From Octopus vulgaris (taxonomy: Eukaryota): a stretch of DNA of 64,000 bases. The stretch lies in the NCBI GenBank assembly GCA_951406725.2, contig OX597814.1:109802001-109866000 (forward strand), read 5' to 3'. The notes under the pieces were generated by a model, which was not told the DNA's origin, made no database searches, and was given only the letters and a program-made list of their open reading frames with translations. Shown here in pieces: positions 1-64,000 of this stretch (position 1 is its first letter; each line of letters begins with the position of its first letter). Both the position numbers and the translations under genes were made by a program.

Positions 1-572
1 AAAAATCGGTTTGCTATGTGTGCCACATATGATGTAATTAACCGATTTTTTCCAGTAATAATGTATCCTATTGGAATGAAAAGGGCCATATAGCTCCTTG
101 GAGTAGACATGATGCTCGCTGTGAATTTAAAAAAAAATTCCTGCCAATTTGTTAAAGATATTGTCGAAAATATGTCATCTTGAATTTGAACGCGATTTCC
201 CAAAATGGCATGATTTTATCGATTTTTTCTGATGGTAAGGTATTGCATGGAAAACTAACGACAGAATTAGGTTCCTTAGGGTAACATTAAGCTTCACCAT
301 GAGTTTGGTGAAAATCGATTGCATGTTGCGAAAACTACAACGGAAAATGTGTTGCATATGATAAGCTTAGATTCTAGACCCCATGTCGAATTTATCGATT
401 TTTTTCAGAACTGGGGGAACTTTTCAAAATTTTCGCTGCATTAGTTTTGAATTATGACATTGGGCTATGTGTGTGTCAAGTTTCATCAGAATCGGTTGAA
501 AGCCGTGGTCAGGGTGAGGGTATAACCTGACAGACACACAGACAGACAACTTGCCTTTTATATATATAGAGA
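1..572 (-). mobile_element. Non-autonomous Helitron-like (Lep1-type) element, 5' end; truncated by window start
   Basis: Minus strand begins TCTCTATATATATAAAAGGCAAGTTGTCTGTCTGTGTGTCTGTC (TC terminus, TATA run, (GTCT)n), followed by ...ACCGATTCTGATGAAACTTG, the layout typical of Lep1-like Helitron derivatives. The 3' end is not in the window. Confidence 0.55.
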
Positions 573-750
<178 letters not shown>

Positions 751-1152
751 TCTTAATACATTCCAGCAGGTTCAAATATGACTAAGGTAATCGCTGTTGT
801 CTTCTTCACAGCACAATAACTTCTACTTTACAAAGTATGTTACAACATATTCATTAGTACAATGTATATATATGTCTATATATATATATATATATATTTA
901 TTTATTTATGTATGTATGTATGTATTAGACTTTACTATTTTTTGCATGTTAGAATTCTTTGTCGAAGAAAGGAGCTGGTTTCTAATAAAGAAACATCACT
1001 GTAATGTTGCTAAAACAATCAACAGCTGCTGCTACACTTTGAACCTTGCAAAAGACTTGCAGATTTTTACTGTTCCACTTGCAGATTGTATTTGCAAAGT
1101 GTGTGTTAGCCAGTCTCTTTATGTGCTCGAAAATCCTAGCTTTTTCCAGATT

Positions 1153-1701
1153 CTGGTGATGGTGGTGGAGGTGGTGGTGGTGGTGGCAATGATGATGGTG
1201 TTGTTGGTAGTGGAGGTGGCAGTATTGGTGGTGATGGAGATGATAGTAGTAGTGGTGGTACTTGTGGTAGTAGTGGTGGTGGAAGTGGTGGTAGTGGTGG
1301 TGGTACTTGTGATGATGGTGGTGGTGATAGCGGTGGTGGTGGTAGAGGTGGTGGCAATGATGGTAGTAGTGGTGGTGATGGTGTTGGTAGTAGTGGTGAT
1401 GGAAGCAGTGGTGGTGGTGGTGATATTACTGGTGGTGATGGTGGTGGTGTTGTCGATGTTCATGTTATTGATTTTTGCATTAGCAGTGGTGATGGTGGTG
1501 GTTGTGATGGTAATCATGGTGATACTCATTGTTGGTGGTGGGAGTGGAGGGGGCTGGTAGTGATGGTAGTGGGTGGTAGTTTTATTTTGGTTGGTGGTGA
1601 TTGTAGTAGTCATGGTGGTATTGGTGTTGAAGGTGGTGGTGGTAGTTTTCGTGATGGTAATAGACTTGGCGGTAGTAATAGTAATAGAAGTAGTGATTGC
1701 T

Positions 1702-1738
<37 letters not shown>

Positions 1739-2023
1739 AGCAGCAGTAGTGGTGATGATGGTGGTGGTGGTAGTAGCAGCAGTAGCAGCAGTAGTAGTAG
1801 TAGACGTAGTAGTAGTAGTTGTAGTAGTAGTAGTAATAGTAGCGGTAGTAAAGCAGTAACAGTAGTAGCTGTAATAGTAGTGGTGGTGAGAGTAATGGTA
1901 GTAGCAGTAGTATTAGTAGTGGTGATGGTTGTAGTAGTAGTAGATGTTGTAGTAGAACTAGTTGTAGTGGTGACAGCAGTAGTGGCTGTGGTTGTGGTTG
2001 TAGTGGTAGAGATGGTAATCATG

Positions 2024-2056
<33 letters not shown>

Positions 2057-2142
2057 ACAGCAGTATTGGCTGTGGTTGTGGTAATGGTGGTGGTTGTAGT
2101 GGTAGAGATGGTAGTCGTGGTTGAAGTAGTAGTAGTAGTAGT
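1153..2142. repeat. Compound (GTG/GTA/GAT)n trinucleotide tract
   Basis: About 1 kb of degenerate GGT/AGT/GAT repeats, giving poly-Val and poly-Thr ORFs on opposite strands. Confidence 0.95.
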
Positions 2143-2569
2143 ATCAGTTGTTCTTCTCATCAACTTGCTTATACTTCCATATTGGTGCCATTAATTAATC
2201 AGTCAGTTTGTTTTGCCATAAATATTTACGCCATCCTTATCTCTTCTATTTCCGTCATTCTCCGGCACCGTTTTCCCCTCCGACCGTTTAGTTAAAGTTC
2301 ATTACTGCCATCTTGGCTGATTGAAATGACAACCATTTCCTGGCCATCCACGTCAAATAGTCACTGCACACGGGTCGAAAATAGACTCTTCTCCGTTATC
2401 GGTCACTTGTTTATTATACATGTGCAGACAAACGTAACATACACACAAACACATACACACACACACACATACAAACATACACTGGGGTTAGATGGGTGCT
2501 GATGAAGGGACAAAAACACACGTATATACATACTTATACACATCATACATAACCATACACATATATAGA

Positions 2570-2668
2570 GTGGAGGCGCAATGGTCCAGTGGTTAGGGTA
2601 GTAGACTTGTGGTCACAAGATTGCGGTTTCGATTCCCAGACTGGGCGTTGTGAGTATTTATCGAGTGT
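2570..2668 (+). mobile_element. tRNA-derived SINE head (truncated)
   Basis: GTGGAGGCGCAATGGTCCAGTGGTTAGGG...GGTTTCGATTCCC with Pol III A/B-box-like motifs; same family as 47022-47337. Confidence 0.8.
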
Positions 2669-2669
2669 G

Positions 2670-2897
2670 TGCTAGCACGGGTTGGACGGTTCGACCGGGA
2701 TCTGGGAAGCCAGGAGGCTGCATCAGGCTCCAGTCTGATCTGGCAGTGTTTCTACAGCTGTTAGGAAGGGCATCCAGCCGTAGAAACACTGCCAGATCAG
2801 ACTGGAGCCTGGTGCTGCCTCCTGGCTTCCCAGACCCCAGTCGAACTGTCCAACCCATGCCAGCATGGAAAACGGATGTTAAACGATGATGATGATG
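2670..2897. mobile_element. Fold-back (inverted pair) of family C repeat with (GAT)n tail
   Basis: Arms 2670-2760 and 2775-2865 are near reverse complements; loop TTAGGAAGGGCATC. Confidence 0.85.
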
Positions 2898-3149
2898 ACC
2901 TTATTATTTAACACACTCATTTCCACTCATTTAGTTATTTATTTTTCTAAAATTTTCATTGCATCTTGCAACCTTTTTTACTGGTGAGTGTGTTAAATAA
3001 TAAGGCACTAAAAAAGAATGACTCTCCCCAGAAATAACAAAATATTTATTGCATTTTGTAATAAATACCAAGAAATATGACAATAATAGTTAAATTGTAA
3101 ATATTATATGAATGACTCTGCTACATCTGCATGAAAGGCTATGCTACAT

Positions 3150-3800
3150 AGTAGTTAGACATGGACTATGATTACTGAGAACATGGGAAGGTGTGAAAGA
3201 AATGAAGCCAGCATGCTTCACTGAATGGGTAATGTCAGTGTGCATGTATGACAGAGTGTAAGTGATTTGGGTGTATGAGGCATCAGATGAAGTGTGCAAG
3301 GGAGAAAACTGCACTGGTCATGAGATGCATGTGATTGAGAACAGCTGCACCAAGAAGTACTGCTTTCTGATTGTGCAGGGAATGTGTGGAAGGGGTAGAT
3401 CCATCATGGAAGATGTGGGATTAAGTAGTGTGAAAGGATTTTCAGATGTTGGCCCTCCCACAGGAGATGACAAGAGACCACGACTTCTGGCTGTTTTCTG
3501 TGCTTGAGAAGACATACCAAGCTAAGTAAAATCGTGGCTGTCCATGCATACAGGCATGTTCCCCACATCTCTCTCTCAGCCGAGAGATCCTAGTCTTGCA
3601 GGCTCGTGGGTGCTGGTGCCATGCAAAAGTATCCATGCAAGTACCACATAAAATGCCTGTACCAGTACCATGTAAAAGTAGCTGCACAAGTGCCATGTAA
3701 AGCCAGCTAGTACATTCTGAAAATTGGTTGGCGTTAGGAAAGGCATCCAGCCATAGAAACCATGCCAACACAGAAAAATGGAGTGTGCATCACTTCCTCT
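3150..3800 (+). mobile_element. RTE-clade LINE 3' fragment (decayed) running into family C sequence
   Basis: Broken frames give ERNEASML..., ...KKYCFLIVQGMCGRGRS (RTE C-terminal pattern), then the GGCGTTAGGAAAGGCATCCAGCC motif characteristic of RTE/Expander-type 3' ends. Confidence 0.65.
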
Positions 3801-3975
3801 GTATCAGCTTGCCTTGGCTTTCAGTTATAACCACTCATGACACCATGGACCTAGTCCTGGATGAAGAGTTTGGAGTTTAATTTCAAATTCATTTGAGCAC
3901 TACAACATGTTTTCTGTACTGAGCATATCTAGCTCTCACACATTGTCTATATATATATGTCTGTCTGTCTGTCTA

Positions 3976-4020
<45 letters not shown>

Positions 4021-4022
<2 letters not shown>

Positions 4023-4655
4023 CATCATCATCGTTTAACATCTGCTTTCCATGCTAGCATGGGTTGGATGATTTGACTGAAGACTGGCGAACCAGACTCC
4101 AATCTGATCTGGCAGAGTTTCTACAGCTTGATGCCCTTCCTAATGCCAACCACTCCAAGAGTGTAGTGGGTGCTTTTACGTGCCACCAGCACGAGGGTTA
4201 GTCAGGTGGTTTTGGCGATGACCATGCTCAAAAGGTGTTTTTTACGTGCTACCTGCACGGGAGCCAGTATAGCAGCACTGGCAAGGACCACGCTCGAATG
4301 TTGTTTTTCACATGCCACCGGCACATGTGCCAGTAAGGCCATGCTGGCAACAATCTTGGTGCTTTTCACGTGCCACCAGCATGGGAGCCAATCCGTGGCC
4401 TGGCAATGATCATGCTTGGATGCACTTTTAATGTTCCACTGGCATGAGTACCAATCAGGCAGTACTGTCATCAGCCACATCAGCAATTTTGATTTGATTT
4501 CACTTGCCTCAGTGGGTCTTCGTAAGCAAAGTTTATTGTCCAATGAATGAGGGGGTAGTCATAAGTGGGCTGGTTCCACCCCACGCTTTTAACGTTCCAC
4601 TGGCATGAGTGCCAATCAGGCGGTACTATCATCAGCCCAATCAGTGATTTTGATA
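4021..4655 (-). mobile_element. Family C RTE-tailed repeat with internal tandem subunits
   Basis: (ATC)n-GTTTAAC...GGTTGGA...GATGCCCTTCCTAATGCCAACC plus repeated GCTTTT-ACGTGCCAC units; matches many other copies in the window. Confidence 0.85.
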
Positions 4656-4904
4656 TAGGGCCTCCAGCTGTAAAAACCTTGCCAAAATTGACTTCACCTG
4701 TGCTTGTGCCACATAAAAAGAACTAAGTCCATTCTACTGAGTGGTTGGGATTAGGAAGGGCATCCAACTGTAAAAATCATGCTAAAACAGTCACAGAAGT
4801 CTGGGTCAGGTTTCAACCTAGCCAGCTCTTGTGGTAACATCCCACTCATGCTAGATGCTAGTATGGAAGGTGGACATTAAATGATGATGATGATGATGAC
4901 GATG

Positions 4905-4947
<43 letters not shown>

Positions 4948-4952
4948 AAGAC

Positions 4953-5158
4953 AAGCTGGCAGAAACGTTTGCACGCTGGGCGAAATGCTTAGTGGTATTT
5001 CATCTGTCTTTACATTCTGAGTTCAAATTCTGCTGAGATCGACTTTGCATTTCATCCTTTCTGGGTCGATAAATTAAGAACCAGTTGTGTACTGGGGTCA
5101 CTCTAATTGATTGGCCCCCTCGCCCAAAATTTCAGACCTTGTGCCTAGAGTAGAAAAG
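4953..5158 (+). mobile_element. Family B SINE
   Basis: AGCTGGCAGAAACGTT...GAGTTCAAATTC...TTTCATCCTTT...GTACTGGGGTC...GTGCCTAGAGTAGAAAAG; at least 8 copies in the window. Confidence 0.85.
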
Positions 5159-5171
5159 TATAAATATATAT

Positions 5172-5606
5172 ACTTATTTGAGGGAATATTAATCATAATT
5201 TACAGGGAAAAAATTCAATTTAGAAAAACCAAATCAAATTTCACACAATACAATATATTATACATATATATATAAAAATTAGAAATAAACCACCTTTTAT
5301 CAATTCAAAATTAACAATTAAATTACACCATCTAGAAAATTACATATAATAGAAATATTAAAATTAAAATAACAATAAAATACCGATGATTAAGTAAATT
5401 GCAAAAAAATAATAAAAACAATAAAAACGTATATATACCAATTATATACGTTTTTATTATTTTTTTGCAATTTACTTAATCATCGGTATTTTATTGTTAT
5501 TTTTAATTTTAATATTTCTATTATATGTAATTTTCTAGATGGTGTAATTTAATTGTTAATTTTGAATTGATAAAAGGTGGTTTTTTTCTAATTTTTATAT
5601 ATATAT
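5172..5606. repeat. AT-rich dispersed repeat with inverted duplication (arms ~5264-5435 / 5443-5606)
   Basis: Arms are near-perfect reverse complements; a single-orientation relative lies at ~26255-26490. Confidence 0.85.
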
Positions 5607-6935
5607 ATATATATATCATCATCATCATCATCATCGTTTAATGACCACTTTGCATGCTAGCATGGGTTGGACAATATATATATATATTTATACACGCACA
5701 CACACACATATATTGTCAGAAGGTAGTTTGTTATGGCCAGTCAAAAAGTGACCATTAGTTTTTCATCTATACCTTCTAATTATTATTACTGCCCAAATGT
5801 TTTAGACTGCTTCTTTTTAGATATGTGATCTACTGACCGATATATGTACATAATCTGACAATATGTCTTCTTTGGTGTAAATAGTCAAGAGACAATAGAA
5901 CATCAAGTTTTTATGGTAATTTTTCTGATGCCTCTATTTGCTGATCATCAATACTTAATGTTAGATGTGAGAGAAACAGAATCAATACCTACAAGATATT
6001 TTAATTGATTGCTTTTTCCATTAAAAAATGAAGTTTGTCAATAAGTCTACCATCCATTCATCCATCCACACACACACACCATGTATATCCACCAACCTAT
6101 CTGTCCGTCTGTCTGTCTATGTTTGTATCTTGCTAGCTATACCTTTTATCTTTAACGGGTTCTAGTCATTGGATTGCAGCCCAGCTGGGGTCCTGTCTGG
6201 AAGGGTTTTAGTTGAACAAATCGCTCTCTAGTATTTATGTTCTTCTTTTTAAGTCTGTTTTTTTTTTCTTTTCATTTGGATTCTTTTGCTGAACTGCTAA
6301 GTCACAAGCACATAAACAAAACCAGCACTGGTTTCAAGCGGTGGTGGGAGATGAACATAGTCTCATACACACACACATATGCACATGCACGCATATACAC
6401 ACACATGCATGCATATACACATGAACACACGCATACATATGCACATACACATGCACACGAACAAGCATGCACACATAAGCACACACATTCATACACATGC
6501 ACACACACATGCATGCATATATACACACACAAGCACACATATGCATGCACATGCATACACATGCACACACATGCACACATACACACACATGTACACACAC
6601 ATACACATGCACAGCATCATCGTCATCGTTGTTTAACGTTCGCCGTCCATGCTGGCATGGGTGGGACAGTTTGATAGGTGCCAGCCATGCAGAAGCCTGC
6701 ACCGAACTTCTGCGACTGTTTTGACAGGATTTTTACAGCTGGATGCCCTTCCTAACACCAACCACTCACCAAGTAAGTACTTAAGTGTTGGGTAGTATTC
6801 TCTTAGTAGTATGCCAACAAAGCATGTCCACTGCCTACAACCACCTGACATCATCCATGGTAATTACACAACTGTTACTGGATCTTCCTCGGGGATTCCT
6901 CACTTTTCATTGAGAATATAACAAATGATAGATGG

Positions 6936-7143
6936 AAAATGGAGCATGCAATGAATTTTGTTGCGCACAATGATCGATTCAACCCATCCTGCATCAATCC
7001 CTCACGGGTAGGATACTGTGCAACTGGTTGTGGTGCATCACTCGATACAGGAGTGTCTCGTGAGGTCTCACTCGCGAGGGATTGATGCAGGATGAGTCGA
7101 AATGATTGTTGTGAATAATAAAGTTTCTCATGTATTCCATTTT
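6936..7143. repeat. Imperfect ~200-bp hairpin element
   Basis: Perfect 19-bp core CATCCTGCATCAATCCCTC (6985-7003) / GAGGGATTGATGCAGGATG (7076-7094), with degenerate extension on both sides. Confidence 0.75.
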
Positions 7144-7145
7144 TC

Positions 7146-7316
7146 TTACTCTTTACTCTTTTACTTGTTTCAGTCATTTGAATGTGGCCATGCTGGAGCA
7201 CCGTCTTTAGTCGAGCAAATCGACACCAGGACTTATTCTTTGGAAGCCTAGTACTTATTCTATCGGTCTCTTTTGCTGAACCGCTAAGTTATGGGGACGT
7301 AAACACTCAAACATAT

Positions 7317-7351
<35 letters not shown>

Positions 7352-7505
7352 TATATATATACGCTAGGCTTCTTTCAGTTTCCGTCTACCAAATCCACTC
7401 ACAAGGCTTTGGTCGGTCTGAGGCTATAGTAGAAGACACTTGCCCCAAGGTGCCATGCAGTGGGACTGAACCTGGAACCATGTGGTTGGCAAGCAAGCTA
7501 CTTCT
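7146..7505 (-). mobile_element. Family A SINE (internal (CA/TA)n, (AAAAGAGT)n tail)
   Basis: TTTTACTTGTTTCAGTCATTTG...GACTTATTCTTT...CTTCTTTCAGTTTCCGTCTACC...GAACCATGTGGTTGG; more than 12 related copies in the window. Confidence 0.88.
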
Positions 7506-7828
7506 ATCATTTCTTACATAAATTATAAACAAAATCAAACTCACATACACAAGGTGTGTTGTCAATTTGTGGGTCGGCTGTAGTTTTTCGGTGTAAGTGA
7601 ATATATTCTCTATGTGCCTGGTGTAAAAACACCTGAAAGTAAGTCCCAGTCAAACAAGACAACTCACATAGGTCCTTTCCAGGAGCGACAGATATTGATG
7701 TTTCGTCATTGTTTTGACTTATCAAAGTCACATACTGAACAAGGTTCGCTGCAAGCCATCTCACTGACTATAACTATATGCTAAATGGTTTGAACTAACA
7801 ACACACATAGCTTGTGCATGTGTGTTCG

Positions 7829-8445
7829 ATTAAGAAGCATCAGATGTGATGTGCAAGAGAGACGACTGCACTGGTATGGTCATGTGTTGCGTATGGATGA
7901 GGAAAACTGTGTGAAGAAGTGTTACACCCTAACAGTGGAGGGAACCTGTGGAAGACATGGAATGAGGTGGTGAAGCACGACCTTCGAACGTTGGGCCTCT
8001 CAAAGGCAATGACAGGAGACTGTGACCTTTGGAGATATTATGTGCTTGAGAAGACCTGGCAAAGCAAGTGAGACTGTAGCCATGGCCGATGCCAGTGTCA
8101 TATAACTGACCCATTTAAGAGTACCCTTCAATAGTTGTGCAATAAACTGTGCTTGAGAAGACCTGTTGAGTTAAATGAAATTGTAGTCATGGTCGATGCC
8201 AGTGCCAGTGGTATGTAGAAAGCACCATTCAAGTGTGGTCAATACCAGTGCTGCCTGACTGGCACCCGCGCCGGTGACATGTAAAAAGCACCTACTACAC
8301 TCTCAGAGTGATTATCATTAGGAAGGGCACCCAGCTTTATAACCTTTGCCAGATCAGATTGGAGCCTGGTGCAGCCTCCTGGCTTGCTGGTGCTCAATCA
8401 AACCATCCAACCCATGCCAGCATGGATGATGGATGTTAAACGAGC
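7829..8445 (+). mobile_element. RTE 3' fragment plus family C tail
   Basis: Frame gives IRCDVQERRLHWYGHVLRMDEENCVKKCYTLTVEGTCGR (WYGHV motif of RTE ORF C-termini). Confidence 0.75.
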
Positions 8446-9181
8446 TGCTTCTAATTCGTAATATATATATAATAATATCAAGCTTCCACTCAATTACCAT
8501 CTTCCTTATTTAATCACAAGGGGCATTGGTCAACTTGGTACTTGCCGAAGAAATACAGTGAAACTTTGGTTCACAAATTTAATTCATTCCCGAAGGCTGT
8601 TCATCACCTGAAACTATTTTTCTCCAAAGGAAACTCAAGAGAAGGTGAATTTGAACAGAAACGTGCATTGGGTGAAAGCTATACAACAACTAACACTTTC
8701 CTGTTGACAGTTCCAACTTGTCTCCAGCAGTTGTTGCCGGCTTGTGTGTTCGTTACTCGAGACACTGTTTGTCACCAGAGATGTTTTATATTTGAAAAGT
8801 TGATCATAAACCGATTTGATCATGATGAGATGCATTCATAAGCGACTGTACATATGCCTCTGTGTGTGTGTGCGTGTGTGCGTGTTTGAGTATATGATTT
8901 GTGTAAATGTATTTGCATCATATTTATTTGAGAGGGCGCTTGCACTTTATTTACACACACACTCACCCACACACACGTGTACAGATAAAAATAGATGACA
9001 CACACGTTCACACGCATACACATGTAAACAACCACACGTACAAATACATATGTAATTACACCCATACATACATGCATACACATATATACATTCATACGCA
9101 GATATACATGCATACATCCATTCATACACACGTACACATACATAAATACACATGTACATGCAAATACATATAATTGTACAT

Positions 9182-9241
<60 letters not shown>

Positions 9242-9737
9242 TTTATCCTTATCTGTTAGAGAATTAAGAGAAGCCATAGTTTATACGATTTAGCTTCTGG
9301 GGTTTTACTTAATTCGGTTATAATCAGGAATATCTTTATGACTAGTTTAATCAATACTATGTCCAGAAGTCCCCTAACGATCTTTGCTTTATATTGACCC
9401 TTTCACTAAGTTCTATTCATTGTGATCGCTGGGATTTCATCTATCGATTATTATTCATCAATGTAGTCGTGGAACAAAAAGAACGAACAAAGTCGATGTT
9501 TTCGGAGCAAGATTTGAAAAACATTTGAAGGACAGAGAACGAAGGGCGGCGGAGTATGAAGGACGCGCAGTGTATATTTGTGTTGCTGTGGTCGAAAGAT
9601 GGATTATAATTTTCTCACTTTTGCTTTTGTGTGTCTATGTAGAAAGACATTAGAAAGACATTAAGTATGAGTGAAGATGAAAATGGATTCTGGAAATATG
9701 GAGGAGTGAAATGGCTGAGGGTGAAAGACAGAGGAAA

Positions 9738-9790
<53 letters not shown>

Positions 9791-9792
9791 TA

Positions 9793-9852
<60 letters not shown>

Positions 9853-9854
9853 TC

Positions 9855-9890
<36 letters not shown>

Positions 9891-9971
9891 TACATATATA
9901 GATATAGATAGATAGATAGATAGATAGATAGAAAAATGGATGGATAGACAGAGAAATGTATAGATAGATAA

Positions 9972-10033
<62 letters not shown>

Positions 10034-10689
10034 GGATAGACAGAGAAATGAATGGATAGATAGAGAAATAGATGGATAACGTTGTCTTTCTGTCTCTCAC
10101 TTTATACACACGTACACACACATATACGTTTATATGTGTGTGTGTGCGTGGAAAATGGACGTTAAATGTTGATCATACACATGTACACACACGAGAAAGA
10201 TAGATAGACAATAACATAAAAATGTAAATGTGAAGCAAGTTGATGTGTTTGCAGTTTGTCTTCTGAGCCTTGAGGCACTGCAGAGTTTCAGTACAAAATC
10301 TACTCCAAAGATAAAGGTGTTACACCAAGACTTTGTTTTTGTATGACGTCTTTTGTATTCATTTATATTTTCTATATATTTATTTATATTTAATTTTATT
10401 TAGTAATTTATGTTACTATATAAGAATATATTTTTTCAATCTTTCTACATTATTTTTGTAAGAATATTCACCTACTTCTCCTGATTTCCAGATAAAATCA
10501 ATATCTATTTCAGTAATAGAAATAGCATTGGAAGAACTAAGGAACAGAAACAAGTAGGTTAGTTTTCGATATAATAATTGGTGAGATTGCCAACATATTC
10601 GGCCTGTGTTGGCACCAGCTGTTGTATGGATGACAAGATTCTTCAGCTATTGTTTGTACACATCACATACACCATGCTGCATGGTCTTT

Positions 10690-10866
10690 CTTTGTTGTGG
10701 TGGAAGGCTTGCATACACCAACAGCTCTGAGACATGATGCTATGGAGAATCTAGTGTCTCCTGATTGGGTCACCCACTGAGGTAAGTTCGAAGAAGGGAA
10801 TCCAGTCTGAACATGATTAACCCTACTTTTAAGCTGTAGTGGTGAAGCAAACACAAGTAGACAACA
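10690..10866 (+). mobile_element. RTE/Expander-like 5' UTR fragment (second copy ~11755-11880)
   Basis: TTGTTGTGGTGGAAGGCTTGC...CCTGATTGGGTCACCCA resembles RTE 5' ends; locally duplicated. Confidence 0.45.
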
Positions 10867-11545
10867 ATCATCATCATCATTGTTTAACGTTCGCTTTCCA
10901 TGCTGGCACGGGTTGGACGGTTTTGACTGAGGGCTGGCGAACCAGATGGCTGCACCAGGCTCCAGTTTGATCTGGCAGAGTATCTACAGCTGGATGCCCT
11001 TCCTAACGCCAACCACTCCGAGAGTGTAGTGGGTGCTTTTACGTGCCACTGGCACGGGATCCAGTCAGGCGGTACTGGTAATGACCTCACTCGAATCTTT
11101 TTACACATGCCAATGACACAGGTGCCAGTAAGGCGATGCTGGTAACAAATCCCGCTCGAATGGTGCCTCTTACATGCCACTGGTACGGAAGCCAGTTAGC
11201 CGCTCTGGCAACGATCATGCTTGGATGGTGCTCTTAGCACCCTACTAGCACGGGGCACAAGTGCCAGTAAGGCGAAGCTGGTAACGATCACACTTGAATG
11301 GTGCCTTTATGTGCCACTGGCACAGAAGCTGGTTAGCTGCTCTGTCAACGATCACGCTTGTATGATGCTCGTGCCCGTCATCGAATTTCACTTTGATTTT
11401 GATTTCGACTTCACTTGCTTCAACAGGTCTTTGCAAGCAGAGTTCAGTGTCCAATGAAGGAAAGGTACGCATAAGTGGGCTGGTTACGCCCCTGGCATAG
11501 GCCACGAGGTTATGGTCTCATTTGGCTTGCTGGGTCTTCTCAAGC
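10867..11545 (-). mobile_element. Family C repeat, long copy
   Basis: Same (ATC)n tail and tandem subunits as 4021-4655. Confidence 0.85.
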
Positions 11546-12747
11546 AATATTGTTTTCAAATTTAGGCATAAGGCCAAGAGTATCGGAGGAGAGAAATAGT
11601 CGATTATATCAACACCAGTACCCATCTGGTACTTATTTTGTTGATCCAGAAAGGATGAAATATAAAGTTGTAAAGTCACAAGAAATGTGACTAAGTGTTT
11701 TGTTTGTTGCTGTAATAATTTTACCAGCTCACTGTTGGACAATAATATTGAATCTAAAATCTCGTGCTCCTGGTTGGGTCACCCATGGAGGTAAACTCAA
11801 AGAAGGGAATCCAATCTGAACACAATTAACCTCACTTCAAGACTTCAGTGGTAGAGCAAGCGGAAATGGACAATATCAATTGATTTGAGTAACATTTAAA
11901 GTGGTGGAGAAGGGCCAAGCCAGGTGGACTGACTTAGAAAAGGAACCACTAAAGACTACAACTGAATCAGCAACAGTCTGTTGATAATTTCCGTGCAAGA
12001 TACTGTCCATCTTAATCTACATGGGCCACAGAAGATGGTCTTGAAATCATAGGGTATAGGTTAATTCCTGGCAAGTTTGAGATCCTTCATCATCATCATC
12101 ATCTAGCATGGGTTGGACGGTTTGACTAAAAACTGGTAAACTGCGGTTGGGGGTGGGCAACTGCTCGAGGTGCCAATCTGATTTGGTAAGGTTTCTACAC
12201 CTGGATGCCCTTCCTAATGCCAACCACTCCGAGAATGTAGTGGGTGTTTTTCCCGTGCCACTGGCATGGGTGCCATTGACCTGACACCAGCATTGGCCAT
12301 GACTATGGTCTCACTTGGCTTCACAGGTCTATGGTATATCACCAAAGGTTTGGTCACCTGTCATTGCCTCTGTGAGGCCCAACACTCAAACGGTGCTTTT
12401 TACGTGCCATCAGCACAGTTACTGTAAACAAATCCATGCTATTGATATTTCTTGTTCTCTTTTCCCTTCTAGGTATCTACTCCCTAGCAAGACACTATCC
12501 TTGTTCCCTTTTACCTTTAATTTCTCAACTGGCACAAAGCCACCACCCACCTCCATACCACTCCCCCACTTCCAGTTGAGGCGTTTTGTCTTGGAAGTTG
12601 CTTGGTCACCATGTGCTGGTACCACGTAAAAAGTACTGGTGATGGTGCCACATAAAGAGCACCCAATACATTTTGTAAAGTGGTTGGCAATAGGAAGGGC
12701 ATCCAGCCATAGAAACCATGCCAGAACAGATACAGGAGCCTGGTGGA

Positions 12748-13073
12748 GCTCCTGGCTTTACTAGCTCCTGGCTTTACCAGCTCCTGGCTTTACTAGCTCT
12801 TGGCTTTACCAGCTCCTGGCTTAACCAGCTCCTGGTTTTACCAGCTCCTGGCTTTACCAGCTCCTGGCTTTACCAGCTCCTGGCTTTACTAGCTCCTGGC
12901 TTTACAAGCTCCTGGCTTTACCAGCTCCTGGCTTTACCAGCTCCCAGCTTTACCAGCTCCCGGCTTTACCAGCTCCTGGCTTAACCAGCACCTGGCTTTA
13001 CCAGCTCCTGGCTTTACCAGCTCCTGGCTTAACCAACTCCTCGCTTTACCAGCTCCTGGCTTTACCAGCTCCT
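12748..13073. repeat. 16-bp minisatellite (CCAGCTCCTGGCTTTA)n, ~20 copies, inside a family C copy
   Basis: Directly visible tandem units flanked by family C sequence on both sides. Confidence 0.95.
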
Positions 13074-13329
13074 GTCAAATTGTGAACCATGCCAGCATGA
13101 AAGAGAGACGTTAAGTGATGATGAGTTCATGCAACAAGAGAAAAATTGAAATTCTGGATAAGCAACGGATATGCATACCAAGTCTACATGAAGAGAGATT
13201 GGCTTATTATTTATATTTAGTATGAAGTTGACCTGAAGACCCGATACAACACATACTCTCTACACTCTTCGGTGGATTTCTATTAAAAAAATTTTGTGAG
13301 GTTTCTCTGTGCTGACCTGTCTTCTAAAA

Positions 13330-13792
13330 TGTAGTGACGCTATCTTTGGAAGCTTTCAGCGCGCATGCGCAGAGTTGGATTACTTCCGGTAGGCCACCGG
13401 AAGTTCCCTTATGCGCATGTGCAGAGAACTGCAAACTGAAAGCGTTCCCTCTAAATCTGTCTTTTTGAATCAGCAACCCTACCGAGTGGATGTGACCAAC
13501 CTTCTCTCAGGGAAAACCCTAATACATAGAGAAGCTCTCGTCTAAGTGGGAACGGAGACGGTAATTTTGGCTCACACAAGTGAACATTTGCGAACAGTCT
13601 TGAGGACTTGGCTACCGGTTCGCCCTTAAGGAAAATTATATGTGTATATATTTTTATTTGCGAAACCCGGAAAATAAAGTATTATTTATTGCCATTGAAG
13701 ACAGTCGGATTTTGGTTCTCCCTTCGACAATTGTATGTAACAAGATAAGACAGACACCCCTCAAGTGTTCCTGAGACCTTCATCTTGTTACA
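13330..13792 (+). mobile_element. Probable solo LTR
   Basis: TGTA...TACA termini, CpG-rich relative to flanks, AATAAA near 13673, imperfect flanking 4-mer AAAA/AAAG. Confidence 0.55.
13352..13443. promoter_or_regulatory. Symmetric NRF1-like + ETS-like motif cluster
   Basis: GCGCATGCGC (13361-70), ACTTCCGGT (13382-90), ACCGGAAGT (13396-404), TGCGCATGTGCA (13412-23), bracketed by GCTTTCAG/CTGAAAGC. Confidence 0.5.
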
Positions 13793-16700
13793 AAAGCAAT
13801 GGTTCTCATCCTGGACTGTAGTGTCCACTTGAGGTGTTATTCTCTCACAAAAATGCAGTAAATGTTCCTAGGGGTGATGGCGAATGTAAAAGGGGTGGAA
13901 AATATCAAAGCTTTTCTAATCCAAAGGAAATCTTGATCTCCAGCTTAACGTGGATATCTTAAAACATAGATTACTGTATTATTTATCCTGAGAGAGGATC
14001 TCTCATAAGGATTGATGGTCCATAGATGTTCTTGTAATTATATCGCTGACAGACGAAAAACATCTGCTATGGCCACCTGAACTTCCAGATCATGTAATTT
14101 CACCCTATGGTTTCTAATCAGTTTCTGTCTACCTAATTTCACTCAAAAGGATTGGGTTGACCCGAGGCAGCGGCAGAAGATACCCAAGATGCGAGATTGA
14201 AACTGAGACTTCTTTACCATTCAGCCGTGCTGTATTTTCATGGGAGTAAGCGGCAGTAGCAACACTCATTGCCTCCTCCACCACCACCACAACAACAAAT
14301 AACAAGCATAACAATAACTACCACAACTGCAACATCGGCGATGACAACCACAACGAGAATAAAAGCAACAACAACGACATCGATAACAAAAACGAGAACA
14401 GCTACAACAACGACAAAAACAAAGACGAAAACAAATAAAGACAACAATAATCTCTAACACCACTACGCCGTCTGTGAGTATTTAATAATCTAGAGATGCT
14501 TTATGACAGGAATATTGAATTATTTCATGGTGTGATGGCAGAACCGTGTTATATTCCAATATCTCATTGACAGACAACATTAATAAATGACATATTACGA
14601 AACTCGTTCACACTGAAAAGAATCGCAGTCTTTGATACCGTTAAAGACTCGCAAAGTAAGATCAATCGTTACTGATAAATTCGTTGCATTTCTGTAATTA
14701 TGTCACATCGTTTAACGTCCACTTTTCCACGCTTGCATGGGTCAGACAGAGTTTGTTGAAGCAAATTCCATACAGCTGGATGCCTTTCCTGTGGTCAGCC
14801 CTTGCTTGTTGCCAAGGAAGGTAATATTTTCCCATGGACAGACATGATTTTTACAGAAGACTGGAAACGAACAGTATCACTTCTATGGCGGTGATGCTTG
14901 CTTTCAACCATCACACGATGTCAAGAAAAAGTACACATGTGCACACACACACACACACGCACACACACACAACAAGCATCTTTCAGTTTCTGTCTCCCAA
15001 ATTCACTCTTAAGGATTTGGTCGGGTCAGGGTTATAGTGGAAAACACTTGCTCAAGTTATCGCACAGTTGGACTGAATCCGAAATAAAACACACACACAC
15101 ACGCGTGTGTGTGTGTGTTTCGACATCATGTTATGGTTGTAAAACAGACATCAGTGTCATAAATTCGATGTTGTCTGTTTCCAGTCTTCCATGAAAACAT
15201 GTCTGAACAAAAGGAAATGTAACCCTGTTTGGAAACAAGTGAGAGTTCCTAATAAGAAGTACATCCAGTCGTAGAAAATCTGCCTCAATAAGATCCGTCT
15301 GACCCATGCAAGCATGGAAACGTGGATGCTAAAATGATGATGATGATAATGATGACAATAACAGACTTCTTTAAGTTTCCGTACATCAAATCCACTCAAA
15401 GGCTTTGGTCAGCTTGAGGTACGATAGAAAACATTGGGCTGAAGTATCACTCAGTGGAACTGAACCCAATACCACTTGGTTGGGAAGCAAACCACGCAGC
15501 CACGCCTGTGCTTAAGTATGTCGTATATTTTGTGCAAAGATTAAAATGTGAACCACATTCATATCATATTACATAAAAAAAGCTTCTTACATAACAGGAG
15601 TTACATTTAGCTGTCTTGAAGTTCCATATCAGCAAGACATGATTCCAGCATATTAATGTGTTATAAACATTGTGGTTTTCCATGCAAGACCAGTTCACAT
15701 TTTACATCACCTCTTCTACGGCATCAGTAGACACAAATAATCAATAAATGTTGTATCTAACAGAACTGAGTGTGTGTGTAACGAGTTAGGCATATTCGTG
15801 AAGATAAAAGAAAAAATATTATACGGTTCGCCATGCCGCATGGTTATGAAACAGTTCATAATGTAAAAAAAATATTTAATATCTTTCAAATATTTAATAT
15901 ATCTTAAAACACATTTAGTTTTGCTGCAATATATAACACCAGATTTCTGTCTACAATTCACTGACGACAACTGCATAATTGAGCGGCAGAGGTGTAACAC
16001 TTTCAGGTAACCATGCTGTATGTAGAATGTGATGTAAAGTTATTTCAACATTTGAGTGTACACGAATATGTTAAAAATAAATATACATGGATTTAACTGA
16101 ACTAGAGCTACTGGTTCTGTCTTGAGTGAATGAATTCCAGCTTGACAAAGCTTTGGACGCACTAGCACACATATTTTTTGCTGCTTACATATAACAACAG
16201 CAGTTCTTAATGAGTTGTGAACAAATGATTCAGTTGTTCATCAAATTATAACAGATGAAGCAGGGCCACACAGAAACACACGCTTTATAAACTGATGCCA
16301 TCATCCACAGCCCATTTGAGTGTACACGAATATGTTAATTATAAATGTTTACAACTTTAACTTATCCATCGCTGCTTAGTGTGCCTTTAATTAATTAATG
16401 AATTCCAGCTTGATAAAGCTTAGCACATGCCAAATGTATTTTTTGACGCTTACATATAAAGGTCGACCAAAGCCTTGTGAATAGATTTGCTGGACAGAAA
16501 CTGAAAGAAGTCTGTTGTGCGTGCGTAGTATGTGTGTGTATAAGAATAATATAACACGAGAATGAAGGATATCAGGTTTTAATAATAGACCACAACATTT
16601 GTTTTTGCTCAGCACACGAGCTTTAAGTTGCCGACTCTATATTTATATACCAGTATACAATATTATTCTTTATAATTACAATATAATTGAATCTTTTTCA

Positions 16701-18966
16701 TCAACACTCGATGAAGCGCCCACACACAGCTGTTTCTGGAAAAGATTCAACAATATTATAATTGTAAAGAATGATCATGTATAATTAGTATTTGAATTTA
16801 AATTCAGCAACTTAAACCTGTTATCATCATCATCATCATCACCACCACCACCACCACCATCACCATCATCATCATCATCGTTTAACATTCGCTTTCCATG
16901 CTGGCATGGGTTGGATGATTTGACTGAGGGCTGGCGAACCAGAAGGCTGCACCAGTCTCCAATCTGATCTGGCAAAGTTTCTACAGCTGGATGTCCTTCC
17001 TAATGCCAACCACTCCGAGAGACTAGTTGTGCGGTGCAGAAACAAATGTGGTCTACTATTAAAGCCTGTTATCCTCCATCCTTGTGTTATATTATTCTTA
17101 AATTAATCTTATGCAAAGGTGAGTTCCGCATGTGTATCCACCCCTGGAATATACCCTACTATAGGATAACAGATGGTGGTGAAATAATGGCATAAGGGCT
17201 CTTAAATGCACGTTACGATTTTTTTTACCCGAATTATACGATGTGTGTGTGTGTTTATCTCACACCACTGCTTGAAGACCTGTGTTGGTGTGTTTATGTT
17301 CCTGTAACTTAGCAGTTTGGCAAAAGAGACTGATAGAATAAGTACCAGACCTAAAAATGAGTACTGGGGCTAATTTGTTTGATTAAAACCGTGAAGGGTT
17401 TGCCCCAGAATGGCCCGAGTCCAGTGACTGAAACAGGTAAAAGATGTGTGTGTGTGTGTCATTGTCTTCATAACACGGGATAGTTGTAAACAAGTGTCAC
17501 TGTCCTTCAAGCGCTTGTTTCCAGTCTTCTCACGTAAAACATCTCTGGGTATGAGAAAACATTACCTCAGCTGCAAACTGGTGAGCGTTGGTGACAGGAA
17601 AGGTATCCAGTCGTAGAAAATCTGCGTCAACAAATTCCATCTGACCCATGCAAGCATGGAAAAGTAGACGTTAAAATGATGATGATGATGATGACTGAGC
17701 CTGTCACAGTTTGTAATAAGACAGTGCCTTTTGAATGACAGAAATAACCCATCTGATGGGCTTCTGTGCAGTTTCCATCTGCCCAGGTTTACTCACAATG
17801 TTTGGTTTGGCTGGATGCCATAGAAAATGACATTTGCCTAAGATGCAACGAAGTAAGATTGAACCCGAAATTTCTTGGTTGCCAAGCGAACTTTGTAACC
17901 ATTCAACCAAACTTTGGGCATCTAATTACATATATTATTAAGTGTAAAGAGTAATAAAAGCCTCCTTCCCTTCACATCAAACGAAGGAGAGAAGAGGGTG
18001 AAGAGGAGGAGAAGTAAGTAGAAACAATGTGGGCTGGGGGGGAAGAAATGAAACAAAAAAACATGTATAAAAGAACAAAGAAATGAGAAAGAAGGAAGAA
18101 AGATAATGATGATAATGAAAGAAGATAAGAAAGAAGAACTTTGATGTTAAAAAAAAGGGAAAAAAGAAACAACTTATCTCACCCTGCTTTCCTCATTTAT
18201 TAAACACAGAAGGTGGCTTGTTTAGTCTCAGAAGCGACACCAGATTATATTTAACTAAACACTTCTTGTATTATATATACACACAGGGAAGGACAGACAG
18301 ACAACAAACAGACACACAGACACAATAAGCAAAACACACACATACATGCATGTTTAAATTCACCCACACACAACATAACATAAATAACAACAAACACAAC
18401 ACGTGTTCAAATCCTCCTGTAATTGATTTTTCCCGTCCCTCACCCAGTATCCTCACTTAAAAAAATCAATCGACCGTGAAGGTTGCCACATTTAAAAGCT
18501 ATTTTTTTGGACTGTTTTAATATTTTTGGCTTCTGTGATTGTTTTTTTAATGTCTCGCTTGTGGATTGTGGACCATGGAGCATCACACTAGCAGGAATGT
18601 ATTTTCACACGCAAGGAAAGAACTAGGCATACGTACACAAACATACACAAACATTCGTATACGTACATCAACCATACATGCACATACAAACATGAAGGTT
18701 GAGTTCCCTGGAATACACTCACTATCAAACGCCTACGTATACATAATGGGTAATAAAATAATTACACACACACATGCAGAACACTAAAGAGACGTACATA
18801 CACCAATACATGAATGACTGTATGTATATATATAGATATACACACACAAACACACACACACGCGCATATATATACACATATACACACAACAGCCAGTTAT
18901 CCACACATCATTGCTTATAGATCCCAACACACACCATAGCCTATACACACCACTGTTGCTATATCC

Positions 18967-18998
<32 letters not shown>

Positions 18999-19092
18999 AT
19001 TGCAGCTGTATCCACCCACGTCACAACCGGTATATCCTCAAACACATACACACAAATTCATGTTTTACGTATTCATAAATAAATCCCTGTAA

Positions 19093-19310
19093 GCTAGGGG
19101 CTAAACACAGAGAGGACAAACAAGGTCAGACAAACGGATTAAGTCGATTATAGCGACCCCAGTGCTTAACTGGTACTTATTTAAACGACCCCGAAAAGAT
19201 GAAAGGCAAAGTTGACCTCGGCGGAATTTGAACTCAGAATGTAACGACAGACGAAATACCACTAAGCATTTCGCCCGGCACGCTAACGTGTCTGCCAGCT
19301 CGCCGCCTTA
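19093..19310 (-). mobile_element. Family B SINE
   Basis: Reverse complement of the family B consensus, ending CCAGCTCGCCGCCTT. Confidence 0.85.
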
Positions 19311-19586
19311 GAGCTAATGAACTTATAGCTACTGTGTGTATGTGTGTGTGTGCGTGTGTCCATGAAGCGATAAGGCTGCCTTATTTTTTTAAGGACATTT
19401 GTCAATGCATTTTCTTTCACTCGGAGCCAGGAGCTATAAAACCAATTTCAAACAATCCAAATTACTACAAGTGACAGGTTTTTAGCACATCTGATGATCT
19501 CTTTCCTATCATCATCATCATTGTCATTATCGTTTAACATCCTCCTTCCATGCTGGCTTGGGTGGGATGGTTTGACAGGAGACGGC

Positions 19587-20083
19587 CACGAAATTTTTTT
19601 CCCCACGATAGTTCTGGACCCCAGTTATGAACTCATTTGCATACAGCCAATCAGAGCTCAGCTATCAAACTAATTTATGATGATGATTACGAGTGATGGG
19701 CGATAAGGTAAGATCACTTGGGTAAGGAATGAGCATGTGTCTTTTCTCTTTTAAGAATTCTTGTTGTTCTTGTTCTTGTTTCAACCATGGCTGCCTCTGT
19801 GTTGTTGTTTACTTTGTAAAACAGTAAGAGGAGAGGGTTGCCAGTACATCACCCTCTACCCACATCTTTACCATATGGGGCCCTAACAAAATCCGATAAC
19901 AGGTATAGATGCCTATTTATTTAATTACTTGTCTCCTAAAATCAGGCATAACTTGGTGACCGGTTGACTTACAATACTGTTCTTTGTCTTGAATTTACTT
20001 GGTTTTAACTTGACAACCAGGTCAAGGTGAGCAGATGAGTTCATTGCTGGGGTCCAGAACTCTCGTGGGGAAAAAATTATGTG
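19587..20083. mobile_element. Non-autonomous TIR element (CAC...GTG termini, ~58-bp TIRs)
   Basis: CACGAAATTTTTTTCCCCACGATAGTTCTGGACCCCAG... / ...CTGGGGTCCAGAACTCTCGTGGGGAAAAAATTATGTG; flanking GC/GC dinucleotide. Confidence 0.6.
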
Positions 20084-20583
20084 GCTGTCTCCTGTCAAAC
20101 CAGACTTCTATGTCTGTCGTGGCAGGGTTTTTACGGCTGGATGCCCTTCCTAACACCAACCACCTGGCAAAGTGGACTGAGTGCTTTTTATGTGGCACAA
20201 GCACAGGAGAGGTCAGGTTTGGCAAGGTTTTTACAGCTGGATGCCTTTCCAAACACCAACCATTTTACAGTGTGGACTGGGTGCTTTTTATGTGCCAGTG
20301 GCACACAGTAGATGGAAACTATGTCAAAGCTTAATAGAAGGGGTGGGGAATGATCCTGTTTTTGGTGGAAGAGTAATATATATTGAGTTCATGTTTTGGC
20401 ACAAAGGTAAGTTGATTACGTCAACCCCCAGTGTTCAACCCGTAATTATTTTATAGACCCGCCAAAAGGACGAAAGGGGTTCATGAGAAAACCCATTTAA
20501 ATAAAAAGATTGGGGACCATTGACTTATAACACCATCGTTGAACATCTGCCTTCCAAATTGGCATGGGTGGGATGGTTTAACA

Positions 20584-20807
20584 CAGGGGTGGGCAAACTA
20601 CGGCCCGCGGGTCACATGCGCCCCGCCATGGTTTTCATGCGGCCCGCCGAGAGGAATATTTCACAAAATTTCCTTTCAATCAATTGTGTGTTTATAGGTC
20701 TATAACCGCCTTTAAAAATATTTTCACTTGATTTTTATAAATGAGGCCCGCCAAGGTTCCAAAGACGCACTGTGCGGCCCGTGATCAAAAAAGTTCGCCC
20801 ACCCCTG
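20584..20807. mobile_element. hAT (Charlie/OC1-like) MITE
   Basis: TIR CAGGGGTGGGCAAACT / AGTTCGCCCACCCCTG, subterminal GGCCCG repeats, 8-bp TSD GTTTAACA/GTTTAACT. Confidence 0.9.
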
Positions 20808-21265
20808 GTTTAACTGAAGCATTTGAACTCCGAACAAAATGTCAGAAGAAATGCCGCAAAGCAGTTTTTCTGGTGCAGAAATGATTCTGTCAGCTCAGCA
20901 CCATAGCAGACTGCATTTATTACTCAGTTTAACACTCTACCGGACCCTTAAGCGCTTTTGGAAGCGTCCATTCTGCTGCAAGCACTCTAGCTAAATCTCT
21001 AGTTTTAGGATAAATCCCCTGTCTTCATTGCATAAAAGTCTTGGAGATGCTGTTGGAAGGTTTGGCATGATCATGGGTATGATTGCTCTTACTTAAAAAA
21101 ACAAAAATTCAAAAAATGAAGAATATCACATCTAAAGTTTAAATCTTGGCTAGTGCAGCTTTCATATTGGAAATTTACAGACACTTTTTTCAATAATATC
21201 TATAATTTTTAGTGGTGGTGGTGGGTGAGGGAATTCAAAATTATGCCACGTAAAAAGCACTGAGT

Positions 21266-21710
21266 CCCATATGCCATACTCGTACGCCATGCTCATACAC
21301 TATACCCATATGGCATGCCCCAATACAATGCCTGTATGCTATGCCTGTACACTATAACTGTATGCTACGCCCTTACACCATGCCATATGCTATGCCTATA
21401 TACCATGCCCGTACACCTTGCCCATATGCCATGCTCATATGCTATGCCGGAACACTATGCATGTACACTATGCCCATACACTACGCCCGTATGCTATACC
21501 TGTACGCTACGCTCATACACCATGCTGTATGCCATGCCCATACACCATGCCTCTATGTTATGCCCATATGCCATGCCCGTAGACCATGCCTGTACCCCAT
21601 GCTCATACACTATGTCTGTACACTGTGCCCATATGCTATGCCTGTATGCTATACCTGTACACCATGCTGTATGCTATGCTTATATGCTATGCCCATACAC
21701 TATGGCTGTA
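21266..21710. repeat. Degenerate ~18-bp minisatellite (ATGCCATGCCCATACACC-like)
   Basis: Repeated ATGC(C/T)ATGC...TACAC units; source of the MLCPY/MPIH ORFs. Confidence 0.85.
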
Positions 21711-22619
21711 GGCAGTAACAGAGTGAATTTTTAAGGCTTGTAAACCTCCATTGATGTCTTATGTCAGCTCTGTTACCAATTAGATGAAACAATCCTGGGT
21801 TTCTGAGATAAAGAATTTTTATATTTTATGCATTGGTTTGAGTGATGTCCTCATCTTGGTTGTTACATTTCATCATCATGCTCCCCACCCCACCTTCTGT
21901 TAGGAAGGGAATCCAGCTGGCTGTAGAAACACTGCCAGATCAGATTGGAGCCTGGTGCAGCCATCTGGTTCGCCAGACCTCAGTCAAATCGTCCAACCCA
22001 TGCTAGCATGGAAAGTGGACGTTAAATGATGATAATGATATATATATATATATATGACGGGCTTCTTTCAGTTTCTATCTACCAAATCCACTCACAAGGC
22101 TTTGGTCGGCCCGAGGCTATAGTAGAAGACAATTGCCCAAGGTGCCACATAGTGGGACTGAACTTGGGACCATGTGATTGGTAAGCAAGCTACTTACCAT
22201 ACAACCACTTCTTATTTATTTATTTTTTCTGAAAGTTTTCATTGTGTCTTGCAAAAGAAATAATTAAATGAATGGAAACCAGACCAGTGAGTGTGTTAAA
22301 TGAATAAAGCACTAAAAAAGAATGACCCTCCCCAGACAATAAAATATGCTGCAACACACGAATTCACATAAAGAATCTTGCAAGCCAAATACCAAAACGA
22401 AATATATGTGTGTGTGTTTGTCCTCCACCAGTGCTTGATAACCGGTGTTGGTGTGTTTATGTCCTTGTAACTTAGTGGTTTAGCAAAAGAGACTGATAAG
22501 GTAAGTACCAGGTTTTAAAAGAATGTACTGGAGTAAAACCATTCAAATAAAAATTCTTCAAGGTGGTGCCTCAGCTTGAAGTCTAATGACTGAAACATAT
22601 AAAAGATAAAAGATATATA

Positions 22620-22963
22620 GACTCAGGAATGGCTGTGTGGTTAGAACCTGTTAGAACCTGGCTGTGTGGTTAGAACCACGTGCTTCTAGGTTCAGTCCCA
22701 CTGTGTGGAACCTTGGGCAAGTGTCTTCTACTATAGCCTCAGGCTGACCAAAGCCTTGTGAATGGATTCGACTGAAGGAAACTGAAAAGAAGCCTGTCAT
22801 ATGTGTGTGTGTGTGTCTGTCTGTTTGTCACCCACCACCACTTGACAACTGTTGTTGGTGTGTTTACATCCCTTTAACTTAGTGGTTTGGCAAAAGAGCT
22901 GATAGAGGCTTGGTGCTCCAGCATGGCCACAGTCTAATGACTGAAACAAGTCAAAGATAAAAG
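22620..22963 (+). mobile_element. Family A SINE (adjacent partial copies at ~22050-22210 and ~22410-22615)
   Basis: GGCTGTGTGGTTAGA...GTTCAGTCCCACTG...GACTGAAACAAG. Confidence 0.8.
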
Positions 22964-24013
22964 ATATCAGGATCCAGAACTTCTGTACTTACATCATCAG
23001 AATCTGAGTCAATAGGAAAATGAGATCACAGATGATGAAGACGAAGAAGGAGTGTTGACATCAAGGATCGGACAAAGAGGATGGAACCTGGTGGAGGGCA
23101 CTGATGCAGCATAAGACTGCTTCCTGTTGCAAGGAATGGTAAATGTATCTGAGGCCATCAACCCTCCAACCTTGAGGAAGGCATATTTATTTCATGCATT
23201 TCCTCCAAGCCGTTCACTCATACAGTGTTCGTCATACTCTCTCTTTAAGATATTATCAAGTTACCATTTTAACAACAGTTCTGGGCAACTATTCAAATTT
23301 GAAATTGCTTTCTTTACTTAGAATGGGAAAAGACAAGACATTGCGATGATTACAATGTGTGTGTGTGTTTGTGTTTGTGAGTTTGAGTGTGTTATTGTGT
23401 GTATGAAAGAGTGTTTGTGTGTGTGGTTGTGATGTTTTGTTTGTTGGACGCCGTGTTTATTACTATAATTAACGCTGAGAGGAGATTACTGCTGATTAAA
23501 TGACAACAGAAATAAATTAAAAATTAACGAATATGTGTTATCGTTGAGTTCAAAATTCCTTGTTGAGATTTTGCAAGTTTGTTGAGTGACCGGATGTGAA
23601 ATGAAAATAATTGCTAAATGATTAAAGAGAGGTAATGGTGATGACAGGGGTAGGGTGGAAGAGAAGTAAAGGCAAACTTTGATGAAGAAGCTTACTTTTG
23701 CAACCATCTGGTTTTGGGTTCAATCCTACAGTGTGGTACCTCTTCAGAAATGTCTTTTAATGTTGATCAACTCTTCGTTTCCCATTGTTTCAGCATGTTG
23801 TGAATGGGAAACCCTGCAATGGACTGGTCTCCAGTCCAGGGAAAATGTTGGCCTGCTCACCTAAGCAGCAGGGTGGCATTATTTGAAAGCTGTAACAATG
23901 TAAGAAAGTGCATTGTGGCCAGTGATATGTAACAACATTTGATAGTCTGGCCACTAGAATGATATGACAGACATGACAGAAGTAAATAGAAACTCCATAG
24001 AAGATTGTTTTAT

Positions 24014-24428
24014 ACTCTTTACTCTCTTTTATTCTTTTACTTGTTTCAGTCATTTGACTGTGCCCAAGCTGGAGCACTGCCTTTAGTCAAGCAAATCGAC
24101 CCCAGGACTTAATCTTTGTAAGCCCAATACTTATTCTATTAGTCTCTTTTGCTGAACTGCTAAGTTACGGGGATGTAAACACACCAGCATCGGTTGTCAA
24201 GCTATGTTGGGGGGACAAACACAGACACACAAACATACATATATATATACACATATATACGACAGGCTTCTTTCAGTTTCCGTCTACCAAATCCACTCTC
24301 AAGGCTTTGGTCGGCCTGAGGCTATAGTAGAAGACACTTGCCCAAGGTGCTATGCAGTGGGACTGAACCCGGAACCATGTGGTTGGTAAGCAAGCAACTT
24401 ACCACACAGCCATTCCTACGCCTATGCG
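24014..24428 (-). mobile_element. Family A SINE, near full length
   Basis: Complete reverse-complement copy including head and tail. Confidence 0.88.
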
Positions 24429-24508
24429 TATTTTAATTTGAAAAGGTGTATATTTTTTTATTATTTTACTTATTTATGTTTCAGGTTCTATAATGTGACT
24501 GTTTAATC

Positions 24509-25454
24509 ATGCCACATAGAAAAGAAACCTCAGAAGTGTCCGAATTTCAAAGAAGCTCTATTGTGGGTTAATTTCAAGGTGTACTTAGTATAAAATTGCA
24601 GAAACCTTGGGATTTTACTTTCTGCAGTTAATAGAGTGATTATGCAATTCACCAGAGAGGGGAAAGAGTCCACATCACCTAGCCCAGGTTGACCCTTCAC
24701 TTTGTTAAGAGAAGTGTGGACGATAATCCTCATTTCAAGGCCTCTGACATGGCAGAACAAGTTGATGTCAGTCCCAGAACAGCTGACAGGTGTCTCCACA
24801 AACTTGGCTACAATGGCAGAGCAGCAAGAAGGAAGCCACCTCTTCAACCAACCAATATCAAGCAGAGAAAAGATTGGGCCAGTGAGATGGTGGAGAGGCC
24901 ACTAGCATTTTGGGACACTGTCATATTCCCTGATGAGTCCAAATTTGCTCTATTTTCTGACAGTGGTCAAGTGTGGGTCTGGAGACTCTATGATCAAGAA
25001 TTTGCTGCCAACGATGAAACACAGCAGCTACTTTGTGATGGTCTGGGGAGCAATTTGGAGCAATGGTTGATCAGAGCTGGTGGAGTGTGATGGAAACATA
25101 AACTCAGATGAATATGTGCCCATATTGCAGAAAGGATTCCTTCCGATCTCCTCCAGTAGTGAAATGATTTAAGAAGACTCTTTATTTATTGTCACACAGT
25201 TAAAAGGACCCAAAATTGGTTGGAAGAAAATGACATTAAGAAGCTTCCATAGCCAAGCCAGTCACCAGATATGAACTTTATTGAACACCTCTGGAGCATA
25301 ATGTATAGGACACTTTATATAAAAAAAACAAGAAAACATCCTCAAAGTTATATGTTTTGAGATTACTGCAGGAAATTCCTCAGGAGAATAACTGTCATCT
25401 GCCATTAGGGTCCTTGCATTGAAAAATGCAAAGGGCATGTCTACTAAATATTAG
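24509..25454 (+). pseudogene. Tc1-family (DDE) transposase remnant
   Basis: MPHRKETSEVSEFQRSSIVG..., ...GYNGRAARRKP...FWDTVIFPDESKF..., ...P*PSQSPDMNFIEHLW..., ...AKGMSTKY*; multiple stops and frameshifts. Confidence 0.9.
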
Positions 25455-25467
25455 ATATTCACATTAT

Positions 25468-25770
25468 TGTTGTTTGTTTGTTCCTTCTCAAGCTACACCT
25501 GGCTCATAAGGGCTGGTTTCCCAGTTTCCTTGGCGTATAGGTTCCCCACCTGGACAAGACACCGGTCCATCGCAGGTGATCTGCAAGATGCAGGAGGAAA
25601 GAGAGAGAAAGATGTTGCAAAAAAGTCAGCAGAAGTTCACCATTCTGCTGGCGTTGCATAGAGCTTAGGTGTTTCACTCATGAACACACACATCACCCGG
25701 TCTGAGATTCGAACCCGCAATCCCTCGACTGCGAGTCCACTGCTCTAACCACTAGGCCATGTGCTTCCAC
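25468..25770 (-). mobile_element. tRNA-derived SINE with V-domain-like core
   Basis: Minus strand: TGGCCTAGTGG (A box), GGTTCGAATC (B box), CCTGCGATGGACCGGTGTCTTGTCCAGG core, (AAC/AAAC)n tail; 13-bp TSD ATATTCACATTAT (25455-67) / ATATTTACATTAT (25771-83). Confidence 0.85.
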
Positions 25771-26524
25771 ATATTTACATTATAATAATTAATAAATAAT
25801 TTGAATATATAATTTCAGATTTAAGTAAATTTTAATGATTATATTAATGTCTAAAGGGCTTCTATTTACTTCTATCATGTCTGTGTACATCATCATCATT
25901 TAATGTCCGTTGTCCATGTTGCCATGGGTTGGATGGTTTGACTGGGCTGGTACGCTGGAAGGCTGTGCCAGGATCCAGTCTGATTTGGCATGGTTTTCTA
26001 TGGCTGGATGCCCTTCCTAATGCCAACCACTCCAGAAAATTCTTTATAAGAAGGCCAAGAATTCTAAATTTGAACCATTTTTTGATAAATTCGATAACAG
26101 AAGAAAATGTCAAAAATGTAAATAAGATGTAAATAAAAAATATATATATATATATAAAATCATCCAACATTCTGACTACTGTATTATTCTAAATATACAA
26201 TATCTGTACATCACTTCAAAACTCTCTACCTTTATATACCTTTTATATACATTATATTATTTTTGTAATTTACTTAATCTTTACTTTTTAATTGTTATTT
26301 TAATTTTAACTTTTCTATTATATGTAATTTTCTAGATGGTGTAATTTAATTATTCATTTTGAATTGATAAAAGGTGTTTTTTTTTCTAATATTATATATA
26401 TATATTATATTGTGTGGAATTTGATTTAGTATTTCTAAATTGAATTCTTTTTCCTTGTAAGTTTGGATTTTATTCCCTCAAATAATAATTATATATATAT
26501 ATATATATATATATACATACATAC

Positions 26525-26730
26525 ATAGTTAATCCAAACATCAACAAAGAGGAAACACAACAATGCGAGGACGTGGAACAAGTATAGTGTTATTGGCCGC
26601 TCAGGAGAGGAAAGAAAGGAGGATTTAACGCTTCAAGTGGAGCTTTTCGTCAGAAACATAGAAAAAGGAAAGGTCCAAGGAAGGGAAGACGAAGAAAGAA
26701 AATCGCCAACGATGCACATGCAGTCACATA
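26525..26730 (-). mobile_element. Penelope-like pseudo-LTR with decayed minimal hammerhead (~26624-26658)
   Basis: Minus strand TTT-CTGACGA-AAAGC-TCC-ACTT-GAAG-CG-TT-AAA fits the minimal type I hammerhead layout, with substitutions. Confidence 0.6.
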
Positions 26731-27189
26731 TTGAAATATAGATATATATATCTTTATATACACATACGCACACACAGACTCACAACAGGCTTCCGCACAG
26801 CTTCTGTCTCGCAAATTACACCATTACGTTTCCAAAGTATATGTCAACCTGAGGATACACATAACAGCAAACATTTATTTCCGGATGATAAACAAGTGTA
26901 ACTGCAAGTTAATGAAACTTCTTGGCCATTATAAATTCTTCTTCATATTGGATAACATACATCATTTATTATAATGTTATTCTGCTGAGGTCAGAAGTCT
27001 CTTGTAAAGGATAATGTCGAAATGTCTTGGAGACAAAATACCCGAAAGACATATTCTACTCTATTTGGTTAACCAAACTGAATGTTTATAATATGGTTAC
27101 AATTTCAAATAATCTGTACATTAAAACAGAAAGATATTAAATATAATCCATATTGGGAAAATGAAACAGATAATAATAATGATAATAAT

Positions 27190-27560
27190 AAAACAAACTA
27201 TGCTGGATCATAGATATAGCATTCCCAGCTGACAACAAGGTATGTGATAAGGAAGAAAGTAAAGTCGAGAGATATGACAGGTTAGCTTGGGAAGTTAAGC
27301 AGTTGTGGTCGATGAAAAAGGTAGCAGTAGTACCAACAATTGTCGGAGCCCTGGGAACAGTGAGCAAAAATCTTGAGAAGTGCATGAAACAAATAGGGGC
27401 TGCAATAAGGGTGCAGCACTTGCAGAAAACAGCACTGCTTGGAACCGCTTGAATACTCCAGAAGGTGCTCGAAAAGTAAGAGGTGTTACCTTTGTTCACT
27501 GGTAGTGAACAGCTGACACCATAGTACATCTCCACTGTTAGAAGCTGTGCAAAAACAAGA
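27190..27560 (+). mobile_element. R4/Dong-clade non-LTR 3' fragment (restriction-like endonuclease region)
   Basis: LCWIIDIAFPADNKVCDKEESKVERYDRLAWEVKQLWSMKKVAVVPTIVGALGTV...LQKTALLGTA*ILQKVLEK*; flanked by (TAA)n. Confidence 0.85.
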
Positions 27561-27585
27561 AATAGTAATAATAATAATAATAATA

Positions 27586-28135
27586 AATGCCCTGATGCAG
27601 TACCAGGCAGTGGCTCTCATGGCTTCTGATCTTAACTGATGGGAAGAGTTATAATATACATTATTTTGTCTTGGTATAAAAGATGAGTTACTGCAAACAT
27701 TCTGCTCAGTACTACAGATTTGCTGGTCAGTTGTTTGACCTTAACCAGTTGAGCATGTCCCTTGGTGGCTGATGATATGTGCATCTCTAATCATGAGCAG
27801 AACTAGTGGGGGAGCATCATAGCCATGTGTTGAGAGGAATTCTTTGGGGTTTGGATAATTCAGCTCTGGAAACATGGATGCTTTGTTCAACATCCTGAAA
27901 TAACCCTTATTCAGGGACCTTTTGAGTGGGGTGGGTTACTTGACCTGAAGAAAATTCTAACTGGTCCCCTTCAAGGTCATGCACTGTTTATCTTGATGTG
28001 AGATCACTATGCCATGCACACACTTGTTGTGATGCATGTACCTGATATCAGATGGGTAGTCATGTTGGGTATATTGGGCTTCGTATATTTGTACTTCAGT
28101 GTCACTTTGATGGCATGCACTACTCTCTCACTCAG
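27586..28135 (+). mobile_element. Non-coding element inserted in (TAA)n, probably non-autonomous R4/Dong-associated
   Basis: Sharp boundaries with (TAA)n on both sides; no long ORF. Confidence 0.5.
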
Positions 28136-28191
28136 TAATAATAATAATAATAATAATAATAATAGTAATAGTAATAGTAATAATAATAACA

Positions 28192-28645
28192 CTGGATAAT
28201 GTGTCAACATTATAAAATCAAAACTGCTGACAAATGATACAAGCATAACCCTGAGGCTGTAACTGAGGGAGAAAATGTAACTATTCTTTGGGACTTCCCA
28301 GTATGTACAGATAAGACCATCAAAGCAAACAAACCAGATAATGTTGTGAAAGACCAAAGCAATAAAGTCTGTTTATTGATTGACATGAGCAAACCCTGTG
28401 GCCAGAATATCTTGGCAAAAGAATTTGATAAGCTCAGAAAATATAAAAATCTGCTAATCAAAATTAAAAGGATGTGGCATCTCAAGACAGTTACAATACC
28501 AGTAATTGTAGGAGTACTTGGAATGATCAAAAACGGAATTGAAAATTATTTAAGGATGATCCCTGGCTTACCATCCATACATGAAGTGCAAAAGATTGTC
28601 TTAACTGGTACATCACACATATTGAAAAGAGCACTATCGATGTGA
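28192..28645 (+). mobile_element. R4/Dong-clade non-LTR 3' fragment
   Basis: ILWDFPVCTDKTIKANKPDNVVKDQSNKVCLLIDMSKP...KEFDKLRKY...IPVIVGVLG...VQKIVLTGTSHILKRALSM (PD...D endonuclease motif). Confidence 0.9.
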
Positions 28646-29164
28646 ATTTTCTTTTTCCCCCTTTATTTTATTTGTTTACATTTTTATTTTATTCTTTTAT
28701 TCATTTCAATCATTTGACTGCAGCCATGCTGGAGTACTACCTTTAGTTGAACAAATCGACCCCAGGACTTTATTCTTCATAAACCTAGTACTTATTCTAT
28801 CAGTCTCTTTTGCTGAACCGTTAAGTTACGGGGACATAAACACACCAACATCAGTTGTCAAGTGATGATGTGGTGGTGGTGGGGGGGGACAAACACAAAC
28901 ACACACACATATATGACGGGCTTCTTTCAGTTTCCATCTATCAAATCCACTCAGAAGGCTTTGATTTCTTTCCTTTTTCTCTGTCTTTCTTCCTCCTTTT
29001 CTCTCCACATGACTTTGTAAATGGACAATCTGGTGTGTTTATTTTAATGGCCTACCAATGTATACAGTGCGTTTCTCTGCCCTAGGTGTCAGGAAGATAC
29101 TCAGCAAGAAATGGGAAAGAATTGAAAGAAGATGATAATGAAAATAATAATGATAATAAGCTAT

Positions 29165-29325
29165 AAAGACTAACCATACTACAGAAGCAAGAAAACCAGA
29201 CATGATTATAGAGGACAAACAGACTGTGCAAAATCATGGATTTTGTAATTCCTTATGATTGCAGAGTCAATACCAAAGAAATTGAAAAATGTCGAGAAAT
29301 ATAAAGATCTAGCTAGATAACTGCA
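29165..29325 (+). mobile_element. R4/Dong-clade short fragment
   Basis: EARKPDMIIEDK...CKIMDFVIPYDCRVNTKEIEKCREI (frameshifted). Confidence 0.65.
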
Positions 29326-29473
29326 TCGACCCCAGTATGTGACTGGTACTTATTTTATTGACCCTCAAAGGATGAAAGGCAAAGTCATCCTCAGTGGAAT
29401 TTGAACTCAGAATATAAAGAACCTAAAGAAACGCTACTAAACATTCTATTTGGTATAAGGATTCTGCTTTACC

Positions 29474-29517
<44 letters not shown>

Positions 29518-29800
29518 GTTCTTTTATTAACCGCGAGGGCTCACATACAATAACAGTAAAGGATATGCAACAACATAAAAGACAAAAATGGGACGATACA
29601 ATGGGTTTTACAGTGTGTCAACAAGAATAACATTAAAAAATGAAACAAATTTATAGGAGTAGGAGAGGCTGTGTGGTAAGTAGCTTGCTTACGAGCTACA
29701 TGGTTCCGGGTTCAGTCCCACTGCACGGCACCTTGGGCAAGTGGGCCAACCAAAGCCTTGTGAATGGATTTGGTAGACAGAAACTGAAAGAAGCCCGTCG

Positions 29801-29862
<62 letters not shown>

Positions 29863-30084
29863 GTTTAACGTCCGTTTTCCGCGCTAGCACGGGTTGGACG
29901 GTTTCGACCGGGGTCTGGGGAGCTCGGGACTGCCCCAGGCTCCAGTCTAGTCTGGCAGTGTTTCTACAGCTGGATGCCCTTCCTAACGCCAACCACTCCG
30001 CGAGTGTAGTGGGTGTTTTTTACGTGCCACCTGCACAGGTGCCAGAGGGGTCTGGCATCGGCCACGTTCGGATGGTGCTTTTTA

Positions 30085-30916
30085 TGGGGGGGGTGCAGAA
30101 ATATAGGGGAGCACCAGTGGGAGGGATGGTTCAGAGGACAGGTACTAGGCAAGTAGAACGTAGGATACCGAGAGAGGGGTAATGCATGGTGAAATAGCGT
30201 ATTGAAGAGGGGGCTTCAAATAGTAGACACCTATAATGGTGGTGGGGGTGCAGAAATATAGGGGAGCACCAGTGGTAGGGGGTGGTTCAGAGGACAGGTT
30301 CTAGGCAAGTAGAACGTAGGATATCGAGAGAGGGGTAATGCATGGTGAAATAGCGTATTGAAGAGGGGGTTCAAAGAGTAGACACCTATAATGGTGGTGG
30401 GGGGTGCAGAAATATAGGGGAGCACCAGTGGGAGGGTGGTTCAGAGGACAGGTTCTAGGCAAGTAGAACGTAGGATATCGAGAGAGGGGTAATGCATGGT
30501 GAAATAGCGTATTGAAGAGGGGGGTTCAAAGAGTAGACACCTATAATGGTGGTGGGGGTGGTGCAGAAATATAGGGGAGCACCAGTGGGAGGGGTGGTTC
30601 AGAGGACAGGTTCTAGGCAAGTAGAACGTAGGATATCGAGAGAGGGGTAATGCATGGTGAAATAGCGTATTGAAGAGGGGGGTTCAAAGAGTAGACACCT
30701 ATAATGGTGGTGGGGGTGCAGAAATATAGGGGAGCACCAGTGGGAGGGGTGGTTCAGAGGACAGGTTCTAGGCAAGTAGAACGTAGGATATCGAGAGAGG
30801 GGTAATGCATGGTGAAATAGCGTATTGAAGAGGGGGTTCAAAGAGTAGACACCTATAATGGTGGTGGGGGGAAATATAGGGGAGCACCAGTGGGAGGGGT
30901 GGTTCAGAGGACAGGT
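30085..30916. repeat. Tandem array, ~155-bp G-rich unit, 5 full copies plus a partial
   Basis: (CA)GAAATATAGGGG recurs at 30096, 30251, 30407, 30564, 30719 and 30871; units near-identical. Confidence 0.97.
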
Positions 30917-30926
30917 CGCCGCAAGA

Positions 30927-31560
30927 ATCGGCAGCCAATTTCTATCAGCCCTGTAAGGGTGAGAATAGATCTTAAATATCTATAACGATAACTAGTGAAT
31001 TATACAGAATATGCAAAAACGAGGCGAGGCTGAAATAGTAAACAGAGTGGCGTCTTGGGGGATCAGAATAATAATAATAATTAATAAATAGAAATACGGG
31101 ATGAATTAAAGTTCAAGGATTTCTTATCTTGGGATCACTTCGTTTACGGACAGTCTTGGCAAAAGGAATTCGGAATCAAGAATGAGGCAGGATACTAGCT
31201 TAAGTATGCATAGGAGTCCAGACAGACAATGTAAAAAGGGGGGAGAAGGGCGCGAAGATCGGCAGCCAATTTCTATCAGCCCTGTAAGGGAGAATAGATC
31301 TTAAAATATCTATAACGATAACTAGTGAATTATACAGAATATGCAAAAACGAGGCGAGGCTGAAATAGTAAACAGAGTGGCGTCTTGGGGGATCAGAATA
31401 ATAATAATAATTAATAAATAGAAATACGGGATGAATTAAAGTTCAAGGATTTCTTATCTTGGGATCACTTCGTTTACGGACAGTCTTGGCAAAAGGAATT
31501 CGGAATCAAGAATGAGGCAGGATACTAGCTTAAGTATGCATAGGAGTCCAGACAGACAAT
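30927..31560. repeat. Tandem duplication, 331-bp unit x2
   Basis: ATCGGCAGCCAATTTCTATCAG starts at 30927 and 31258; copies near-identical. Confidence 0.95.
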
Positions 31561-31759
31561 ATATATATATATATGTATGTATGTATGTATGTGTGTGTAT
31601 ATGTTTGTGTGTCTGTGTTTGTCCCCCCAACATCGCTTGACAACTGATGCTGGTGTGTTTACGTCCCCGTAACTTACCGGTTCGGCAAAAGAGACCGATA
31701 GAATAAGTACTAGGCTTACAAAGAATAAGTCCTGGGGTCGATTTGCTCATTTAAAGGCG

Positions 31760-32250
31760 ATGAAAAGCAAAGTTGATCTTGGTGGAATTTGAACCCAGAA
31801 CGTGAAGACAGACGAAATACTGCTAAGCATTTTGCCTGGCAAGCTATTGTTTCTGCTAGCTCACCACTCTGAAATAATAATAATCCTTTCTACTATAGGC
31901 ACAAGGTCTGAAATTTTGAGGAGGAGGACAGTCAATTACATCGACCCCTCCCTGGGTTTCACCGGTACTTAATTTATCGACCCCTGAAAGGATTATTAAT
32001 AATAATAATCCTTTCTATTAAAGGCACAAAGCCTGAGATTTTTGATGGGGAGGGGAACAGTTGATTACATTTAACCCTGTATGCAACTGGTACTTAATTT
32101 ATCGATTCTGAAAGGATGAAAGGCAAAGTCAACTTTGGCAGAATTTGAACTCAGAGCATAAGAATGGATGAAATACTGCTAAGCATTCTGCCCAGCGTGC
32201 TAATGATTCTGCCTGGCATGCCAACAATTCTGCTAGCTCACCTAATGATG

Positions 32251-32284
<34 letters not shown>

Positions 32285-32482
32285 TAATAATAATAATAAT
32301 GATTTCAAGTTTTTGCCACAAGTGACTACATCAACCCCAGTGTGTAACTGGTACTTATTTAATTGACTTGGAAAGGATGAAAGGCAAAGTCGGCCTCAGC
32401 GGAATTTGAACTTAGAACGTAAGGACAGATGAAATGCTGGTGAGCATTCTGCCTGGTGTGCTAACAATTCTGCCAGCTCACC

Positions 32483-32485
<3 letters not shown>
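31760..32485 (-). mobile_element. Cluster of family B SINE copies separated by (TAA)n
   Basis: GATGAAAGGCAAAGTC...GAATTTGAAC...GAAATACTGCTAAGCATT repeated three times. Confidence 0.8.
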
Positions 32486-32523
<38 letters not shown>

Positions 32524-32922
32524 CTACTCTATACCAATTATATTCCGATCATTTTAAAATGTAATATATTAGCAGAGAAAACAACAAAATTAACAACAGT
32601 GAGACAAATAAAAGATGTAATGGCTACATCTTTTAACCACAGAAAATGTAATGTTTTCTTTTTCTTTTTCTTATGTATTGTAGGGTATCATGGAGTACAA
32701 CAAAGTAGAAATAAAACTCCCTAGGGGTGAGTAGACAAAGCTAGTTTTAAATATTTTATTCCACTTGTGCCACTAATACCCTTGACAAAAATATGATTGC
32801 TTCGTTAGAAGTTGGTAAGATTAATCACTTTTTCCTGGATAACTCAGATTATGAATGGTCGAATTATTGATTCAGTTTGTTACATTTATGAAAGATCAAT
32901 AAAATACTTATTGATTGAAAGT

Positions 32923-32968
<46 letters not shown>

Positions 32969-32978
32969 TATACATACA

Positions 32979-33024
<46 letters not shown>

Positions 33025-35599
33025 TATATATATATATCTCTTATTATAATATAAGATAAATAATAGAAAATAAAAATATACTTACTAGGAATTTCATTGC
33101 CAAGTATTTATGGATGCAAACTAGATGAAACAGATTTAGACAGCCTTGTATTATATAAGCAATGTGTCTACATCAGCTCTGTGCTGTTTCTCTGTATTTT
33201 GTGTGTGTGTGTGTGTGGAGAGGAAGCGGCTGATTGCAGTAGTTGCACTCCAGTGTATAGAAAGAAAAGGATTTAATTTGACACATTACCAAACAACTAA
33301 CACGTAGTAACTCTGCTTACTCATCTTCACAGATTAATCGAGTTAATTTCTTGTCTCTTTGACAGTCGTACTAAATATCTTGTCAATTGGAGAAATTAGT
33401 TGCCAATCAGTGTCTGACATATCTTGCTGAGACACAATACAAATTCTTCACCTCTGTCCGTTGGTGCTACTTTCCGTTGGTCATTATAGTGTTTTATAGA
33501 TGAATCTTCTCTTCATGTCACTTCAATCGCTTTTTGTCTTTCATTCAACTGGACTTCATTTATATCATCATTATTGAACATCTGTGATCCATTCAGACAT
33601 GGGTTGGACAATAAGATTTGTAATGTGAATGACACATGTATACATGTCTGTATATGTATCATCATCATCATTAACATCGTCACTTAATGTCCCTTTCCCC
33701 ACGCTGCCATAGGCTGGTTATTTCCTCACATCCTACCCTAATAAGCCAAACTACAGCTTTAGGTCTCTTCTCTTCCTCACATTTCCTCCTTCATGCACTA
33801 TGCTAACCTCTCACTCTCCAATCCTGTCCTCTTGCCCCTGTTTTACTGTATCATCCCTTTTTGTTAGCCCTTGACCTGTGTGTTCCACCCACATGTAACA
33901 TCATCATCATTGTTCGACCGTGGTCGAGACAATGGAATTTACCATGTTGCGCCAGACTTCACGGTCCATCATAGCATTACGGAGGTCCTGTTGCTACATG
34001 TAACAATGCTTCTTTTGTAATGTCCTGCCACTTATATTATGACCTTTGAACCTCAAGGGTATGCTCTGGCACTCACCACCATCTAGCTCCCTTGTCTTTT
34101 ACTTGACCATCCCATTTATATTCTGATCCTTGTCCCTTGTAAATTTGCCCAGCACTTTCCCACCATCTCCATCCTGTTGTCTACCACCCTTTGTCTCCTT
34201 CTACTCTTCCCTCAGGTTGTATCTCCTTTACAGCAACACATCCTGTTTCTGTCCTCATTCTTGATCTCCCTCCCTCCCTCCCTCCCCCCTCTGTCTGTCT
34301 AGCCAGGTAACCTTTTACCTCCTCTACAGCAAGACACCTGTTTCTGTCTCTCTATCTCACTATAACCATTCATTATCAGACACAAGATCACCTCCTCCAA
34401 TGCGCCCTCTCCTCTCAAAAGATTTTTTTTTGTCTTGCAAAGTACTTGGTGACCCTGTCAGTGCAGGTGCCACTTAAAAAGCACCCAGTCCACACTGTAA
34501 GGTGGTTGGCGTTTGGAAGGGTATCCAACTGTAAAAACCCTGCCAAAACAGACACAGAAGCCTGGTGCAGGTTTCTGCATGACCAGCTCCTGTCAAACTG
34601 TCCCACCGGTGCCAGCAGGGAAGATGGATGTTAAATGATGAGGATGATGATGTATGTATGTTTGTATATTTATAAGTTTATATCATCACCATCATCAACA
34701 TTTAATGTTCATTTTCTATGCTGGCATAGGTTGAACAGTTTGACAGGATCTGATGAATGTAAGGACTGTATCATGTTCCAGTGTTTGTTTGGCATGGTTT
34801 CTAGAGATGGATGCCCTTCTTAATGCCATTCACTTTAGAGCATGTACTGGGAGCTTTTTGTGTCACCAGTACCACATATATATCACGATATAGTAATCTC
34901 CATCTGGCCTTTGGGATCCTTCATCAAAGCCCACTTTCTTGTAAACATTTGAGCCAGTTCTCTGGTCTGAGGTGAAGTTTTTCCTGTCCTTCTACTCAAT
35001 AATGCTGAGTTTGTATCTGTTGAATACTGAATGAATAAAAAAATTAACGAAACAGCTGTAAAGAAGTGTTTTACAAAACAAAGCTTAATAAATAAAAAAA
35101 AGAAAAAAAAACAAATAAATGAATTTCCACTAAAGTAATATGCAAATTATTCTTTATTTAGTTTTAACACAATTCATTAATATTAATTAGTTGTTAGTTA
35201 TATCACCATTTATAGTCTGGAAATCTAAAACATTGTAAAGAAGAGCACAAATATGTAGGTTCTGGATATTATGTTTATATCGTTGAAGGATTCAGATTTT
35301 CAAAGGATAAGTGTATGGCTTTTTGTGCTCTCTTAAATAGGCTGTCTTACAACCAACTTAGAATGTTAGGTGTTTGTAATCCTCTTAGCAGCATCGTGTG
35401 TTGTTTCTATCATTAAGTTGCTTTGTCCTTTAGCTACATATATATCTTGCAGGGTTGGGACATTGCTTAATGTAATTGTTTTGTTACAGTGCTGCATGTT
35501 TGATGTGTATTTTGACAATTGTTGGTGGTGAGTTCAATCGCTGTTGAGTGAGAGAAATTACGTTCCGTGTCAAGAACATAATGATAGATAAATAGATAG

Positions 35600-35687
<88 letters not shown>

Positions 35688-36229
35688 GTGGAACATCCAG
35701 GTAAAAATGGAGTCTATAGCACTGAATTTGTACTGAACTTAATTATCGTTATAGTAATGACATTTTTTATACAAATTCGTCAGAGAAGAATCTGCATCAA
35801 TGATCTTCATGAAACCTACAAGATGAGGGATAATATTTTTACTTAAATATCTGTTGATCAACATCTGTAGCTCAACTTTTGTAGGAAAACCGTGGGTGAC
35901 AGCATATTTCACAGCATAGAGAGGAAAGACTGGGAGAAAAATTTAGTTGGGTGAGGGTGTCTAAATGATAAACATAATGAATAGGGGAAAGATGGATGCA
36001 TCCGGTTTTATCACATTTAAGTAGAGTGTGTATACAGCTCGTTAATGCAGAGTATCAGAAAAGTTATCATTGCACTAAAAGACCCAGGTAAGAAGCAAGA
36101 CATAACTGAGTTGGAAAATTTGTACAATGATGGTGAACAGGTCCTTACCAAGGGTTAGGGTTGTCAATCTTTGCAGGTGTGTGCTCAGTGAGCTTTGTGT
36201 GTAGAGTGGCAGTAGCAACAGCACTGCCC

Positions 36230-36535
36230 CAAAATATATAATTCTTGTTTCATCAGCAAACTACTGATGTGGGTAGTTTATTTCACACTCAGAATCATTG
36301 AAGTATGGAATAAACTACTCACATCAGCTGTTAGCTTTTGGGACACTTCATCTTTCAAAACTTCCATGCTTCCTGAAATTCACCCAACAGTTAACCTGAT
36401 GACCCTCACCACATCTTTTTTAACAGCTCTCACTTCCTGTGCATATTCTGTGTCCTGTTCATGCACTTTTGGCTACATTTTCTGATGTGCTGTACTGCAC
36501 CTGAGCACTGTATACAATAAGTTTATTATTATTTT
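36230..36535 (+). mobile_element. CR1/L2-like LINE 3' end
   Basis: YFTLRIIEVWNKLLTSAVSFWDTSSFK matches the FF.RV...WN.LP..VV.....FK tail of CR1-group ORF2; (TTA)n end. Confidence 0.65.
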
Positions 36536-36987
36536 ACTTCTCAGAGCTCTCAGTCTTACTTGCTCTGGTTGTTTCTGTGAGAACGGACAACAACCTGTCG
36601 TCAGAGGTCTCACAGGGTCTCTTTCCGCAAATTACAAGCTTTGGTACTTGGATGTTAACTTATGGTGGCAGACACTCAATGTCCAATCACCAATCTATAA
36701 ATCCTAGCTGTCCCCAATAGAGCAGTTTTTTTGGGCCTACTCTGCCCTCATGTCAATTCCAGTTTCTCGAACCTGGTTGTCACTGTTCTGAGTGCCCCTA
36801 CAACTACTGGGACAACAGTTACTCTCCTCATTGCCAACATTCTTGCAATTTCATCTTTTACTAGTCTGTATTTTTCCATCTTTTCCAGCTTTTTGTCATC
36901 TATGCATGCATCCAATGTCTATGATCTTGGTTTCCTTGTTCCTTTTATATACCACAACAATGTCTGGTCTCCAAGCATTGATTAGAA
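36536..36987 (-). mobile_element. R4/Dong-clade 3' fragment
   Basis: Minus strand RPDIVVVYKRNKETKIIDIG...KAGKDGKIQTSKR, ...VTVVPVVVGALRTV... Confidence 0.7.
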
Positions 36988-37368
36988 CTGAGGTTCTCTA
37001 ACTTTTGGGCCACTGCTCACCCTCATGGCCACATAAAGCCTTCTGCACCCCCATCCCTATTTTTTTGTATAAATAAATATTTTATATTTTACTAATTTAT
37101 ATATACCATGAATCATTTGATATTTAATATAATATTATATAATTTGTATACAATAAAGGCGGTGCTCCAGCATGGCCGCAGTCAAATGACTGAAACAAGT
37201 AAAAGAGAAAGAGTAATACTATAATAAAATATATTCATAAGTGTCCCCTAATCCAATGCCTTTCTTCCAATGCCTTCTTTTTCTCTACCACCCACTTAGA
37301 CACTAGTGCCAACCTGAACCCTCTCAATGCCTACCAGGGGGCAGTAGCACCCACTTTGAGAACCTATG
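36988..37368. mobile_element. hAT-type MITE inserted in the R4 fragment
   Basis: Termini CTGAGGTTCTCTAA / TTTGAGAACCTATG; 8-bp TSD GATTAGAA / GATTAGAG. Confidence 0.65.
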
Positions 37369-37496
37369 GATTAGAGAGTCACAATGGATTGTAGTTCAGT
37401 AAACTATCAGAGCCAATGTATTTAGTGACTCTTGCAAAGTTAGTCTAGTATTCGATGGCTTTGTCCGTGTTATCTGTATGATAGATTGCCAGGATA

Positions 37497-37682
37497 GATC
37501 GTTAGCCACTACACACATTTTTTCTCTCCTTGTTTCTCTCCTTGTTTTTTCTGTGTCCCTTTCTGTAGAAGAGCGTAGGGTCGAAACATAAAAGACTTTT
37601 TCTATTCCTGAGTGTTATACTAATACATCTGTTTGTTTTGTACATCACATGTCGTCTTTTGTTTTTTTTGTAAACTCTCCCC
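37497..37682 (+). mobile_element. Penelope-like pseudo-LTR with hammerhead-like motif (37555-37596)
   Basis: GTCCCTTT-CTGTAGA-AGAGCGTAGGGTC-GAAA-CA-TA-AAAGAC; same family as 41881-42040. Confidence 0.7.
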
Positions 37683-37892
37683 TTATCTGTATGATGTTAC
37701 ATAAGAGCTTGTGAAGTGCATCTTTTCCAGTGGCTTTGAGGATTTTTCATTGAGTGTTGTTCATATTTAAGGAAGTTTTTACTCAAGATCCTTTCCTTGA
37801 ACTGTATAATGTTGTTTGTCTTGAAGGAGAATAAGTTATCAAATCCCGACAGGAATAAACTCACTCATACATAAACACAAATACACACTCAC

Positions 37893-38085
37893 AGGTGAAA
37901 TTTATAGATAAACAAAAGATGAAGACAGGTAGTATGAACAACAAGCAAGTATATTACTTTGACGCTCAGGAAAAATGAAGAAGTCTTTTATGTTTCGAGC
38001 CTATGCTCTTCAACAGAAAGGAATAAGAAGAAATAAACAGAGGGAGAATGAAAAAAAACATGTAGAGTTCAGTAGTCCGACATGG
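37893..38085 (-). mobile_element. Penelope-like pseudo-LTR with hammerhead-like motif (37983-38020)
   Basis: Minus strand CTTT-CTGTTGA-AGAGC-ATAG-GCTC-GAAA-CA-TA-AAAGAC. Confidence 0.7.
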
Positions 38086-39584
38086 TAAATATATATATAT
38101 TCATGGGTGCGGGGCTCAAAATTCATGAGGTGTCTGAGTTGTGTCCAAAAAATTAAGAGGTGAAAATTCTGGTATGAAATGCATTGTGATGTAAAAACTT
38201 AGTGTGAGCACTTGGAACAGCATTAGATTAAAATAGGCATCTATGTACCATACTTAACATATATACACCCATGAGAGGCATAATGTTGTGGATTGTCATG
38301 CATTTGGCATTCTCAAGAATTACTGCCAGCACAATTTTTCATCTTTCTTTGATATATAGGCACAGGCATGGCTGTATAGTTAGAAGTTTCTTTCCCAACA
38401 ACATGGTTCCATGTTCAGTCCCACTGCATAGCACCAAAGGCAAATGTTTTCTGCTATAGCCTTGAACTGATCAAAGTCTTGTAAGTGGATCTGCTTGATG
38501 GAAACTGAAAGAAGCCAATCATATATTTGTGTGTGTATATATATATATATTATCATTATCATCATCATCATCATCATCATCATCGTTTAACATCCGCTTT
38601 CCATGGTGGCATGGGTTGGACGGTTTCACTAAGATCTGGAAAGCCAGCAGCTGCACCAGGCTCCAGTCTGATCTGGCAAGGTTTCTACAGCTGGATGCCT
38701 TTCCTAACGTCAACCACTCCAAGCGTGTAGTTGGTAATTTTTATGTGCCACCGGCACAGGAGCCAGTTGGGGTGCACTGGCATTGACCACGTTATTATAT
38801 ATCATCATCATTGATGATGTTATTATATTTATATAGTTATATAAATGGGTAAATATTCAAAATGAATAATCATAAAGATATTATTATTATTATTATTATT
38901 ATCAGTAACAGCTAATCTAAATAACTGATAATAACAATAACATTTATACTAATCCCACAAGCTTTTTGCAGTATCAGTGAATGTATTGTTCGCTGTTTCC
39001 TATATATTCGAAGGGATACATTTTGTCAAAGCATGTGACTAGTAAGTTCCTATCAGTGCCAAGGCCCAGGAAAGCTGAAATACATCTGACATTCTCATGA
39101 ATTACTGTTGTGACAATTTTTCATCTCACTCCAATATATCTTGTGTTGTCAGTTACAAAGAGTTTCTGAAGAGAGTGGTATCTCAGATGAAAACTACAAC
39201 ATCATGCCTCTTAATGGTGTATATACATTTAGTACATAGACGCATAGATGTATGTATGCATGTATACATATATGTATTTCTGTATGCGTATAAGTATTTA
39301 CGCATGAGTATGTATGTGTGTGTATGAGTATCTATGTATAAGTATGTTTGTGTATATAGCAGTGCTCACGCAGCCACTCACCTGAAGACGTGTGAGTACA
39401 CAACTATTGGTGTATCATATTTATATGATAAGTGCAATATGGAAAACTCAGCAATTAACAGCATTTACAAATGCACAGAAACAACTGTTGGGATTTGTGA
39501 CTAAAGCTTGTTCATTCCATCTTGTATTATAAATTTATATACATACATATATATATATATATATATTTATATATACATATATAT

Positions 39585-39848
39585 ATCTGTAAATGTAATA
39601 TGTGAGAATTATTCAGTAGCCATGATAAAACTCCGAGTTTCGGATGCCGGGGTGGATATTCACACCACCATGTCTTCATGGCCAAATAACTGAAGAGATG
39701 GCGGTGTAGATTTCCACCCTGGTATCCGAAACTCGAAGTTTTATCATAGCTACCAAATAATTGTCACATATTACATTTACAGATAAATTCCTTTATTTAC
39801 ATAATATCGAGGTCTCTTTCATTCTTTTGTTGTCTTACATTTATCAAT
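39585..39848 (+). mobile_element. Penelope-like pseudo-LTR with inverted duplicate and hammerhead (39681-39750)
   Basis: Arms 39585-39678 / 39691-39784; GCCAAATAA-CTGAAGA-[stem II]-GAAA-CTCGAAG-TT-TTATCATAGC. Confidence 0.7.
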
Positions 39849-39849
39849 A

Positions 39850-39922
<73 letters not shown>

Positions 39923-40252
39923 CAAGTGTACCAGAGTGTATAATCTTGCTTGGTATTTGTCATATGAAGCACTTCTACAGATACCAACTATCTTAAAATG
40001 GAAAAGTGGGAAAAGGTTTTTTTCATGCTATGGCTCCAATTACCTGGAAAATCCACCAAATATCCATAGAGTATGAATAATAATAAATACCTAAGAATGG
40101 AGTTGACAAATCAGTTTGATACATCGTTTACAATTGCTTCATCACTTTCAGTTGTAACATTAATGTTGCATCATGTAACTATATTAGCGACTGTTGGCTT
40201 ACTTCCATGTGCTACATAGGATTTCTTCTACAGTAAATATTGAAATGATTCT

Positions 40253-40313
40253 TCAGAACTTCGGGAAAAACAATTTGATGATTGATTCTGCTGTCTTGCT
40301 GATAAATACTTTC
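40253..40313 (-). CDS. EF-hand calcium-binding protein, last coding exon (R|KVFISKTAESIIKLFFPKF*)
   Basis: Acceptor TTTGTAG at 40314; phase 2 matches the preceding exon; TGA at 40253-40255. Confidence 0.65.
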
Positions 40314-40480
40314 CTACAAATTCGAATTGTGTGAGTGTGCGTATGTGCATGTGTGTGAATCTAAGTAATCACATTTATGCATCAGAAACATATATATATA
40401 TATCATCATCACCATCATCATCATCATCGTTTAACATCTGCTTTCTATGCTAGCATGGGTTGGACGATGGGTTGGACTGG

Positions 40481-40524
<44 letters not shown>

Positions 40525-41880
40525 AAGATGAACGTCTGTGTGTCTATCTGTTTATTGAAGAAAAGGCTAGAGCATCTACATAAAAACTAAAAGTAAATTC
40601 GTATGTAAAATCTTCTGAGAAAGGCAATGGAAGTGGTTCTGAGTTTGTAGGTTCTCCTCTAAAGGAGCTACAGACCTTTTTCAAAAATATTGCATATAGC
40701 ACAGTCCCCACTCAAAAAAAAAAAAAAAAATGACCGATCTAAGGGAGATAACTAAATGAAAGTTCTGAGCAAACTAAAAACGGAAAATTATTCGGGATTT
40801 ATTTTTCACGTTTTACGATGTTTGATCTTCAATTGTCTCTTTCATTATTCTATGTGTAAGAAGTATGCTACTCACTGAGATAGGTTGTTACTATATATTC
40901 CTTCTAAATTTGTGTGTGCACTTCAATATCATTATTGTATCGTTTTTATTCGTTTTATATTTATATCTTTGAGCTACCAGGCTATTCGTCTAAGAAAAGC
41001 TATTTGTATTTTTGTTAGTTGTAATACTCAAGTTCAAAAAATTATAGTTCATATGTTTTCTCCTAACTTTTATTTAGTTACCTTGTACTACACATAAGCC
41101 AAAGTCTATGGAGTGTTTGCTTCATTTACAGACTAGAGATCATAGACAGAACTTTATATGCAACCATGATGATATTGGCCAGAAGAAAACTGCTCTATTG
41201 TCTACATGAAAGTTAACAGTCATTTCTTATATATGTTTAATACAATCAAAGTGAATAACTTTCAATATTCATAGTGCAATTTTGGCAACCTATTTCAACC
41301 CAGTCAATGACGGCTGTTTCTGCTAGTACACACACACACACACATACAGACACATACTCACACACATGTAATCACATGCAAAATACTAGAGAAACCAGTT
41401 CCTTACATTTATGGGGGCAAATGTTGCAAGCTGTGCATAGCAGAACTGGTGAGGATATTAAAGAACTCCCTCGATGAAGTGAACATCTTAAATTGCAGGA
41501 TGCAAGTCTTTAGACCTTCTTTATGCTTTAGGCAATTCCTACTGAAATCCTGGGACCCACAAGCTGATTCTGAATAGGGGTCTATGAGAGACAATCCCTT
41601 GTGCTTGGCCTTCTTTGTCTCAGTGTTTGAAAACTAGTCACATGGCCTTTTCTCCCTCCCATTTGAAGAGAGATTATAGACCACTGGCTACTAGGGTCTG
41701 ACAAGATGTTTGTAAAGCTAGCACTTTATGGATGCAAATCCCTGGGTAACCCTGTGAACAGGCCATAACTATCTTTATCTAAATACTCCACTGCTCTATA
41801 ACCTAGAGTGGGCTTCTCTTTCAATATATGTGTGTGATCATGTATATATATGTATATATATATATATATATGTATATATA

Positions 41881-42040
41881 GGGAGAGTTTACGAAAAAAA
41901 ACAAAAGACGAAGACAGGTGGTGTACAAAACAAACAGATGTATTAGTATAACGTTCAGGAATAGAAAAAGTCTTTTACGTTTCGAGCCTACGCTCTTCTA
42001 AAGAAAGGTACACAGGAAAAATAAGGAGAGAAAAAAAAAG
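41881..42040 (-). mobile_element. Penelope-like pseudo-LTR with hammerhead-like motif (41970-42007)
   Basis: Minus strand CTTT-CTTTAGA-AGAGC-GTAG-GCTC-GAAA-CG-TA-AAAGAC. Confidence 0.7.
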
Positions 42041-42120
42041 TGCATCAGCATGGCCGCAGCTCTGAGCTGAAACTAGGAAAAAAAAAAAAAAATATCTGTG
42101 TGTGTGTGTGTTGTTTGCAT

Positions 42121-42498
42121 GTAGGAGGGGCTGTGAGGTAAGAAGCTTGCTTCGCAACCACATGGTTCTGGTTTCAGTCCTACTGTGTGGCACCTCGGGC
42201 AAGTGTCTTCTACTGTAGCCTCAGGCCGATCAAAGCCTTGAAAGTGGATTTGGTAGATGGAAACTGAAAGAAGCCTGTCGTATATATGTATGTATATGTG
42301 CATGTGTGTATTTGTGTGTCTGTTTCCCCCCCTCCACCATTGCTTGACAACTGATGTTTGTGTGTTTATGTCCCTGTAACTTAGCAGTTCAGCAAAAGAG
42401 AATGATAGAATAAGTACTAGGCTTGCAAAGAATAAGTCCTGGGGTCAGTTTGTTCGACTAAAGGTGGTGCTCCGGCATGGCCATAGTCAAATGACTGA
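42121..42498 (+). mobile_element. Family A SINE, near full length
   Basis: Head, internal (TG)n and AAAAGA tail all present. Confidence 0.88.
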
Positions 42499-42686
42499 AA
42501 CCAGTAAAAGACTAAAAGGATGTAGTGTGTATATATGCGTGTGTATGTGTGCATGTGAATATAGTTATAAGTGTTTATATGTAGATCTGTATATGCAAAT
42601 ACTTGTATATTTCTAAATATTCAAGTTTGCAAATGAAATGCTGAATAAATATATATCTGTGTGTGTGTTTCATGATACATATTATA

Positions 42687-43253
42687 CAGGGTGTTCAAAA
42701 AGTCTCTCCGCAGTGATACTTTTTGAAGACACCATCAACAGACAGATATTGCTCAAACATTGTCTATCCATTTGTAATCCAACTCACTGAAAGTGAAATT
42801 AGTAATTGCATACTTTCAGCAAGATGGAACTACAGCACATACTTTGCACATCACCATGGCACTACTTCAAGAGTTTTTCGGTGAACGGATTATTTTGAAA
42901 GGACTTTGGCCACCAAGATCCCCTGATTTAACACCACCAGACTCTTTTTCCTGAGGAGCAAGTAAAGGATCAGTGTACAAGAATCACCCGAAAACCATTA
43001 ATGAGCTAAAAGACACAATTATAACCTTCACATGGTCCATACTGCATCAGACTCTCCAAGATGTATTTCAAAACATGTGTAGAAGAGTCAACTTATGTAT
43101 TGGGAATGAAGGACAACACTTTCAACACCTCTTATAAAGTTTCTTAAAGTCTTGTAGAGTCTAATATATTCTTTTGTAGTCTTCTTATATCATCTTATAA
43201 ATATTTGCTTTGCAATAAAACACTTACTGCGGAGAGACTTTTTGAACACTTTG
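42687..43253 (+). mobile_element. Internally deleted Tc1/mariner (rosa/DD41D-like) element
   Basis: 28-bp TIR CAGGGTGTTCAAAAAGTCTCTCCGCAGT, TA TSD; 42814-43137 translates FQQDGTTAHT...ERIILKGLWPPRSPDLTPPDSFS*G...VYKNHPKTINELK...GQHFQHLL*. Confidence 0.92.
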
Positions 43254-43419
43254 TATTTGTTTTTTTACAAAATCTGTGTGTAAATGCAAACGTATTATCA
43301 AATGTGTATGAGAGTGTAAGTTAGCTAGCAGTGAAGTGTGTGTGTGTGTAGGTGGGAAGTATGTGCGAATGTATCTATGTAATAATCATGATTTTTTTTT
43401 TCTGTAAAAAAAGCAGGGT

Positions 43420-43756
43420 TAAGAGCCTCTTTGGTCATGAATGACTAAGGGATTGCAACTAGAAAGTTCCATTCTGATGCACAAGTCCAGGCAAGGTTGT
43501 TTTATGGAAGACCAGCAGTCGCCCATGCATTACCAGCCTCCTCCTCTCCATGCCACCGATGTTTTCCAAGGGAAATGCCAAGGGCAATACAATTTGGCAC
43601 CAGGGACATCACAACTCATTTCTACAGCTGAGTGAACTGGAGGAATGCGAAATAAAGTGTCTGGCTTAAGAACACAACACACATCCCAGTCTAGGAATTG
43701 AACTCACTATTTTATGATTGTGAGCCCAACACTCTAACCACTGAGCCATGTGGCTT
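43420..43756 (-). mobile_element. tRNA-head SINE
   Basis: Reverse complement of the family at 44159-44497 and 60345-60680. Confidence 0.82.
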
Positions 43757-44158
43757 AATTTTTTTCTGTATGCATGTATAAAAAGTATATATATGTGTAA
43801 ATAAACATGGGCAATTGACTTATAACACATTACTAAGTTCAATGAAAATGTATCATTCAATGTTAGACAGGAAGTCTAAGGCTAAGGCAACAGACTGGAA
43901 TAACTGGCAGGCAAGAACTAAACTATCAAGGCCAAGTGATCTTAACAATTTGTTTATTGTAGGCACAGGAGTGGCTGTGTGGTAAGTAGCTTGCTTACCA
44001 ACCACATGGTTCCGGGTGCAGTCTCACTACATGGCACCTTGGGCAAGTGTCTTCTACTATAGCTTCAGGCTGACTTGGTAGACGGAAACTGAAAGAAGCA
44101 CATCGTATATATGTGTGTGTGTGTGTGTGTATGTATATATATATGTGTGTGTGTATGT

Positions 44159-44497
44159 GTGAAGGCGAATGGCTCAGTGGTTAGAGCGTTGAGCTTACAA
44201 TCGTCAGGTTGTGAGCTTGAATCCCTGACTGGGCTGCGTGTCATGTTCTTGAGCAAAACACTTTATTTCATGTTGCTCCAGCTCACTCAGCTGTAGAAAT
44301 GAGTTGCGACATCACAGGTGCCAAGCTGTATCGGCCTTTGCCTCTCTCTTGGATAACACTGGTGGTATCGAGAGGGGAGGTTGGTATGCATGGCCGACTG
44401 CTGGTCTTCCATAAACAACCTTGCCTGGACTTGTGCCTGAGAGGGTAACTTCCTAGGTGCAATCCCTGGTCAATCATGACCGAAGGGGATGGTCTCC
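44159..44497 (+). mobile_element. tRNA-head SINE nested in a family A SINE (43960-44730)
   Basis: TGGCTCAGTGGTTAGAGCG A box and CTTGAGCAAAACACTT core; family A sequence resumes at ~44500. Confidence 0.85.
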
Positions 44498-45347
44498 AAT
44501 ATATATGTGTTTGTGTGTCTGTGTTTGTCCCCCCCCCCCCAACATCGCTTGACACGCAATGCTGTTGGGTTTACGTCCCCATAACTTAGCAGTTCAGCAA
44601 AAAGAGATCGATAGAATAAGTACTGGGCTTACAAAGAATAGGTCCTGGGGTCGATTTGCTCGACTAAAAGGTGGTGCTCCAGCATGGCTGCAGTCAAATG
44701 ACTGAAACAAGTAAAAGAATAAAAGAAAAGTAGTTGGAATAGCTGCATTTTCTTTTATAATGACAACCAAAATTCACATCACAGAATGGAGCTAATTATC
44801 TTGTCAGATTTCATTAATTCCTCCTTCATCCCTTTAGTTCCCCATTTTCCTTTGCTTGTCTTGCATAAATGTGGTTACTTCGACACATTGAATTTGGAAT
44901 TATAAGACTCTGTTTATCTGCGAGATAGCAGGATCAATCAGTATTTATTTTTTTTATGAAGTTCTGGAGAATCATCTCAGCCATGAGATTTACAAGCACA
45001 TGGAAATAAATCAGTAGTTGCCTTCATAGTTACAACATATTGCCATGATGCTTACAATGGAAAATGATGAAACAGTTGTAAATGATGGATTAAAATGATC
45101 TGCCAACTCCATCCTTCAACATTTGTTATTATATGTGTGTGTGTTTATGCTTATTCAAGCTTATATCTGTAGTACGTATGTGTGTAAAGGTATGCGTATA
45201 ATCAGAGAGTAACAGGCAAAAACTTTATTGAATTTACAGGTATGTAACAGTCATCATCATCATCATTATCATTGTCATTATTATTTTGTTGTTGTTGCTG
45301 TTGTTAATCCACAATAAGATTTAGGAGGATTGTCTATCAGAACATAC

Positions 45348-45393
45348 CTCGTAAATTCATCCAGGAATTCGCATTCTAAAATTACTTTGTCTC
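45348..45393 (-). CDS. EF-hand protein exon 4 (R|DKVILECEFLDEFT|R)
   Basis: TTTGCAG acceptor, GTATGT donor; 46 bp, phase 1 to 2; completes the EF loop DADRDKVILECE. Confidence 0.8.
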
Positions 45394-45804
45394 CTGCAAA
45401 CAGATAAGAACAGAATAAACTACAATGAAAATATAGTCTTCTTTCACTGCAGCAGTAGTAGTAGTTGTAGTAGTAGTAGTAGGAGGAGGAGGAGGAGGAG
45501 ACATACCAGTCATAGTAGTGGTAGTCATAGTAGTAGCAATGGTAGTTGCTGTTACATAACTGCAGGTCGATTATAATTAGACAAACCTTACAGTCTTTTT
45601 ATGTGACACCGGCACAGGTGCCAGTCAGGTGGCACGGGCATCAGCCATGACTATGATGTCACTCAGCTTGACGGGTCTTCACAAGCACAGTATATCCACC
45701 CAACATTTGAAGTGTGCTTTTTACATGCCAGTTACGAGACACTGTTATTGGCTGTGACTACAGTCTCACTTGGCTACATCTATACATCCTTCGTAAAGCA
45801 TATA

Positions 45805-46359
45805 CAGGGTGGACCAAAATGATCTGACACATTTGGAGGTTTAATAAAAGCACAGAATAAGAAATAATGAAAAGAAAAATTTTATTTTCTGAATGTACAT
45901 ATAATGCCATTTTATTTCATTAGGTTTTAAAAATTAAATCAGCTAAATGCTTCCCATCATTGTCAACACACTGTTGGAGACGTTCATGAAAGCTATCGAT
46001 AACTCTATGGATCATTTCTTCTGGAATGGTTGCTATTTCTACACAAATTGCACGTTTTAATTCATCAATAGATTGAGGGCGATGACTGAATACTTTTGAT
46101 TTTAAATATCTCCACAGGAAGAAATCACATTTCACCATTCCAGAAGAAATGATGTATAGAGTTATCGATAACTTTCATGAACGTCTCCAACAGTGTGTTG
46201 ACAATGATGGGAAGCATTTAGCTGATTTAATTTTTAAAACGTAATGAAATAAAATGGCATTATATGTACATTCAGAAAATACAAATTTTCTTTTCATTAT
46301 TTCTTATTTTGTGCTTTTATTAAGCCTCCAAATGTGTCAGATCATTTTGGTCCACCCTG
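45805..46359. mobile_element. Palindromic Tc1/mariner derivative built from two 3' ends
   Basis: TA-CAGGGTGGACCAAAATG...CATTTTGGTCCACCCTG-TA; 226-bp arms (45805-46030 / 46134-46359); minus ORF CDFFLWRYLKSKVF...GKHLADLIFKT is a transposase C-terminus. Confidence 0.92.
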
Positions 46360-47021
46360 TATATGTATGTGTATACTGTTCTGTCTTGGGAGGATCATTA
46401 CGCCAATGCATTACTTCAGTTGGTTAAATATCTCATCAAATAATTGATTGTTTATTTAATGAGCTGGTTAATTGGTTGTTTGTTAATTGAAGTTCTTTTG
46501 TTAGATATTTAACCAGTTGACTTACAATAAAGAAGTGATATTGAACTGGTGCATGTGTTATCCTTATTGGCATAATGACCCTCTGAAGACAACAAGGCTG
46601 GTTTCAACACATGAATTCACATCAAGGATCTTGCAAACCAAATACAAAGATGAAGTACACGTGCACACACACACACACACACTGATTCCAGAGAAATGTG
46701 TTGTTACTGGCAGGCCATTTCACATTGGCCTCTGATGACAATATTTTTGTCTCCGAATGCAAGGATTATTTTTTTTTTCTTCAATTTCAAAAGGGGAATC
46801 TTTCCCGAAATGTAGAACTGTTAAACAACATATGTAAGATATCACAATATCTTTTCTCTTGGCGTTCATTCACTGATATCATATTAACATATTTTGCTCA
46901 ACTCCTCACCAGCATTACTCAAAGGTTTTTGCAAACTTCTCATTTTCCCAGACACACACACACACACACACACATATATCTATATATGCATACAAAATGT
47001 ATATGTGTGTGTATATATATC

Positions 47022-47337
47022 TCGTGACCACGTGATCACGTGACCGACCAGGCTATCAGATGTAGTTACACATCGCTGGTCACAATGCGCTTCACATTGT
47101 TTTAGCCTTCAAATGATGCCACCCCGCTGGCTAAGCGGGCAGGCTAACAGAAGAAAGAATGAGAGAAAGTTGTGGCGAAAGAGTACAGCAAGGATCGCCA
47201 CCACCCATTGCCAGAGCCGCATGGAGCTTTAGGTGTTTTAGCTCAATAAACACTCACAACGCCCGGTCTGGGAATCGAAACCGTGATCCTACGACCGCGA
47301 GTTCACTGCCCTAACCACTGAGTCATTGCGCCTCCAC
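47022..47337 (-). mobile_element. tRNA-derived SINE, full length
   Basis: Head GTGGAGGCGCAATGACTCAGTGGTTAGGG...GGTTTCGATTCCC; tail (TCACGTG-like)n. Confidence 0.85.
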
Positions 47338-47923
47338 GTATATATATATATATATCCTCCTCATCATCATCATATAATGTCCATGTTCCATGCTGGTATT
47401 GGTTGGATGGTTCGACAAGGATCCATTGAGTCCAAGGACTCCATTGTCTGCTTTGGCATGGTTTCTACAGCTGGATTCCTTTCCTAGTGCCAACCACTTT
47501 ACAGAGTGTATTGGGTGCTTTTTATGTGGAACCAGTACCAGTGCTTTATATGTTTCACCAGCATGAAGAAGAATGAAGAAATTCTTCCATAAAACAAATT
47601 GCAGCTTTGGCAAAACACCAGGACATTAGATCAGTTTCTTTCACCTTGCAGATCAACTTCTGTGTCTGCCAGCTACTGGACCCACAAAATCTGCAATGGA
47701 GTGGACGGAGGGAGAAGGAAAACATGAAAAGGGTCAGCTCAAGAACACTTGGAACCAGACATTCCAGAAAGACCTCAAATACACAAGAACTTGTTGGATA
47801 GAAATAGAAAGAAATGGAACCAATTGACTTTTCTGGAGACGCTAATTCTAAGAACGATCTGATAATGTCTCTTAGTTATGTCTTGTAAATTCAGTGCAAA
47901 CTTAATAAATGGTTATAATTTTA

Positions 47924-48330
47924 GAAATATTGAATTTCTAAATGCCTCAAAGAGACATGAGCGGTGGTGGAGTGATAGAGTGGTTGTATACTGTCAACAT
48001 AATGTGACAGTCCCGTAAAGGGAATTACACCACTGCTATATAGCCCTAGGAAGCATTGATGCTTCCTGTCAGCTTTGACACATTTCCTGTGTCTTTATAT
48101 TTGCGAAGGGGAGGCAATCACCCCCATCAGTTAGGCTTGCTACCCTGGACTGATGACGGGCAAGACCCAGAAACATGCATGTCTTCAGGTGCTAATCCTA
48201 GCTGGTGGAGGTGCTTACCTCCCCTTCACAAATATAAGGACACAGGAAATGTGTCAAAGCCAATAGGAAGCGTTGATGCTTCCTAGGGCTATATAGCAGT
48301 GGTGTAATTCCATTTACAGGACTGTCACGT
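47924..48330 (+). mobile_element. TSD-flanked hairpin element with apical hammerhead ribozyme
   Basis: Perfect 14-bp direct repeat TGGTTATAATTTTA at 47910-47923 and 48331-48344; inverted arms ~48001-48149 / 48184-48331. Confidence 0.8.
48144..48189 (+). ncRNA. Type I hammerhead ribozyme motif
   Basis: Stem I CCTGGA/TTCAGG, core CTGATGA (48150-56), stem II GGG-CAAGA-CCC, GAAA (48170-73), palindromic stem III ACATGCATGT, cleavage triplet GTC (cut after 48183). Confidence 0.8.
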
Positions 48331-48370
48331 TGGTTATAATTTTAATCTTGTAAATATTTTCAGTACTTAC

Positions 48371-48529
48371 TATCCGCATCAAATGCTTCAAAGGTAAATC
48401 TCTCTTCATCGAAATCAATTGTTCCGCTGTCGTCGATATCCTCAGATGCAAATGCGATCTTTATTATTTGGGGTCGAACCAAACCCTTCCAACGAGCGGT
48501 ATATTCCTCTTTACTTACTAGACCATCAG
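48371..48529 (-). CDS. EF-hand protein exon 3 (T|DGLVSKEEYTARWKGLVRPQIIKIAFASEDIDDSGTIDFDEERFTFEAFDAD)
   Basis: TTATAG acceptor, GTAAGT donor; 159 bp, phase 1 to 1, open; contains the EF loop DIDDSGTIDFDE. Confidence 0.88.
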
Positions 48530-49698
48530 CTATAATGACAAATACAGTAAATCAAAAAACATTATTCCAGAATGTCGAATGAGATTTTAGTTATTTCTTA
48601 ATGAGAACAGGTGGGATTATAGTTGCTGGTGGGGGGGGGGGGGGGGCATAGTAACAGCCATGGGGATAGGCAAAAAGAAAAAGTCATCATTGGCTAAAAA
48701 TTATTATATGTTGTCAAGAAGCTTGCTTCCCATTCATGTGGCCTCAGGTTCAATCCCATTATGCAGCACCTTGGCCAAGTATCTTCTGTAGTCACATGCC
48801 AACCAAAGATTCACGAGTGGATTTGGTAGACAGAAACTGAAAGAAGACTATTACACACATGTACATGCACGCACGCATGCACACTCACACACACATTGTA
48901 AGAGGAGGGTCCCAACTGCCATATTTTTCTAAGTCTTGTGTAATATTCTCAGATCACTAAGGCAGAAAGCTGGCAGAAATGTGGCGAAATGCTTAGCGGT
49001 ATTTCATCCATCTTTACATTCTGAGTTCAAATTCTGCTGAGGTTGACTTTGCCTTTCATCCTTTTGGGGTTGATAAATTAATTACCAGTTGCATACTGTG
49101 GTTAATCTAATCGACTGCCCCCCCCCCCCCACCACCAAATTTTGGGCCTTGTGTCTAGAGTAGAAAAGAATATTCTCAGGTCCCTCTATTTTTATTCACT
49201 CTATCTTTATTCATATACACAGTAATGTGTATGTATGTTTGTTTATAAGTAAGTATGTAGGAATGTATGAATATATATATATGCACAAGTACAAACTTGT
49301 AACCAGTTCGCATATGCTGGAGGCATATTCAAGCCCAGAAGAAAGCCATTCATTATATTTTGCCATAGAGAATAATTCTAATCAGTATTGTAAGTATGTA
49401 TGCCATTATTCAGTTTATTTCAAGATTTCTTGCCAATAGAGAAAGAGCTGGTTTCTAACCTAGATCCAAGGTTCCTTCACTAGGATTTCAAAATCAACAA
49501 CAGGGTATTTTTGTTTGTATGTATGTATGTATGTATGTATGTATGTATGTATGTATGTATGTATGTATGTATGTATGTATGTATGTATGTATGTATGTAT
49601 GTATGCATGTATGTATGTTTATGTGCAGATTTCTATGTTTTGTTTTATATATGCATTCTCATGCATATAGTTGCATATCTAGACATGCTCATATATAT

Positions 49699-50000
49699 TT
49701 AAATGATAAACTTCTGGAAAGTTTTACAGATTCTTACAGTTCCAGTGATGGATTGGATTTGTAGTCTTCGAATTAGCTTTCTACTTTCTGATTTTGAGAA
49801 GCCTAATTTCTCAATATTGGTATTTAGGCAGTGTGTTACATTTTCCAGGGCCCCATTAATTACAGGTATAAACCTGGACTTATAATCTGGATAGAGTAAC
49901 TGCAGATTTCTCAATAGTTCGGCATAGGTATTCTCTTTTTCACTGATGTTCAGCTTTATGTTAACATCCCATGGGCAGCTAATTTCCATGCATACAAGCT
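49699..50000 (-). mobile_element. R4/Dong- or NeSL-like non-LTR 3' fragment
   Basis: VCMEISCPWDVNIKLNISEKENTYAELLRNLQLLYPDY...IPVINGAL...LQIQSITGTVRICKTF (restriction-like endonuclease tail). Confidence 0.75.
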
Positions 50001-50442
50001 TAGTATGATATACATAACTGGTCAGTGACTCCTCTGTGATGGTCAACAATCGACAACAAGGTGAGCTGCCACAGATCACACTATCCCAAAGACTTGCGAT
50101 CGGGGACCCCACTTGAACTTATATTTTCACTGAAATTCCGAACAGGAGTTCTTCACCCGAATAATGAACGACTGCTATGGCCACAGTGTCTATGCTATCG
50201 AATGAGCTTGTTCTCCCTGTGGGGGCATTTGTCAAACTTGCAAAGCTGGATAGTTGAGCTGCAAGCAGAAGCATTATTTTTACCTGTTGGAGTGTTTGGG
50301 CTGACAACTGGATGTGGCCATCATTTGTGAAGTATGTGATGAACTCATTGAATGGAACTAGCTCAACCCACCCCAGGTGAATGCCATCACATGTATAAGT
50401 AAGTATATACATCTGCAGGTAGATAGATAAGTGGGTAGATAG

Positions 50443-50842
50443 CAAAACTAGGCACCAAACTGTTAATCCATTTAATCCATTAATCATTAATTAACAAAGT
50501 TAACATTTTCATTAACAATTTAACTTTTAAGTTAACTTTGGAAATCATTATCAGACTATTTAGCTTCCATTAATTCAAGTCAACTTGAGTTAACTTCCAT
50601 TAACTTCAATCCAATTGAAGTCAAGGGATTTTATATTTTTGGCACTTTTTAAAGGTGTTTTTAGGTGGTTCTAGAGCAAAAACTTTTTTGTTTCTATAAT
50701 AAAAATTAATGTTAATGGTTTATCAATAACTTCCGTTATATTTTTAAAGAATTAACTAATTAACGGTCATCAAAGTTAACTTTTTGGCTAATGGATTAAC
50801 AGTTAACAAAGTTAACTTTGGAATTAGCAGTGCCCACCTTTG
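50443..50842. mobile_element. hAT-type non-autonomous element
   Basis: Perfect 8-bp TSD GTAGATAG, termini CAAAACTAGGCAC / GTGCCCACCTTTG, many subterminal AAGTTAAC repeats. Confidence 0.7.
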
Positions 50843-50919
50843 GTAGATAGGTAAGTGGGTAAGTAGGTAGATAGAAGGTTGGTATGGCAGTTATTAATTA
50901 GATTGGTTTTTGCACTTAC

Positions 50920-51059
50920 TGTTTTTATCAATTGCCTGGTGGAAATCTTCAACTTCTTTGTAAGTGATTTTGCCATCATGGTTTAGATCTTTGCCTCTGA
51001 ATTGTATTAATTTCTCTTCACTTGTAAGCTTTTCGGCAGCATAACCAATAGCACACCAA
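50920..51059 (-). CDS. EF-hand protein exon 2 (WCAIGYAAEKLTSEEKLIQFRGKDLNHDGKITYKEVEDFHQAIDKN)
   Basis: CCATTAG acceptor, GTAAGT donor; 140 bp, phase 2 to 1; EF loop DLNHDGKITYKE; joins exon 3 to form DKNTDGLVSKEE. Confidence 0.88.
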
Positions 51060-51199
51060 CTAATGGAATAAAATTTACAAAATTAAATTTTTGCACAATT
51101 ATAATTTTAATTACAACTAGGTGCTACCTGTCATATAACTTTGAGAATATGCTTTTGCTGTCATGGGTGATATCAAAAAATATGGCATACATACAATTT

Positions 51200-51602
51200 T
51201 TTTTATTTATTTGTTTCAGTCATTTGACTGCAGCCATGCTGGAGCACCGCCCTTAGTCGAGCAAATCAACCCCAGGACTTATTCTTCGTAAGCCTGGTAC
51301 TTATTCTATTAGTCTCTTTTGCTGAACTGTTAAGTTACAGTGACGTAAATACACCAGCATCGGTTGTCAAGCAATGTTGGGGGGACAAACACAGATAGAC
51401 AGACACACATACACACTCAAACACACACACACATATACGATGGGCTCCTTTCAGTTCCGTCTAACAAATCCCCTCACAAGGCTTTGGTCGGCCCAAGGCT
51501 ATAGTAGAGGACACTTGCCCAAGATGCCAAACAGTGGGACTGAACCTGGAACCATGTGGTTGGTAAGCAAGCTACTTACCACACAGCCACTCTTCCGCCT
51601 AT
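51200..51602 (-). mobile_element. Family A SINE
   Basis: Near full-length reverse-complement copy. Confidence 0.85.
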
Positions 51603-51610
51603 AATATTTA

Positions 51611-52008
51611 TGGTGGCGAGCTGGCAAAAACATTAGCATACCTGGCAAAATGCTTAGCGGTATTTCGTCTGCTATTACGTTCTGAGTTCAAATTCCACCG
51701 AGGTCAACTTTGCCTTTCATCCTTTCGGGGTCGATAAATAAAGTATCAGTTTCGCACTGGGGTCAATGTAATCGACTTAATCTGTTTGTCTGTCCTTGTT
51801 TGTTCCCTCTGTGTTTAGCCCCTTGTGGGTTGTAAAGAAATAGGTATTTCATCTGCCATTATGTTCTGAGTTCAAATTCCACCGAGGTTGACTTTGCCTT
51901 CCATCCTTTCGGGGGTCAATAAATTAAGTACCAGTTGCATACTGGGGTTGATCTAATCGACTGGCTTCTTCCCACAAAATTTTGGGCCTTGTGCCTAGAG
52001 TAGAAATA
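51611..52008 (+). mobile_element. Family B SINE, tandem/dimeric
   Basis: GGTATTTC...GAGTTCAAATTCCACCGAGG body occurs twice with two different tails. Confidence 0.82.
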
Positions 52009-52089
52009 GAAATGAATATTTATGATTTATCATCAACATCAAATTCCCTGTTCTTGGGGTTACATTCTAGATGCTTCTGACTCAGTTGA

Positions 52090-55000
52090 TGCTATAAGTT
52101 TCTGTTTTCTGTTATGCATAGCTGGGTTGTGGTGTTGTGACCTGTCCAGTCCTTGATGTGGTCAGACCTGGATTTTCTTTGCCCACCTCTTTTACACCTT
52201 CCTTTACCTGTACCTTAATGGATGGTTTTAGACAAAGTGATATGTGGCAAGATATGTGACCATACCAGGAGGCAAGCTTTTGTCTTTTTACCTCTGCAAG
52301 GAGTGGTTCCTGTCTGCCAGGGAGGAATTACAACCGTGTTTCATGGTCTGCTACCACAACAGCTCCTTTATAGGATCCAGTTAGCTCAAGACATCATCAG
52401 GAGGAACCACGTCCGGTTTCGGCCCCTACTCCCCTACCGTTTTGACATGGTGGGGCCCCTCCTTTCGGAGGTGTCTTCAGCTCTGGTGATGGGTACATGT
52501 CTTCTTCCTTCTTCTTTCTTCTGTTCCCTAGCCTCTTTGGTGTAGCGTCAATGAGTGTCAGCCGGCGACTGACTGACTTGTCAAATTTTTCCCCTTTAAA
52601 TACCTGCCACTAGGCTCCAGCAGGCAGCCCCAGCAAGTTGTCAGGTGACACTGTCTCAGTGTCTGCCAGTGTATTTGTTAACTTGCTGCCTGACAAAGCT
52701 GTTCATTTTGTGCTTTGTGTATGGGATGTGTAGCAGCACCTTGTGAAGCACTTGTGCTTAAATGCCTGGATTCTTTGCTTCATGTCAGCTGTAAAAGTCC
52801 AGCTCTCACACCCACACAGAACAATTAAAGTCACTAAGGACTCGTACACCTTGAGTCTTGGAAAACTAATGAATTGGCTTTTCCATATGGTGTTCATCTC
52901 TATCATGGCAGCAGAAACCAAACTAGTCTTGTGATCTTCTTTTTGAGATCTGCTGTCCTTGGTGAAAGTGGATCCTAAGTACTTAAAGGTGTCTACTTTA
53001 TCAAGTCTCTCTGTTCAGCCATGATGTTGCTTGCTGTGTTCTACTTGTTACTATTAACCAAGATCTTGCTCTTTTCTGGGCTGATCTCCATCCCATTTGA
53101 TTCTGATACTTTATCAGTCTGATTGATGAACTCCTGTTGTTCTTCTTCATTGTTTCCAAGCAAGCCAATATCACCATCAAAGCACAGGTAGGAAATGGGT
53201 TGCCCTCCTCTGGAAACAGAGGGGTAGAAGTCTTGGATTTTTTTCCCTGCAGGATGTTGAAAAGCACTGGGGAGAAGAGACATCCTTGTTGAACACCTAC
53301 TTTTGACCTGAAGAATTCTCTGATGTTGTTGTTCAGGGGAACTACACTGTTTGAGTTTTCATACAGTGCATATCTGAGTGTGATTGTTGCCAGGGTCATG
53401 GATTGGCTCATGTGCCGGTGACACATGGAAAGCACCATTCAAGTGTGATCATTGCCAGTGTCACCTTATCGGCACATGAAAAACAACATTCGAGCATGGT
53501 CGATGACAGTGCCACCAGACTGGCTCCCGTGCAGGTAGCACGTAAGAAGACGTCTTGAGCGTGGTCACTGCCAGAACCGCCTGACTGGCCCTTGTGCCAG
53601 TGGCACGTAAAGGCACCCACTACACTCTCAGAGTGGTTGGCATTAGGAAGGGCATCCAGCTGTAGAAGCTTTCCCAGATCAGATTGAGCCTGGTGCAGCC
53701 TCTGGCTCACCAGTCCTCAGTCAAACTGTCCAACCCATGCCAGCATGGAAAGTGGACGTTAAACGATGAATGGTGATGCTTATATTACTTTGAGTAGGTT
53801 GTTTTTGCAGCTGTAATTCTTCATCATCTGCCACCACCTGCAGTCAAAGACCTTTTTGAAGTCGACGAAGTTGTGACAGAGGCCAGGTTGGTACTACAAA
53901 TGTTTCTCAGTGAGCAGTCTGGCATTTAAATACCTGCTCCCATAGTACTCCTTTTGGGCCTAAATCCTTCCTTTTCACCTGCAAAGATTTCTTCAGCCTT
54001 CCCCTTAAATCTGCTTAGCAGAGCTCTTAGTAATGCTTTGCTGGGGTGGTTAATTAGGATGATTGTTCTGTAGTTCTGTGAGAGTCTTCAGCTGCCTTTC
54101 TTCAGAATGAGCATCATCAGTAATTGGGTCCACTTATTTGGTCACTGCTTCGTCTCCTATATCTTCTGACAAGTATCTGTTAATGTCTTGATAAACTTTG
54201 GCCCTCTGTGATTTGGGTGCTCTGACAGGATCTTCTCCACTACTGGGGATTTCCCACCTTTGAGCTGGCACACTACCTCTTTGACTTCTTCCCTGCGAAT
54301 TGGAGCATCCCCAAGTTCTCTGTTGTTGTTGTTGGTGGTGTTGGAATTGTCCAGGATGTTGATAGCATGTCTAATTTCGTGATTGTACAAATCTTTGCAA
54401 TTCTTAGATCGTCTTTTAATGACATCATTCTCATCTGCAAGGAACCAGCCTGTTTTGTCCTCAATATAGAGGTGGTGTGTTTCTTTGTTTTTGTTGGGAT
54501 TTTGAGGGTTTCATAATGACCTTGTGGTTACCTTTCTTTATTCAAACTTTGATGATTTTGCACTGGTCTGCTACCCATTTTTCTTTGGTTTCCCTCATTT
54601 TCTTGCTAACCTTTCTATTCACTGCATTGTATTGCTGACTTATTCCTAACCCGTCAGCATGGTTTACCTCAGGTTTTATCTTAAGTCACATAGGTCCAAG
54701 ATGGCATCACTAATTCCATGGTTTCCTTTTTTCTTCTTCTCCTCTGCACTTTCAGAGCCATTTTTTGAAGTGCTCCCTTGATGTCAGTCAGGGAGTTTAT
54801 ATCATCTTCCAGAAGGTTGAGGGCTGCAAACCTGTCACCCACTTTCACCTCAAACACTGTTGCAACCCTGGGATCTTTCAGTTTGTCTGCACCAAACCAA
54901 ACACATGTGGCTCTTTTCTTATAGATCCTTTTCAGTTTAGGCCTCATGTTGATATTCACATCAGGAAAATTCCAGTCCTAGCTTTGTTGACACTGGACTT

Positions 55001-55580
55001 GAACTTTTGAAATATGAGGATGAAGTCAGTTTAGTTGAATCCTGCTACTGGGTGCATGTCATATTGTTCTGTATGGGATCTTGTGCAGAATCAGTGTGTT
55101 GGGTTGCATCAGCCTTTGAGGGCCAGCAAATTCTAGAAGCTGCAGTCCAAGATCATTGGTTTTTCCAGTCATGAGTCATCCCAGTATCCTGGGATGATTC
55201 AGAACCATCCAGTTTTCTAAGATGATGATGAGTTGCCTAGGTGATTTTCTCCAGGTCTTCACAGAATTCTTCAATGGCATCCTCATCATATTCAAGCATT
55301 GGTGCATAGACTTGTTTGATGGTAATATTCTGTGGTTTTGCAGCCACATGTATGGTGATGAGCTTGCTGGATACTGGTGTACAGCTAAGACTGAGCTTAC
55401 TCTGGTTTCGCTAATGATGAAGCCCACTCCATGTTCATGTTTGATGTCATCTCCACTATACCACAGTCCATTACATTTGTTTGTTGTTTTGCCAAATACA
55501 ATCCACCTGACTTTAGCCAGCCCCAGGATATCCTTGGTGCACCTGTCAAGCTCATGTGTAAATTACTTCTTCCTTCTAGA
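52090..55580 (-). pseudogene. Degraded RTE-clade LINE (APE + RT), interrupted by a family C copy (~53375-53778) and a solo LTR
   Basis: Fragments: ILGLAKVRW...HEHGVGFII (APE), KVGVQQGCLFSPVLFNI and YLCFDGDI (RT), GMEISPEKSKILVN, LCGCESWT, WYGHIS...LSKTI. Confidence 0.88.
52315..52650 (-). mobile_element. Solo LTR
   Basis: TG...CA termini (TGCCA/TGACA), perfect 5-bp TSD CTGTC, TATTTAAA box on minus strand; splits the RTE remnant. Confidence 0.7.
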
Positions 55581-56919
55581 AGCATATAAATTGGTAGACG
55601 GAAACTGAAAGAAGCCTGTTGTATATATATATATGTGTGTGTGTGTTTGGGTCTGTGTTTGTCCCTCTAACATCGCTTGACAACCGATGCTGATGTGTTT
55701 ATGTCTCCGTAACTTAGCGATTTAGCAATAGAGGCTGATAAAATAAGTACTAGGCTTACAAAGAATAAGTCCTGGGGTCGATTTGCTCGACTAAAGGTGG
55801 TGCTCCAGCATGGCCACAGTCAAATGACTGAAACAAATAAAAGAATTTATTATATTATAAATGCAAAACAACACCACAGAGGAATCGACATAAGCTTAAA
55901 TAATAAACCATGAGAGGTGAACCGCACCAGCGGAACCATGATAGGTGAACTGCAATGGATGAACCGTGATAGGTGAACAGTGATAGGTGAACCACAATAG
56001 GTGAACCACGATATGACAAGGGATTACTGCACATTGATCTTCTCTTCCCAGTAAATTAGCAGTGAACAGAACAATCGTTTGTTTTCTGGGCCTTGGCCAG
56101 TTTAGCGTATAGTGTTTTGACTGTGTCTATTATGGCATTTCAGTGGACCTTAGAAATGCTTGGTAGAGCCCATCTCCCCTCCAAGTATTCAGTTCCTTAT
56201 TAAGTTTAGCCTACCAGTGGAAGCAGTTACCAGGGTATGGCTGAGAATGGTCTTGGAGCCACAAGTGAGAGTCAGGTGAGAACCAGTGTACCCATCCATT
56301 TCTTTACTACCCACAAGGGGCTAAACACAGAGAGGACAAACAAGGACAGACAAACGGATTAAGTCGATTATATCGACCCCAGTGTGTAACTGGTACTTAA
56401 TTTATCGACCCTGAAAGAATGAAAGGCAAAGTCGACCTCAGCAGAATTTGAACTCAGAACATAATGGCAGACGAAATACCGCTAGACCTTTCGTCTGGTG
56501 TGCTAACGTTTCTGCCAGCTCGCTATGTTGCTGCCCAAAATCAAGGTATTCTCTCTACCCGAACACCCCGAATGTAATTTAACTTTTGTTAAATTTCTTG
56601 GGGCTTATACAAAATAATAAAACTAATATTTATCATCATCATCATCGTCATCATTTAATGTCTGTTTTCCATGCTGGCATAGGTTGGACAGTTTGACTAG
56701 AACTGGCAAGGCCAGGCGCCATGCCAAACTCCATTTATTTGTTTTGGCATGGTTTTTACTGCTGGATGCCCTTCCTAATGACAACCACTTTACAGTGTGT
56801 ACTGGGTGCTTTTTATATGGCGTAGTGGTTAAGAGCATGAGCTACTAATCCCAAGATTCCAAGTTCGATTCCAGGTAGTGACCTGAATAATAATAATAAT
56901 AATAACAACAACAACAACA

Positions 56920-57095
56920 ACATTGAAAAATACCTTAGGAATGAGAACCCAGGTTTGAAATTTCCCCAAGACATCTGATGAAGGCTGGAGGTTATATCAG
57001 CGGAAACGTTGAGTTAACAACAAACAAGATGAGGATAGATATCCATCAACTGTAAATAATATACATAATTCCTCATCTCTTAAATATAGAACTGT
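56920..57095 (+). mobile_element. Penelope-like pseudo-LTR with hammerhead (56970-57015)
   Basis: GACAT-CTGATGA-AG-GCTG-GAGGTTATAT-CAGC-G-GAAA-CG-TT-GAGTT. Confidence 0.7.
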
Positions 57096-58024
57096 ATCAC
57101 CAGTGCATTTTATGTGTCACCAGCACTGACCGGGTCACTAAGTATCTTCTAAGACAAAAACCCCTCAACTGGTCTACTGGAAGAGGAGAGTATTGAAGGG
57201 TGTGTGGATTTGTGCCAGTTGAGAGATTAAAGGTATAGAGGGGACAGATATAGGTGTCTTGCTGTAGGGTAGATACATAGATACCCCAGTTAGAAAAAAA
57301 AAAAGAAGTGTGAAGTAGATCATAAGACAAAGAGAGCGATAGTGGGAGATATTCATTTTCAAACTTAGTACTTTGTAAAACAAAGCTCTGATGCACACAG
57401 CCATGCTCGCACCGATGAATCCATGCTAGGCCACTGTCCACTGTTTTCTTTGTTAATCCTTCAACTCCTATGGCATCTGTTTGTACCAAGTTGAGCTGGG
57501 ATGGCTGCTGAAGTGAGTGCTGCTGGCCATTCTCCACAGCTATGCTTTTCAAACCATGTTCCACAAGGCACAGCTAAACACACCCTTTGTTATAAGGTCT
57601 ACAACCCATTAGCCCCTCTCCTACATCTTCTACTGATTAACTCCCCACCCCTTTTCTTTTTCTCTTTGTTTCCTTGGTGATGCAGACCTGGGTTTGTTTT
57701 CTTGATAATTTGGTCTTTTATACTTCCAATGTTATTTTCTTTCTTTTCTTCCTGTAAAAATATGTTGTTAATAAAACTTCTATTCCATGTCTTGTTTCAT
57801 AAAACTGTTTTAGGCCATAGGCCAACATTTTTAGTTGGTAGGAAAAGAAAACTGACTTAGCTGTGCATTGATACAGGGTTAGCTGTTGGTGGTGTGACAT
57901 CTACTGCTAATTCACCAATCTACAATCTAACACCCTCTCATTTCCACCAGCTTCAAATTTCTATGGCAATAACAGAAATATTTCAAGACTTCCATTTCAT
58001 AGAAATACTGTGTGTAATTATGAT

Positions 58025-58530
58025 GACGTCAGTACCACCTGACTGGCTCATGTGCCAGTGGCATGTAAAAAGTACCATTCGAGAGTAATCAATGCCAGTG
58101 CCATCCAACTGGCTCTCGTCCGAGAGTAGTCGATGCCAGTGTCGCCTGACTGGCTCCCATGCCAGTGGCACGCAAAAAGCACCATCTGAGAGTAGTCAAT
58201 GCCAGTGCCATCTGACTGGCTCCCATACCAGTGGCATGTAAAAGGCAACATCTGGGAGTAGTTGATGCCAGTGCTGCCTGACTGGCTCCCATGCTGGTGG
58301 AACATAAAAGCACCATTCAATCATGGTTGTTGCCAGTACCACCTGACTAGCTCCCATGCACATAAAAGCACTAACTACATTCTTGGAGTGGTTGGCGTTA
58401 GGAAGGGCATCCAGCTGTTGAAACTTTGCCAGAACAGAATGGTGCTTGGCACAACCTTCTGGCTTGCCAGTTCTCAGTCAAACTGTCCAACCCATGCCAG
58501 CATGGAAAACGGACGTTAAACGACGACGAC

Positions 58531-58575
<45 letters not shown>
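58025..58575 (+). mobile_element. Family C repeat with ~60-bp internal tandem units and long (GAT)n tail
   Basis: Repeated GATGCCAGTG..CTGACTGGCTCCCATGCCAGTGGCA units, then GGCGTTAGGAAGGGCATCCAGCTG...GGACGTTAAACG(ATG)n. Confidence 0.88.
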
Positions 58576-58576
<1 letters not shown>

Positions 58577-59439
58577 GTCACTCTTATCAGTTTCAATGAA
58601 CGAATGTTTGAAAGAGAGGACTTAATGAAAAACGAAACACAAAGGAGTTGCATTTATTTGTGATGGACGTGTGAATTCAATTTCGGTCAAGGGATGGATT
58701 TTGCTATGAAGTCACAATGGGGACATTGATGACTGTGTAATTATATTAGTTATTATTAATTACAATAATTATCGTAATTCATATGAATCCTTGCAAAAGA
58801 AAAAAGGAAACATTAATGAAGTTAAAGTTTTCTTAGAAATTTCACTCATTCAACGACCAATTAGCAATTTGTTATGAACCACTGACGATATGCTGAATAG
58901 AATCATCCTCGTTGTTATTGTCATCGTCCATCATAATGGTCGTCATCACCAACCTCATTGTCATTGTTGTCTTCGTCATCATAGTCATCATCATCATCAT
59001 CATCATGAATATCTGTCATTGTTGCCATCATCATCATCATTGTCACAATTTTCAACATCATCATCTTCAGCATCATTGCCGTCATCCTCCACCTCATCAT
59101 CATCATTTGTCATCACTGCCACCACCAACTTCGCCATCATCATCATCATCATCATCAACATCATCATCATCATCATCATCACAATCTTCTTTTTTCTCCT
59201 TGTGATCTTTAAGATACTTCACCCATCCACCCATTACATATGGCTGTTATAAATCTGTTCCTATAAAATCAATCATTTGACCTGTCATAACCTGAGTTAT
59301 GAATCAATGAATTCACCATTATGTGATCAGAGCTTTGCATCAGCATGTGACCAGATAACAAACCCTCTCAGAATTTACCTCCAAAATATATGTTACCCTA
59401 GTCTTCAGCAATAAGTTAGCAGTAAGCACACCTTCTTAC

Positions 59440-59473
59440 ATAAAAGTCAATAAAACTGAAAGGAGGTTCTCAT
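59440..59473 (-). CDS. Candidate exon 1 of the EF-hand gene (signal peptide M-x-NLLSVLLTF|I), one base short of frame
   Basis: ATG AG AAC CTC CTT TCA GTT TTA TTG ACT TTT AT|GTAAGA; the phase-2 donor fits exon 2 and gives hydrophobic LLSVLLTFIWCAIGYA. Confidence 0.5.
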
Positions 59474-60344
59474 CTGAGATTGTTTGATAAACATTATCAA
59501 AACTAATAAATTGTGTTTACATCGTCAGTGTTGAAGATAGTGCAGCTGTGACTTGAAACCAAATTGCTACGTAATTGGTCACACATCACGGCCGAACCAC
59601 AGTAGTTTCACATGGTCTGTATATTAAGCAACCAGTCACCATCACACCATCACATGACTCAATCTTGAATTTTCTTGTACCCTATAAAAGATCTAACAAG
59701 TGGAGCCTCATATCAGTGAAGCAAGGTCAGTGCAAAATAATGTCGTCGAGAGGTAGCCCTCGAAATGGCATGCATTCTCTCCTGATGACCCTATACACTT
59801 GCTGGCCTCCAGTATGCGGAGCTTTCGACTGGTAGCACTTGCATGTGAAAGCAGCTGACTCACTTCTTGCCATGCAGAACGTTGAGGCAGCTGAGTGAGA
59901 TGTGTCTCCATTCTTGTCACACCAGACAGCTCAGACAGATAATAATCAAGAACCACCATTGGCACGAATATAGCACAATTGTTTCCTGTTATGTTGAGTA
60001 AACCACCTGTTACTGTATTAGTAAGCTTCCTGTAATTGCTCAATTAACTAACCAATTAGCATCAAGCCATCATATGATTCAAGCAGTAATTAATACGAGA
60101 ATATTGAGGTAGTTGAGCTTCAAGTGTCACCATTCCTGCTACCCCAGATGGCATGAATTTTTTAACAGGAAGATGGCTAAGACACTTGGTGCAACCAGAC
60201 AACCAAGAACCACTGTCACCATGAATAAAACACAATTGTTTCCAGTTATGTTGAGCAAACTGCTTGTTGCTGTATCAGTAATCTTGCTGTAAAATCCAAG
60301 TAATATCTCTCTCTCAGTCAATAATTATTGCTGTTGTTATCGAT

Positions 60345-60680
60345 ATGAAGGCACATGGCTCAGTGGTTAGAGTGTCGAGCTTACGATCGTGAGGTTGTGA
60401 GTTCGAATCTCGGACCGGGCTGCATGTTGTGTTCTTGAGCAAGACACTTTATTTCACGTTGCTCCAGTTCACTCAGCTGTAGAAATGAGTTGCGATGTCA
60501 CAGGTGCCAAGCTGTATCAGCCGTTGCCTTTCCCTTGGATAACACTATTGGCGTAGAGAGAGGAGGCCGGTATGCATGGGCGACTGCTGGTCTTCCATAA
60601 ACAACCTTGCCCAGACTTGTGCCTGGGAGGGTAACTTTCTAGGTGCAATCCCATGGTCAGTCATGACTGAAGGGGTTCTC
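60345..60680 (+). mobile_element. tRNA-head SINE
   Basis: TGGCTCAGTGGTTAGAG A box, GAGTTCGAATC B box; same body as 44159-44497. Confidence 0.87.
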
Positions 60681-60949
60681 AAGCATGTTATCTATAAAAG
60701 ACCAACACAGTTTGTCTTTATGTGCGACAATGAAATCTTCTGTTGTTCAGTTTCTCCTACTTGCAGCCCAAGAAACATATTTTCATTGATCAGCACAACC
60801 AGTCATCAGCAAAGATCAGCTGGCAACAACACAACAACCTGAGTAACAATAACAATATTAATAAGACTTTCAGTGAAAAAAATTATTTAATTTATTGTTG
60901 TATTTTGGGATGGTGATTATAATTTTTTGCCAAATAAACACATGTACTT

Positions 60950-61385
60950 CATCATCATTTAACATCCACTTTCCATGCTAGCATGGGTTGGACGATTTGA
61001 CTGAAGTCTGGCGAACCAGACTCCAATCTGATCTGGCAGAGTTTCTACAGCTGGATGCCCTTTCTAACGCCAACCACTCCGAGAGTGTAGTTGGTGCTTT
61101 TACGTGCCACCGGCACGAAGGCCAGTTTGGTGGTACTGGCAATGGCCACGTCCAAATGGTGCTTTTTATGTGCCACCTGCACTGGCGACAATCTTGCTCA
61201 AATGTTTCACGTGCCACCAGCACAAGTGCTAGTAAGGCGACGTGGTAACGATCACGCTCGAATGGTGTGCTTAACGTGCCATTGGCACGAAGGCCAGTTT
61301 GTTGCTCTGGCAACAATCTTACTCATATGGTACTCTTAGCACTCCACTAGCAACGGATGCCAGTCACCGAGTCTGATTTTGACTT
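60950..61385 (-). mobile_element. Family C repeat
   Basis: Matches 4021-4655 and 10867-11545. Confidence 0.85.
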
Positions 61386-61391
61386 TGATAA

Positions 61392-62645
61392 TTTTTAATC
61401 TTTTGTCACACATCTGTGACCTCTTCAGCGATACTATCTGTCTTCATGTGTGCTCTTGCTCCACTTATTCCATTCTGTTCTTCTATGATGTGCATCCTTA
61501 TGTGCACATGTGTTTGTGTCTGTGTTTGTGTGTATGTACATGTGTGTGTGTGTATGTACATGTGTGTGTGTGTATGTCATTGTGCTTAATAAAACTATGA
61601 CCCCTCCCCCCTGCTACTGCTACCCTTGAACCCAACTTTTGGTACTGTTCCTGTATTTCTCTGTGTTTGTTTGCTTGCCTATGCTGCTGCCATCATGGTA
61701 GTTGTTGCTGTTGCCGTTGTTATTATCGCTTTTGCTGTTGTCATTGTTGGTCATGTTGTTGATATTGTTTCGACTGTCTGTGAAGTTACTCTATGTGTGT
61801 TTGTGTGTATATGGCTTTGCTTCCTATGTTGTTTGTATCTGTGCCCTTTATACATTTTAAAAAATCTATCTCTATTTTTTATATTTATCTGCAGTATGTG
61901 GATATTTGTTCAGTGTGTGTATTACACTGTTTGTATCTGATATTTTTCCTTCTCCCTTCTGTCTTTAGTTGTCATGTTGTATGGTGTGGTGGTGGGTGTT
62001 ATTGTTCCATTCATGTTTTCTGTCGAGGCTCAGTCTGTCTATTGCTATGTGTATAGCCTCTGTGATCTGTCTAAGTGTCGTATCAATTCTATGCTTTGAT
62101 AATACCTTAACCTCTATGCTTTAAATCGAGCCTCTATGTACTGCTTGAGCATGTTGGCAGAGCACTGATGAGCCTCTCTCATCTTTGCGCTCTTGGCAGT
62201 GTTCACCTACACCCCCACTATGCTGCTTTCAGTCTCTGTAATGTAAGTAGTTGCCATGTTTCTGCACCCCCCCCCTCAGTACATCATAAGCTATACACTT
62301 TATTCCTAAACTTATAGTTAACCTTTAGGTTCATCCTGCATACAATACAATTGTTCTCCATACATGGGGACCTATCAAAGGGATAAGTTCTACAGATCAG
62401 GGATTTTATAGGGGCACCAAGCTTTTCTATTACTTTAATATGTAGATTGGCCTTATCTAATGTTTTCCTAAAATGGTAAGCTAGTTCACTGCCAGGGGTA
62501 GCATCAACGAACATGACACTCTGGTATTTTTTGTTGTCATACCATGAGTTGGCCTTATCTATACTTTTTTTTTTAATCTTTCATCACACATTTGTGACCT
62601 CTTCAGCAGCACTATCTGTCTTTGTGTGTGCTCTTGCTCCACTTG
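61392..62645 (-). mobile_element. Penelope-like element 3' remnant (GIY-YIG endonuclease) with terminal direct repeats
   Basis: SWYDNKKYQSVMFVDATPGSELA...KVIEKLG...PFDRSPC...CIVC...NKVYSL*C...TYITET...EH; direct repeats 61392-61466 and 62570-62644. Confidence 0.78.
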
Positions 62646-63032
62646 ACCATCCCAAAATACAACAATATCTGTTCCAACACACAGTTTCATATCAGGAATC
62701 TTGCAACAGAAATTCATAAATCATTTAATTCATTTTTAAAATTATTGAATTCAGAATGTAAAGACAGACGAAATACCTATTTCTTTACTACCCACAAGGG
62801 GCTAAACTCAGAAAGGACAAACAAGGACAGACAAACGGATTAAGTTGATTATATTGACCCCAGTGCGTAACTGGTACTTATTTCATCGAACATGAAAGGA
62901 TGAAACGCAAAGTCGACCTCAGCGGAACTTGAACTCAGAACGTAGCGGCAGACAAAATACCACTTATACCGGTGTGCTAACCTTCTGCCAGTTCGCTGCC
63001 TTAGTATGTTCAAATATTGTTTTATATTCGTT

Positions 63033-63575
63033 ACATTGAGTGACTTTTATAAAATATTTTGATGTATATGTCCATCTTATCAAATATTAAGAATTGAAAT
63101 TCAAAAATTAGGGAATGAGAAAAAATTAGAAATTAAGAGCAGTTCATTCTCATAATTTTGTGCATTATTAAGGGCATATCCATAACAATGTCCTTAACAA
63201 TGCACAAAAATACGAGAACATATTGTTCTTAATTTCTAATTTTTTCTCATTCCTTAATTATTAACTTTCAATTCTTAATATTTGATAAGATGAAGGTGGC
63301 AAGCTGGCAGAAACGTTAGCACGCCAGGTGAAATGCTTAGCGGCATTTTGCCTGTCTTTACATTCTCAGTTCAAATTCTGCCAAAGTCGTCTTTGCCTTT
63401 CATCCTTTTGGTGGGCGGTTGATAAATTAAGTACCAGTTGCATACTGAGGTTGATCTAATTGACTGGCCCTATCTCCTCCAAAATTTTGGGCCTTGTGCC
63501 TGGAGTAGAAAATAATATTTGATAAGATGGACATATACATCAGAACTGGGAATATTTTATAAAGCCACTCAATGT
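63033..63575. repeat. AT-rich fold-back element interrupted by a family B SINE
   Basis: Arms centred on ~63183 (TTAAGGGCAT/ATGTCCTTAA); the right arm resumes after the SINE. Confidence 0.8.
63293..63512 (+). mobile_element. Family B SINE
   Basis: 17-bp TSD TAATATTTGATAAGATG at 63276-63292 and 63513-63529. Confidence 0.9.
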
Positions 63576-64000
63576 GTGGGCATAGCTGTGTGGTAAGAAG
63601 CTTGCTTTCCAACCACGTGGTTCTGTGTTCAGTCCCACTGCATGGCATCTTGGGCAAGTGTCTTCTATTAAAGCCTCAGGCCAACAAAAGAGACTAGCAG
63701 AATAAGTACTAGACTTATAAAGTCGATTTCTGCGACAAAATAAAAATAAACCTTTAAAGCTGTGCCCCAGTATGGCCACAGTCAAATGACTGAAACAAGT
63801 AAGAGAATAACGAATATAAAACAATCTTTAAACATACTTTCATGTTGTTTCCACCTTTATTTTTTAACTATATATATATATATACACATGTATGTATGTA
63901 TTGATATAGATATACATATATATACATATGTATACATATATGTGTGTGTGTACAGGCATACCTCAGCTTAAGTCATTCTGATTTAAGTCATTCTTGATTA

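What the first reader, a model, noticed from the sequence alone, without database searches (positions are those of the whole stretch)
47910..48344. Retroposed ~330-nt hairpin capped by a hammerhead ribozyme (retrozyme/viroid-like architecture)
Seen: a 407-bp insert between perfect 14-bp direct repeats (TGGTTATAATTTTA). About 330 bp of it is one inverted repeat, and its innermost pairs are stem I of a type I hammerhead (CCTGGA-CTGATGA-CGGGCAAGACCCA-GAAA-CATGCATG-TC-TTCAGG). Each arm holds nested mini-palindromes (GCTATATAGC 48035-44, AGGAAGCAT/ATGCTTCCT 48048-67, GACACA/TGTGTC 48077-93), so the RNA could switch between rod and branched folds. Many arm mismatches, and the stem II C-A mismatch, look like CpG decay of a once near-perfect palindrome. 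No coding signature is visible. Established: type I hammerheads with short palindromic stem III occur in Penelope-like elements and metazoan non-LTR retrozymes and can cleave as dimers; long variable TSDs are typical of target-primed reverse transcription. Inference: a non-autonomous, self-cleaving hairpin RNA element, perhaps with a rod-like circular intermediate. It differs from ordinary pseudo-LTRs because the ribozyme sits at the symmetry axis. It lies 26 bp from a splice donor of the EF-hand gene, antisense to it.
Basis: partly seen in the sequence, partly recalled or inferred. Interest (0 to 1): 0.8.

Follow-up and report, generated by a model that had tools for sequence, protein, structure and literature searches.

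The report
Retrozyme copy with inverted partner fragment
The hairpin and its hammerhead-ribozyme motif are real, but they are two truncated copies of an abundant ~355-base non-coding mobile repeat joined back to back, likely at insertion by a Penelope-type retroelement enzyme, so this is an ordinary member of a known class of animal elements rather than a viroid-like hairpin RNA.

Summary
The 14-bp target duplication, the 138-bp arms and the type I hammerhead are confirmed. The reading that the hairpin is the mobile unit is not supported. The unit is a ~355-nt non-coding monomer (364 exact hits of one 22-mer). Among 90 motif-anchored insertions, 40 are solo, 12 are partial tandems and 38 are inverted pairs with scattered junctions. 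Only 2 of 38, this one included, put the ribozyme on the axis (p=0.18). The window copy is monomer 355→143 inverted plus monomer 82→277, joined within the ribozyme's extended stem I. Hammerhead stems covary across copies (0/500 shuffles). Variable 11–17 bp duplications, two 3' end sites ~50 nt apart and the inverted 5'-truncated copy match described Penelope-like (PLE) insertions, and the unit matches metazoan non-LTR retrozymes. One mechanistic lead: 30 of 33 inverted insertions pair one tailed end with one untailed end, and either arm can carry the loop (11 vs 11). This favours priming from both target strands over the published self-priming idea. Cleavage, circles and the helper element were not shown. 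The scan had already noted such octopus elements on other DNA. Verdict: new member of a known kind, low interest.

The parts
47910..47923 (.). Left target-site duplication (13-14 bp)
   Evidence: D6; (L001, 14 bp, 0 mismatches)
47923..48135 (-). Inverted 5'-truncated copy of the monomer, positions 143-355, ending at the family's tail end
   Evidence: blastn of the family majority vs the window, 94%
47923..47974 (-). ~52-nt 'tail' (monomer 304-355), present at this end only
   Evidence: two 3' end clusters at ~294-308 and 351-355 across 90 insertions
48133..48331 (+). Second 5'-truncated copy, monomer positions ~82-277, carrying the hammerhead, without tail
   Evidence: junction sum a+b = 225
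48133..48137 (.). Inversion junction, at a short microhomology inside the monomer's extended stem I
   Evidence: side-by-side with the majority sequence and its reverse complement
48144..48189 (+). Type I hammerhead ribozyme motif with a palindromic 10-nt helix III; predicted cleavage after 48183 (not tested)
   Evidence: conservation; covariation
48331..48344 (.). Right target-site duplication
   Evidence: D6
48371..48529 (-). Neighbouring host exon with an EF-hand-like motif; the insertion lies in the next intron, hammerhead antisense to the host gene (context, not part of the element)
   Evidence: exon borders read from AG/GT in the sequence, not from RNA

Best explanation
The insert is two truncated copies of a ~355-nt non-coding, hammerhead-bearing repeat joined head to head, likely made during one insertion by a borrowed Penelope-type reverse transcriptase/endonuclease. 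Shown: the monomer, its solo, tandem and inverted forms, two 3' end sites, variable duplications and hammerhead covariation. Inferred mechanism: the endonuclease nicks both strands of an AT-rich target about 13 bp apart. Each 3' end primes reverse transcription on the element's RNA, one at the tail end (355) and one ~50-80 nt inside (277 here, ~303 typically). Both cDNAs stop early and are joined at their growing ends through short complementarity. Here that complementarity was the ribozyme's own extended stem I, which is why the hammerhead lies on the axis. The hammerhead would cut tandem transcripts into monomers as a dimer, possibly giving circles, as in mussel retrozymes; this was not tested. 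With one ribozyme, antisense to the host gene, this copy is likely inert.
For: Monomer of 355-356 nt from natural tandems (hammerhead pairs 355 nt apart in L092, L130, L157). Architectures in 90 motif-anchored insertions: 40 solo, 38 inverted, 12 tandem. Junction sums span 57-593; 2 of 38 are in stem-I register vs 2% expected, p=0.18. Arms within a copy are 92.5% alike vs 88.2% between copies, higher in 42 of 46. Outer ends cluster at two sites; 30 of 33 classifiable inverted insertions have one of each, p=7e-7; the same holds in 11 of 13 inverted insertions of a sister family (read by hand). The tailed arm reaches further 5' in 11 of 24 and the untailed arm in 11 of 24. Non-microsatellite TSDs of 11-17 bp occur in 15 of 38 inverted vs 4 of 52 other insertions, p=4e-4; TSD-like scores occur in 28 of 90 vs 28 of 300 controls. 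Junction microhomology averages 1.6 vs 0.9 nt simulated, p=0.001. The three bases after the tail end are AAT or GAT in 30 of 41, matching the 5'-ATT-3' cut of the anole PLE. That enzyme extends both strands from two start sites and is predicted to be a dimer (PMC11167929, parts 1-2 read). Inverted 5'-truncated copies with a one-sided tail are described for PLEs (PMC8557442 passages; PMC3846280 passages). Intact 781-aa RT + GIY-YIG ORFs are in the genome. Hammerhead pairs: 94.6% paired, 60 two-sided changes, 0/500 shuffles.
Against: No helper was identified. The family majority has no DNA match in 32 GIY-YIG loci; in 15 loci of an older PLE family the only full match was the query locus, with three short low-complexity hits elsewhere. 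Two-strand priming is inferred from insertion footprints only; trimming or repair after insertion could blur end patterns. Gene conversion between arms could also make arms alike. 5' ends do not pile up at the predicted cut (none starts at 130; a weak cluster at 133-139), so there is no genomic sign of cleavage. Only 2 of 90 insertions hold two hammerheads in tandem. The active hammerhead fold is ~4 kcal/mol above the predicted minimum as a monomer, stem II is short with an unusual closing mismatch, and Rfam does not recognise it. Covariation counts are not independent events, because copies are related and 8 of 46 rows were added by hand.
Confidence: 0.85

Rival explanations
1. The whole hairpin is the mobile unit: a self-cleaving rod-like RNA, perhaps circular, that is reverse-transcribed intact.
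For: The hairpin is very stable (z -20). Similarity search returns many fold-backs centred near the hammerhead. Three of them (L002, L003, L006) switch in the same 14-nt microhomology.
Against: That search selects for the query's shape. In the motif-anchored sample 52 of 90 are not inverted, and 2 of 38 inverted are in stem-I register. Junctions, outer ends and subfamily variants differ from copy to copy. Arms resemble their own partner, not the same arm of other copies. One hammerhead alone cannot cut out a unit-length circle.
Confidence: 0.04
2. Same family and helper, but the inversion arises by self-priming (snap-back) at palindromes, as proposed for rotifer Penelope elements, with the tail made by endonuclease trimming of the intermediate.
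For: PMC3846280 (passages) infers self-priming from palindromes at inverted junctions. PMC8557442 ascribes the tail to EN-mediated resolution. Junction microhomology is above chance, and several junction sums cluster (312-324) near an internal hairpin.
Against: In snap-back, the loop-bearing arm is the template and cannot be shorter at its outer end. In 11 of 24 simple inversions, this one included, it is shorter. A staggered cut of fixed polarity would put the tail always on the same arm.
Confidence: 0.2
3. The family is the 3' end (pseudo-LTR) of a still unidentified coding PLE rather than a free-standing non-autonomous unit.
For: One locus (L090) has a decayed PLE ORF upstream on the same strand. 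Genome PLEs carry related minimal hammerheads with a palindromic helix III.
Against: In tandems position 355 joins straight to position 1 with no ORF between. The longest stop-free frame of the doubled majority is 76 aa. Fourteen other copies of the L090 PLE family lack the unit and carry a different hammerhead where one was found.
Confidence: 0.08
4. An ordinary MITE or foldback DNA transposon.
For: A long inverted repeat flanked by a direct repeat.
Against: TSDs vary (11-17 bp), arms differ in length, most copies are 5'-truncated single or tandem pieces, and a covarying hammerhead is conserved.
Confidence: 0.01

Closest known systems
Metazoan non-LTR retrozymes (Cervera & de la Peña 2020, PMC7229834; Li, Clavereau & Pollet 2026, bioRxiv 10.64898/2026.07.22.740005)
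   Same: Non-coding unit of 355 nt (mussel units 350-390 bp), type I hammerhead with a palindromic helix III, GC 46%, TSD longer than 4 bp, tandem copies, co-occurrence with PLEs.
   Different: Mostly dispersed 5'-truncated monomers and inverted pairs, not arrays (2 of 90 with two hammerheads in tandem). Inverted insertions are not discussed in PMC7229834 (0 occurrences of 'inverted'); the 2026 preprint's single occurrence was not among the passages shown. Circles and cleavage were not shown here.
Insertions of endonuclease-positive Penelope-like elements (Arkhipova et al. 2013, PMC3846280; Craig et al. 2021, PMC8557442; anole PAc, Frangieh et al. 2024, PMC11167929)
   Same: 5' truncation, partial tandems, an inverted 5'-truncated copy at the 5' end, a tail at one end, variable TSD, AT-rich or (TA)n targets, ATT-type junction, a hammerhead in the repeat.
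   Different: No ORF. The tail is ~52 nt rather than 30-40 nt. No sequence link to a coding PLE was found.
PLE minimal hammerheads (Cervera & de la Peña 2014, PMC4209133)
   Same: [quoted passage not shown]
   Different: A 6-bp helix I extended imperfectly to ~50 bp (predicted fold), a short helix II, and a further unpaired base before GAAA.
Viroids and viroid-like rod-shaped circular RNAs (recalled; no paper read on them)
   Same: A hammerhead within a highly paired RNA.
   Different: The rod exists only as a genomic by-product in a minority of copies; the ribozyme is on one strand only; there is no evidence of RNA replication.

Membership tests
Metazoan non-LTR retrozyme | Short non-coding unit of about 150-450 nt | tested here: met
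   355-356 nt; longest stop-free frame 76 aa
Metazoan non-LTR retrozyme | Type I hammerhead in each unit | tested here: met
   core conserved; covariation 0/500 shuffles on 46 rows; not recognised by Rfam
Metazoan non-LTR retrozyme | Tandem copies with two or more hammerheads | tested here: met
   L092, L130, L157 at 355-nt spacing; rare (2 of 90); the window copy itself has one
Metazoan non-LTR retrozyme | No LTR; TSD longer than 4 bp when present; GC below 50% | tested here: met
   TSD 11-17 bp; GC 46%; no terminal direct repeats in the unit
Metazoan non-LTR retrozyme | Self-cleavage and circular RNA in tissue | not testable with these tools
   only assembled contigs were available
PLE-mobilised (non-autonomous) insertion | 5' truncation, partial tandems, inverted 5'-truncated copy | tested here: met
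   40 solo, 12 tandem, 38 inverted of 90
PLE-mobilised (non-autonomous) insertion | Optional 3' tail at one end (two RT start sites) | tested here: met
   ends at ~294-308 and 351-355; 30 of 33 inverted have one of each
PLE-mobilised (non-autonomous) insertion | Shared terminal or pLTR sequence with a coding PLE | tested here: inconclusive
   no match in 32 GIY-YIG loci or in 14 other loci of an older PLE; only a small sample of 6,136 first-look candidates was seen
Autonomous Penelope-like element | ORF with RT and GIY-YIG domains | tested here: not met
   no ORF in the unit; it is inserted like a PLE but is not one
Viroid-like rod RNA element | The rod is the conserved, propagating unit | tested here: not met
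MITE / foldback DNA transposon | Fixed termini and a fixed short TSD | tested here: not met

The most novel reading that the evidence does not exclude
Penelope-type integration makes its inverted repeats by twin priming: a dimeric RT-endonuclease extends both nicked target strands on the same RNA, one subunit from the tail end and one ~50 nt inside, and the two cDNAs are joined by microhomology. Snap-back self-priming is not the route. The many short retrozyme insertions of this genome are a ready, large-sample record of that reaction: one tailed and one untailed end in 30 of 33, clean TSDs mainly in inverted copies, and either arm loop-bearing.
Probability: 0.5. Interest if true: 0.45.

Novelty: new member of a known kind. 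Interest (0 to 1): 0.2.

Why it matters
As an element it is ordinary. It adds a likely cephalopod family to the non-LTR retrozymes and supports their proposed dependence on PLEs through the insertion footprint, not only through ribozyme similarity. The one wider point is mechanistic: how PLEs make their tandem and inverted ends is called open in PMC8557442, and the end-pairing statistics here give a testable prediction for the existing in vitro PLE system. Locally, a 138-bp intronic duplex near a splice donor could be an RNA-editing substrate or affect splicing; nothing here tests that.

Tried and rejected
Rfam scans of 47000-49300 and 48125-48215 found no hammerhead family. Helper search: two motif hits 2.9 kb apart (L135) are a local duplication containing a LINE-type RT fragment, not a PLE. 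The abundant 781-aa PLE has its own U3-A8 hammerhead and no DNA similarity to the family. PLE remnants next to L057 and L090 read as older elements that the family landed in or beside. The first family accession tried for PLEs was not in the library. Supplement File S1 of PMC8557442 holds metadata only, so Hydra-1_Obim and Naiad sequences could not be compared. Enrichment of 5' ends at the predicted cut was not seen. Enrichment of stem-I-register junctions was not significant. ADAR-type hyperediting was absent: no piece with 8 or more A>G or T>C changes among the 90 insertions, and the window copy has 1 A>G per arm. Runs: no RNA holder listed. Contigs of guessed-RNA runs carry family pieces but cannot show ends, strand or circles. 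No empty-site joint was among the 15 joints shown (50 more not shown); contigs cross the left junction in X20 and the right junction in X18. Paper searches listed no description of this family in octopus and no paper applying twin priming to Penelope; subscription journals and Repbase/Dfam were not searchable, so this is not proof of absence.

Full report
Observation. Rfam does not score the motif, so its identity rests on family conservation and covariation.

Family. The insert has 3,769 first-look candidates in the 2.8-Gb genome, of which 40 were scored. A 34-nt core motif occurs exactly 48 times and a 22-nt arm motif 364 times, with 0 control matches. At a median 91.5% identity to the majority, that suggests a few thousand copies; this is a rough inference. 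Natural tandems define a 355-356-nt monomer: ~95 nt upstream, the hammerhead, the 'arm', and a 52-nt tail. In the predicted fold, helix I extends imperfectly over ~50 bp, positions ~41-183.

What the window copy is. It is monomer 355→143 on the minus strand followed by monomer ~82→277 on the plus strand, joined at a short microhomology within the extended helix I. The long arms are a duplication of monomer 143-277, and the nested palindromes are the monomer's own hairpins.

The hairpin is not the unit. I took 94 of the first 100 listed motif hits (of 364; six on C6 not fetched). They give 90 insertions after merging three pairs that lie in one insertion and dropping one local duplicate; the window copy is among them. 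Of these, 40 are solo, 12 partial tandems and 38 inverted. Junction sums range from 57 to 593, and 2 of 38 (L001, the window itself, and L002) are in helix-I register against 2% expected, p=0.18. The many axis-centred hairpins reflect selection by similarity, and even those switch at different points. In 46 hairpins the arms are more like each other than like other copies (92.5% vs 88.2%; 42 of 46), and 128 of 266 non-CpG private variants are shared by both arms vs 35 expected. Gene conversion could add to this.

Penelope-type footprint. Outer 3' ends cluster at ~294-308 and 351-355, with a minor group near 277. Non-inverted insertions end at the inner site in 38 of 52. Of 38 inverted ones, 33 are classifiable (5 have an end outside both classes) and 30 have one end of each type, p=7e-7. 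Non-microsatellite TSDs of 11-17 bp occur in 15 of 38 inverted vs 4 of 52 other insertions. The overall TSD score beats flank-swapped controls (28/90 vs 28/300). The bases after the tail are AAT or GAT in 30 of 41. PMC8557442 (passages) and PMC3846280 (passages) describe this layout for PLEs: partial tandems, an inverted 5'-truncated copy and a tail at one end. PMC11167929 (parts 1-2 of 4) shows a PLE protein cutting at ATT, extending both strands and starting at two sites that define the tail.

Mechanism (inferred). Snap-back priming requires the loop-bearing arm to be at least as long at its outer end. Among 24 simple inversions with one tail, the tailed arm reaches further 5' in 11, the untailed arm in 11, and 2 are ties. 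The window copy is of the kind that snap-back cannot make without an extra step. Priming from both target strands fits the end pairing, the TSD enrichment, the shared variants (one RNA copied twice) and the modest junction microhomology (mean 1.6 nt in 28 gap-free junctions vs 0.9 simulated; ungapped mapping, 10 junctions with gaps left out). A sister family shows the same pairing in 11 of 13 inverted insertions (read by hand). I put the family assignment at ~0.85-0.9 and this specific mechanism at ~0.5.

Ribozyme. On 46 distinct instances (38 motif-anchored, the window, and 7 picked for diversity, including 3 from related repeats), 94.6% of cells pair, with 60 two-sided changes and 0/500 shuffles as high; slid controls reach at most 46.5% paired. 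Related copies inflate these counts. Helix III is palindromic in 108 of 125 contexts, in five different palindromes (that set includes copies chosen by the exact core pattern), the signature of dimer cleavage described in PMC4209133 (parts 1-2 of 4). The stem II mismatch is ancestral. The active fold is ~4 kcal/mol above the minimum as a monomer. No 5' end starts at the predicted cut, and no RNA-end data were available. Activity is therefore predicted, not shown.

Helper. The genome holds many intact 781-aa RT + GIY-YIG ORFs with a U3-A8 minimal hammerhead, but they share no DNA similarity with this family. The helper remains unidentified.

Comparison. The unit meets the tested features of metazoan non-LTR retrozymes (PMC7229834, passages and section 14; bioRxiv 2026.07.22.740005, part 1 of 5 and passages; its supplements were not seen and may list related families). 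Its insertions work like those of PLEs, but it is not a coding PLE. Earlier notes of this scan (unchecked AI notes) reached the same classification for other octopus loci; I reached it before reading them. Verdict: new member of a known kind, interest 0.2.

Noticed in passing
L219-L244 (e.g. tandem trimer L241:463-1293): A sister retrozyme family: ~362-366-nt unit, 227/375 identical to this one by global alignment (score 255 vs shuffled maximum 120), with a U3-A8 hammerhead core, the same tail end and the same two 3' end sites. A degenerate pattern gave 464 matches, mostly this family among those listed.
   Followed up: partly
L008:1930-2490 and L041:4401-4551: More diverged (71-74%) relatives with a canonical core and the same tail end, also in tandem and inverted layout.
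   Followed up: no
L207:1745-4090 and many other loci: A likely young PLE family with intact 781-aa RT + GIY-YIG ORFs, a ~4.8-kb unit, an upstream 330-480-aa open frame without Pfam match in the one copy scanned, and a U3-A8 minimal hammerhead in the pLTR.
   Followed up: partly
window 47923-48331: Against the family majority, both arms of this copy show mostly G>A in element sense (15 G>A vs 4 C>T), whereas the family as a whole is balanced. Small numbers; unexplained.
   Followed up: partly
monomer positions 133-139 and 166-185 (motif-anchored sample): 5' truncations are somewhat denser just after helix I and at the outer end of the extended helix, which would fit RT stalling at structure. 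Post hoc and weak.
   Followed up: partly
window 48001-48331 vs exon 48371-48529 (-): A 138-bp intronic duplex begins ~40 nt from a splice donor; it is a possible A-to-I editing substrate in the host pre-mRNA.
   Followed up: no
window 45797-46362: A separate ~560-bp element with long terminal inverted repeats between TA dinucleotides, Tc1/mariner-like in appearance (read by eye; label recalled).
   Followed up: no
L135:1737-5150: A 2,887-bp local tandem duplication that copied one inverted insertion together with a LINE-type RT fragment.
   Followed up: yes
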